DNA of 64,000 nt, from NCBI GenBank assembly GCA_951406725.2, contig OX597825.1, positions 38,626,001 to 38,690,000 on the forward strand, given 5' to 3'. The notes under the pieces were generated by a model. It saw only the letters and a list, made by a program, of their open reading frames with translations, was not told where the DNA came from and made no database searches. Shown piece by piece: positions 1 to 64,000 of this stretch. Each line of letters opens with the position of its first letter. Position 1 is the first letter of the stretch. The stretch is from Octopus vulgaris. Lineage: Eukaryota. The position numbers were made by a program, and so were the translations under genes.

Positions 1-44
1 GGCATTCTGATGAAATTTGAAACTGGTATTTATTTGTGATATAA

Positions 45-253
45 GGTGGCGAGCTGGCCGAAACCTTACCATACCTGGCAAAATACTAAGCAGTATTTCG
101 TGCGTCGCTTCGTACTGAGTTCAAATTCAGCAACGGTCAAATTTGCCTTTCCTTCTTTCGAGTCGTTAACTTAAAACTTGAAATCTTGACTTGACTTAAC
201 TCACTTATACCCTCCCTAGAAATTGTTGGCGTTGTTCCGAAATTTGAAATCAA
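45..253 (+). mobile_element. tRNA-derived SINE, family A (diverged copy)
   Basis: GGTGGCGAGCTGGC head, GAGTTCAAATTC B-box, TTTGCCTTTCCTTCTTTCGAGTCG central domain; homologous to copies at 35868, 55663 and 62172. Confidence 0.8.
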
Positions 254-1735
254 ATATACATTTCTTATATTGTTAGAGGGACATGCATTTCTCTTGAGTG
301 TTCATGCGATTAAAGCAGATAATTTAAGACAGGCTCTTTTTATCGAACCAAAAATAATGAATGGTAAATCTATGTCGAACCGAGTGTGTTTTTCACTATT
401 ACAGGTTTGATGAATTAAGTTGCGGTCTAATATTCTGGTCGATTTAAAAGGCGCCATTCATCTAATTTGTCTGGCTCTGTAACAATAAAAAACAAAGCTT
501 CATTATTAAAAACTTTTTTGCCACACTGTACAACGCCTGTCGAGCTATTATGTATGAGTTAGAGAAAGACAAAGCAACTAAATGCTTTGAACTCGGTTTG
601 TGCTACATATTTCGTAGAATATTGAACATTTCTATACATCACAAATATACGTTGTTTAACTATATGATTTGTTATATACCCGGTATTAAATTTAATAAAA
701 TTTGTTAATGTTGTATTTTACATAAAAACGTAATACAAACGCAATGCTACATGTAAGCATAAACTTAGAATTGAATAATTGGATGCATAATGTTATATTA
801 AATATTGATTTGTAAGTGGTTATATATATTAAATTACTAAGTAGCTTATGAATATATTTTTAAATATATTGAGAAAACAACTGTTTATCGTATGCGGCGT
901 AAATTTGCAATTATCCTGGAAACGTACACACTATGAGAGAATCCATCAAAGAAAGTGTACACAAGAAGTCAGTAAAAACTTCTAGGGATTATGGTGCCCT
1001 AAAAAGTTTCCTAGGATTGTTTTTTCTTATGTAGTTGGTTTTATTTTTTTTATAACAGAATAGTTTTCGTTTTAAGCTGTTATAACTTTCCACTTCCGAT
1101 ATGTTGATTTTTGTGCATATTTACATTAAAAGATTTTTATTGAAATATTTTATCCTGGAATACCCAAATGTAAATAAATATTATAGACATCTGTTTGTCT
1201 CAGAGTGCGATTATTGGTCGATTTTCCTGAATTATGTGGTCTATGTTAACTGATAAATCACAATGTACGGTTACATTAACTATTTTTAACACAAGTTCTG
1301 GTCAGAGAGCATGTCATTTCGTGTCCTTTTTATTTCGTTATAGATGTGTGTTGCATATTTGCTACCGTATGCTTTGGCTATAGTCGAAAGTTTGAAATGG
1401 CATAATCTGTTGTTCATACAATTAGTCGCATAAACTAAATTTGGGGATCTTCACCGTTTTTAATAAATTCATGTAAACAAGTTTTAATAAGAGCATCAAT
1501 AAGAATTTATTGTAACTATGATTTCTCACTGTGGAATGTCAAGAATTAGTTGTATCAAACTAAAAGCATGGAAAATTTCGGTAATTCTTTCATTCCATGT
1601 AAGATATAAATTTTTCTTACCTGAATTACAAAGTTACACATGTAGAAAAGGTATGCATAACATCTTTTATCTATAATATTTCTGACAAAGATTTAAAGCA
1701 TAATTAAAAATTTGCTGCTGCTGAATTTTATTGCT

Positions 1736-1830
1736 TAGGTGCAGTTTATCCACGCCTATGTTCTGAGTTCAAATTCCATCGAAATTGACTTTCCATTTCC
1801 TCCTTTAGTGTTCCATGAAATAAGTATCAG
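1736..1830 (+). mobile_element. SINE family A fragment
   Basis: GTTCTGAGTTCAAATTCC...GACTTTCCATTTCCTCCTTT...AAATAAGTATCAG matches the family A body. Confidence 0.65.
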
Positions 1831-1896
1831 GAAGCGTGCCTATATTTGTAAGGATTATATGTGCGTGTGTGTATTCATGTATGTTTGTGTTTATAT

Positions 1897-1935
<39 letters not shown>

Positions 1936-3057
1936 GTGTTTGTGTGCGTAGAGAGAGAGAAAGTGATGTATCTATATATATATACATGCATACATAGTGA
2001 CATTTATGCATATACATGCATTTCTTTGTGAAAAAGATTTTGAATACAAGAGTTAAAGTGAATTTAGTTTCTTCAAACTTTTTTTTCTATCAAGTGCTTG
2101 TTTCAACTTAGTGAAGAATTGTCTTATGTTCATCGTATTTACAGTAGATTTTGCTAGCTTTTTCACAGACAAAATAAATGGTAGAAAAGTGTTTATCAAT
2201 TAATTAGAAAGTATTTGTACACACTGACCACCTTGACTCCCTTTGTATGATATACGTCGACAGAAAACGTAATATATTTAGACTGCAGTCGAAATTGTTG
2301 GATATGTTCCATATCAAAGATTTGGCTTCTCTTCCGAAATATACGTCTGTATCTTTCTTTTGTTTAATGGGATATTTATTTTCTTTCAGTGTTTGGTTGA
2401 CTGCTAGCGGATATCTGATGTTGCGGCAAGTATAAACAAGCAGCGACATATCTCTCCATACTAAAGAATACCTAAAGCGATGATACATATCTTGAACTTT
2501 AATTCCGTGAGCGGTTTATTTCTATCGTCGATGGGTTTTGAAAAGACTTTAATATCACAACTAGCTGATCTCAGTGTAGATAACATCAATTGAATCTAAG
2601 AAGAAATATATAACTTTTTATGAGATAGAACAAGTGCTATTCGGAATGAGATGAAATTAAAATCAGTTAATTTCAAAATCATAAAAAAATGCAGACTTTC
2701 TATTCCTTTTCCTTACAATATTCTATACAGCAGTAATTCTCGCTCGAGAGAATATGTTATGGGGATCAAGACAATTACGTGCAAGCTATGTGTTTCAGTG
2801 TTGGATATCAGTTATTTTATTTTTAGGCAAATGATATACTATGTAGAAATGTCCACGGAACAGCGATTCTAATTCTGCCATAGTCCCAAATTACTATCTA
2901 TTAAAACACAAAACTTTCACGAAAGTCATTACTGAAATATATCCGGGATGTTTCGAAATATACTGATTCCTTATGGGTGAAGCTGAAATTACACAGATCT
3001 GTCAGATACGGAGTACGGTTTCTAGATTTTAGCAATGTTGTTTTAACTCAGTCATAT

Positions 3058-3117
<60 letters not shown>

Positions 3118-3175
3118 CATAGATATGCAGTTTTCTTTCTCCGTCTTCCCTTCCTTGGACCTTTCCTTTTTCTAT

Positions 3176-3210
3176 ATTTCTGACGAAGAGCTCCGCTCGA
3201 AACGTTGAAT
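3176..3210 (+). ncRNA. minimal type I hammerhead ribozyme-like motif
   Basis: ATTT-CTGACGA-A-GAGC(TCC)GCTC-GAAA-CG-TT-GAAT: core, 4-bp stem II, palindromic AACGTT in place of stem III, weak 4-bp stem I. Confidence 0.55.
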
Positions 3211-3343
3211 CCTCTTTCTTTCTTTCCTTTCCTGAGCGTCCAATAACACTATACATGTTCCATGTCCTCGCATTGTTGCATTTTCTCATTGTTCATGTTT
3301 GTATTAATTTTCTCTCTCTCTGTCTCTGTCTCTCTCTCTCTCT

Positions 3344-3383
<40 letters not shown>

Positions 3384-3480
3384 ATAAAACTGTAAGACAA
3401 CAAAAGAAAGAGACCTCGATATTATGTAAATAGAGGAATTTATCTGTAAATGTATTATGTGACAATTATTCGGTAGCCAT

Positions 3481-3541
3481 GATAAAACTCGGTGTTTCGG
3501 ATGCCGACGTGGAAATCCACGCCACCATCTCTTCAGTTATC
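3481..3541 (-). ncRNA. type I hammerhead ribozyme-like motif with long stem II
   Basis: Minus strand GATAA-CTGAAGA-GATGGTGGCGTGGA(TT)TCCACGTCGGCATC-C-GAAA-CACCGAG-TT-TTATC; stem I GATAA/TTATC, 13 of 14 positions paired in stem II. Confidence 0.65.
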
Positions 3542-3543
3542 CG

Positions 3544-3575
<32 letters not shown>

Positions 3576-3579
<4 letters not shown>

Positions 3580-3686
3580 CGCGACCGACCAGGCTATCAG
3601 ATGTTGTTACACATCGCTGGTCACAATGCGCTTCGCATTGCTTTAGCCTTCAAATGACGCCGCCCCGCTGGCTAAGCGAGCAGGCG
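3576..3686 (-). mobile_element. SINE family C, 3' fragment
   Basis: Reverse complement of the 3' part of the SINE at 59170-59468 (CTTAGCCAGCGGGG...GCGCATTGTGACCAGCGATGTG...). Confidence 0.8.
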
Positions 3687-4532
3687 AATATATATATATA
3701 AATACAGAACAGTGTATGAGATAGTAAAGAGAATTTTCATAGCTGTCATCGGCTAATTCAATTTTCCCGAATGCTTAAAATTAAAACAAGAACAATTATA
3801 CCTCTAGGCCTGCATTAAATGAAAATTAAACATGTTTTATCGGTTCACAGGATTTAAAAATTGTTAAATTGAGTGAGAATAAAAAATACAGAGAAATAAA
3901 AGGTTACAGCGTTTAATTACATCCCCTTGGAATCTGCGTGCAGCTAACTCAGAGATCGAATTTGCTTTTTTTACTTCTAGAACGATGAAATAAGAACTGA
4001 TCAACGGTTGAGATCGACTCATTCAACTGGACCTCATTTCATAAGTATGTGTGCGTGTGCGTGTCCGCGTATATATTTTTGTGTGTGCATATCTTAAAAT
4101 ATAATGTCAGAAATAAATGTTGCTTTCAAGATTTGGACAGCAATTTCGGGGAAAGATATAAGGCGATTAGACAGACCCCAGTCCTATTTTAAAGACATCA
4201 GCATAGCTGGGAACAGAACCCAAACTGAAACGAAACCATACTTTAAATTACGTATCAAAGAACAAAATAATTCCTTATTTACAAGTGTAAAATTATTTTA
4301 TTTCAGTGGCATTCAGACAATTATTTTGGTTTAAACGAGAATCGACACCGGATCGTTGTGTTGTTCCTTAAAGAATCCTTACATCATCATTCTGAAAAAA
4401 TATATATATTGTGAATCTATAACTACAACTTCATAACTATTTATTATAACATTTTTTACCCGTTCCGACACAGATTGCCCCGGAGGTGGGATGAAAAAGC
4501 AGACTGATGAACAACAAACTTGTATACTACTA

Positions 4533-4562
4533 ATACTAGTACTACTACTACTGCTGCTGCTG

Positions 4563-4618
<56 letters not shown>

Positions 4619-4626
4619 GCTACTAC
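4533..4626. repeat. (TAC)n/(TGC)n microsatellite
   Basis: Direct reading. Confidence 0.95.
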
Positions 4627-5320
4627 ATTCTTTGATTCGTCTTTCTCGTTTGTAATTTTAGTTTGCAGGGGAAGAGTAGAGTAGAAGTAATTTTTTCCAT
4701 AGTTAACTATCTACAGTTATATATTACAATGAATCATAGAGTAGAAAATATATTAACAATTATGAAAATTGTTATCCGAAAAATGAAAGAGTTCCAATAA
4801 TGAAGAAACGAACAATAGAGACTAATGAGCAGACATCAATCTGTCCTTGTTGTATGAATTGGTCGCAGCCATCAGAGTGTATTGAAGTAAATATCAGAAA
4901 CAACAAACAGATCTAGAATTGTAATGAGACTAATAAATTGGTCATATCTGATAGGATTTCATCTCATTAAACAGACTTTTTAAAGAGTTTTTAAATGAAT
5001 TTCAGCTGTAGAAATGTTTCTCTCCATTAGAATGATTACCCACATACAATATGTCAAATAATACACTAAATAAACATAAAAAAATTTACATGATAATTAC
5101 TATATCGAGAAATGTTATAATCATCACCACCATCGTTGTCGTAATCGTTATCATCGTCACCATCATCATCATCATCAACTTTACTATTATCGATTATAAT
5201 TTATCTGAATTTATTTAAAAATTTTATAACAATTCAAAGTGACAATCAAATAGATTCTGACACACGGATACACATATATACGCATACATACTTATATTTC
5301 ATCTTCCGTCTTTCATTTGC

Positions 5321-5363
<43 letters not shown>

Positions 5364-5411
5364 GCATGAGCACATTATATTATAAATAAATACACACACA
5401 CACACACACAA

Positions 5412-5483
<72 letters not shown>

Positions 5484-6812
5484 GTGTGTGTGTGTCTGTA
5501 AAAACTTATATCACGCATATATTAACGTGTACATACCCATGTGCGCATATATATATCCATGCCTGTGTTTGTATTTGTGTGAATATGTTCTCGACCGCGC
5601 GTATGCCTGTGCTTGTAGACATAAATACGAACGAGGCATTCGGAAGTTCGCATCGAGACCGTAAACATTCCATGTGTAATTCTTTGGCGTGGCATCATTA
5701 GCAAATACTATATTCGAACCCTCTTACATGCGAACTATTTTGAGTGAAATTACTAATCAAGGATTTCGATTAATCCGGTCACCATAGTCTACTCCTGAAT
5801 TAAATCCTCTCACTTCATAGGTTATTCCTAGATTATTCCCTACGTTAAGGATAGAGGCAATTCAGTAATTTTTAACCACAAATTAGCTAATTAAATGGAT
5901 AAGCAGAGGCAGTTCAGCTATATAGAGCAACATGAATGTATAACGGTCAAACCGACGCACATTCCACTTCTTTTATTCAATACCGATACATACATTTTTA
6001 TGAGTTTGATACGTATTAATGTACGTATGTATATGTATGTATATACGTATGTATATGTGCATGTTTGTACGCTTGTACGTCTTTGGATAAGAAGGTACAT
6101 AATTGTGGAAGATACATAAAATCTAATAAATATATAAATATTGTTAACTATTCATTTTATTCTAGTATGTATACAAGATATATCTTGAGAAAAACTAACT
6201 ACTCAGAAGAAAGTACTACTTAAAATCTTTTTATGTTTAAATGATTATACAAATATTCCTTATTTCATAACATCTAAAGTCAGAATCACGATAAAATGTT
6301 ATATTAATCTGGGAATCTTAGCAGTAAAATCTTGAAATTATAATTACAACTGTTTGTTTATATATATTTATTTGTTTCCAAATAATTTAGCATTAAACAC
6401 CAAGAAACGTAGTGGTTCTGAAATATATCCTGTTATTTTCGATGGTGTAATATATCTTTGTCAATATATTGTGTTTTGCAGTCAACCACTTTGTTTTTGC
6501 ATATTTTTGTCAGCGTTAAATCGATTGTAAACACTTGAGACAGTAATATAAAAAGAACACAAACAGAAAAAAATGTACATAAACAAATATTCTGACGCTT
6601 GTATGGCCAACTGAATGAACAAAGTTCGCTTCGCATCCAGGTGATTTTTCTATAGGTTTTGAAGTACGGTACATTGAAAGAGAACATCTAGTTTTTATTT
6701 CCGCGAATCCTTTCATAATCTGTGGGTAGATAATATGCATACATGCATAAAAACATACATACATGAATGCACATCGCATACATACACAGCGCATGCGCAC
6801 ACACATACACAC

Positions 6813-7306
6813 ATCCTCAAAGACATACAGCATCTCGAAAGAGTCCAGAAGCTGGCTACCCGCATGGTTCATGGTCTCAAAAATTTGTCCTACGAAGAAA
6901 GGCTGAGGACGCTCGACCTTTATTCTCTTGAAAAACGCCGCCGCCGTGGTGATCTCATTCTCGCCCACAACATCATAAGCGGAAAGTGTAACCTCTCGAA
7001 AGAGCTGTTCTTCACTCCTGCTCCAGAGCGTCGGCTGCGGGGTCATTCCGAAAAGCTCTACCTGCGACGATTTCATCTCAATCGAAGGAGAGGAGCTTTC
7101 TCCGTCCGGGTTGCGGATCCGTGGAACAAGCTGCCAGACGAGATGGTGAAGATGCCGACGACTGCTTTGTTCAAAGCCTCCCTTGACCTCAAGTGGCCTG
7201 AACTCTTTACATGAACACCACCCTGTACTTAACTCCATGTCCCCCTACATGGCCTTGCTATTTGCTTTTGAGCCAAATTAACTAACTAACTAACTAACTA
7301 ACTAAC
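6813..7306 (+). mobile_element. 5'-truncated CR1-type LINE: ORF2 C-terminus, 3'UTR and (AACT)n tail
   Basis: Uninterrupted frame LKDIQHLERVQKLATRMVHGLKNLSYEERLRTLDLYSLEKRRRRGDLI...FSVRVADPWNKLP...FKASLD to stop at 7214, typical of the CR1/L2-group post-RT region; tail 7279-7306; sits in a (CA)-rich tract. Confidence 0.92.
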
Positions 7307-7853
7307 ACACACACTCGCACACACACACATACTTATATATGAATTGATCAATCCAAATACGAAACATTTTAATTCACAATTATTACAGAACCCAATGTTT
7401 AGTACTGATTTTAAGCAATGATTTTATCATGCTCTCAGAACGTACAGCACATTTAATGGTAAAGTGAATAGTTGCTAAACATCAACATGATATTGCACAC
7501 ATAATTGTGTGCGCTTGTAGTTACGTTACCACCAGTCTAAATTCAGTAACTGCTTATGAATCCCTACCATTGATATGCGTAAATTCTCCTAATTGAGAAA
7601 GATATCAATTCCTATATGAAAACGTACATATATATGATACGATTTAAACTTGAAAGCCCTGGTGCTACAAGGCGTAGGCCAGTAACTAACTATTGTAAGA
7701 GAATATTAATAGAAATCAATAATAACAGGGTTCAAATGGTTTCGACCAAGAAATCATCATAATCAATAACTTCTAAGTCAAGCTCACATCCACATCTGTA
7801 TTTTTGAGGAGATTTATTTAATGAAAATAAGTAATGAATAATGTTTCCTCCCC

Positions 7854-7908
7854 TCCTCCTCCTGCTACTACCACTGCTATTACTACTATTAATACCGCTG
7901 CTGCTGCA

Positions 7909-7966
<58 letters not shown>

Positions 7967-7969
7967 ATG

Positions 7970-8012
<43 letters not shown>

Positions 8013-8013
8013 A

Positions 8014-8056
<43 letters not shown>

Positions 8057-8073
8057 ATAATAATAATAATCAT
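7854..8073. repeat. (CCT)/(TAC)n/(TAA)n compound microsatellite
   Basis: Direct reading; explains the poly-S/T/L ORFs. Confidence 0.95.
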
Positions 8074-9279
8074 CATTCCTATGATTAATGTTGACTTCAA
8101 ATTTGCAGCTGCAGCAGCAACACTGGTAGTAGTAGTAGTAGTAGTATCTCATATATAACTAGCTATCTATCTGTCTGTCTCTCTGTTTCTGTCTTTCTAA
8201 CTATATAGATTAGGTACAAGATCTATCGGAATCTAGACATGTCAACACAGGACACCAGAAACTATTAGGTACAAGAACTTACCCTGCACCTAGAGCCAGT
8301 CAGATCTATTGTTTTCGGTGCTTACATATTTATAGCATCCAAGCAATACCTGATACGTTCATGATTGTTTAACTGAGTATGGATCCTGTATTATCGTAAC
8401 CTGTTCTGGCATTCTAATTTTTGATGTGCCTAAATTGTAATGACTCTTATAACTAAGATATATGTAAACACTTCGGGACGCAATCTAGGCGCTATTGGAC
8501 ATTCGTGTAGCAAATGACATGGTCAAAAATTCAAAGAAAAAGGAAACAAATGACACTATATTTCGGTAGCTGCGATACAAATAAAAAGTAATCAGTAACT
8601 TAGATTTTGATAATTTTTAAAACTGTTTCGTAGGCAGATGCTTATCCAAGCTTCGAATTTCCGCTCTCTTACTGTATCCTCAGATCGTGTTAGAATAAGC
8701 AAGAGAATAAAATCAATGGAAATCATGCGCATTATTTTATTACGATGCCGAATAATAGAGAATTCTGATTGTCACGGATATATAATACAGCAGATACTAT
8801 CTAATTGATTTGCTGAAGAAGGAATGGGTTACAATATGATATTAGAATATAATATTGCGCTTCAATAGAACAGCGGCATTGTTACCTATTCACCGGTTAT
8901 TTAATGGCATCAGATATAAAAGGGGTATTCATTCCTTAAGATGGCAAATCGGGAGCGGAAATGATATTTGTAAAGATTTTATCACTTGGCATATTTCCCA
9001 ATATGGATATTATCAGAAAACAACAAAACAAATCGCAATGCCTACGCAATGATGTTGCAAAGAAAATATTAAGAAATTCTGTGGTTAAAACTGTTGGGTG
9101 CATTTATTATAATGGCAGTTACCAATTAGGATAGCAGTTAAAGTACGTGAAATAATATTTACATAGAAACGAAATGATAATGAAATGCACATACACATAG
9201 ACGCGTATGTACACACACTCATATAAATATATATTTCTATATATTTATATCTTTATGCAAATCTATATATAGCTATATT

Positions 9280-9324
<45 letters not shown>

Positions 9325-9586
9325 ATCTATCTATCTGTCTGTATATATATAAACACATATATGCATATATATATGCATCTATGCATGTATGTCTAACACA
9401 CAGACACATATATACGCATATGATATAATACAATATATATCATGTTGTTCGTTCTAAGAGAGTACAGAAATGCACTCTGCATGGAGCTGAGTATAGTAAA
9501 TAATTTATTTAATAATTTATTTTGATTGCCACGTTCTATTATTTTCTCCATTCAATCGTATATACATATATACATCCATTCATATA

Positions 9587-9712
<126 letters not shown>

Positions 9713-9847
9713 AGTTAATGTTTCACGCTCTGAATAAATTTATTCGTTGTTCATCCAACATGTACAATTTTGTGATTCCTATTAGTAAGTGAAACATGTA
9801 TAATGGTTAATGAATAATACCAAAATGTTTCCACATTCCTCTTTGTC

Positions 9848-9879
<32 letters not shown>

Positions 9880-11304
9880 ATATATGGAGAAAAGGGATTT
9901 TTCGCAAGGATAGATGTATAGAGATATTTTATGGAAAATGTAGATAGAAAATTTAAGTTAATACTTATATTTACTGAACCGATTTCCGTATTTCATTAAT
10001 TTCAAAATCAATTGTATACTAAAGACAAAAAAAAAATCACACCATCATTAGGCTCTTGCTCCATATGTTTGGAGATACATGCATGCAAGCATACATGCAT
10101 ATACATAAATGCTTACGTAATTATTTATGTGCGCGCATACATGTATACACGCGCGCGCACACTCATGCACACACATACACACATATATATATATGCTGAG
10201 ATAGCATAAGAGACAGTGATATTATGTGCATGGGAGAGAGAAAAGATGCAAAAATAGAGTGAGGAAGAGAGAGAAAAGATTATTCTGCATTATTCTCTTG
10301 ATAATTTCTACCAGGTAGTTTGATATTACCACATTCGGATGCTGAATAGTATTGATTTCTGTGACTTCCTACTTCTTGAGATATCAATCCTTCAGGCTAT
10401 CCGTCGTCTGAAGCTTTTCTTTCTCTTTGGTGTGTATTACGAACATTTTTCAAGTAACATTTATATATTGTGATCATTGTAAATATATCTAAATTCATCA
10501 ATATTGTATATAATAGAAATGGAATGTGTATGTAATGTAATATGCATTGTATTGTTTGTTATACAATATATTTTATAGTGAGGCTTGATAGATTGTTCAA
10601 CTTTACGTTATTCAGCAATTAGTAATCACAATATCACTTTCGCTTTCATATATATGTGTAAATTCCGTAAAGTATAACAAATACAATTAAACATATACTG
10701 TTATATGAATTTACACACACACACACACACACACATGCACACACAAATAGGCACACGCACACACATATTCTAGAAACCATCATTAAGTAAACGTTGGTGT
10801 CATTTTGATGTTAAAAACAAAGAGAAACCTATCATCGTAGGAATATTTATGGATAACGTAGTCATTAAATTTTACTAAAAATGTTCCTCCGCAGAAAATC
10901 CTCTATGTGTATGGCTTTGCCTTACATGTAGATAGTAGTTTTTGTACTTCTCGAAGTCACTTATTCTCACAGGTAATTTGATATTTTCCTTAGGAAATGT
11001 TTTTATATCAAAACACTATTGCTAAGTACAAATAATATAACATATAAAAATGTATTTGTTTTGCCATAAATCATATACTGTCACGTTTTTAACATTTCCG
11101 ATTAATTCTGCAGAAATTTGCAACAGTTAAGCATTGTTATGTCATTAACATTAAACTATTTTCATATATGAAACAGAGACTGTTCTCAGTTTTTTTCTAA
11201 TAACTGGAATCACGTCAGTATGGCCATATTCCAAAAACCATTTTGTATTCGTATTTTCTAACGATTATATAATTGAATATAAATTCAAGTGAGACGCACA
11301 AACT

Positions 11305-11450
11305 TAATCATCATCTTCAACATCATCATCATCAGAGCAGCATCGTCGACGTCGTCGTCGTCATAATGTACATCATCACCACCCCCGCCATCATCTACCA
11401 TCACCACAACCACCACGACCGCCATCATCATCACTACCACCACCACCACC

Positions 11451-11497
<47 letters not shown>

Positions 11498-11552
11498 TAT
11501 AATTATCATTATCATTATCATTATTATTACTATTATTATTATTATTATTATT
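11305..11552. repeat. (CAT)/(CAC)/(TAT)n compound microsatellite
   Basis: Direct reading; explains the poly-His ORF. Confidence 0.95.
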
Positions 11553-11946
11553 TTATTGCTTTTGCACAGTTTTTAACGCTGGCGATGTACTACAGTGTCA
11601 AATGTATTGACGGGCTAGCAATACTGTCATGGGAGATTATAAAGCAAATATTATAAATGGGCTATAACTACTTGGGGATATTGAAAAGGGATAAATTACA
11701 GAAATATATAAGTTGGAGTACCTGCGCAGACTGAGTCTGATCATATTTAAGTCGAAATTAAACGGACGACACTTTCACTCCTTAGAGTTAATCGCATGGA
11801 CACTAGACGAACTACACAGCTTAGACAGAAAGATAAGTTGCTGACTAGATATGGGATACTCCACCCAAAAAGTGACAGAGATAGAGTGTATGTACCAAGA
11901 AAAACAGGGAGAAGAGGACTGATTGGATGCGAAAACAGCATTAGAG

Positions 11947-11948
<2 letters not shown>
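11553..11948 (+). mobile_element. R4/Dong-type non-LTR retrotransposon fragment (end of RT and thumb)
   Basis: GYNYLGILKRDKLQK (YxYLG motif), then with frameshifts LLTRYGILHPKSDRDRVYVPRKTGRRGLIGCENSIR (LHPKSDxDRLYxPRxxGGRGL signature). Confidence 0.85.
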
Positions 11949-12018
<70 letters not shown>

Positions 12019-12027
12019 GATTATTAT

Positions 12028-12395
12028 ATTTTTTTGTTTTGCTTTGTATGTGTATAAGTTTTTTTCCAGCTCTCAACCAGGGACTTCAAGAGACAACAAT
12101 TTGGAAATTCAAGTTGGTGTTATAATTAGGGTGCCATAGTTTTGGTTTTACACAGTGTATTGTTCTAGAGTACATCTGTCAAAATATAAGTGAGTTTGTT
12201 CTAAAACTAATTAGATTATACGATGATGGTATGATGTTAAGACGACAGTAAATGGTGTTTGCTGTTAAGTACATTTAAAAGTATTTTGACACTGTTTACA
12301 GGTTGAAATATCTAGGGGATTATATTGTAAACATTTTACGTAGGATATGGGCGGTTCCCATGAGCACTATTTATCGAATGCCTGCCTATTTGAGA

Positions 12396-12398
<3 letters not shown>
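12028..12398 (-). mobile_element. R4/Dong-type element 3' end (second 3'UTR type)
   Basis: Minus-strand IVLMGTAHILRKMF* ORF terminus followed by about 300 nt UTR running into a (TAA)n array. Confidence 0.7.
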
Positions 12399-12454
<56 letters not shown>

Positions 12455-12459
<5 letters not shown>

Positions 12460-12678
12460 TAGTTTTATTTTTATAGCGTGCATTCACTTCACTACCGAGC
12501 GCACCTCTGTATGCCTTGGGTATGTGATGTGATTTGTTGTGATGCTCTAATGGTTATTGTATGGAAAGTGTTCTGCGTAGGATTTGTGCAGTGCCTGGTA
12601 GTGCAATTTTCTGTATGTTATATGTGTTTGTAAGTCCTGATGTTTTTGTTATGTATTTATCTGAATATGTTTTATCTG

Positions 12679-12682
<4 letters not shown>
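12455..12682 (-). mobile_element. R4/Dong-type element 3' end with 3'UTR
   Basis: Minus-strand YSDKYITKTSGLTNTYNIQKIALPGTAQILRRTLSIQ*, then UTR ...GCTCGGTAGTGAAGTGAATGCACGCTATAAAAATAAAACTACTGAA(TAA)n; UTR recurs at 14293-14375. Confidence 0.85.
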
Positions 12683-12761
<79 letters not shown>

Positions 12762-13315
12762 GTGTGAGAGAGCAGTTCATGCCATCAAAGTGACACTAGG
12801 GTAAAATATACGAAGCCCAATATACCCATCATGACTACCCGTCTGATAAGGGTACACCAGGCACATGCATCACAACCATATGTGCGCGACATGGTGATCT
12901 CATATCAAGATAATCAGCACATGACCTTGCAGGTGGGGCCCAGTTAGAATTTTCGTCAGGTTGAGTAGCCCATCCCGCTCAAAAGGTCCTTGAATAAGGG
13001 TTATTTAAGGATGTTGAAAGAACCACCCATGTTTCCAGAGGTAAATTATTCAAACCCCAAAGAATTCCTCTCAACACATGGCTATGATGCTCTCCCACTA
13101 CTTCTGCTCGTGATCAGAGATGCACATATCGTCAGCCACTAAGGGACATGCTAAACTGATTAAGGTCAAACAACTGACAAGCAAATCTGTGGTATTGAGC
13201 AGAATATTTGCTGTAGCCCATCTTTTATACCAAGACAAAACAATGTACATGATAACACTTCCAATCAGTTAAGATCAGAAGCCATGAGAGCCACTGCCTG
13301 GTACTGCATCAGGGC

Positions 13316-13318
<3 letters not shown>
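12762..13318 (-). mobile_element. non-coding (TAA)n-tailed retroposon, copy 1
   Basis: Near-identical reverse complement of 27771-28222; embedded in (TAA)n on both sides; no ORF. Confidence 0.9.
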
Positions 13319-13387
<69 letters not shown>

Positions 13388-13390
13388 CAT

Positions 13391-14178
13391 AAGTGGTTTA
13401 TTGTGATGCTCTTATTTTTACTGTATTGAAAGTGTTTCACATAGAATGTCTGTGGTGCCCAGTAGTGCTATTTTCTCTATGTTTTACGTACTTCTTAGTT
13501 CTGATGTTTTTGTTATGTATTTGACTGAATACTTTTATTATACCTAATGCACCTGCTATGATAGGAATTCTTTCTGTTTTCAGACTCAATATTCGGGATA
13601 CTTCTATTTCTATATCTTTGAATTTTGATTTTCTCCATTTCTTTTAGAGAAATATTGTCATATGTTGATATTGATACATTTATTACAAAACATATTTTTT
13701 CTCTGAGTTCTGTGACAACTATATCCGGTCTATTGACCTTAATTTCTCTATCTGTGTGTATGGACATATCGCAGAGTACGATTGCTTTCTCATTTTCCCG
13801 ACCTTTTCTGGCATGTGCGTATACCATCTTTTTTCTGTTGTCATTCCATATTGTTGGCATATCTTCAAATGTATTTGGGTAACAACTATATCAAGTCTAT
13901 GAATATATTCCTTCTTAGGAATATATTCTGGGTAGCCAGAGACGATATGATTGATTGTTTCTTCTCCATTTCCATATATTCTGCAGTTACTTGTCTGTTG
14001 TTTTCATTACGTGTTTGGTCATTTCTGTCGAGAAGGCATTGATCTTTTGCTGAAATTAAAAATCCTACAGTCTCTCCTTAGAGTCCTGAGCTTCTCAGCC
14101 ATTTTTGTGATCTTGTTATCTATTGCTTTTCTTTTTTTTAAACCAGCATTTGACATAATGAGGCTTTTCTTACCATCG
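13391..14178 (-). mobile_element. R4/Dong-type fragment encoding a restriction-like endonuclease domain (degenerate)
   Basis: ENEKAIVLCDMSIHTDREIKVNRPDIVV...CFVINVSI...KE, then KYKDIEIE...PIIAGALG: PD-(D/E)xK-type RLE motif with frameshifts. Confidence 0.88.
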
Positions 14179-14222
14179 TTTTATTATTATTATTATTATT
14201 ATTGTTATTATTATTATTATTA

Positions 14223-14290
<68 letters not shown>

Positions 14291-14292
14291 TA

Positions 14293-15160
14293 TTCAGTAG
14301 TCTTATTTTTATAACTTATACTTTTACTGCACAACCGAGCGCAGCTCTGTGTGCATTTGATATGTGCTGTGAACATACCTAGTTACGTTATTATATCTCC
14401 TTTTGTATGCTTTTAGAGATAAATTCCAACTCTCACTATGACATTGTTTTGTTTTTGGTGCCCACATCTAACATAGTAAGCATTTGACGCTTTTGTCTAT
14501 TTGGAATTTGGTGTAATTCGTTCTCAGAGCCTGCTACAGAGCGCTGAATATCAAGCCTCGGCATCCTTTCAGATCACTTTTCCCTAACCATCTCCAGATG
14601 TTGATCTTGTCTTTACCTTCCATTTCTCTCAAGTATTGCCCGTTGTTCTAGATTTTGTTTCTTAAATGGTTTTACGTGTTACATTTTCACTAGGTAAAGT
14701 GTGGATATCTTTAACAGTAACAACCAAACATTCAGTCTGCTGTTTGACATAACATCCCAAAGTGTTCTCGCTGGCAACGCAGATTTTGCGGCCTATGAGA
14801 TCAACTTTTCCCCTGTCTCTTAGCGTGCAGTTCCTTGTTTGTTGTCATCATGTTCCTACTTTTTCAATCCGAATCCTCAAGTTCATTGCTTGTCCATCTA
14901 ACAATATCAGCGACAAATGGCATTAAAAGGACAGCCTATGAACTCATTTCTTTGATCTTGTTTTTTCAAATGTGTGTACTTACCACAATAAAGTTGACTT
15001 TCTTGAGTTGTTCTCGTCTAAATAGTTTTCTTTATCACAGTCATTGTCATACTCCAAGATACACAAATACATATATCCATTCACCTCAGTATACTAAATT
15101 CCCTAGTCGCTGGACAGTTCTCCGCCATCAGGTCTCATGTCAATAGTAGAAAGGAATATC
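14293..15160 (-). mobile_element. R4/Dong-type fragment (RT end/thumb to CCHC region) joined to a 3'UTR
   Basis: GQYLREMEGKDKINIWRWLGKSDLKG...QALRTNY..FQIDK...YKRR on the minus strand; 14293-14375 is homologous to the UTR at 12455-12540. Confidence 0.8.
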
Positions 15161-15161
15161 G

Positions 15162-15243
<82 letters not shown>

Positions 15244-16291
15244 CATTATTATTTTGCTGCTTAACTATTTCATTTTTGTATGATATTGTAAGGATAGCAT
15301 AATTTGAAGTCTATGGAGTTATGCAGGCTTTTAATATTTGGAGACCCATAGACAGACGCAATTATATACAAATACACACACATATACATACATACATGCA
15401 CATAAACACAAACATGTAGAAGTGTGTGCACATGTGTTGTCTGTATATAATTGTATGTTTATTTTTAAGTGTTACTATGTCTTACGAAATGTAACGAATA
15501 ATGTTACACATTATATGCAAGTGACAGCTATATTTTGTTAGATTAATTCACTCTTCACAGCCTAGGTTCTGCTACAAAAATAATTTAGATAAACCATGCA
15601 GCGTTTAAAACAAAGAAAAGTCTTGCTCGGTTCCCTTATGTCAACGAAACTGGAGACACGACTTCAGCAGTCAATTTGTTTGCACTATTTATATGTATGG
15701 TATTCCGTAATTAATCGCACTGTGGGTCACAGGGTTTGGCAAATAAATGATTTAATCACGAACGAATCATCTTGTATCGAGGTAAGGATTATAGTTTTCT
15801 ACGTCGCAAGTGATTTAACTGGGTCTGAGTAGACAGAAACTGCGTGGTACCCAAATGATGGACGATGTTTGTAATTCAAAGGCCGCATTTTCTCGCATTA
15901 TTGCACGCTGCTACTATCTAATGACCAGGTTAAGTATAGAAATATGTGTATGCGAAACACAGCCGTTTATACAACAATTCAATAAGTACGTAATTACGTC
16001 TATTGTTCAACCAGAATACTAGTCCTTGGAACGGAAATGCTTCTACTTATTTTAGCGCAGTCACCTGTGCTATCACCCAGTACAATCATTTTCTGTACAG
16101 CTTTTTTGTTACGTCTAAAAATATATAAGTATAAATATCGCATTTTCAAGTTGGGTGTGAACTAATGTTGTGATTTTCAAGAAAATGATTCTAAAATACA
16201 GTTCTATATTTAAGAGATAAGGAATTATGTACATTAATTATATGGGCTCTGATTCCTAAAGTATTTTTCGGCGTTGTTGTTGTTGTTGTTA

Positions 16292-16355
<64 letters not shown>

Positions 16356-16374
16356 CATTATTATTATTATTATT

Positions 16375-16468
16375 CAGGTCACTACTTGGAATCGAACTTG
16401 GAATCTTGGGGTTAGTAGCTCGTGCTCTTAACCTTACGATTGCAAGTTCGATTACAAGCAGTAACCTA

Positions 16469-16470
<2 letters not shown>
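16375..16470. mobile_element. head-to-head fusion of two short tRNA-like SINE halves (palindrome)
   Basis: Minus arm GGTTAAGAGCACGAGCTACTAACCCCAAGATTCCAAGTTCGATTCCAAGTAGTGACCTG(AAT)n; plus arm TAACCTTACGATTGCAAGTTCGATTACAAGCAGTAACCTA(AAT)n; B-box-like GTTCGATT in both. Confidence 0.8.
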
Positions 16471-16532
<62 letters not shown>

Positions 16533-16636
16533 GTAATAATAATAACAACAAAAACAACATCGAAAAATAATAATTAGGAATGAGAATCAGATAATCGAAA
16601 TAATAATAATAATAGACACCTAATGAAGACTGGGGG

Positions 16637-16675
<39 letters not shown>

Positions 16676-18217
16676 TAATAATAATAACAAGATAATACAA
16701 ATATCAGGAATGAGAATAAATGCAAATAATGTAAATAATGCATAATAAAAATAGTTGCTTAATATGAACTATAAATAAGAATATGATAACGGTGAAATAT
16801 TTAGAACAGATTGCGTTAAATTCTAACATAAAATTCTAACGTTAATATTCTAAGTAGGTTCTTGAATGCTATTTTTTCTTGTTTCTAGGCAGAAAGGTTA
16901 TTGAAAGTTATTTAATAGAATCTCTGACAGGAGATATCAAGAATTATATCAGCTCCATATCTTCATGTATCACATGCCAAATATACTTCTCGCTCAAGGG
17001 AGACAAGAATGTTAGATTCTATCATTGAGAAGATTAATATATATATAAATGCAGAGTGGCTGAATACATACACATACGCATGCAAGCAAACACAAAAATA
17101 GACACATATATATTTATATATAATTGTCTGGGTCAAATAAAGATAATATCGTAGTATAATAGGGGATGTTTGCGATGAAGATATTTACTAGATAAAGTGA
17201 AATATTTTTTTATTATTATTCTCACTCCACGGTTTTCAAAATGGATACTAAAATCTATTAACAACAATAATAGAGATATATGGAGTGGCAGTGGTGTCGA
17301 TAGCCACATGTATATGATTTGAATTGAGTAAACTTGCTCAATATAAACAATTTGTTTTAATAACTGCAGCAAAAACGTTATAATCCAAGACAGCAACATT
17401 GCTACATTCGACATCGACTTATAATCGATGACGTATATGTATTTAGGCGTGACCATGGGTACCTCTGACTGTGCGTTGAGCTTCAGTCTTTATTTAAGCA
17501 CATGTATGTGAGTGTGTGTGTGTATTGGTGAATGTTTTAGATATTACCAATGCAATCGAGAAAGCAAATCGTTTCTTTCTTTGAAGTGTTTCCTTCGCAT
17601 TATTTGACCTGCAACGTATTGCAAATACTCCTCTGGCACAGTCGAAGTCAAATCTGAAGTGAAACATGTTTCCATTAATTGGTATGTACGATGTATTTGT
17701 GCAACACATCCGCTTAGTATGGGGCATTCTAACTAAAACACGCTTGTGTATGTGTCCATATGTGTGTGAATGAGTGTGTTTGCGAGCACATTTTTGTGTT
17801 TGTGTATGTGTAGTTAAGTATGTGTGTGCTTGTGAGCATTTGTTCATGGTTTTGTCTATTTAATATTTTCTATACTCGGAACTCTGTAATATTTCTTGGT
17901 GATTTTATGTCAATTAAAATAATTATCATCATTAATTTTAATGTCACATTTTGTTTCGTTGTCATCAGCAGCAAGATGATTTTCCTGACCACCAAAGCGG
18001 ATATCGTTATTATGTCTACCAACCTTAACATTTTCGACACTGTCACTGGCGTTGTTTTCGTCGTCGCCGTTTTTGCTGTCTTCGTATTTCTTCATGATCA
18101 ACACTCGCAACAAAATTATTGTACTTTTTCTTATTTTACAATAACATCAGTAACAAAATACACAGCATAGATATATACTGTTGGTGGTACTAAAAAGAAA
18201 AGACAAATACATTTATC

Positions 18218-18460
<243 letters not shown>

Positions 18461-19050
18461 GCATGTGCTGTCCTTACCACAGGTGCTGGCAGTGGAGGTG
18501 CTGTGCGTACAAAAGACTGCATGCTCCTAATTATTCAAAATTTATGAATTCAGTTTAAACTTACACCTCACCTACTCACTCAGTCTACATGAAAAATAAA
18601 AAATAAAGCTACGTGCTTATATAAAATATGATAGAGAGTATAAACTGTATCTTCCGATGACCTTATTCGCTTGTTACTGATATTATAAAAGCCAGCAAGT
18701 CTATAGATCTTAATCAATTCGAAGCCATTTTGCTTTTGTGTTTTTGACAATCTATCGTGCCTAATTAAGCGGTAGACATAAAATTAAAGTGAACTTCATG
18801 TTGCTTTAACCTTTACGTTTGCTCCATCGTTTTCCAATTATTCTCTTTTATTTTTCCGACACATTTCAAGTTCACGCAAATCATATTGAAGCGGACACTC
18901 GAATAGATGCATGAAAACCATACGCATACACGCACTGTACACACATATGAACACTCAAAGAAATAGGAACACGAACACAAGCACCGATGCGCTAATGCGC
19001 ACGCATGACCAAGTACACCGGGCATAGCGCTTTACTAAATTCATGTATCA

Positions 19051-19135
<85 letters not shown>

Positions 19136-21829
19136 TGTGTGCATACATACACATATGCACGCCCACGGACACATGAACACACAAACACACAACCTCACAC
19201 ACACATAACATACTTGCGGGATTGATTAAATTTCCATTTATGTACTATTAATCGTACTGCAAGCACTAAGATACACGTATGTCCTTTCGGTATTTCTTTT
19301 ACGAAAGTTTTGATGTGAAGGCAGAATTGTAAATTTGGGAGGTTTCTTCATCTAAATAAGTTTTTGCACTGGATGCTGCTTACGTTTAAACACCCAAGTA
19401 GTTAATCTATCAATTAATTAATGAATTTGTCAATTTATTTCTGGACATATATGTATCTCGGTAAAATCCAACTCGAATTATTTCATCCTGTTGATTCGCA
19501 CAAAGTAGCGACTAATGCAAATAACCAAACATATATTCATAATGCGTAGATATTAAAAACTTCAATTAAGGGAAGGTTTGGAGAAAATTTCATTGAAAAA
19601 GGAAAAACGGGTGCAAGTAAAATCTATGACAAAATCTACATGCATTAATTAAGCAATTATAATCTACAGTAACGTAGAACAATACAAGCGTGTAAAAAAT
19701 AATGTGAAAATGAGCTTAACAATGTACGATGAGTATATTATACATACATACATATATATACACAAATATATATAAATTCCAAATATAGGCTAAAATTTCA
19801 ATATTAATTTTTTACCAGTGGCCAACGTGAGAAAAATTTTCCCTAGACTCTAAATATTATATTTTATGTGTGTATAAGAGTTATACACTGAGGGAAAGTC
19901 ACTAAGTAGTTTTCCATCACGCTAGAAATGGGAGAAACCACGAAAAAACTTTTCTTATTTTCGCACGTTGAATGTAGGCAGGCAGGACAAGTTGAGGAAA
20001 TTCAAAAATGATTAGTCATTCACATACTTCGAAGTTTCACCCTTAACGGTTAAATACAGTAATTAATTAATTAATTAATCAATCAATGCATTAAACCATT
20101 TTTAGCGGTTTAGAAATAGAGCCCGATAAAATAAGTACCAGGATTAACAAAAAAGTATCTTCCCGTATATCTTCTTAAAATTCTTTAATCAGGATCCACT
20201 TCTGGTTTTACGGGATACGCGTACGTGTTACAATATTTTGGATATTGTTGACTGTAGCATGTGCAGAATGACAGTAATATATGAGCTGTTGTTAATGCAA
20301 TAAAAATTAACTTTTGACCCCTTAATCCTCTATGCTGCGTGAATATTTGAAAGTGGGTGCGATCGCATCTTTTGAAATATATCGCAGCAGATGAATCTGT
20401 ATCGATACAAATGCGCAGATTATTCTCCGTCAAATATATTGCAAGCTACGCGTTACACTTAGCATTAAACAGAATATTCTTCCAGGATTTATACATCTAC
20501 GGTGTGGTTCTCCAACTTACATTACCGCTGTGAATTCAGAGTTCGCCTGGTTAATTGCATTTTCGTATTTATCTACAAGATGACGGTATTTTGGAAAGCA
20601 GGTGTGAACAGTCTCTGGGTATTTTATACTAGTCTGGTACATGTTAAATGATGATAAGTAAACCTTATTTATCGGCACCATTAAAACATCTCTGATGTTG
20701 GCAAATTCTTCGCCTGCGTCGTTGCCTCGAATATTATACGGGTGACTCCATGTATGTAAACATTATATATGACATTGTTTGGTCGGAAAGATCAACAACG
20801 TGCCATGATCGGCAGCTATGTTCTAGGGTTTGGTATGATCGTCCATGTACATTTGTTTGTGTGTGTCTGGGGGAAGAACATACAGAATATAAAGCTTCCG
20901 CATTTCGGACAGAAACTAGCATATTTTATATTAGATAGCTTCTGTTGCGGGGATGGTGCGTTTAACTATTTCTTCATATCCAGGTGTTTTGTTCTTAATA
21001 AGGTAGTTACATATCCGAAAAATTTTATCTTTCTCGTTGTAAAAATTGTATACATGAACTATTATAATTGTTTTCATGATTGGTTTGATATTTTCTATCA
21101 GCTAAGTTGTCATGCCGGTGATATTTTCATATATTGTATCTTTCTTTTAACCTTATCGCGTCTTTGTACCAACTAGACATAACTCTTCCGCTTCGTTTCA
21201 ACTCCATGAGACATGTCCCCCTTAGAATTTAAACTTTGTATAGTGAGAAATTTTGACGAAGAGAATTTGGTACGTAAATATTTGATTTGAAAGTTCAGTT
21301 GGATTGAGAGTCGAGGCACAAGTAATAAAATAGTTAGCTTAGCATGGTTCCTCCATTAATTTTGAATTTGTTATTAATTCATAACATGGTATGTGGACAG
21401 AAATATTAAAGCAATGGTTATGCTAATGAAAGACACACGGTAGGATCGAACAAAAAGTCGAGTATAAGATAATTTCTATTAAAACATAGTAAAACATTAC
21501 GGAGATATTTTTATACGATTATTAAGAGGCATTTAAACCAACGGTAATATATAGTACAGAGAAATACTTCTATTCATCTCCTTTTTCTGGTCAATTTATA
21601 TACGACATAATACTGATATCATTACACGTCATATATTTCGGATAAACTGTTTTACTGTCAATGGTGGCTTATAAGAGAAATTGATACGAAAGTATTTAGA
21701 TAACCAATATAGAAAGTTATTGTAAATATATGCATTCATACGGATAAACATACAAATCCATACGTATACACATATATATTCATATGTAAGCCAATATACA
21801 TAAAATATATGTCTAGAATTCGATATCAG

Positions 21830-22440
21830 AGACTTTGAATGACTTCATTAACGACGTCGAGCCGCTAACACATCGATTCGGGGATGATATTGTATACATC
21901 GCCGAAAACACAAACCAAGCACTTCAGTAGGATTTTTAAAAAAACGCATTAAAACGAAAACTCATGCGGTTTTTTCGACGTACTACAAGGTAGATATACT
22001 AAACGAGTGCGTCTACTAAGGATGGTACACAGTGACTATGCAACCAATCCCGGATGCTGAAATATCGAAGAGAATAAAAGCGGAACGGAAGGTGTAGTTA
22101 ACTCAAAGGACAATATTATATGCCCCAGATCCTTTAACAACATCATTTTACCTGTTCACTTATATACGAGACCTGGGCTACTACAAACAAGAGAGAACAT
22201 CGTTCGGCGTCGATGCAAAGGACAATGCATGACTCCATGCTGGAAATAACAGTACGACAGACTATTCGAAAGGAGATAACTCGAGAACTATGCCGAGTGA
22301 ACGATGTTGCACAATACCGAAAGCACAAGTGTCTCTGTGCAGGATGAGTTGGAAGGTTCACAGTCAACACATGACTCAGAGCATGCAGATGGCGGGAGGT
22401 ATACAAAAGATCAAAGAAGGCCACTCGAACGACCTCCAAA
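21830..22440 (+). mobile_element. highly degenerate RTE-type LINE RT fragment
   Basis: LTHRFGDDIVYIAE (compare LRFADDIVLIAE), DAEISKRIKA, YETWATT, IRKEITRE remnants with stops and frameshifts. Confidence 0.7.
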
Positions 22441-22471
22441 ACACACACATATATATATATATACGTATGTT

Positions 22472-22512
<41 letters not shown>

Positions 22513-23063
22513 GTGTGTGTGTATGTGTGTATGTATATGTATGTGACTGTGTGTGTGTACGCATATCTATACGGGTGTACATCTGTATCTGCATATATGA
22601 ACTGCAGGGAATTCTTCTGAGATTGAGTATTCATAATCATAATATTTTAACATTGATCATCGTTGTAAGTACAAATGATAAATCATTAGATAAATAAAAA
22701 CACTGTCAAACTTCACTATAGAAATAGCAATGTCTTTGTAAAATACAGGAGTGTTTTCTGCCCAACTCTGTATATATAGCTGCATATAATTTGATAGCTA
22801 AATATGTTACACAGTCGCCATAGAGTCCAATATGTAGAAGAAATTAATTGTATGAATACACTTCTCTGAGCATAGACATAACTGCTCTAATTGCAGAGAA
22901 ATTACTGACAACTGGCTATTACAATGGCGTATATATAAATCTACGCTGTGATATTCTCCTTTATATTCATTCAGACATCTCTATACGCAAACAGACATAG
23001 CGTCTGATGACATAAATTCTCATTTGAATGTGGTACAGACAAACGTGAACATGTGTATGTAGA

Positions 23064-23139
<76 letters not shown>

Positions 23140-24456
23140 AGATGTATCTAATCGAAAACGATGTAGGTCACAAATTCGAGTTTCATCTCTCATTTATCCT
23201 TTATTTAGGTCAATTACCGAGATCTAAACTGAGACCTAAAGAGTTACGATGCAATACATAAAAAATACTTATTCTCACGAAATAGTCAATTTGAGTATGA
23301 TCACTGTAGTTATGCCGATAAATATTTATGTGTATGTGTGTGTATGCATGTGCGTGTACGCATGTGTGTGTGAGTGTTTGTATGAATATATGTATATGTA
23401 ATACATATATGTATATATGTGTGTATGCATGGCTATATTCATATATACGTAAGCGCACACCTTTTAATACAAAAAATAAAAAGAAGGGTACCATTCTACG
23501 TAAGAGTAAATCTATTTATAAAATTTCAAATAACACCCCGCAGAAATACATAGGCACATACAAAGTCATACACTCACAAATGCAAACATACAACGCAAAC
23601 ACACTCCGTCGTATTTTTTACATTCTTTCGATGTTTCGTTGTACATTCCACGTGCAAAAATACTAATATCAATACTTCGAAGAATCTTTCGCTTTGCAAT
23701 TACAAAGGACAACAGACTCTCCCCACATCGCCCAATGTAATATCTAACTCAGGCCCACACCATCATTGTGGGTGCTTTATTAATTTCGAAAGCGCACATT
23801 CGCATATGTTAGTGCATATTGATCTGGCATGGGATAATATTTTAAATTCTACCCCAGCTTAGTTTACTACAATAAAATTACCCCATGCACATACAGGGAT
23901 GCATATTGAAGCAGTATGCAAAATGGAGAAGCATCAATGTGGTTAACAGCCTTGCAAGTCTATAAAAATAAGTTTCTTAAGGTTTCATCTTTGTAAATTC
24001 ACATTCACCCAGGTTTTCGAAATAATGACACTCCAGAATGAAATAAGAAATGCAACAACAGAGTTTCCTCATTTTTCGCAGGATACATATAGCAAAATAT
24101 TAGGTAAATTCTTTGTGAATGACTAGTTGAAATATGGTTTGCATTAATTTAATTCTTCTTTCTTCTCCATATTGTTGAAAACTTTTGGACTTCAAATTGT
24201 TTCTAAGAGCAACACAGAACATTTGACCCTTCCGGCAAACACTTGAAAACAATAGATCTTCTGTATATGAATCCACACAAATTCTTAGAACTGATTACTG
24301 CCCGCAACTAAAATCATATAACATACGTCTCGTTTTTTTATTAGTTAATTGTAATTTCCTTTACATCCAGGGCACATTTAGCAGTATTTTCATACAGAAA
24401 AAGACACAGCGTCTAACGAAAGTCAAAAATAGCTGAAGGAATAACCACATATATAT

Positions 24457-25302
24457 TAGAGAGTACCCAAAAGAAACCGGAATTTCGTAACATTATGTTA
24501 TTCACTTTGTTTTACATCTTTACACTTTTACTGCCTTCAAAGTACTTTCCATTGGAAGCAATGCATATGTCCTGGCGCGTTTTCCACTATTCGAAGCATT
24601 GCTGGAATTCTTGCGTAGCGATGCCTATTAATGCTTCCGTCATTTTTTCACCTCTTCCAGATCAGCAAATTCCCTAGCACCAGCTTTCGTTACCAGTGAT
24701 GACCTTCGAAAAAGGGTCTGGATCAACTTCCAACTGCTCTTTAAGCTCAAGACACGCGTTCAGTCGTGAGTACTTTTGATCTTCTGTAAGCAAGTTAGAC
24801 AAACATTTTCTTCAACTCTTTTCATTCACAATTTCTTGTTTAGAATTCGTAGGTAGGAGCTCAGTAACACAACAGTCATATCAAAATGTCATATCAAGGT
24901 CAATTCATGAATTATCTGAATGAGGTGGGTTTTCAAGTGACAAGTGACCATTCCTAAAGGAGGAGAGAAACCACTTGTTAGTTTGTGTTTTGGTCTTAGC
25001 AGGGTTCTTGTAAGTTGTTTGAAGCATGACAGCTCTTTCGGCCGCCGTTTTCCCCAGGGAAAAAAAGAATTTCATGGAAGCACGCGGTTCCTTCGTTTTA
25101 GCCAACGCAAAAATCGATGAACATGTGAGAAGCGCTGCAACACAAAGACGCACTACGTGGCAGTACTTAATCAATTGAAGACACCGATCGGCAGACTGAT
25201 GCCTGAGGGTCGTATCAAATGGCGTCTGGCGGTGGACGTCTGATCTACAACGGGCTTGTTCCACAGAAAGCGATTAAAGTTACATATGGGTATCCCCTCG
25301 TA
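24457..25302 (-). mobile_element. internally deleted mariner (Tc1/mariner) DNA transposon
   Basis: N-terminal HTH KEPRASMKFFFSLGKTAAE..VMLQTTY...KWF..FRNGHLSLE; LLTEDQKYSRLNAC...VITGNESWC; C-terminal FQQCFE*WKTR..CIASNGKYFEG; imperfect TIRs TAGAGAGTACCCAAAAGAAAC / GTTACATATGGGTATCCCCTCGTA. Confidence 0.9.
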
Positions 25303-25587
25303 AGTGGCGATTATATAATAATATATCGTATAAAATATCTAAAAGCTACGTATCTTGTCATAATATCGCGAGTATACTGTCAGTGTTTCTTCAGGGTGAG
25401 TGTAGACCCGAAAAATATTCTGTACAGTGTATTTCAATCCATTTTCGAAAACTTTCGCAGTCAAATTTCCCATACAACATACATACATATTTATGAACAT
25501 ACATACATGAGTCTACACACGTGTGTCTTTGTATGCGTGTACGTGAGCGAGAGAGAGAGAGCATGTGAACATGTTTATATATCTTTT

Positions 25588-25832
25588 CTACTCTTGGCAC
25601 AAGGCCCAAAATTTTGGGGTCAATCGATTAGATCGAACTCAATATGCATCTGGTACTTAGTTTGTCGTCTCCGAATGGATGAAAGGCAAAGTCGACCTCG
25701 GCGGAGTTTGAAATCAAACGTGCAAACGTTTCTGCCAGCTTGCCGCTGTCTTAAAATATTGAAAGATATATTTACTAATATGTTCGTAAAAAAGACCAAA
25801 TGGCGTGCTAATATTTCTGCCAGCTCGCCGCC
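25588..25832 (-). mobile_element. SINE family A
   Basis: Reverse complement of family A (GATGAAAGGCAAAGTCGACCTCGGCGGA...CTGCCAGCTCGCCGCCT), with the head segment present twice. Confidence 0.8.
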
Positions 25833-27304
25833 TTTCAGTGCGTGAATATTAATCTTACATATGCAAACGTTCTACTTACACTACTCAGATTTTCAGGCGA
25901 ACGCTTTCCAAAATATGAAAATACCACTATTTATATAAATCCATACATGATTAATTCTATAAATTTTTTATCGCATTCAGCTCATTAGTTTAAAGTTACA
26001 GATTCTCTGAAACATTCTTATTTATGTTTCTTATTTGTTTGAAGGAATTTCTTATACTATTGTGTTTCTTATTTGTTTGATATTTAAAATTTTAACTTTG
26101 TTTTCAATTTGCTGTTTTTTAACTTATCGTTTGCAAAGAGACTTGTAAACAATGAGAACGGTAATACCTGAGGGCAGGAAAGGAATATGTTCATACACAT
26201 GCGCGCACACACATACATACACATATATGCACATTTGTATACATACACATGCAGCCATAAATATACATATAAACACACATATGTATATGTGCCTGTGTCT
26301 GTGAGTGTCAGTGCGTTGTGTATATGTGTGTGTATATGTGTACATAACAATTTTGAATGTTTCTTGAAAGTGTGTAGAGTTTGCAACCATCTGCGATAAC
26401 ATGTTTCTATGTATCAAAATGAGGTTATGTGGCAATAACATTACATGTGGTAGAATTATCTCTCAAATGACAGAAATAGCGGTACTCTCAATGGCTGTAC
26501 TAAAACATTACGATTATATTTTTCAAATTTTATTTTTGTTCTAAGTACATATCTTTAATAGAAACTGCAATATAATTTACTTTCTACTACGCTCTAGTAC
26601 ACTTTCTATTCCATTCATTGCTACCGAAAACTCAAATATTTTGGCAATAACATATATTACAGTCATGTTATAACACATTGTAAATAAAAAGATGGTTTGA
26701 GACATTCGAATCCGAAATATTTAGGTTTATTCTCTTAGTAGAAATATAAATGGAATCACCACTATGAAAGTAATACCGACTAATTATGGAATACACAATA
26801 TCTGTATATACCATATATTATGTCTGTGTTCATGTTGACGACAGCTGATATATTGTGGTATTCGATATTTGAACAACAGAATATAAAAAATCTGCTAGAG
26901 AAGCTATTTGATGCGTAGGTAGATGTACAACTACGCGAGCACCTGTAGGCATAAATATATATTACAATTTCATAAAACTTTTTAAAAAATCAATAACAGA
27001 ATGCCGCCCGCAACGCGATAAATCGTAGTAAATTTCTCTCGTATATTTATTAAAATTATAAGATAAAATGAATTTGTTGCTAGTATAAGTCATACATTAT
27101 CGAAACCATATAATTATAAATATACATAAATTTAAGGGATAAATCTGATTATAATAGAATTACCCTGCCCAGGTTATATTTCGCTTCATGGCGTACCTTA
27201 AAATTACATTAGCAATACAATCGTTTGTCACAAATGCCATTTTATGTTGCTTAATTTCATAATAACATAACTTCCTATAACATGATAATAACAATATTTT
27301 CAAA

Positions 27305-27500
27305 TTTAGCTACAGGGGCAGCGATTTTGAGAGGAGGGAATGAGTTGATTAAATCGACCCCAGTGTTCCACTAGTACATATTTGTTCAACCCGGAAGGAT
27401 AATGGGCAAAGTCGACCTTAGAGGAATTTAAACTCAGATCGTAACGACTGGCGACATACCGCTAAACATTTCGTCCAGCGTGCTAAGGATTCTGTGAGCT
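27305..27500 (-). mobile_element. SINE family A
   Basis: ATCGACCCCAGTG...GGCAAAGTCGACCT...AACTCAGA...GCTAAACATTTCG is the reverse complement of family A. Confidence 0.8.
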
Positions 27501-27513
27501 CTTCCCCTTATAA

Positions 27514-27514
27514 C

Positions 27515-27582
<68 letters not shown>

Positions 27583-27628
27583 GATAATAATAATGATAAT
27601 AATAATGATGATAATGATGATGATGATA

Positions 27629-27672
<44 letters not shown>

Positions 27673-27673
27673 A

Positions 27674-27710
<37 letters not shown>

Positions 27711-27770
27711 GGATGATGATGATGATAATGATGATAATAATGATAATAATAATAATAATAATAATAATAA
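27514..27770. repeat. (TAA)/(TGA)n microsatellite
   Basis: Direct reading. Confidence 0.95.
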
Positions 27771-28238
27771 CAGCAAATATTCTGCTCAATACCACAGAAT
27801 TGCTTGTCAGTTGTTTGACCTTAACCAGTTGAGCATGTCCCTTAGTGGCTGACGATATGTGCATCTCTGATCACGAGCAGAAGTAGTGGGGGAGCATCAT
27901 AGCCATGTGTTGAGAGGAATTCTTTGGGGTTTGAATAATTCACCTCTGGAAACATGGGTGGTTCTTTCAACATCCTTAAATAACCCTTATTGAAGGACCT
28001 TTTGAGCGGGATGGGCTACTCAACCTGAAGAAAATTCTAACTGGGCCCCACCTGCAAGGTCATGTGCTGTTTATCTTGATATGAGATCACCATGTCGCGC
28101 ACATATGGCTGTGATGCACGTGCCTGGTGTACCCTTATCAGACGGGTAGTCATGATGGGTATATTGGGCTTCGTATATTTTACCCCAGTGTCACTTTGAT
28201 GGCATGCACTGCTCTCTCACTCAATAATAATAATAATA
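27771..28238 (+). mobile_element. non-coding (TAA)n-tailed retroposon, copy 2 (5'-truncated)
   Basis: Matches about 12762-13213 in reverse; lacks the first ~105 nt of copy 1; ends CTCTCTCACTCAA(TAA)n. Confidence 0.9.
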
Positions 28239-30132
28239 GTAAGAACACCGGGGACGTTTAACAAGTGAGAGCGATAAAATACTTCTCCGAAATCTATCCA
28301 AAACGATCTCGATTAAAGACAACAAATGCAGACTAAAATATCGGACTATATCCGAGAAAGTAATACTCATTAATATTTACTTATATTTCCGAAATGAAAG
28401 TATCTGTGTATCATGTCAATCACTCGCACATCACGTGTAAGCACGCTCGCCATATTACGATCCAATTAACATCAGACGACTTTCGTCCCCAACCACCATA
28501 CACGGAAAATAATAAATAATAAATTATATAAGTAATACCTATATTATTCAACCCAATGATATCAAACAGGAAATTCTCACCAAAACTACAAATAACTTCA
28601 CGTGTAAAACCATTTAACACCAAAAATTCACGGACCGGCACCATACGAAAATGATGACCATCAAAATAAATGTTCAGATGTTATTCCTCATGTCCCGCAA
28701 ATAAAATAAAAACCGCATAAATTGTTACGTGAGGAATATATTTCATTCCTACGCGCTTGTTTTACAGCAGTGCTCTAGCCACAGAACTAAAACACATAAA
28801 GTACATATAAAATCTGGAAGAAAGAGAACTTCGATAAAGATTTTGATACCGCACTGAACCCCTATAAACTAGTTAACATATGGAGATGTAGTCTCAAAAG
28901 AAACAAAAAAACCATCACAAAGAGAAATACAACACTTAAAAGGAAAGATGCGCCAGGTAAACGTAGATAGTAACCACGCAGCAATGGTAAAGATTTTGGA
29001 CCCGAATGTGCTCCGAAAGAGACCACTAAGACTGTTCTCGTAGATTCCTAGTGTCAATCTTAGGCCATCATCGTTCATATTCTCATTAGCACCGTAAATA
29101 AATCTTGAGTTCCTTTAATGTTGAGGATTTTATTCAGCTGCAGTAATTTTGAGGGTTTGATTTATCCTATTACATCCAGGCCAGTGCTTCACTGGAACTT
29201 AAATTTAAAGACCTAAAATTGATGACTATGATGATGATAATAATGGAGATAATATTGTTGATGATCATGGTGATGATGATGACAGATTCTATTCTCTTCC
29301 CACCGGAATACTTTCAAAGATACAATGAATTCTATTCACGTGTGAATTGAACCATTTGAGCAGTAAGAAACGAAAACGAATTATTTTTAGTTACATAAAA
29401 AATTGAAATGTATAATGATGAAATTAACTGTCATAAAAGAGTGCAAAACAGGAAAAGTCAGCATTTGCATCAATCGAGTAAAAAGAGCTGGCCCGTATTC
29501 CTAATATTTTTTCTTACAACATTTCCAAAGTTAATTTCTTACTGTTGGCTTAGATTAATGTAATTGTCAACATATTTGTTGACATTAAAGATGTATCGGG
29601 TTTTGTGGTTTGGTATATTTTCAGAGAGTTTAATGGCAGTGTTTATGCCACCAATTTAATCTGCTATATTTAATTTTTCATCATCTATTTTTGTTTTCAG
29701 TTTTTCTTTGTTTTAAAATGTTGGTGTTTCTTTTAACGGTTTTCAACAAAATTTTTTGGAGTGTCTTATAACCCTCTCCTTTGTTACCGTTTCTTTCAAG
29801 CATCTCCTCTTACCGCCGCTACAGACAGAGACATCACTTTCCTAGTAAACGGAAGTTTACCAAATAAAATATATAAAAATATCCAGAAGCAATACTGTAT
29901 TACTTTTTGTATTCCAAAATAAACGGTAAGGACACAACATTATCAAAGCATTAGAAAAAAAATTGCATGATGTAAAACGTGATGATATCACAATTTTTCC
30001 TTCATTTGCGTTATTGATATCTGCTCAAGGCAAGCAACAACAAATGTAACATCAACAACAGATGTGAAAACCAGCCACGAGAAAAGTAAGAACAACACCA
30101 ATAGAAGCAGCGACAGGAGCAACAACAAAATA

Positions 30133-30133
<1 letters not shown>

Positions 30134-30210
<77 letters not shown>

Positions 30211-30294
30211 GAAGAAGAAGAAGAAGAAGAAGAAGAAGAAGAAGGAGAAGAAGAAGAAGAAGAAGAAGAAGAAGAAGAAGAAGAAGAAGACGAA

Positions 30295-30325
<31 letters not shown>

Positions 30326-30375
30326 AAGAAGAAGAAGAAGAAGAAGAAGAAGAAGAAGAAGAAGAAGAAGAAGAA
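30134..30375. repeat. (TAA)n-(GAA)n compound microsatellite
   Basis: Direct reading. Confidence 0.95.
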
Positions 30376-31420
30376 TAGCAACAACAAAAGTAATACTCGT
30401 AATGATTTCTTTATTAATTATGTACAAAGGCCGGAGGTGATATAAAAATAAAAAAAAAAACTATTAACTTCGAAAGGGTTTTTACAAAGACTGACTACTA
30501 ACACAAAGACGAGCAGGCTACGAAAGCCGTTATGCTATATATAATTCTTAGATTTAAAGAATGCGAGAGAAAAATTTGCAAGAATGATTTAAAGTATATG
30601 GTTAAAACACGATAATTGAAAATACTAATTCATACAAAATTTAAACAACCACATCCGTTGTTCAGGCTACCTCCCATTTCTTATAATACAAGTGGCGTGC
30701 CTCCTCGAGATATAGTTAAGGGTAGGAATTCTTATATATTACATGTGTTGCTGTTGTGCAATGAATGCAAATGAAAGGACACGTTTTCTGGATCGAGAAT
30801 TTTAACTGATATTTTATTTTCTCCTGTTTAAAATATTTTCCATTTAATTCCCGATATTTCATTTAGATATTTATTATGCATATTGTATAAGAAGTTTCCT
30901 ATACATTGTCATTGATACCATTACCCGTGAAATGAATTTCTTGCAGGTCGGGGGCTAGTACAATCGAACACACAGGTCAATTGATCTCTTCAACAAGATA
31001 TGGATTCTTCCTCAGTAGACAGTGTTTTTATTCGCAAGAGACGTATCCTACATCGCATGTGATTTAGATATGCTTACTTTACTTCTCTTTCGAGCTGTAG
31101 TCCACTAATGTGAAATTTATGATGAGAAAGTCCGTTTTCCTCCACTGATCTATGTTTTGTTCTCATTATTTTAATACGTTGGGTGCATGTGCTATGAGGA
31201 GATACATTTTAGTCATTTAGTGGGAGTTGTCGTAGTTTCTATTATTTGATTCCTTCAATTCATTGGTGGAGAATGGGCGTTCGTCATAATAAAGACCAGC
31301 GAATTAAAATTGCTGCCACCTGCGTTTTTTCTGTGGTTACCAAATGATCGAAACACTATATTTTTAGTTGACATTCTTTTTTTTTCAATTATATCTTCTG
31401 TGTAGAAAGTTTTTAAATTT

Positions 31421-31491
31421 GTCTAGCTACCAAAATTGGTCTAGCTACCAAAATTGATCTAGCTACCAAAATTGGTCTAGCTACCAAAATG
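31421..31491. repeat. 18-bp minisatellite, about 4 copies
   Basis: (GTCTAGCTACCAAAATTG) repeated four times with no spacers. Confidence 0.92.
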
Positions 31492-32861
31492 ATAATCCCT
31501 TAGTCGTCTACAATAGAAGTTGTGTTTTATGATCTCAGTACTCTCTACAAGACAGTTTTTGTATTGTTTTCGTTCTTGTAAAATCATAAACACCTATATA
31601 TTCATAGAAATATACCCGACCCTACGCAGAAAGATTATGCATCATCACTTAATACTTGCATCTATTTTACTACGAAGGGGAAAATTTGCAAACAATCGGC
31701 ATTGACTTCAATATCTCTGGAAAGCCGCTTGTGTTCTTTCTACCGAAATATTGCTGAGCTAGTTTATAATCAGCTTGCACTTATTTTCCGGCATCTGTTT
31801 ATAATATGATAGATATATTATTATAACTTCTTTCTCTCACAATGTATGATAATTTAATTGAAATATACTCCAGATCTGTCTCTATTTCGTGTTCCAAAAG
31901 GAGAAAACCCGTTATGTTCTACGCAAGACGAATATACTTACGTCAATAGTCCCAAAAATAAATTTGGATATATGGTTTCAATCCGGTGTAGAAACTGTTA
32001 CTAGTCTCTGGAATTTTTGCAATATTCTGTATATTGCAACCCCCTTTATGAAAAGTGAACGGCATCGAGGATCCTGTCGCTATTCCTGTTCTTCTCCACG
32101 GGATACATGTGTGCACAATGGTGTTATTTTTTCTGTCGATTTCTACTCGATATATTTAAAATGTACATATTTTCTTCTTATCTGTATTATTATTATTGTA
32201 AAATGCACATAAGTATTATACAAGTAGGAAAATACGATTAACATACTGCCGGTTATAGAGAAGTGTTAATGATTCAGTGAATTAAACTAATAAACTTCCA
32301 CAGGGTGGCATTCTAGGTAATATCAAATCGTTTACAATTCCAGTGACCTTCTGTTCCTATTGCCTCGAACAAAATGTGTACACAGAATTTACGAGTGAAC
32401 GTATCCGACCTTTGGGAAATTGATACAAATCACGCCCTATAAATTGCTTGTTCATTTTCCTACAAAGACAATCTCTGTGACTTTCAAGAAACCTGTATTC
32501 TCTAAAAGAGCTGGCTATTGAAACATATCTCCTCATCACTTATGTATATCTCTTCTTTAGCTTTTACATTCGTTATAACAGGAATTATGCTATGATTATT
32601 TCCTTTTAATGTAAAATGTTCTTGCTCTATTTAGCGGAGGCTAATCCTAATCCCTAGCTGCACGTAATGTGTACCTAGTTACTTTACGCTATTTTTCTTA
32701 ATTCTTTCTCTCATAGCCTCCTGTCATTCACCTTGCTCCATCATGTCCCGAAGTAGAGGACCAGACTGGATCAGTCCGGTAGTAAAATATCACACTATTT
32801 CTCGATGCTTAATAGATGTTAATACAACTAAAGCAACAACGATTATTGTGGTTGTTGTTGT

Positions 32862-32863
<2 letters not shown>

Positions 32864-32897
<34 letters not shown>

Positions 32898-33011
32898 CAC
32901 TACCACCACCACCATTAAAACCACCATGACCACCACCACCACCACCACTACCACTATCATCATCACCATCACCACCACCACCACCACCACCACCACCACC
33001 ACCACCACCAT

Positions 33012-33070
<59 letters not shown>
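32864..33070. repeat. (TAC)/(CAC)n microsatellite
   Basis: Direct reading. Confidence 0.95.
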
Positions 33071-35867
33071 TTTTGAGCAAATAAGAAAACAATATTCTGT
33101 ATTATTTTAACAAGAATTATTGCAGAAAATCGAACTTAATAAGCTCAATAATCAGAGAACGTGACTGGTTCATGTGACGAAATTGAAGAATGGAGAAAAT
33201 TGTGCTAAGCGACGAATGTTCAACATTGCAGAACTCGGTCAGACGTCAACGTCAATTGCTAATCATCGCATCAGCACCATCAGTTCAGTTGCTTGATATC
33301 TAAATAGTATCTAAGGTTAATTTAATTACGTTGGTAATTTGACTACACATTTCCACCGGACATTTATATTCTATCGTCAAATTAATCAAATGATATATAT
33401 TTTCAATCTTTTTCTTACCGTCTATTTTATACGGAAGGCCCTAACAACTACAAACAAGTTGAAATATGAGACTTATCGCGCACATCCGTATTTTTCGTTG
33501 TCAATTTATCAAATGTTTTATGTAAACTTAATGTTTTTAGACATTTTAATGATTTTAGACATAAAGGAAAATAACTGTATATGTTTAGATGAAAAAAAAT
33601 ATGATTCGTATATATAAGAATCATAGTCGCGTACCCGGAAGCTTGATTTGTAACTACATGTTACCAGTTTAGTTTTGCTAACACTGCATCGGTTCCTCGG
33701 CGAGTGACATGTATTCATGTGTCAGGTTGCGCATTAACTGGTGTGCGGAACTAGAAAAACAGAGAATGCACAGCCAATCGGTACATGTGCTAGTAAATGT
33801 GTGTATGTGTATGTACCTCTTTGCGTGACTCCTTGTATATATGTTATTTGATAGTTGTATTTGTGAGATTTAAGCATCCTAAATATGTTCATTTATATAC
33901 TCGTGCCTCCATTACACTAACCACCCGCTACTAGACAAACGTCCTCAAATAGTCTCTACAAAATAATCACTATAAAATCTATTCTATGGTCCATTGAATG
34001 ATGCCTACCAAATGTCAATTAAAAGAACGGTTATGTATTCATATTGCACGCCTTAATATCTAACCCTACCATATCTTGTACAACTCTGCTCATAGCCAAC
34101 ATACTGTCTTTTCGTAGAAACAATATTCATGTACACAATATATTGATTGCAGAAAAGCGAAATTACACATACAAGAACACACAGTTTATCCCATCCAAAA
34201 AAAATGAAGAGCTAAAATACAAAGAAAAATACAACAATCGCATCCGCAAAACACCATCATCTTCTTATTACCTTGAACTTCCAAGTCAAACGTCCTTCCA
34301 AAGGTGCAGAATATATTTCTAAGTTGTACAGTATTTTGTCTTCACACAGCCAGATATTAAATCACTAGCCCATGCAAGCTATCGAACTTTCTGGTTCCTA
34401 AAAATAACACTTTACTTTAGAAATGTAACATATGCTTTCTTGTAGTAAATAGTGTCCTGAAGCTTGATATGCTTTTCTTAAACGTAGCGTTATGTAAAAT
34501 GCACGTTATCTAACGTGCATAAGCAAAGACACACACATACACACACATATCAGCATATACATATACATACACATACAAACACACACAAACACATACATGC
34601 GTATGTGCGTGAGTACGTACATATTTTCCTATTTATAGGGAACAGCTCTTCTTTATAAAAGTTTATTGATAAAACGGCAATGTTGTGTAATTACCTTATT
34701 AAGATTTGTTTATTATACGAGATTTTTTCATTTAGTTTATATTACAAAGGTTCGAAATCAATATGCGAGTCAACCTTTTTTGACTTACCAGAACAACCTA
34801 GTGTTTAAGTCTAACGTTCAGATGTCAAACTACTTTACAAAATGTTAGAATACTTAAATATTTGCCTAGCCAAACAACGCCACTGTTAATGGGGCAATAA
34901 GAACTTATATTCCGAAAAGGAAATTGTGAATAAGGATTTCAAGATAGTCATTCTTCCAAAATCTTAACAAAATACTAAAAGTGATATATTTTATTAACAT
35001 TACGGTGTATGCGCACACTTATTTTACTTTAAATTTCTGTAGTAAAAGCTAGTGTTGTGACACAAAAGTTACCTCATCAAGCCCAAACATATAAATCGAT
35101 AAAATAATTATCTCGTTGCAATTAGTAACCGGATTGATATAGTCGACCACAACACTATATGGCCGTGTCATAACATGACCGCTTTGGACGACTGAAATCA
35201 GAATTTAACAAAATTAAATAAATAAACGCCCACTTGAAAATGTGTATAGAAGTAGAGAAAATGACGGAACTTTTGTAGGTAAGTAATTTTGTATATAAGA
35301 ACATGAAAGTATGTATATGTTAAAGATATCACTAAAAGAAATTGCATTTAAATCTTTCAAAAGCTGTATAATTATCCGTCTGTTTGATTATATATGTGTA
35401 TAATAATAAAATGGCCATGAATACTGCACATTTTCTGCATTAGAGTGAATCATCATATGACCATCAGATACGTTACATAACGCAATTAAGTGTTCTGATA
35501 ATTTTTTCGTAAATTCTTCTTCTTCATTAGCCCTAGCACAGAACTGATTGTTAGAAACAACGATCTTAAATCTGTAATCATTATGCAGAGTCTATTTTTG
35601 TATTGATTAATATATATATACTTGTACAACCTTTTCAAGGCAAATATATGATTTGCGAGAGGAAATGAGTGATGTAAGTAGCGAAATCGTCGCCAAGGTG
35701 TTGGAACGTATTTTATATTCAACCATGGATAAAGCATAGTTTCACCTGGACCGAATCTCTGGACAGTGCTATTCCTGCTGCCACGATCTTCAGTGATTGC
35801 TCCTATTAGAATCTCCTCTTTCTACAAACACATTAGTAAATATATCTTTCAATATCTTAAGACAGAT

Positions 35868-36092
35868 AAGGCGGCGAGCTGGTAGAAACGTTGGCACGCC
35901 GGGCGAAATTCTCAGCGGTGTTTCATCTGTCTTTACATTCTTCATGTTCTGAGTTTAAATTCTGCCGAGGTTGACTTTACCTTTCATCCTTTCTCAATCG
36001 ATAAATTACGTTCCAGTTGCGTACTGGGATCGATCTAAATCGACTGGGCTCCCACCCCAAAAATTTGGGGCCTTGTTCCTAGAGTAGAAAAG
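35868..36092 (+). mobile_element. full-length SINE family A with target-site duplication
   Basis: GGCGGCGAGCTGG head to ...AGAGTAGAAAAG tail; flanked by AATATCTTAAGACAGAT (35851-35867) and AATATTTTAAAACAGAT (36093-36109). Confidence 0.9.
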
Positions 36093-37167
36093 AATATTTT
36101 AAAACAGATGTGTGTAATATGTATTGCTAGTCCAATTGTTGGCAGCTATTCCCAGTAGCATGAGCGACTGTAAAGATGCCACAATGTCAAATATCTAAGA
36201 AATTGTGGATATTTTTGTTGGCCGTGATGGTGTTAGTGTTATTTTCGATGAAAAATATTTTTACCCTGAACTAGTAACCTTTAAATATCTTAGTATCTCT
36301 TTATCATATCAAGACTCTAGTATAAAGCACTTGGGGAAACTATATCTAGCAGGTCATCCCCTTTCAAGGACCAGTGTTATTTTCAGTGTTAAGAGAATAT
36401 AAACAAAAATGATTTAATATGCATGTAAATTGAGCAAAGACGTCTATCCCATCCAGTTCCACTACTTCAGCTGTTTGCTGTGTAATTGGACTAGCAATAC
36501 ATACAATATAATTTTGTGTTTATTTCAAATTCTTATTGATTTTCTTTTTATGACACTCGCTCATATCGGTAATTTAACTTTCAAATTACAACCTACAATC
36601 AGTACGTACGATTTTAGTCTTGTCAAAATAATTACGTTCAAAATGAATATTTACATAACGGCGTACATAAAAGATATATTCGGAGGCATGAAAGTAAGAA
36701 TCAGAAACAAACGTATGTGTGGGCCAGTGTGTGTGTGTTTGTGCGTATGTATAAATACTTATCTGTATATATATATACATACACACATACAAACACATAT
36801 GTATTTATGTATGTGTATTTGTGTGAGTGTGTGTCCGTGTAAGTATACATAATAAGGCATAGCGGTTTCCATTTATATATATTTACAAATGGTTATAGGT
36901 CTATGCAAATGTGACAGACTATGTTGCATTTTATCATTACTGTAAATATCAATACTAAACGTCGATAATTAATGAGAAAATGATAAAAAAAATGTTTCAG
37001 ATTTGAAGATACATTTTGTGTATTTTTGTGGTATTTTTTGATTCGTCTCTCTCTATGAATCAATTTTCCAGACATTTGTTTTTCTAACAGAGGAAATTAC
37101 AAATGTGTGCATCTAAAATCAATATGCCTATATACATACATACATACATACATACCCACATACATGC

Positions 37168-37255
<88 letters not shown>

Positions 37256-37529
37256 GCATATATAGACATAGACATATATATATATTTGTAAATAAATATA
37301 CATATATACGTAAATAAATATGTGAGTGTTTGTCTCTGTCGGTGTGTGTGTGCATCCGTATGTAGGTAATCGTCTATGTATGGATTCTTCTAAGCATATA
37401 TATGTGTGTATATTTGTGTTTGAATTTGTACGTGTGCGGGTTTTGTATAAACGTATAGTAATGCATATCGCCAACTACAAAATTACACAGTCCAAACACA
37501 TACGCCACATAATTACATACATTCATATA

Positions 37530-37617
<88 letters not shown>

Positions 37618-37748
37618 AGCAAACATATAATCTACAAATATGTATATAGATATACATATCTATATATAATATATGTATTCATATATATAAAGATTTATAC
37701 TTCCATATATACACATATGCATACATATTATTATTATTATTATTATTA

Positions 37749-37848
<100 letters not shown>

Positions 37849-38756
37849 TATCAGTGTGTGTAACTTTGTGTCTGCAAATACTTCATTTTCATAGATCTCT
37901 GCAAGCTCATGTATTCCTTAGGTTTAGTGTATGTACTTTTTTTTGCCACTCATTTAAAACCTCTGGTGGTTCCATTAACTCAGCATTTCTATCAGCTATT
38001 ATTGAATTGCATTTCTTTGTATTTGTTTTTCAGCTTAAAAATTAGACGAAAAGTAAAAGAAAGACATTTATAAATAACTAAATATTAGACAGAACTATTT
38101 CAAATCGCAATATAGAAAAATTCCTCGTCTCTGTTTTCTTTTGTTAAAGGAATAGTAAGTTTAATATACTTTTATATTTCAGTTGGAAATATGTTTTTGG
38201 AATATGATCAAAATGACTTATTTTCTATTTATCTTGACTATGATGAAAATATGCCATTTTGTATAATACCTACAAAATTAATATTTATTTCTGTACGTTA
38301 TCTCATTTTCTTTCGGTGCATTTATACGTAGTGTGTGCACGTGATTGTGGGTGTGTGTATGTGCGTGTGTGTGTTGTGTGTGTGTGTGTATTTATACTGC
38401 AAAAATATATAAAATAGAGATATATACATGTGTGTGGGCTTTAACATGGGATTATTAGGAATTAAAGAACTTCGAGTTGCATCTAGATACTGAAATGTTT
38501 ATCACTTTGTCCGGCAAAGATCGGAGATGTATTCGTCTATGGCTTGAAAGTTGATAGACGCTGCTTCTGCATATGTAGACACTCTCTCTCTCTCTCTCTG
38601 TCTCACACACACACACACATAGGGAGATGTACTTGCATAGCAAGTGAGCAGGTCTGAGAATGTGTGCTGAAGCAAAATCTGTTGCAGCGTGGAAGGTGTT
38701 TATGTGCCATATAAAAACCCAAAAACGGTCAGATTCACTTCAACATTTAAATTTAA

Positions 38757-38807
38757 TTTACCAAAATATTTTCCTCGCTATAAGACTGCGACCTCTTCAC
38801 TGACAAA
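38757..38807 (-). ncRNA. degenerate minimal type I hammerhead-like motif
   Basis: Minus strand TTTGTCA-GTGAAGA-GG-TCGC(AGTCTTATA)GCGA-G-GAAA-ATAT-TT-TGGTAAA; 7-bp stem I, palindromic AATATT; G3/G8 mismatch in the core. Confidence 0.5.
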
Positions 38808-38833
38808 ATTCCGTGCTGCATCTCCAGCACGGA

Positions 38834-38897
<64 letters not shown>

Positions 38898-38898
<1 letters not shown>

Positions 38899-39018
38899 GA
38901 CAGGTTTCTTTCCGTTACCGTCTACCAAATCCACTGGCCAAGGTGAAATGCAGTGGGACTGAACACGGAACCATGTTGTTTGTAAGTAAAGCTACTTACC
39001 ACACAGCCGCTCCTGCGT
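38898..39018 (-). mobile_element. SINE family B (internally deleted)
   Basis: CCGTCTACCAAATCCAC...CAGTGGGACTGAAC..GGAACCATG...CTTACCACACAGCC; homologous to 63347-63507. Confidence 0.8.
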
Positions 39019-41936
39019 ATCTATGTATGTCAATAAACACATGCACACACATGGAGAGGTATTTTGAGGGTGGTTGTGTATGTTCGTGTGTTTGTGTGCA
39101 CGTGTGTATGTAAGAAACCCAGTGGAACATAGAGAGGAAGAGAGAGAGATAGAGAGTGAAACGGATGCTTGCTGAAAGCAGCGATATTCTTAATGTGATT
39201 AAATGTGTATGCATATTTAATAGGAAATGGAAAATGCATTTATTGTATTTTATGATTTTTCCTGGATAATGTTGCAATGTTATTGGTATCTCTCGAATTA
39301 AATGCTCTGGTAGTAGATGTAATGGCAGCAGCAGTAGTTTTATAAGTAACAGTAGCAGCAGCAAGATCAGTAGTAGTAGTTGTAGTTATCGCAGTAATAG
39401 TCGTAGTATTCGTCGTCGTCTTCGTAGTAGTAATAGTAGTAGTAGTACCAGTTGTAGGAAGATGGGGTGGAGGAGAAGGAGGGGAGTTAGAAGAGTAGGG
39501 CCGGTAATAATATCAGCAGCTGCAGTTTCTGTTGTTTTGTTAGTGTCCTTATTAATGCCGAATTATTAAATATTATTTCTTACTCTAAATTCTTTTCTCT
39601 ACTTCGCCACTCTATGATCAGAAATTTGTCTATTGTAGCCGATGGTGCAACAATGACGCCACATCCATCAACCAATAGCCTTCTGTTCGTGTTAATATGT
39701 ATTTACGCTTTTCTTCCATATTTAGTAGTTTTGTAGGTTTAATTAAGAATCGTGTTTACTCTCGAGGTGAAGCAATCTACAACCCAAAAAACTGCCTTTC
39801 GCCATAGCTTTCCAGTTGTTTAAAGTGGCTATTTCCATTGATATTGCTTTTCATATACAAATAACCATGCCTGCCCGCTCGGAATTTCTCGATCCGTTGT
39901 ATGCAGCCCTCTTCGGTTAAGATTATCACTATGATTTCACTCCGCCCTCTCATAATTTATTTACAGGATTATATTTATACGTTTTTGGACACACGGACCG
40001 CAATTCCCTATCAAATATTAAATTCGATTTATTGTTAAAAGTTTCGTGCCTAATTTTGATTTTAAATCAATGCTAGGTTTCCGCTTGGTGAAATGCAATT
40101 AGGAGATGGTAGAATACGCGAATATATAATAGAATTTACTAAAAACCCGAAAGTTTGCGAAAAAATTCCATAGCCGTGTCACTCTTCTCAGGAAAAGAAA
40201 CGCATTTTCGAATATATATTGCCACTAGAGAAAAATAGGGAAACTGTGCAATGATTGCCATCTGCATTCGAACTGAAAGCAAATATCACTTTGAAAACAA
40301 AAGTGAAGACTGTTTTGAAATTGTCTAACAAATTTGATTTAGTAGTAGGAACTTCATATTTCAGCTGTTTTTGTTCTGTACATGATCTTTAATTATGTTA
40401 GATTAAATGTCGTCTATAACACACTATTGATTTTAGGGTTAGTTTAAATTGTGTTTATTGTGATACAGAAGAAATTTGTCTTTTTGTTGTCATTTTGTAG
40501 CGTAGCAGTAAATACATCAGTAATTGTAAGTTCACAGTAGATTTCAATTAACGACTGACATCAATAAACAAGTCGTCACGTGCCGCAAGACACAGCCTAA
40601 CTTCATTGCTGAAACATCGTTACAGCTCAAGAATACTGACTAACTGAAACCAGAATTTCTAATTAATTCCCTTCATTGTCAACCAAGACAGTTCAGCTGA
40701 TTGCTGTCTCTGTGCCGTTACTGACGAGAAGGCATTGCACATTTAATTGACCAATTAGAAAAATAAAAAGATTTTACTGCAGTACTTCACAATTTACTCT
40801 TGTCAGACTATTTCTATTGTATATCTTGTTGCTATTGGGTTCATTGAGACTAGAAGATGATATCATTTTCTTAACAGACTTGTGCAGATCCTAAAAGTAT
40901 AAGAACCCTGAAAACCCTAAAGAGAAAGTAATCTAAATGAATGTCAAGGTTTGCGATACATTAATGTGTTGTTGCTTGAGGGTGTAGAATTTGAAAAATA
41001 CTATAAGCAATGCAATTATACTGTTTAAACCATGAGAACAAGAAACTTGAGACTGAACATTTATTCACTATTAACATCAAATTAAATATCTGTTGTCAAT
41101 TGTTGGGTGATATATTATGATATGGTATTACGAAATGTGATATAATGCATAAGGGAAATGTGAATAGGTGTTAAAAATTTATATTTTTTATTTAAATAAT
41201 TATCAGCATGTAGAGTTCAGAAGTTTAGAAATATTCAAACTCTATTATAAATAAATAAATAAATAAATATATATATATATCAAATAATCTAACTACATAT
41301 ATGTATATGTGTGTGTCGTGTGTAGATCCTTAAGTGCTCATACATATCCACATATTTTTTGTTAGTGATGCATGTTTGCATATTCACTGTTTGTACATGT
41401 ATAATTGTGAAAAATGTTGAGAAGAAATATTTCGAATTGCACGTTATTAATGGCACGAACCGTGTTCTGCAGCTGCAGTCCCGTTTTTTGCACAAGGTTA
41501 TATATTTTTCTCTTTTTGCTAGAAATTATTTACGACAGAAAGCTACAAGGTTTATTAATTTCCTAAACTTAGTACTGTAGATTCATTATATGTGAAATAG
41601 TAGACTCAAAAGTAAATATTCACAGATAGTCTTAGAGTATTTTTTAAAAACTATATATTTAGTACTCATTGGGAAGAAATTAATATTGGTTTCTTTGTAG
41701 TATATGGAATATAAAGCTTTGCATTATCTTAAATTTTCTAACAAATCGTCTACAAGTATAAACTTTATAATGTTTTGTAAATAGGTCTCACGCCCATTTT
41801 AAAATGAATATAGATACAATAAAATCTTAGGAAGTTTATTTAACAGAAGTTCCCGAAAGTTCAGGTGTATATATATATATACAAATATATACACATACAT
41901 ACACACACACACAAATACACACACACACACACACGC

Positions 41937-41969
<33 letters not shown>

Positions 41970-42301
41970 AAGGCGCATGGCTCAGTGGTTAGAGCGTCTA
42001 GTTTACGATCCTGAGATTGTGAGTTTGAATCCAGGACCAGCTGCGTGTGGGTTTTTGAGCAAGACACCTTATTTCACGTTGCTCCAGTTCATTCAGCTGT
42101 AGAAATGACTGGCGACGTCAAAGGTACCAAGCAGTATCGGCCTTTACCTTTCTCTTGGATTACATCAGTGATGTGGAGAGGGGAAGCTGGTATGCATGAG
42201 TGACAACTGGTCTTCCATAAACACCTTTGCTCGGACATGTGCCTGGGAGGCTAGCTTTATAGGTGCAATCCCATGGTCAGTCATGACAGGAAGGTGGGGT
42301 C
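41970..42301 (+). mobile_element. tRNA-derived SINE, family D
   Basis: A-box TGGCTCAGTGG, B-box-like GTTTGAATCC, then TTGAGCAAGACAC...CAGCTGTAGAAATG central domain; flanked by microsatellites. Confidence 0.8.
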
Positions 42302-42345
42302 TCAGCATATATATATATATATAAATACATATATATATATATATT

Positions 42346-42409
<64 letters not shown>

Positions 42410-42644
42410 TGTGTGTTGTTTTGCTTGTCAACCAGTGTTGGTGTGTTTGCATCCCAGCAATTTCGCTGTTTGCGAACACAGACCGACAGAAAAAGTACCA
42501 CGCTTAAAATTAAGTATTAGTTCAAATCCTTCGACTACAAATTTCAAGTTTGTGTTCGTTGTCAAGCGTGGCCGTTGTCTTGTAACTGAAACAATTCAAT
42601 GATAAAAGATAATATAAATATGTGTGTGTGTGTATTTGTAAGTG

Positions 42645-42685
<41 letters not shown>

Positions 42686-43618
42686 TTTACGAAGGGGTAT
42701 TTCATCGGTGTATTTTTGGCAATTTAATAAGAGTTTTGACTGTTATTTTAAGCAGGTTGACATACCTAGTATGTCCTTTGGTTAATTTTAATATATGTAT
42801 ATGTATATGTGTGTGTGTGTTGTTATTTGCATGTACATTCTCTGTGAATGAAACCCTCCCGCTTAGGGTCCCGGTCAGAATGTGTGCGCATATCGTAATT
42901 ATTTTATGTCCTAGTGTTATATCTGTTGGTTCACTAGTACAATAAGCATCACATTTCTTAAAAGTGTACTGAGATTTTAACTTTAATAGTTGACATGATA
43001 TATTATGCTCGAATTTCCAACAACAACCGCCAGGACCTATATTTTAAGTCATTATTCCTTTTCTTCCATACTTTCCCTTTTTCTAGATTTCAGTTACATA
43101 TATTTTTTCCTTTGCCTTTAAGCAATGTGGGGACGAATTTTGCATTACACATCATATTAAAAACTGCATCCAATGAAAAATAGTCCTTATAAATTATGTA
43201 AAACACCGATTAAAGAAAGAATTATATAAACAACACTTCGCATAAATTTGTGAAACATCACGTATTTCTTTTGTTTTTAATTGTTCTTTAACATACATAT
43301 CCCCCCTCCATTATATATACATATAGTTACACACAATATATCATCGAATATTTCAGTATTTTTCCCGATATAAAGCGAGGTTACATCCAACCACTGTATA
43401 CTAGAAGAAAAAAAATATGTTGAATTAAATCATATTAGATTATATAACAACAGAAAATGTTTCCTAGAAATGCTCGTTTTTACTCCTAACAAAGAAATCA
43501 ATATTATTTACATCATGCGTTAATGGTACGTCAGCACATTCGCACAAGCAACACACATATGAATACGTATGTATGATTATGGAAATGTGTGTATGTTCCT
43601 ACGTATATGTTTGTGTGC

Positions 43619-43686
<68 letters not shown>

Positions 43687-44818
43687 GCGTGTGTGTGTGC
43701 GTGTGTGTGTGTATGTGTGCGCGCGTGTGTATGTACTTTGATCGTATAGGTATGCATTAGAACACCTTTGTTCATATCTGTGTTAGCATGAGCTCCATAT
43801 ACATGTAAACATGTACACAAACTGAAATATAAATACATATATCAACATACAAATAATCAGAACTGAGAGCAGCATATCAAACATTCTTTTTCAGCTACTG
43901 CTATCATGTATTTTGTATTTCTAAGTATGAAATATAAATCCTACTGTATAATAAACAATGAATATGACATATTTCAGAAACCTGCTTAGATGAACAAATT
44001 CGAAATAATATATAAGTTAGATATACGGTGAACAAAGTAGAATAGACGGTAGAGAAATGACACATTAATAGGTTTATAATTTGTGTCCTTAATTTAAAAT
44101 AAAGTGTGAATCATTAAGACATACAGGATTCTCATACCTATCTTTTATAATTTTGCTTTCCCTCGTTTCAACTCTCAATCACGCATTCCTCGTAAACTAA
44201 TAAATTAACAGCATACAATCAATATATGCACAATTTATTAGAACATGTTCATCGAATAAAAAGGAAAGCTTGTGTCATTAACCATCCTCATAGTTATTAC
44301 TACAGTCACTTTTAGCTCTCTCATTTCATCACTAGCCTGACCACTCGAAATTCACCAGCCAACATTTTTCAATTAGGCGGAAGTTATGTTGTTGAAAGGA
44401 AAAGATTAGTCTCAAATTAAGTGATATTTGAAAATGTCCACTTTTTGCTTCCGTAAGCCTTTTTGTATATTTCTTTCATTTTACATTAATTTTTATTGAC
44501 GAGCTCTATTAATTTATAAATTGATAATATCACATCTGTATCAAATGCAATTGAGAACTTTAAAATATACAGTTCATATTTAGCTACAAATTTCAACAGA
44601 TTGCTATGTTACAAAACACACGTTGTCAAATCTCAGAGTGATTACGTTAATTTTACCATTTATGCTTCAAAACCATAAATTTCTCCCATCAGTTGTGAAT
44701 CCCACACGGTGATGTTCCAAATTTAGTGGGTGATTTATACCCTGTCGCCCCGGCTGAATGATTTACCGATTGTGCAGACCTCGGTAAATATACATACATA
44801 CATACATACATACATACA

Positions 44819-44850
<32 letters not shown>

Positions 44851-44857
44851 CATATAC

Positions 44858-44897
<40 letters not shown>

Positions 44898-44934
44898 TTG
44901 TGTGTATGTATGTATGTATATATATATTTCATTA

Positions 44935-45814
44935 GCTCATTCGCGACCATGTTGCCGCTGTTGCCCCTACTGTATATGTTCTCAGGAGAGCAATAAAACT
45001 GTTTCTTCCTTCACTTATCTTGATTCCAGTGTGTCCAATGATGCGAATATGGATAAAGGAATCTAGTCCAAAATTGGGATCGCTAGCTTTATCACAGGCT
45101 ATGAAACAGCTATGACGTATCATTGAACGTGTAACTTAAAGTATCTTGACAACATTGCTTTATGCTGAATATTGGATTCTGTACCGAAAGCACACCAATC
45201 AGTATGATGCGTTTCATATGCAATGCTTCAGCACTGTCTCCAACGTAAAACTGAGTGACCATATTCGGAAGAGTGAGTTAATTTCAAAATGCAACATCTC
45301 AGGTATTGAAGCCATCCTCATCAAAATATCGCTTAGAGGGTCAGCTCATCACTCACGTATAAGAGATATCATAATTCTGAAGCATGTTCCTTTTGGCCAA
45401 TTCCAAACAGGAAGGCCATTTAGAAGGCCACTCTTGCGCTTCAGAGACAAACTGACAGACAATCTGCAACATACCCTGTTCTTCCTGGGCAAACAAAGCA
45501 TCAGAACGGACGACCATGCACCAGTCTTGCCTCTCTCAGTTCAAAAATTTGAACAAAATCGACTCCAACAAGGGGACCAACTTAGTGTAAGCATGAAGGC
45601 ACGCTGGCAAAACACTCCTCAGCTAAATGAAAACTTTTCCTGCCATAGACTTGTAGAACGAAGCAGAGCAGGCTTATCCATCCAGTCAAAGAAACACATT
45701 GTAAATAATCGAAAAGCACTCAAGCAAACTGAGGCCTCACCGTGTTCCACTCGTCAAAAGATTTGTAAGGTACCATTAGGCCTCAAGAGACAAATTCGTG
45801 TCCATGGAAAATAA
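44935..45814 (+). mobile_element. RTE-type LINE 3' fragment (RT end and C-terminus, degenerate)
   Basis: TVSSFTYLDSSVSNDANMDK, TTLLY.EYWILYRKH...AFHMQC...SGIEAIL...GRPFRRPLLRFRDKL, and a degenerate C-terminal C2H2-like motif. Confidence 0.88.
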
Positions 45815-45923
45815 TCGATGCTCTATTTTATTGAACCGACATTCGCTGTTAATAAGAGATTCCATCATATATATATATATATATATATAATCATAAACAC
45901 ACACGCACACACTCATATGTATG

Positions 45924-45972
<49 letters not shown>

Positions 45973-47202
45973 GTGTGTGTGTGTATATATATATATGCAT
46001 GTATGTATGTATTTATGTTTATATTATTATGGTGTGGATGCCAAAAATTTTGCGATGAGTGCTCATTCAGTTTCTGTTTATCTCCACTTGATTTTGTAAA
46101 AATATTACTGACAATTTTCAGTTTCGTCCAATATAGGGATCAGTTCCATAGATTAGAAGCTATTGTTTTAAATCGATTCTGTCTTCGAATGTAGAGCGCT
46201 TGGTAGACGATGTTTGTCGTTTTAAATTGAACAACAATAAAAATGCTATGTTGGATGAAAATCGAAAAATAGAAATTAAACAACCCACGAACATTTCGGA
46301 ATTATAACGGCACCGTAAAGGAAAGAAAAGTTTTGTAAACAAAAATATGGCCTGAGATTAAGAGAACATAAGAATGTGGAAAGAGAAAGCGCAAAATAGA
46401 TGTCTGAGTCGAGACATCGTCAAAAATTAAAGTATTAATGTCATTCTAGTCGAGTAAATTTGTTTTTCATTTCCTAGTTATGTCATATAGAATATTTTGA
46501 AGTGTTCCATTTCTCAAGCGATACGCATCTGGTGTTTAAATAGAATTATTGGTTGTATGGATTTTGAGGATATTCTTTATTATAAGGTGTGCACAGATCA
46601 CACATTTTCCCAGCAGTTTGCAGTTTGTATCCCAAATTCTTCAGCTTATAAGAATTTACCATAATGAATATTCCCATGCTGAGAGATGGACTAGCAATTT
46701 CATTAATATTGTTTATGTGTTTCATTTTAACACTTAGGCGCCGAATGACTTTCATTTTTTTGGCTACTTTTCCACATACATTTCTCTTCTTCTACACCGC
46801 AGTTATTTTACTTGAAGCTATAAATCTCGATCATTTACACATATTCTTTTCTTATCCCACTAACTAAAAATATTTTAATTTATTTTCTTCTTCATCATTT
46901 GCAAATTCAACTACAGACATTATTCAATGGAAATAATTCAACATTGTCTAGAATAAATAACTAAATCAACTAAAGTGAAAACTGACAACAATATTTATCA
47001 CAATATTTTTGTAAATATCTGGAGATAACGAAAACTGGAATGAGCGCCGATACGAAACCCAGTTGACCAATATTATAGAAACCCATTCCACTACACTACG
47101 TTATTAAGTTTATATATTTCGAATTTTGATATTGCATATCGCACATGATGTATGATATTTGATGTAAATACACCTATGTACACGTGTTTGTATGTCTGTG
47201 TG

Positions 47203-47745
47203 TCATCATCATCATCGTTTAACGTCCGTCTTCCGTGTTGGCATGAGTCGGATGGTTAGACAGGAGCTGACCAGCTTAAGAGCTGTTCAGGCTCTCTGTT
47301 TTGGCATGGTCTGTACAGGTGGATGCTCTCCATAATGCCAACCACTTTACAGAGTGTACTAAGTGCTTTGATAGTGCACCAGCACTTATAAACCCGCAAG
47401 ATTAGGGATGCTCAGCTGGAAAGCGTTACCTGTATTGAAGGACAACTGCGCTTTTACTCAGCTTGACGTGTTGCTCAAGCACAGCCATCTCTCAAGAGTC
47501 TCGGTGCTTTGTCATTCCCTCTGTGAGTCCTAACGTTTGTAAACCATTTCTCACCACTTTGTCCCACTTCTCCCTGGGTCTACCCCTTCCATATGTTCCT
47601 TCTAAAATTAGAATTCGGTAACTTTTGATACAACTGCCTTCATTCATACACATTATATGGCCATACCAGAGCAGTCTTCTATCTTGTACGCTACATATGA
47701 TTCCTCGTATACCCAGATTTTCTCTCAAATAACTCACTCTGTCGT
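47203..47745 (-). mobile_element. RTE-type LINE 3' end with (GAT)n tail
   Basis: LRENLGIRGI..SVQDRRLLWYGHIM.M...LEGT.GRGRPREKWDKVVR; UTR ends ...GGACGTTAAAC(GAT)n. Confidence 0.88.
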
Positions 47746-48171
47746 ATATCTACAATAATATGTATAATAATACATGAATCTCGCAACGTCCGATTATTCA
47801 TATGATACACGAAAAACCAAATCTGTGCAAGATGTTATTGAAGACGAAGGGATTGGAATGCAATGGTGTTTTTTTTTACAAAGCTTACGGAGATTATGCA
47901 TATATATATTTTTGAAGGAACTAATGCGAAATAGGTATAGAATTAAGTCGGTAGTATTTGTGTGTTGTAGATATAACTTTCTAACAAAACAATTTCAATA
48001 ATTTATTAAATCTCAGAACGAGATGTAAACAGTAATCGCTCGAAAATGTAAAGTTTAATAACCATCTCAAGATTTAATAATGCTTGCAGTCAGTTTTTCG
48101 AAATCAGTGGCAGAAGTCACTAGAAAAACTCTTATATATTTGCAAACAGGCCTTGTCTTTCATCGAGATCC

Positions 48172-48388
48172 GGTGATTACCGCCCGTTGATAAGAGACAA
48201 TAATCTCGAAACCGCGGTCCGGTGCGTATCACTCAGGCTTACGAGAAAGGGATGGCCTCCCTTTGCAAATACCATAAGAGCACAGAAAGTGTGTCTAAAG
48301 ACAGCTGGAGACGATGATCTCCTGGGGCTAAAAAGCTACAGTAACACCCTCCTTTGTGGTTAGCCATATTCAGATGGCTATTAAACTT
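48172..48388 (+). mobile_element. ~200-bp structured repeat carrying a hammerhead motif, copy 1
   Basis: Homologous to 63104-63296 plus a 24-nt indel; several short hairpins follow the HHR. Confidence 0.85.
48181..48226 (+). ncRNA. minimal type I hammerhead ribozyme, U3-A8 variant
   Basis: CGCCCG-TTGATAA-GAGA(CAATAA)TCTC-GAAA-C(CGCG)G-TC-CGGTGCG; predicted cleavage after C48219. Confidence 0.8.
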
Positions 48389-49841
48389 TACAATATCAAT
48401 AATATTCGTAAGAATGAGAAAAATATTTGCATGATCAATTGCTGTCGTTTACATAATTCAGTGTAGTTAGTTGCCTTATGGTTGCTATGAATTTTAAAAC
48501 CCAGCAAAACTCAGTGTAACTTTTTCACGCATGAAAACAATCAGCATTGTTCTCGTGCTCACTTTTATTAATTATATTGCATAAAAACCTAAGCAGCCAT
48601 TTCTTTTTGCATTCCTAGTCTTGCAACGTTTTTGCAATGACTTTACAGGGCCAATATCGCATTAGTGGCAAAATGAGATTAACTTTGATTTTGTTTTTCA
48701 ATTAAAGCGTAACTATATTCGTTAAGAAAGAGACATTGTTTTCTCCACTGCATGAACTAAAAATTTAGGGTTATATATATCTGAGTATGCGTTTGTGAGC
48801 GTTTTTTAGGTGTGTACATACACACATACCCATAACACATATCTAAGATAACCCTCGGGAGAATTAAGGAATAGCAGACACCCGAATTTCCCAGACTAAC
48901 AAGGAAAGGTATCGTTCTTTAGGTTTAGAATAACTTCTAGAATGTTATGCATTGGCCATTCGACTAGTCTACGCACGCTATTCTAACCCGCTTTTTAAAA
49001 AAATGTATTTGAATTTAGCGCTTAATTATCAGTTGTTATTTTCAATTCCGATAATACTTAAATCTGTTGAGGAAGTGTTTGTCAGGGGGAAAAAACGCTC
49101 TTTCTTTAATCATCCTGAATTTATTAATCATAATAATTATTTCATCATTGCAAACAGCCAAGTAAACTGCTACCATCCTTAATTCAGAAAAAGGAGACAG
49201 TGATGTGATATTCCAGTTGCCTGACACTACCTGTTTAGTGTAAGTTATTGGCAGTTAAGTACGCTTGATGTTTGAATGACCTGGTGGGTTACGATTCATT
49301 TGATCCTAACAGACTTCAACAGAACAAACGCACATTTAGCGTTTAAAAGAATCTTTGATGCACATACTGGTCAGCATTTCCTTTTGTCCTTCCCAAGTGT
49401 AAAAATGAGAATGGTTTTTCGGATGAATGATCTAATAAATCATAATTGAATAGAAATATAAATAATTTGACAGCGCTTTTAAAAATAACAAAAAAGCGTT
49501 TCATTGATATCCCAAAAGGAAAAACAAATATGTATGTAAACGTGAATGCTATTCGGTTCTTTCAAAATATATTGCTAATGTTTTTCGTGTCTATATTCTG
49601 TATCGCAAATAACAAAATGTTATGTAGAATTCGAAAAATATAACGATGACGTGTACCATACACATTTAAACGCGTACATTTAATATTCTAGAAATAGGTG
49701 GCATAACGGCCACTGATACCACACACTTTTCTGTAGTTGTAGAGTTCGTATACCGGGAGAAAATACGGATGATCACAAATGAAAAGCATCTAATCATAGG
49801 TCAACTCAATCAGAGTACCCCGAGATTTATTACTAACAATA

Positions 49842-49916
<75 letters not shown>

Positions 49917-51387
49917 AAGTTAATCTGAAACAAATGGTTCTGTATATATGATCCACCATTACAGTAGTTTAATGTGATTACGCTCCGAAACAACTAAACA
50001 ACATTTATGTTGCACGCTCAAAACAAGAGCAAGCCTTATGGGTGTTGTTTGCAAAGTAGTAAATCCCTGCTAGGAAAGTAATTTTCATTGTTTTAACAAA
50101 AAGCAAAATAACAATAAAAATAAGTTATACTAGATCTAAGAAACACAGCTTCCATAAAGAAGAGGCTTGATAGGGTGAACACAAATATATTAATGTTAGA
50201 TAGAAACTAAATATACACAAAATAGAGAATTTTGGCACACAATAAAAATATGCTTAAAGCATAGAAGTCATAGGAAGTATAACAATATATCGGGATAGGG
50301 GGACTCAGGGAGGATAAGGTTTCATCAAGCAATGGTTACCAGAATAGATAACATATGGGTTCTCTAAACATATCGAAGTAGTACAAAAGAAATAGCTACA
50401 CACAAAAGAGATAGAAATATACCAACGGGAATCTAAAATAATCTAATTGATTGTGTATTGATGACGGCCTTGAGGAAAACGAGATCGGAATTTAATTATG
50501 TTACCTTCATATCTTTTACATTGATATTCTAAATACCTAAAAATTTTATTCGGTTAAGTAAAGAGAAGGAAGATTGATAATGAGCGTGAGAGAGATAAAG
50601 ACAAAGAGTAAGAGAGAGACAGGGTAAAGTAAATAAGGTGAAAGAGAGAGAGTGAGAGAAAGAGCGATAACAAGGAGGAGAAAGAAAAAGAGAACAAGAG
50701 AGAAAGAGACAGAGAGGTAGCAAGCGGGTGAGCGTGAATAGCAAAGTGAACAAACGATTTAGAAATGAATAAAAATACTAATACTAATGAGAAGAAATAT
50801 TCTCTGATGTAGAAGTATGAGTGACATAAATGTGTCCTTGAATAATCATTTTAAGCTTTTTTTTAAATTCAAAATCATGTAACTGTAAAGAAAATTCTAT
50901 GAAAATCTATCTATATATCGATTATAAGTTTCACCAAAAATCAAGAGGAAAATCTAATCATGCTGAATGAGAACACATCTGATGTAAACATAGAGGGCAA
51001 AGCTAATATCAGGAAAATGGGAAAGGGAAGGATAATACAATATCACAGGCTTGGATAAGCGACACTTAGCCGGGGACTAATCATGGATAAAAAGACTTCT
51101 AAGAACTGGATGTCAGATGGGATAACAATAATTCGCAATATGTTGCAAAGGTACACGAAGTGGAAATATGGCATCAGTAATTATTGTATTTCAACAGATA
51201 AGATGACCATCATATGATTGCTTACTAGATGCAAGATACTTTATATTGCAATCTACTTTTCAATCCTTTTCAGGTCAATTTTTGCTTGGCAAAGTATAGT
51301 ATCATCAAGTTTATATATCACTGCAATGCATTTCATTCCAACCTTACCAAATCTGTATTGCCTTATGTTTATCCATAAACATTGGTT

Positions 51388-51520
51388 ACAAATTTTGGCC
51401 ACCGATTTCGGGAGTGGAAAAGTCGACCTCGGTGGAATTTGAAATCACAATGTAAGGACAGACCAAATGCCACTAAGCAATTTGGCCTGGCGCGGTAACG
51501 CTACTTCCAGCTCACCGCCT
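51388..51520 (-). mobile_element. SINE family A (partial)
   Basis: AAAGTCGACCTCGGTGGAATTTGAA...CCAGCTCACCGCCT. Confidence 0.75.
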
Positions 51521-51715
51521 TATGTTACCCGTAAGTATTAATAATCCCCATACCTCGAAAAAAAAACCGGATAAGTTAGCAGAAGGACAATAATGCATTG
51601 AATTGTTGTAGTACTTATTCACAAACATCCATCTAAAAGACACAAAAACCGCCCCCCCCCCCCATGTGTATATATGATATATATTATCTGAAAATGGATG
51701 CGTGGCGTTCAATTA

Positions 51716-51752
<37 letters not shown>

Positions 51753-52389
51753 CATATATATATATGTGTATATATATCTATATGTATATATTTATATATA
51801 TGCATATATGGGTACAGGACGCCACCAACTACGTAAACAATACGAAATACGTAGACAAGGAGGTAAATACGTAAACAACGAGGAAAACATGGAAAATAGG
51901 ATAAGTAAACAGATAAACAACTTCTTCAGTTGGCTGTCTATTAAATCCTCACTTTGAGCATTCAACGACAATATGGGTCTTCAAACACAGTTGTTCCTAT
52001 ACATTCTTAAAAAGTTAGGACTAATGGAGGGTTGAAGTTGGCAACAGAAAGAGGACTGTAGAGATATACAAGGAAACGTGAAAATAAAAACATGGAGTGT
52101 TGTTAGACCAGAACGAGAGAGAAATAATGAACGCTGGAAGAAATAGTTTCTTTATAAAGATAAAATACAGTAGACAGAGAGAAAAAAGCGTCCAGAACTT
52201 TGAACGACCGTGCAGGAAAAGAAAGATTGTTGCGTGACGAAAGGAAAGTTGGATGATGGTCACGTGTGAGCAACGAGAAAGAGAGAAAGAGAAAGAGGGC
52301 AGAGAGACAGACAGACAGACAGACAGATAGAAGACGGCAAAAGAAGGAAGGGGAGAAAAAGGGAATTAAAGAAGGATGGGGTCAGAAAG

Positions 52390-52426
<37 letters not shown>

Positions 52427-53707
52427 CATACATTTATACATATATATATTATATATATATATATATGTACACGGTGTGCTTCCTTCAGTTTCCGTTAGAT
52501 AAAACCGGAAACAAGTTCCTTACCACACAGCGACTCCTGCGCGTATTGCAAAAATATTTACATGTGAAGAACTACAGTTTATTTAATTGACTATAAACTT
52601 TCACAAAATGAAGAACACATGAGCACTACAGAATAAATTTTCCATCTCTTAGCTTTGATCCCGGTTACTCCTCGAAAGTGATTTGATTCGACTAAATGCA
52701 TATATTCTGAATACTATAGAGTCACCAATTCTCTTTTGATTCAAATGTTAAGAATATTGCATAGAATTTTAAATGCAATAGTATCAATTATTTAAACTTC
52801 TTCACGCAATCTTTTGAATAATTTCTGACCCATACCAATTCATTCATTCAAGAAGATAATGAAAAGAAACTGGTGGTTGCTTCATGAAGGTTGTTACAGA
52901 GTAGGTTCATATTGTGTCCCTTTTTCACAGAAGTGATCCCAACTCGAGCCCAACATAAAAGGAGTCAGAGAACACAATTTCACTCGTGCTGATAGAACGG
53001 CGAGAATTTTGAAAATATTCTAGTGGTTCTTTACTCAGTTCTGGAATTTTGGGAATCACTGCACAAACACTCTGCCCTCCACATGCCGCAAGAAATGTTC
53101 TACAAAGTTGTAATAGCACTACTTCAAAGATTTCATTGTTTATGACGTAAAGTTTTCTCATCAAACATAATCATTCTCTTTCCATATCAATTAAACTCAG
53201 GTTTTCGTGGAAATAAACAGGAGGATTTATGTGTATAACTCATTTTCAGTATTTAGTTCCATTTATCACCACTTTCTACTAGATTTGTGGCCGATAATAA
53301 TTTTTAAAAAAATTTAATTTCTACAAATCGATAAAAACGTACGAAGTCACGTAGTAGACTCTGTTGAATCGGCTCTCTCCCTCTCTCACAAACACACTCT
53401 ATCTTTCTCTCTTTCTGTCTTTCACTCCTTCTGCTACACTTTTGTGACCTTGCATCAATGTTATATGCCAATATTACTATCAGTATTGCGTTCTCGCTTT
53501 CTTTTAAGATATTAGGTTAAGATTTTAACAGCAACGATCTGAAGCTTACTCAAAAGCTCGCCATGGATATAATAATTGGAAAATTGATAGCTGCAGGGAA
53601 TAATGCGTACATTCGTAAATATAATCACGCACGCAGAAAAATACACATACATAACACACCAAAACAGACACGCACATTTGTGTTTACATGTGCATATTAA
53701 GATTTAT

Positions 53708-53781
<74 letters not shown>

Positions 53782-54020
53782 CATATGTATATATTTATGT
53801 ATTACGTGTTTGTGTGTATGCGTGCCTATCATGTGTGTGTACATGACTGAAATTAAAACAGGAATAAGTACACAATAGAATTTGTAGAGTTCATTCATTT
53901 AGTCGCAAGTATGAGTTGATGGGGGGGGGGGGGCTGTGTCAATGGCAATTAAACAAATGTCTTTCTTTCTCCTCTCTCCAGCTCCTTTATTCTTTTTTCT
54001 ATCATTTATTTCTTTTCTTC

Positions 54021-54069
<49 letters not shown>

Positions 54070-55662
54070 CATTTTCATGTATCGCTGTATATATATATAT
54101 CAAAGTGACTCAACTCTGTGCCACTTAATGTTTAGTAAGCTCGTAGAAAGGAACCGTCTCGTCAGGCATATAGTCTCCACTCACACCTCTAGATACATAA
54201 ACATATACATAACTACTTGGATACCAGTTAATGCTCACGACGACGCAAATGACGACGAAAAACACATAAATACTTATATACACACACATGTGTGTGAGTG
54301 TGTGGTTTGTATGCATATGTACGCACGTATGTATGTATGTCTATATATTCTCTATGTATGTTTGCATATTAACATAAGCATTTATGTATATATATAAATA
54401 TATACATAGATAGCAGAGGCCAGACCAAAGACAGAATTTAGCCAGCATACACAATTTGTGAATGACTTTTATTGTTCAATCCCTGATACAAAATATCAAG
54501 GCTATAAGATAATTATATACATACATATGTGTGTACATGTGCACTGAGATCCCATGAATGATAAAGTTGTTTGTCTCGAAATTATAAGGGATGTGTTCAA
54601 TGTAACTTCAAAGCATATTGGGCAAAATACAGTTTGACTCATAAAACGTGGAAAATATCGGATGAACAGACACAGCGACATAGAATCTCGGGTGGATCTT
54701 TATTATATTTTAGTAGTTTGGGAACGAGACATTTGGATTTCAGTCAAGGAACACATATCAGCATCATAATCAATCTCTGCTTGTTAATTCTAGCAGTATC
54801 TTTTTCGAATGATAGAACACATGAAAAACATAGTCTATTCTGGAGACGATAAATTTCGAGGCGACACACTGACGCAGACTAAACCATGCATAAACACGTG
54901 CGTTTATGTGTATGAGAATGTATACACACACACGCACACACTCGCACACACATATATATATGAACACACACACTTAAATATATACATATATACATAGATA
55001 TAGACACACACACACACACACACACATATTATATATATATATATATATATATAACGCATGTCTGTGATTATGTATGTATATATATATATATATATATATA
55101 TACACAAAACATACTTAAGTGTATAATCATACATAAATGCATACATACATTCATACAAATGTATCTATATGTCTGCTTTGTGCGTGTCTTCATACACTGA
55201 GACATAAACATAGGCGAAACAAGGAGTCTGAAATACGGTGTCATAGTGAGGTATAGACTATATTTCTATTGTACGTTTTGTAGAAAAAACAGTTCAGTTG
55301 AAATCAGAGCTCCATCGATCCATTCATTTGTTCACCCTTATAAATGTTTCGCTGACATGTAAAAACATAACTCTAACAAACAGTTATGTATAACGACACG
55401 TCAATATTGTTGCTTTTAATATATAGCTGTGTTGATTACTACGTCTAAAATGTAGTTTTGTGTTTGCCGTGAAACGTAACAATAGTTTATGCTGATTATT
55501 CACAATGATTTTGAAGTCTATAATGAAAATTTAAGGTTTAATACAGTGATTATTATCGTACTGACGTATTTGCTACAGTATTCGGGGGGGGGGGAGGTAA
55601 AAGCAAAAGGGAGACAACTCAGAACTGTTTTGCAGTCAACGCCGAAGTATATAGTATATCAC

Positions 55663-56241
55663 TTGGCGACGAGCTGGCAGAGTCATTAGCACGCCGGGCA
55701 AAATGCTTAACGGTATTTCGTCTGCCGTTACGTTCTGAGTTCAAATTCCGCCGAAGTCGACTTTGCCGTTCATCCTTTCGGGGTCGATAAATTAAGTACC
55801 AGTTACGCACTGGGGTTGATGTAATCGACTTAATCCGTTCATCTGTCTTTGTTTGTCCTCTCTGTGTTTAGTTCCTTGTGGGTAGTAAAGAAATAGGTAT
55901 TTCGTCTGCCGCTACGTTCTGAGTTCAAATTCCGCCGAGGTCGACGTTGCCTTTCATCCTTTCGGGATCGATTAAATAAGTAACAGTTACGCACTGGGGT
56001 CGATATAATCGACATAATCCGTTTGTCTGTCCTTGTTTGTCCTCTCTGTGTTTAGCCTCTTGTGGGTAGTAAAGAAATAGGTATTTCGTCTTTCTTCAAT
56101 TTCAGAGTTCAAATGCCGCTGGGGTCGACTTTGCCATTCATCATTTCGGGGTCGATAAATAAAATACCAGTTACGAACTGAAGTCAATGTAATCGACAAG
56201 TCCCCTTCCCGAAAATTTCAGACCTTGTGCCTATAGTAGAA
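55663..56241 (+). mobile_element. SINE family A trimer (184-bp period) with one 18-bp TSD
   Basis: GGTATTTCGTCT recurs at 55712, 55896 and 56080; flanked by AAGTATAT[A/C]GTATATCAC at 55645-55662 and 56242-56259. Confidence 0.9.
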
Positions 56242-57223
56242 AAGTATATCGTATATCACCTTATTTAACTGTTGTATAGAAATATTCCCTTCTTACGTTC
56301 AAAAATATAGATTCCGTTAATAACTTTGCATAGATATCTAATTCTTATGACGCCACTGGATCTGGTTTTTTGTATGAGAATTTTGTAACCACTTCTTTTA
56401 CACCTATGTTAAACCAGCTTGATAAAACACATCCTCTTTTGTAGAGTAATTATCGTTAAAATTGTAGTTTATAAAATTTGGAAGATAATTGACTTAGTTC
56501 AATACAAACATATTCAGATTAAATTACTCAGTTCTCTCCCGAAGCAATCCTTTTTAAGAATAATTTTCAACTTAAATTGTGCTTTGAGAATCAAATAATA
56601 CTTTTATATTTTCTAAGCATTAAATGCTCAGAATAAAAATACAGTTATAATCTTATCACAATTTAAGCATGATTTGTTCATACGAGTAGAGAAACACAAA
56701 CAGACAGAGATGCACACATGTGTGTGGGTGTGATTACACACGAGATAAATTCTTTACAGTGATATTTATTTATTTTTAATTATTAACAGATGTTTACTAA
56801 TTCTCACTGGATATAATTTTATTTCTACGGATTAAATATAAATATTTTATGTTTCTTTCACCCTTTATTTCTTTGTACATGTTATTCTAACCTACTTTCT
56901 TGCCATTATGCTATTTATGATTGTATTTATTTCTTAAAATAAAATAATATATAGTATATTCTAAAAACACAAAATATTGGATTCGAAACAAATGGTCATG
57001 ATAGATATTACATAAAAATATCAAATAATTAAGTCGAAAAACCTATTTCTCAATATAAAGTGGCTTGATCTATCTTAGAAATACGTATGGCAAATAAGGA
57101 TTCGAAAAGAAAAACGATAAATTTGATGATACAATTTACATTCAACAGCTAAGTGGGACAATGGCAGCGATTGTATGAAGCAATCGATTAAAGAGGACAC
57201 ACGCACGTAGTCACACACGCAGA

Positions 57224-57316
<93 letters not shown>

Positions 57317-57669
57317 TCACAATCAAGGAACGGCCATAGTAGGCCATTCACCCACTAGAAATAACAGCCAAAGCTTCAACCGCAAAATAACATTAATTCC
57401 GCAAACCAGGAGAACATTTTTTCCCACTAGGCCGCTGGTGGCAAAAAAATTCTACAAAATTTTTTGCCACCCTATATTGATTAATTATATATATATATAT
57501 ATATATACATACATAAAAGAGTGAGACAGTGAGAGAAAGAGAGGAAGAATAACATGCACAGACATACATAAGCACACGCATACATATGTACATTTATAGC
57601 TACGTAAATATTTAAGTATATACATATATTAAATGTGCTATTACCTACACAAACACACCCACACATCCA

Positions 57670-57733
<64 letters not shown>

Positions 57734-59004
57734 CTTTTATAACTACGTACGTATGTACGCACACACCAGTATACATATAAGTAAATAAACACACACACAC
57801 ACATATACGCACATAAATCCAATATCGGGGAGAGAAAAATAGTGCAAGCGGAATATTAAAGTATATTTTCAGCTGAAAGATAAAAAAGTGACTGAGCGGA
57901 TTATTAAGTGTGATTCAATTCTGAGTAGATATAGAGTGTTTAATGCTAATGGAGAACTTAGTAATGTATTGCCAGTAATCTTAATTGGTTTACATACGCT
58001 CAGCTCCTGGCTGTTGATAATTTATTAACTCAAAGCTCCTTTGAATCTCAGATATATATCGAATGACCTTTTCCGTTAATAATTTTACTCAAATCATTTA
58101 TATCTTTAGCTGTTTCGTAGACCCTCTCTCTCCTTCTCTCTATCTCTCTCACTCTGTACTAACACATATACAATTGCGTGTATATAATTACATAATTCAT
58201 GAACATAAACTTATCATCCCACCCACACAAACACTCACACGCACACACGCATATCATACACGCACATCATAGACACACGCACAAACAAACATTTACATTT
58301 AGCATCAATCAACCAAAGCATAATTCGTATCCAAACCTCGTTGTACTCCGAAAAGAATGTCTATCTTGTTTTTTAAAGGACTGCAGACTCTAAGTATACA
58401 CACCGGTTCTATTACGATGTCATTGCTGAAGGGTTTTCAAATAATCTGGCACTTGGGGCCAACTGAAGAACTGTTGTTATTTATGTGTGAACGAAAGAAT
58501 CGACCAAAACATATGTAGTACGGATCGATCTTCACTTTCATTAGTCATACAGTCGGGAGTGCACCGAAAATATCATGCAATGAATACTAATAGTGTAATT
58601 AAAGGAGGACCCATGAGGGAAAGCAGTTTTTTGTAAGGGAAGATAGAAAGATGGTAAGAAGTTTTATCTTTACTTTCTTAACTTTTTGCGATGGATGAAA
58701 TTACAGACATAAATGTTCAGAAAGACTGGGTCCTTTTATCACACAGGCAACTTCACTATCAATAAACAATTCGCTTTAACATGCGGTTGACATCACCCAA
58801 CGTGGGATAGAAGCACATCTGGCGTCCTCATGGGCCGCTGCTGTATGATTTTGCGATGTAGATGTATACTTTGGTCTTATACTCAATAAATCTAAAAGAA
58901 TAAGTTTCTCCGAATGAGTAACAAATTTACTATTTAATTTCATTAAGTATGATACGCAGCAATGGTTATTTGAAAATAATGATGCTTCAGTTGCACATAA
59001 CAAA

Positions 59005-59093
<89 letters not shown>

Positions 59094-59136
59094 ATCGACT
59101 TATCGACCTATCTATTTATATATCAATCTATGCATG

Positions 59137-59169
<33 letters not shown>

Positions 59170-59170
<1 letters not shown>

Positions 59171-59468
59171 GAGGCGCAATGAACCAGTGGTTAGCGCGGC
59201 GGACTCCCGGTCGTAGGATCGCGGTTTCGATTTCCAGACCGGGCGTTGTGATTGTTTGTTGAGAAAAAACACCTAAAACTCCACTACGCTCCGGCAGGGA
59301 GTGGTGGCGATCCCTGCTGTACTCTTTTGCCACAGCTTTCTCTCTGTTTTTCTGTTGGCCTGATCGCTTAGCCAGCGGGGTGGCGTCATTTTAAGGTTAA
59401 ATCAATATGAAGCGCATTGTGACCAGCGATGTGTTGCAACATCTGCTAGCCTGGTTGGTCACGGTTAT
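59170..59468 (+). mobile_element. tRNA-derived SINE, family C
   Basis: GGAGGCGCAATG..CCAGTGGTTAG A-box, GGTTTCGATTTCC B-box-like; 3' part repeated at 3576-3686. Confidence 0.85.
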
Positions 59469-59705
59469 ATATATATATATATATAGATATATATATTATT
59501 CAAAGAAATTCCAACTTTGTCTGTTTTTTTGTTTTATTTATATTCTTTATAATTTTAATGTACAATATAGAATATATAGTATAAATAATATATATATAGT
59601 AAAATGAAATGAAGCATTGTCTTATTGAATTGGTGAAATGTTGAATATAAAATATTAGGAAAGTATTATAGTTTCATACGTTATAGCAGTCTTCAAGGTC
59701 CCAGT

Positions 59706-59754
<49 letters not shown>

Positions 59755-59858
59755 TGTGTATAAATATATATACATGTATATATATATATATACATACATA
59801 TATATGCATGTGTATAAATATATATACATGTATATATATATATATACATACACACACA

Positions 59859-59948
<90 letters not shown>

Positions 59949-60050
59949 GGAGTAAACACATAAATGTGAAACAAGGTGGAAACAAGAGTACTCATATACC
60001 AGAGGTAGATTAATATTCTTTATTTAAAAGCAGCAGATATTTAACAAAAG

Positions 60051-60087
60051 CTGTTACTCGGAGTTTCACGTTCCCGTCGTCGGACAG
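60051..60087 (-). ncRNA. type I hammerhead-like motif (U4C core variant) in a fold-back
   Basis: Minus strand CTGT-CCGACGA-CGGGAACGT-GAAA-CTCCGAG-TA-ACAG; stem I CTGT/ACAG; stem II weak; inverted partial copy at 60091-60110. Confidence 0.5.
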
Positions 60088-61065
60088 TTTTGTCCGGCGA
60101 ACGGGAACGTATACAATAAGATTTATATATATATATAAATGTTTCATATATTTAATTTGAATGCCACGATATATATTTCAAAATATAGAACAGAAGACAC
60201 TTTTTCATCAGAAAATGCCGTTGTCTGTGAACACGAGCATGTTAGTACTGACAAAAGACATTTCCAGTGGAAATGTAGTTATGGTTAGGAAATACCAGGT
60301 TCCTTGGTAGTTACTCGTAAATAATTTTAATCAATTTTTCAGAAACATGCGGATATGACAATAAGCAGTGTGTACTTTTGAATTTTAAGAGCAGTATTAA
60401 TATATACTATATATATATAGAGAGAAAAAGAAAATATATTGAATATATATTCGCAATATAGATATTCCTGATCCTAAAACTTTTTAAGGTTTCCCAGTTG
60501 CTACCATCACTTTATTGCAGTATTTATTCATGCCCCATTCCCGACAAATATAAAAAAAAGATCACAAAGTAATTAATGAATATGGAGCTATTTACTTGGC
60601 CATAAACACTGCAATTCGGTAACGTCCTCCTTTTGCAACTGTATACATTACTTCGCTTTATATGTGATAGGTGCTATGCAAAACGAATATATTTCTTTAG
60701 AGAAACATCTGGAGACATCGCTGAAAGACAATCATTAGCCTGTAAAAGATTCATGATAACAACCATAAATCATTTGGAATATGAATTTAAGGGCTTTTCT
60801 GAAAGCCTTCATGGGATGTCTGTACAATAACAAAATATGAAGTTGACGGAATATTACTGCAAGAAATGCTGAGATTAATTTTGTGACGTATTCTTTACTG
60901 CATATTACGATCATCATGAGAGTGATAAGCTGAAACAAATATTCAACGTTTCATATTGCAATATACATGTCCATCGACGTGTACCTCCGCGGTGTTCACC
61001 ATTTATATGGTCATTTCCTGATATGCGTATATATGCATATTGGATATATATATTTATATATATAT

Positions 61066-61097
<32 letters not shown>

Positions 61098-61249
61098 TTA
61101 TAAGTAGATAAATGAATTATCTTATTACGGATAATTCGAAAGATAACCGATACCTGGGTAGCAAACTCACAACAGAAAGCGCACGGTTGAAGTTACGACC
61201 ATAGGGCATATACTCCGTGCCTTAGTGCGGAAATTTGAAGTTTAATTTA

Positions 61250-61450
61250 ATATAATAAGTATAGGAAAGAATGGAGCTGAACGAAGATTTAACAAAATTC
61301 CTCGATTTTCCTGAAGAGAAAGCTGCATAATGGACTCCTTATTCATTCGAAATTAGGGATTTTGCAGACTTCGAAACATATGTCGAAAATAAAATAAAGG
61401 AATTTTGTTAAATCTTCGTTCAGCTCTATTCTTTCCTATACTTATTATAT
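61250..61450. mobile_element. 201-bp element with 53-bp terminal inverted repeats
   Basis: 61250-61302 and 61398-61450 are reverse complements with one difference (a G-U pair in the plus-strand RNA); abuts a (TA)n tract. Confidence 0.9.
61305..61390 (+). ncRNA. type I hammerhead ribozyme with canonical core
   Basis: ATTTTC-CTGAAGA-GAAAGCTGCATAAT...ATTTTGCAGACTTC-GAAA-C(ATAT)G-TC-GAAAAT; perfect 6-bp stem I, GUC site, predicted cleavage after C61384. Confidence 0.85.
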
Positions 61451-62171
61451 ATATATATATATATATATATGCATGTATGTATGTATGTACGTATGTATCT
61501 ATGTGTGTACATATATAGGTGAGTAACTACGTATGTATGCTTGCATGTATATTTATATGCGGCATTTTTACTAAAAAAAATGTCAATGTAAGGTTAATAA
61601 ATCCTCGTAATTTGCGCAGTCAGTTACACCGCAGTTTAAAATATATAATCCTCAGAAATCTCATGAGTACCTATAAATGCCATATTACACAGGCCTTAGT
61701 TTTGCAATAATATAATACTGTATGAGATATTTCTTCACTGATCAATAAAGATACGGTGAATATTTTGCATCTGTTTTACATTCGAATCAATTATTATGCC
61801 ATTGAAGCGTTTCCCAAACTATCGCACAGCACTTCATTAATCAAGGTTCTCAATTACTAGCTGATATTTCTCTAAACATATCATTTCTCACACGTATCAT
61901 TATTTATATTCAGAAAAATGTACATAGAGATAAATTTTAATTAGAAAAGTTAAACATATCAAGAAATATTACTCAGAAAACATACATAACTATATAAGAA
62001 AAATAGAAATACGTGACAAGGAATGAGTGACCTTCACATTGGGAAGTGATAATGCGATAAATTTTGTAAAGCATAAAAAATGGCTAAAAATCCTGTTCCG
62101 TGGTAATTACTATATCTGTACCGAAAATCTACTATGGACTATGATAACGCTGAAATTCGTAATAATGTACA

Positions 62172-62386
62172 TGAGCTGGCAGAGACGTTAGCACGCCGGG
62201 CGAAATGCGTAGCCGTATTTCGTCTGCCGCTACGTTGTGAGTTCAAATTCCGCCGAGGTCGACTTTACCTTTCATCCTTTCGGGGTCGATTAAATAAGTA
62301 CCAGTTACGCACTGGGGTCGATATAATCGACTTAATCCGTATGTTTGTCCTCTCTGTGTTTAGCCCCTTGTGGGTAGTAAAGAAAT
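62172..62386 (+). mobile_element. SINE family A (young copy)
   Basis: Near-identical to the first unit of the trimer, including the GTGGGTAGTAAAGAAATA linker. Confidence 0.9.
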
Positions 62387-62888
62387 ATATAAATGTGCAC
62401 CCATATCATATTATTCCTACGCACACACACGCACGCATATATATATATATAAATGTGTGTGAGGGGCTGTGAGTGTGTGACTCTCTGCTTCCGTATGTGG
62501 ATGTTTGTGCGTGTACATATGTGAGTGTGAGTATGAATGTTGTGTTTGCGCGCGTCTGTGAGTGTACGTGTGTGTGCACGCGCTTGTGTGAGTGTAAAAA
62601 CAGAAAAACCTCAAAGCTAGTTTGGGGTATTCTTCCCTTTAGCTATTTTCATGATTGCACATAATTTCGAACGACGTCCTGCTGAGACACCAATGACCGT
62701 TGTAGGCAATGATGGCGCATCACACTTATTGAAAGCCTGCTACAATGTATTTCGAAATCTATGTATCTAAGTACAAAAATATGTACTTTTATTGTCATTT
62801 CAGCAATTTTAAGCGGCAAAATATATAATCGATTTTGTATAAGGCAATGTACATAAATCATAGCGTTGATCGCACGCGCGCACACACA

Positions 62889-62932
<44 letters not shown>

Positions 62933-62967
62933 AAACATGCACACACACACAAACATGCACACACACA

Positions 62968-63060
62968 GACGTGGCTGCGTGGTAAGAATCTTGCTTCCCA
63001 GCCACATGATTCCGGATTCAGTCCCACAGCGTGGCACCTTGGACAGGTGTCTTCAACCAT
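62968..63060 (+). mobile_element. SINE family B, 5' part
   Basis: GTGGCTGCGTGGTAAG A-box, GGATTCAGTCCC B-box-like, GCACCTTGGACAGGTGTCTTC. Confidence 0.8.
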
Positions 63061-63103
63061 ATATGTATAAGTATATGTATATAGCATTATTAAATCTCTG
63101 AAC

Positions 63104-63296
63104 GAGTGGTTAACGCCCGTTGACAAGAGGCAACAGCCTCGAAACTGCAGTCCGTGCGTATCACTTAGGCTTATGAGAAAGGGATGGCCTCCCTTTGCAA
63201 ATACCATAAGCTGGAGACGATGATCTCCTAGGGCTAAAAGCTACAGTAACACCCACCCTTTGGGGTTAGCCATATTGAGATGGCTATTATACTTTA
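63104..63296 (+). mobile_element. ~200-bp structured repeat carrying a hammerhead motif, copy 2
   Basis: Homologous to 48172-48388; runs into a (TA)n tract. Confidence 0.85.
63114..63158 (+). ncRNA. minimal type I hammerhead ribozyme, U3-A8 variant
   Basis: CGCCCG-TTGACAA-GAGGC(AACA)GCCTC-GAAA-C(TGCA)G-TC-CGTGCG; predicted cleavage after C63152. Confidence 0.85.
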
Positions 63297-63340
<44 letters not shown>

Positions 63341-63346
63341 TATATG

Positions 63347-63507
63347 CGTCGAGCTTCTTTCAGTTTCCTTCTACCAAATCCACCCACAAATCTTTAGTCG
63401 GATAGAGGCTATAGTAGAAGACACTTGCCGAAGTAGCCATGCAGTGGAACTGAATCCGGAACCATATTGTTGGGAAGCAAGTTTCTTACCCCGCAGACAC
63501 TCCTACG
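63347..63507 (-). mobile_element. SINE family B
   Basis: Reverse complement of the family B head and body (CTTCTTTCAGTTTCC..CTACCAAATCCAC...GAAGACACTTGCC...TGGGAAGCAAG). Confidence 0.85.
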
Positions 63508-63542
63508 CATACATATATACATATATATACACATACATATAC

Positions 63543-63606
<64 letters not shown>

Positions 63607-63639
63607 TATATATATCATATATACATATATATTATATAT

Positions 63640-63684
<45 letters not shown>

Positions 63685-64000
63685 TTGTAATTGTGGTTGG
63701 ATATAATTAAGCACATTAATTAAAAACGCTCGTATGTTCTACTCAACCCTCGTTTTCAAGTGTTTTTTTCTACCTACTTATATCAAATCTTTTGTTTGTG
63801 AAGAAGTATAACGCTAGAAATTACTTTCTATCAACATTTATAACGTCGGTGCATAAGTTAGGACGGATATACAGGAGACAAACAATGACATTAAATTCGA
63901 ACAGTTGTATTTTGAATATATGCATTCATGCGTTCACACGGAAGCGCATATATTCATATACATCTACATATTACCAAACGTATATATAGATATATATGTG

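Follow-up and report, generated by a model that had tools for sequence, protein, structure and literature searches.

A probable non-LTR retrozyme family of Octopus vulgaris with variable hammerhead core pairs and palindromic stem III loops

Introduction

Two copies of a repeat lie in a stretch of Octopus vulgaris contig OX597825.1, here called the window (the whole 64,000 nt that was analysed), and the letters of the first, copy 1, resemble a hammerhead ribozyme with a U–A pair at core positions 3 and 8 and a self-complementary loop III. The locus raises the question of what kind of element this is, an independent retrozyme or the terminal repeat of a Penelope-like element (PLE), and whether its changed core pair and palindromic loop are under selection. 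The original prediction described a structured retrozyme or pLTR monomer of ~200 nt.

Both peculiarities of the motif have been published, U3–A8 and a palindromic loop III being described in the available portions of PMC4209133 and PMC3088659; in the latter (Perreault et al. 2011), U3–A8 is a natural compensatory core pair stated to be active in vitro. PLE terminal repeats carry minimal hammerheads, including some with U3–A8 (~1300 hits) in Schistosoma Cercyon, according to the available text of Cervera and De la Pena 2014 (PMC4209133). Mytilus galloprovincialis retrozymes consist of a type I hammerhead in a non-coding 350–390-bp repeat present in thousands of copies, and PLEs have been proposed as their partner (available text of Cervera and de la Pena 2020, PMC7229834). 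Vertebrate non-LTR retrozymes have been proposed to be PLE derivatives in a survey that, in the part available, names 31 vertebrates, 3 insects and 1 anthozoan (Li, Clavereau, Pollet, bioRxiv 10.64898/2026.07.22.740005). Among cephalopods, the accessible part of the giant squid genome paper gives 235 hammerhead loci, without detail (PMC6962438).

Results

The Hammerhead Motif and Its Sister Copy

Sequence, an Rfam match, alignment and folding together place a predicted type I hammerhead at 48172–48233 on the forward strand. Its core, UUGAUAA, has U3 at 48187 and A8 at 48192 and leads into stem II (GAGA-CAAUAA-UCUC, 48194–48207), after which come GAAA, with A15.1 at 48211, the palindromic stem III ACCGCGGU (AC-CGCG-GU, 48211–48218), whose loop III CGCG occupies 48213–48216, and C17 at 48219, with cleavage predicted after C48219 (GUC). 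Stem I comprises an inner helix with a bulged U (CGCCCG at 48181–48186, CGG-U-GCG at 48220–48226) and an outer helix, GTGAT/ATCAC (48173–48177 and 48228–48232). The U3–A8 core, the letters of stem III and the outer helix had all been called beforehand, and each stands where it was placed. Against the type I consensus (Y3 U4 G5 A6 N7 R8 A9, G12 A13 A14 A15.1, U16.1 H17; three helices, open at stem I), copy 1 has every core element, with U3–A8 replacing C3–G8. The Rfam model Hammerhead_HH9 (RF02275) matches over its whole length at 48169–48242 with 33.3 bits (E 1.6e-4), below its gathering score of 52; copy 2 was absent among the 150 of 170 Rfam matches listed.

Copy 2 has the core UUGACAA, with U3 at 63120, C17 at 63152 and stem III ACUGCAGU. 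Since it is likewise U3–A8, the two window copies show no covariation at the 3–8 pair. In folding predictions on isolated 63-mers, the active monomer shape of the copy 1 hammerhead has a probability of 3e-5, the best fold of two copy 1 hammerheads is a double hammerhead (−45.7 vs. 2 × −19.5, or −39.0, kcal/mol), and the best fold of copy 1 paired with copy 2 is not a double hammerhead.

Architecture in the Window

Copy 1 covers 48003–48392, beyond the 48172–48388 to which it had been assigned, and comparison with the unit divides it into two pieces. An inverted, 5′-truncated piece on the reverse strand (48003–48073, unit positions 266–336) ends in a tail of ~47 nt and lacks the hammerhead. The forward-strand piece (48070–48392) is 323 nt of a circularly permuted 356-nt unit (positions 326–356, then 1–292), which begins in the tail, continues across the unit junction and through the ribozyme, and terminates at position 292, the common short end. 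The whole is flanked by a candidate target-site duplication, AT-rich and weak, whose left member (47989–48002) agrees with the right (48390–48403) at 13 of 14 letters. Copy 2 is made up of an inverted tail piece on the reverse strand (63083–63114) and a 5′-truncated forward piece (63106–63299) that is U3–A8, carries ACUGCAGU and a 26-nt deletion, lacks the promoter region and runs into (TA)n.

The copy 1 locus holds one ribozyme only (U3 48187), the next family copy in the window being that at 63120, and it therefore would not release a unit-length circle by itself. The two consecutive units by which Li et al., in the available text, recognise an "active" locus are not present, and under their rule the locus is a "monomer".

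The window contains three further repeats or motifs. A minimal hammerhead-like motif at 3174–3215 on the forward strand (CUGACGA-A-GAGC-UCC-GCUC-GAAACGUU) is of the Penelope terminal-repeat kind and has a weak stem I; a 476-nt inverted pair (12739–13214 and 27770–28245), 97% alike and each adjoining (TTA)n, is probably a young dispersed repeat; and a 184-nt SINE-like unit stands in 2.6 tandem copies at 55712–56198.

Family Size and Monomer

Searched with copy 1, the genome (2.8 Gb, 227 contigs) returned 2410 candidates, of which 40 were scored; at least 50 matches were found, with 87–100% identity among those listed. A tight family pattern had 342 genome matches vs. 0 in the reversed control, and a loose pattern, with Y at position 3, R at position 8 and stems II and III free, had 3173 vs. 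11; these motif counts are of copies, not of independent events. Head-to-tail arrays were found as 14 adjacent pairs in dimers and trimers, with spacings of 350–360 nt in 12 and of 336–338 nt in the other two, and with the same loop in both units of 13. These arrays are pure, with no ORF between units. The predicted length of ~200 nt was thus wrong, and the retrozyme identity gains support from a monomer of 350–360 nt, a non-coding unit with a type I hammerhead within the 150–450-bp range of non-LTR retrozymes. At one locus, four copies are repeated together with a flanking RT fragment at a spacing of ~1380 nt, a local tandem duplication.

No RNA data set was listed as containing the repeat. 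Contigs of five presumed RNA runs extend over it and show a dip before the cut site, but the same dip appears in three large runs of unknown kind, probably DNA, and is therefore no evidence of cleavage or expression. The literature searched, mostly other than subscription papers and with Repbase and Dfam outside its scope, contained no description of this family.

Hairpins and Circular Folds

Three hairpins common to both copies had been proposed downstream of the ribozyme, and all are present: hairpin 1 (AAAGGGA-TGGCC-TCCCTTT, 48246–48264), hairpin 3 (GGAGA/TCTCC, 48307–48322) and hairpin 4 (TAGCCAT/ATGGCTA, 48361–48380), all on the forward strand. A fourth on that strand, hairpin 2 (48279–48295), was missed; it is deleted in copy 2. 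Across 30 diverse copies the four are 87.6–94.9% paired, hairpin 2 being the best supported (94.9%); double changes fall mainly in hairpins 2 and 3, and hairpin 4, near the short end, is mostly invariant. Hairpin 1, the weakest of the four, has one poorly kept pair and a nearly invariant 3′ strand, and in the circular folds of six monomers this strand joins the upstream region in a long rod; hairpin 1 may be an alternative state of the fold. A 225-nt stretch of copy 1 is no more stable than its shuffles (z −0.75), and all six whole monomers folded as circles are stabler than theirs (z −3.4 to −5.7, 30 shuffles each).

Palindromic Loops and Stem Covariation

Loop III was read by hand, between GAAA and UC and in chromosome order, in the first 100 motifs listed of the 3173. 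It is a perfect palindrome in 81 of them, or in 89 when G·U is allowed, where chance would give 1 in 16 for a free tetramer and 1 in 4 for the short forms. Nine kinds occur among these 100 (CCCGGG, CUCGAG, CCUAGG, CUGCAG, CUAUAG, CCAUGG, CCGCGG, CCGG and CUAG). In 161 collected copies, a sample biased by its queries, 132 loops are perfect palindromes and 148 are palindromic with G·U; all nine loop types seen at least five times are self-complementary, and none of 10 noncomplementary types occurs more than twice.

The stems agree with this pattern. Aligning 72 of 92 representatives (69 distinct; near-duplicates and one long-branch row left out) gave pairing in 92% of cells and changes on both sides in 17 of 21 pairs; none of 500 shuffles scored as high, and slid controls reached 30–51%. 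Changes on both sides affect 11 of 12 pairs in stem I and three of four in stem II, the innermost being partly fixed by the pattern; the search patterns fix the outer pairs of stem III and the innermost of stem I, which are therefore uninformative. The central loop pair in this alignment takes all four Watson–Crick types (GC 28, AU 12, UA 8, CG 6).

The original prediction had allowed that CpG decay on both strands, and not selection, could give self-complementary loops, and CUGCAG and CCAUGG are indeed each two CpG transitions away from CCGCGG. Decay cannot, however, reach CUCGAG, CCUAGG, CCCGGG, CUAUAG or CUAG, nor does it account for the four pair types at the central position. It also predicts equal numbers of single changes from CGCG, whereas 100 motifs listed of the tight pattern have 18 UGCG, 0 CACG, 0 CGUG and 2 CGCA; and CUGCAG marks C3–G8 lineages as well, and is thus not derived from the copy 1 loop. 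As a general explanation, decay is refuted and its likelihood is negligible, although it could still explain single copies.

Selection on a palindromic stem III is instead supported at the level of the family by the 81 palindromes in 100 and by their nine kinds, transversions included, and sequence comparison likewise supports selection for a dimer in the family. Dimerization may be optional for copy 1, since efficient monomer cleavage is published for invertebrate retrozymes whose stem III has 2 bp (available text of PMC7229834), and may be strictly required chiefly in the CCGG and CUAG forms, which are short. Predicted duplex energies of UGCG (−11.9 kcal/mol with CGCG and −10.4 kcal/mol with UGCA) make it a plausible bridge between CGCG and UGCA loops.

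The 3–8 Pair Across the Family

Exchanges at the 3–8 pair were reportedly the subject of work by Przybilski and Hammann in 2007. In the octopus, the 3173 motifs comprise ~1503 C–G (by subtraction), 965 U–A, 633 U·G and 72 C·A, so that the pair is Watson–Crick or wobble, and in that sense maintained, in 98%. The C·A count compares with 515 expected under independence, and the covariation first suggested for copy 1 is thus real family-wide; it is also looser than claimed, with U3·G8 in 633 of 3173 and one C3·A8 subfamily having spread. The count of U3·G8 is ~20 times the decay baseline given by the G5A control, which occurs in 29 of ~3200 motifs, none of them more than twice. Core pair and loop vary together across the family, which likely reflects selection for cutting as matched pairs.

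Among the 72 C3·A8 motifs, 23 are identical, and 11 copies of the C3·A8 subfamily are 98.8% alike over the body and form one clade at 100/99, with tandem trimers. Six loci hold this young subfamily, with CCGG stem III and tandem trimers of 360 nt. Because it spread despite the broken pair, either spread does not strictly require an intact core in cis or the C3·A8 mismatch is tolerated. On a tree of the 161 copies, built with the core and stem III excluded, the four 3–8 states require 14 changes vs. 66 when shuffled; C–G copies lie on one side, and U·G and U–A swap several times. No order of core changes is claimed, as the tree is unrooted and ladder-like. Neither U3·G8 lineages nor coexisting C–G, U·G and U–A subfamilies appeared in the literature searched, mostly other than subscription papers, to which the supplement of PMC7229834 may add.

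A Candidate snRNA-Type Promoter

Upstream of the ribozyme, copy 1 has on the forward strand the motif ATCAGT (48103–48108, −59), a predicted snRNA-type promoter element from its likeness to U2 snRNA genes; a TATA-like box of presumed promoter function at about −29 (48133–48139), kept across subfamilies; and a predicted transcription start, ATCG (48162–48165), 25 nt upstream of U3, which in other copies is the insertion site of a LINE. Octopus U2 loci have AT[CT]AGT at −57 to −61 in 18 of 20 cases and all start with ATCG, and a looser ATCAGT-like form occurs at −53 to −62 in 91 of the 104 retrozyme copies whose upstream part is intact. Judged from these sequences, the unit likely contains an snRNA-type promoter; newt satellite 2 is said to have one. 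A U6-type promoter was rejected: an octamer-like element near −78, present at the true-looking U6 loci, is absent from the retrozyme. The copies include sequence from upstream of the predicted start, so their template would have to be a circle or a multimer. At two of the 20 U2 loci, a LINE-like 3′ end terminating in AATAAAGAA lies directly before the first base of U2 and replaces the promoter.

Insertion Ends and the Penelope Link

A survey of 90 loci (L001–L090) yielded 145 ends, 36 read-through and 109 true, of which 98 fall at two points ~47 nt apart, 55 at unit positions 288–300 and 43 at 330–345. (TA)n follows 44 of the 98 (25 short and 19 tailed ends). Loci with copies on two strands have one short and one tailed end in 22 of 30 cases and two tails in none, and copies neither begin nor end at the cut site. 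The family therefore displays 5′ truncation, an inverted 5′ piece, a tail of ~47 nt at one end and microsatellite targets, as do Penelope-mobilised insertions; for Penelope-like elements, the available text of Craig et al. (bioRxiv 2021.04.23.441226) describes partial tandems, an inverted 5′ copy, a one-end tail of 30–40 bp and microsatellite targets.

Such ends would also fit a solo pLTR left by 5′-truncated insertions of an autonomous PLE, in which case copy 1 would be no independent retrozyme at all; PLE pLTRs do carry hammerheads, U3–A8 among them (available text of PMC4209133), and the terminal repeat of a young two-ORF PLE in this same genome contains a minimal UUGAUAA motif whose palindrome is CAUG. 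This origin is nonetheless improbable. The dimers and trimers of 350–360 nt are pure, head to tail and free of any ORF between units; an ORF scan of 193 loci and the window found four PLE-like fragments near copies (L037, L068, L070 and L133), and those inspected are separate from the unit, two of them following (TA)n runs; comparison with the one PLE family covered in full revealed no more than chance similarity to the unit; and the stems of the copy 1 motif are canonical, unlike those of the minimal PLE form. In that scan and that family, no linked RT gene was found, and the pLTR half of the original prediction gained no support.

The young PLE family itself (L264–L271; for example L265, 480–5270) is very young, with two overlapping frames of 479 and 781 aa, the latter intact in many copies. 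It ends in (TA)n, and its UUGAUAA motif is a hammerhead-like one with U3–A8; in L265, one of four loci with a 5′ repeat, that repeat begins at the predicted cut site. As a partner of the retrozyme this family was rejected, its terminal repeat being unrelated and sharing no sequence with the retrozyme beyond chance and separate adjoining insertions.

A LINE That Targets the Retrozyme

A 5.3-kb L1/Tx1-like LINE (zf-CCHC; Exo_endo_phos, RVT_1, zf-RVT) inserts at the predicted retrozyme start, just 5′ of the hammerhead (L163, 1690–6972; L165, L228, L230, L231 and L194–L223). In the best 30 of 175 candidates for its 3′ end, which include the query locus and three known beforehand, the ribozyme follows in 21 by a strict pattern; by eye, 27 continue into the retrozyme family, two into a distant hammerhead-like family and one into target letters and another element. 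Target duplications of ~13–16 nt flank full and truncated copies, and at L228 two LINE copies, the second of them diverged, are stacked at this site. Four loci hold a distant repeat family with a hammerhead-like core CCGAUGA (U4C) and stem III CAUG that is also a LINE target. Copy 1 is not interrupted. The LINE was rejected as the mobilising partner, as it lies within copies and is flanked there by a target duplication of its own, and the literature searched (mostly other than subscription papers) described no retrozyme-targeting LINE.

Discussion

The present study suggests that the window element is a solo, 5′-inverted member of a non-LTR retrozyme family, in which a type I hammerhead motif sits in a non-coding repeat of ~355 nt. 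Enzymes of Penelope-type retrotransposons likely inserted it, using as template an RNA for which cutting by paired hammerheads and circularisation are predicted; we put the probability of this reading as a whole at roughly 80%. By the structural features tested, copy 1 belongs with the animal non-LTR retrozymes. It resembles the Mytilus galloprovincialis retrozymes in its mollusc host, similar unit and 2-bp stem III with a tetraloop; it differs from what the available text of PMC7229834 describes, a paper whose supplement may hold core variants, in that the octopus family is mostly solo and inverted and has U3–A8 and U3·G8 subfamilies and many palindromic loops. With the vertebrate retrozymes, as given in the accessible part of Li et al., it shares monomers, dimers and multimers, of about 300–360 bp there, and a proposed PLE origin. 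The Schistosoma Cercyon hammerheads, in the portion available of PMC4209133, likewise have a U3–A8 core, palindromic 15.2–16.2 and loop 3, and a dimer model, but are minimal motifs beside an RT ORF, whereas in copy 1 stems I and II are canonical and no ORF is linked. The core pair is that of the U3–A8 hammerheads of Perreault et al. 2011, whose U10.1–U11.1 mismatch recurs in relatives here; U3·G8 and C3·A8, found in the octopus family, are not mentioned in the available text of PMC3088659.

A cycle can be proposed in which the snRNA-type promoter inside the unit would drive transcription from a point 25 nt upstream of the ribozyme core. In a tandem transcript, two hammerheads would then share an intermolecular stem III of 8 bp and cleave after GUC, as predicted from folding and the family-wide palindromes, and the monomer would be ligated to a circle, by analogy with published retrozymes. 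To judge by the insertion ends, a Penelope RT/GIY-YIG enzyme would begin copying the circle at either of two fixed points, with TA-rich sequence as the target; because copying would run through the unit junction, the copies would carry their own upstream promoter. As counts and tree show, the source lineages drift among C3–G8, U3·G8 and U3–A8 cores and among palindromic loops through G·U-compatible intermediates.

The ribozyme could conversely be a passenger, spread by the promoter and Penelope enzymes from uncut multimers, its variants being neutral drift amplified by founder effects. The amplified U3·G8 (633) and C3·A8 (23 identical) lineages, and copy boundaries that lie away from the cut site, would fit; but G5A (29 of ~3200) was never amplified, nor was any noncomplementary loop alongside the nine palindromes, and stems I and II have compensatory changes. 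We consider a passenger ribozyme very unlikely, and prefer the cycle with paired cutting.

A further, speculative extension, which we regard as doubtful, is that palindromic loops form a self-recognition code: a lineage would cut only with its own loop type, wobble loops (UGCG, CUGG) and U3·G8 would be bridges for changes of loop and core, and C3·A8 lineages would be cheats, dependent on loop-matched relatives for cutting in trans. The predicted duplex energies agree with this idea, being −4.8 to −14.1 kcal/mol for like loops and mostly above −6.2 kcal/mol for unlike ones, with wobble-loop exceptions at −10.4 to −11.9 kcal/mol.

Copy 1 alone is ordinary, its element class, U3–A8 pair and palindromic loop all being known; the family is more useful. 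The sharp Penelope-type ends lend weight to the hypothesis that links retrozymes with Penelope enzymes. Moreover, one genome holds, on one backbone, lineages with C–G, U·G, U–A and even C·A at the catalytic 3–8 pair together with nine loop palindromes, and the family thus makes directly testable both the tolerance of a natural hammerhead at this pair and whether selection in animal retrozymes keeps dimer cleavage. If the self-recognition reading were true, the octopus genome would hold a natural record of the fitness landscape of a ribozyme active site.

Follow-up and report, generated by a model that had tools for sequence, protein, structure and literature searches.

The ribozyme-bearing repeat analysed here in a 64,000-nucleotide stretch of Octopus vulgaris DNA (the window, that is, the whole stretch under analysis) appears, on a modest balance of the evidence, to be one copy of a dispersed and abundant family that carries a U3-A8 hammerhead and was inserted by the enzymes of Penelope-type retrotransposons (PLEs) from a retrozyme RNA of approximately 356 nt, its ribozyme being weakened. 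A wider reading, in which the family would be a non-LTR retrozyme of approximately 356 nt that switched to U3-A8, has C3-G8 sisters, thousands of truncated copies and Penelope-type scars, and is likely the first in a cephalopod, is put forward more tentatively and with somewhat less than even confidence. The repeat in question is designated copy 2; just one other family copy, copy 1, occurs in the window, 15 kb away.

63106..63296, plus strand: body of copy 2, 5'-truncated at the first shared base of stem I; a hammerhead followed by a row of hairpins
63106..63164, plus strand: type I hammerhead of copy 2, comprising stem I, core, stem II, GAAA and stem III
63127-63140, plus strand: stem II of copy 2 including its loop, within the hammerhead
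63136, plus strand: near-private G of copy 2; A in copy 1 and in 99-100% of contig depth in 4/4 runs
48173..48390, plus strand: body of copy 1, with core 48187-48193, loop 2 CAATAA, predicted cut 48219/48220 and a 26-nt hairpin at 48277-48302

A U3-A8 type I hammerhead lying inside a repeat family had been recognized from the letters of copy 2, and both the motif and the second copy in the window bear this out. The core TTGACAA is at 63120-63126, stem II joins GAGGC (63127-31) to GCCTC (63136-40) through five Watson-Crick pairs (pair probability 1.0), GAAA is intact at 63141-44, the palindromic stem III ACTGCAGT occupies 63144-51, and the GTC cleavage triplet at 63150-52 places the predicted cut at 63152/63153. 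The core elements of a type I hammerhead are thereby present, namely positions 3-9, G12 A13 A14, the A15.1-U16.1 pair, H17 and a Watson-Crick 3-8 pair, read as UUGACAA, GAAA and UC in copy 2 and with UUGAUAA as the core of copy 1; three helices with stem I open are found, stem III of the monomer having just 2 bp. Some details of the preliminary description need amendment. Stem I pairs as it stated except for the two outermost pairs, 63104-63105 being not element body but part of an inverted tail piece joined to the body at 63106, and the stem includes two G-U pairs towards its outer end, while the third pair counted from the core is a C-U mismatch. The segment missing from copy 2 is 26 nt (copy 1 48277-48302), not 24 nt. 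Copy 2 does end at 63296 in (TA)n (TRF 63295-63345), but the (TA)n is flank rather than the end of the element; in contigs of four public sequencing runs other family members continue past 63296 into a short tail.

The Rfam model Hammerhead_HH9 (RF02275) matches copy 1 at 48169-48242 with 33.3 bits (E 1.6e-4 over the full 64 kb), the alignment covering all 77 HH9 positions and retaining each consensus pair. In E-value mode this is the sole hammerhead among 91 Rfam matches in the window, most of which are microsatellites matching miRNA models, and no hammerhead is among the 16 matches to 62900-63500. The chance occurrence of a hammerhead look-alike within the end of an ordinary SINE or LINE would fit the finding that no Rfam match in the 64-kb window, from the hammerhead clan CL00010 or any other, is at gathering level (copy 1, HH9 33.3 bits vs gathering 52; copy 2, Hammerhead_1 12 bits, E 2.9, vs gathering 34), and also the modest folding of a 71-nt copy 2 fragment relative to shuffles (z -1.82, 9/200 as good). 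Such an origin is nevertheless extremely improbable given the E-value of the copy 1 match over the whole window, the two-sided differences that distinguish the copies in stems II and III (pair 4 of stem II, A-U/G-C; palindrome of stem III, CTGCAG/CCGCGG), and the fact that no core change is listed among family contigs at 63120-63126 or 63141-63145 at an 8% threshold. A hammerhead descriptor likewise finds one site in the window and none in 200 shuffles, a control that is favourable because the descriptor, which misses copy 1, was composed after copy 2 had been seen. The copy 2 body as a whole folds with a z of -2.26 (2/200 shuffles as good).

Compared with 48173-48390, copy 2 shows 174 identities, 16 mismatches and 29 gap columns. 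Copy 1 is built with a 6-bp inner stem I, an internal loop UUAC/GUA, a 4-bp stem II and the loop CAAUAA, and thus shares with HH9 and with Sm-alpha of S. mansoni the 6-bp inner stem I with internal loop and the 4-bp stem II capped by a 6-nt loop with C:A at its base, whereas HH9 differs in its C3-G8 pair and longer stem III and scores copy 1 below gathering (33.3 bits < 52). By sequence, the loops of copy 1 resemble those of the Schistosoma hammerhead as presented in PMC2632901, where the loop is CAAAUA with an open C:A opposition. Relative to copy 1 and the HH9 consensus, copy 2 has a G replacing the 3' A of loop 2, UUAA in place of UUAC in loop 1, a stem I that is one G shorter and mismatched (C-U) beyond its second pair, and G-U instead of an A-U pair. 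The loop 2 substitution at 63136 is nearly private to copy 2, with A accounting for 99.4%, 99.4%, 99.4% and 100% of contig depth in runs X1, X2, X6 and X18, respectively; at 63109, where copy 2 also has G, the share of A is 60%, 98%, 72% and 35% across the four runs. G63136 supplies the fifth stem II pair, so that the 4-bp stem and 6-nt loop of the family become a 5-bp stem in which the 3' A of loop 2 is replaced. In solved hammerheads this A makes a pair with loop 1, and in that of Schistosoma its partner is the first U there (PMC2632901). Copy 1 has the two bases of this tertiary contact, U on the 5' side of loop 1 and A on the 3' side of loop 2; copy 2 has G at the latter place and in lacking the loop-2 A also departs from HH9 and Sm-alpha. 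The loss would be expected to lower the activity of copy 2 while leaving its family identity unaffected.

The ribozyme of copy 2 is therefore likely to be weakened by its substitutions, and for that reason sister copy 1 is likely the better of the two to test. The earlier ranking of copy 2 as the best-formed member and best candidate is thus not supported, and that copy 2 outperforms every other ribozyme of the family, perhaps cutting a host transcript at 63152/63153, is quite unlikely. The intact core, GAAA and UH site would permit activity, as would the predicted stem II (p 1.0) and inner stem I (p 0.77-0.93) of the isolated fragment and a favourable dimer fold; U3-A8 hammerheads are active in vitro (PMC3088659), and in one viroid hammerhead the effect of the loop-2 A-to-G change was smaller yet significant (PMC2632901). 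Weighing more heavily on the other side are the near-private G63136, the changed loop 1, the stem I C-U mismatch, the Rfam score of 12 vs 33.3 bits, the predicted absence of stem III in the monomer (p 0.0) and the lack of a partner copy within 15 kb. Published precedents are also discouraging: a PLE hammerhead that was tested needed protein and left no cut-site reads (PMC11167929), and dimers of only 1/9 Xenopus retrozymes tested cleaved (10.64898/2026.07.22.740005).

Folding models qualify the choice between the copies. For the copy 1 monomer the models predict a misfold (p about 0), whereas the inner stem I of the isolated copy 2 fragment is predicted to form, and the ranking of the copies could therefore reverse in vitro. 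Stem III is predicted in neither monomer. Two copy 2 molecules are, however, modelled to co-fold into a hammerhead dimer (-50.5 vs 2 x -20.4 kcal/mol) with an 8-bp intermolecular stem III (p 0.81-1.0), and the hammerhead dimer is the predicted co-folding minimum for both copies, which agrees with the preliminary proposal of the dimer as a suitable form. For the construct 63090-63300 the modelled stem I probability is about 0.3-0.37, and in a nested-structure model the head-to-tail dimer of that construct did not form the shared stem III. The bench test as first given is probably aimed, for a cleavage that is itself predicted, at the weaker copy.

Contigs of the family were collected at 80% likeness from the four public runs, which carry two organism labels and of which X1 and X2 were read in part; the run with most family contigs may be the window's own sample. 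They number at least 2,427 (X1), at least 2,235 (X2), 1,506 (X6) and 179 (X18), X18 having no cover at 63070-63101. X18 may be an RNA run, although the listing of runs carrying the family named none as RNA. Summed contig depth, a crude proxy and not copy number, is higher at 63270-77 than at 63150-57 by 6.7x, 15x, 9.8x and 16x in X1, X2, X6 and X18, a 7-16-fold rise toward the 3' end of the kind that 5' truncation would give. Other family members have the 26-nt hairpin, as loose ends at 63209/63210 show. Among the family contigs neither U3 nor A8 has a listed change at the 8% threshold, and the U3-A8 core can therefore be regarded as a subfamily trait. Related contigs with a different 5' half and a standard C3-G8 core number at least 10, at least 11, 14 and 2 in the four runs, this 5' half being seen in loose ends before 63137 and 63149, and one X18 contig pairs U3 with G8. 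The family thus seems, from these contigs, to hold both cores plus a possible intermediate, and C3-G8 and U3-A8 sister subfamilies would offer a natural comparison of cores in a full-length hammerhead. A metagenome locus with one match to a 21-nt family hairpin was set aside as unrelated bacterial DNA in which about 22 letters agree by chance.

The surroundings of both copies hold inverted and duplicated sequence as follows.

63083..63106, minus strand: inverted 3'-tail piece of copy 2, head-to-head with the body
48003..48069, minus strand: inverted piece of copy 1, made up of ~21 nt from the end of the body and 46 nt of tail
48070..48086, plus strand: distal tail in direct orientation, directly before an upstream 86-nt segment
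63072..63083, unstranded: weak candidate for the left target-site duplication of copy 2, AT-rich, 12 bp
63297..63308, unstranded: candidate right target-site duplication of copy 2, starting the (TA)n tract
47989..48002, unstranded: candidate left target-site duplication of copy 1, 14 bp, 1 mismatch
48390..48403, unstranded: candidate right target-site duplication of copy 1, a repeat of 47989-48002

At their 5' ends both copies carry the tail as its reverse complement (63083-63106; 48003-48048), the copy 2 piece matching 48003-48022 on the plus strand as well as the reverse complement of 48070-48084. A head-to-head inverted 5' piece with tail is accordingly seen in 2/2 copies, and in joints of other family contigs the inverted tail meets the body at 63214, 63231 and 63236. 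Together with the 7-16-fold rise in depth, the attachment of the inverted tail at several body positions indicates 5' truncation. Both copies share the same 3' end base, and contigs running past 63296 into the tail number at least 64, at least 53, 56 and 8 in the four runs. The candidate duplication of copy 2 is exact (63072-63083 = 63297-63308) but lies in simple repeat, and its word occurs 15x in the window; pairs as good as that of copy 1 make up 191/2,359,305 junction pairs outside simple repeats (8e-5) and 6,043/3,235,950 overall. The direct part of copy 2 starts at 63106, the first base of the shared stem I, and that of copy 1 starts further upstream. Joints of the inverted tail at 63236 were counted in at least 53, at least 30, 35 and 5 contigs of the four runs; judged from these, the joint is either a preferred truncation point or the mark of an amplified stump subfamily of ~85 nt.

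PLE insertions are described as having pLTRs of ~190-220 bp with an adjacent inverted copy, an optional tail of ~30-40 nt and 8-10 bp duplications, and as targeting microsatellite or AT-rich DNA (PMC3846280; 10.1101/2021.04.23.441226), the tail sitting between two internal start sites for the reverse transcriptase (RT; PMC11167929). The octopus copies share with endonuclease-positive PLE insertions the hammerhead near the 3' terminal unit, the head-to-head inverted 5' piece, the optional tail, a candidate target-site duplication, the AT-rich targets and the 5' truncation (PMC3846280; PMC11167929). They differ in that the tail occurs in forms of 17-52 nt, the hammerhead is canonical rather than minimal, and an RT-GIY-YIG ORF was not found among the window ORFs searched. 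A Pfam search of 30/116 stop-to-stop ORFs of the window, the non-microsatellite ones being chosen, gave 0 RT or GIY-YIG hits and 2 weak hits below cut-off, and the tie to PLE enzymes therefore rests on anatomy. Insertion by Penelope-type retrotransposon enzymes is considered likely from that anatomy.

What was inserted may be read from a further segment of copy 1.

48087..48172, plus strand: segment upstream of the copy 1 hammerhead, 86 nt, complementary to the sequence after the hammerhead

This segment aligns to the reverse complement of the post-hammerhead sequence with a score of 40 (0/1,966 window controls) and forms a duplex of -47.6 kcal/mol (0/493 controls as good), and it likely belongs to the element. 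Read on the direct strand, copy 1 consists of the distal tail (48070-86), the 86 nt, the hammerhead, the hairpins and the end, and a single head-to-head junction (48069/48070) accounts for the whole copy 1 insert provided that tail, 86 nt and hammerhead adjoined one another in the template, in which case the unit would be 218+86+52 = 356 nt, leaving no room for an ORF. Copy 1 alone thus points to a self-paired unit of about 356 nt that lacks an ORF. The region 48070-48390 is 43% GC and folds with a z of -3.28 (0/100 shuffles as good), and no open frame runs through the body. The link of tail to 86 nt is present in one copy. Tandem arrays are absent from the window, no joints going back were found in the contigs, which are short and could hardly show one, and the start of the 86 nt was not shown by loose ends behind 63296, where mixed AT-rich letters follow after about 17 bases. 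A 31-aa frame of the 86-nt segment has 0 relatives among 1.84 billion proteins, a weak result at that length, and two short frames of 48077-48187 gave no usable Atlas match.

Non-LTR retrozymes are ORF-less units of ~170-400 nt with a GC content under 45%, and those of mussels measure 350-390 nt (PMC7229834). With these Mytilus-type elements the octopus family shares a canonical type I hammerhead, present in copy 1, with a short palindromic stem III (PMC7229834; 10.64898/2026.07.22.740005), a putative unit length of ~356 nt vs repeats of 350-390 nt and, for that putative unit, a GC content under 45% and a self-paired, ORF-less constitution, dispersed monomers also being known (PMC7229834). It is distinguished from them by its U3-A8 core and by the solo, 5'-truncated copies seen here, which bear an inverted tail of PLE type and candidate duplications. 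Type I motifs of canonical build whose palindromic helix III has 1-2 bp are assigned to the retrozyme class and not to the minimal PLE class (PMC4209133; PMC7229834). The minimal motif (min-HHR) has a helix II of 6-8 bp, an unpaired base between A9 and G10.1 and a short stem I, and metazoan PLE hammerheads are described as minimal, with a long helix II, an extra base before helix II and a poor loop 1 (PMC4209133). The octopus motif lacks these traits, having a 4-bp stem II, a G directly after A9 and a long stem I. Replacement of the C3-G8 pair by U3-A8 is shared with Cercyon motifs (PMC4209133) and other natural variants (PMC3088659), but the Cercyon motifs are minimal (PMC4209133) whereas the octopus motif retains helix III and, in copy 1, the bases of the loop 1-loop 2 contact.

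Both copies could instead be 5'-truncated pseudo-LTR stumps of an autonomous PLE with no independent retrozyme unit, the 86-nt segment then being the 3' UTR of the element or an old inverted copy acquired through a template jump. Every insertion signature fits this explanation equally well, the body of 191-218 nt equals published pLTR lengths (PMC3846280), a template jump within the end of an autonomous PLE could yield the order seen in copy 1, U3-A8 motifs are reported in Cercyon PLEs with about 1,300 hits in S. mansoni (PMC4209133), and PLE families with recent insertions are reported in Octopus vulgaris (PMC13282606). It is nonetheless regarded as a rather unlikely account, in view of the canonical hammerhead here vs the minimal hammerheads of metazoan PLEs (PMC4209133), the copy 1 tail that leads to the 86 nt and hammerhead and not to an ORF, and the 31-aa frame without relatives, weak as this last point is at that length. 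Under the preferred explanation, origin from a retrozyme RNA, the hammerhead of the source element would have a 4-bp stem II, a 6-nt loop 2 and an internal loop in stem I, and would cut multimeric transcripts, mainly as a dimer via the palindromic stem III, into units able to circularise. PLE reverse transcriptase and GIY-YIG endonuclease would nick AT-rich DNA, and reverse transcription would begin internally, both at the position corresponding to 63296 and where the tail ends; an early stop would give the 5' truncation, with the head-to-head inverted piece and the target-site duplication left behind. Copy 2 would be a solo product in which bases of loops 1 and 2 were later substituted and the 26-nt hairpin disappeared, and by itself in a host transcript it would cleave poorly.

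Mobilisation of retrozymes by PLEs has been proposed from their co-occurrence and from pLTR similarity (PMC7229834; 10.64898/2026.07.22.740005). Should the ORF-less unit of 356 nt be borne out, the inverted tails and duplications of the family would link retrozymes mechanistically with Penelope enzymes and, if true, would constitute direct structural evidence of PLE enzymes mobilising retrozyme RNA circles. The components themselves are familiar. U3-A8 is a natural, accepted covariant that is active in vitro (PMC3088659), a palindromic stem III with dimer cleavage is standard (PMC4209133; PMC3088659; PMC6155905; PMC6765202; PMC7151607), and earlier publications cover U3-A8 cores, dimer-type stem III, retrozymes and PLE hammerheads alike. 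Copy 2 by itself is a decayed example of a ribozyme-bearing repeat whose kind is already known. Octopus repeat surveys report PLEs, with no ribozymes in their main text (PMC13282606; PMC8967140), and no description of this family was found among the titles and passages of the largely open-access literature searched; the supplement of PMC13282606 or repeat databases like Repbase may contain it already.

The window is AT-rich (GC 27-38% per 2 kb) and rich in microsatellites (114 tandem-repeat rows), and SINE-like repeats are also present. The 5' half of one SINE-like repeat (62971-63061, plus strand) and an inverted copy (~63345-63500, minus strand) bracket copy 2, and this pair, 81% alike over 91 nt, could make a long hairpin in a transcript. 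A second SINE-like family is found at 55712-56198, at 62173-62387 and in at least 6 other places in the window, once as a 2.6-copy tandem with a 184-nt period; both families resemble octopus SINEs. In addition, 12764-13214 and 27770-28220 form an inverted pair of 451-nt repeats with 97% identity at a spacing of 14.5 kb, each member adjoining a (TTA)n tract, and by its features the pair is the apparent end of a young retroelement.
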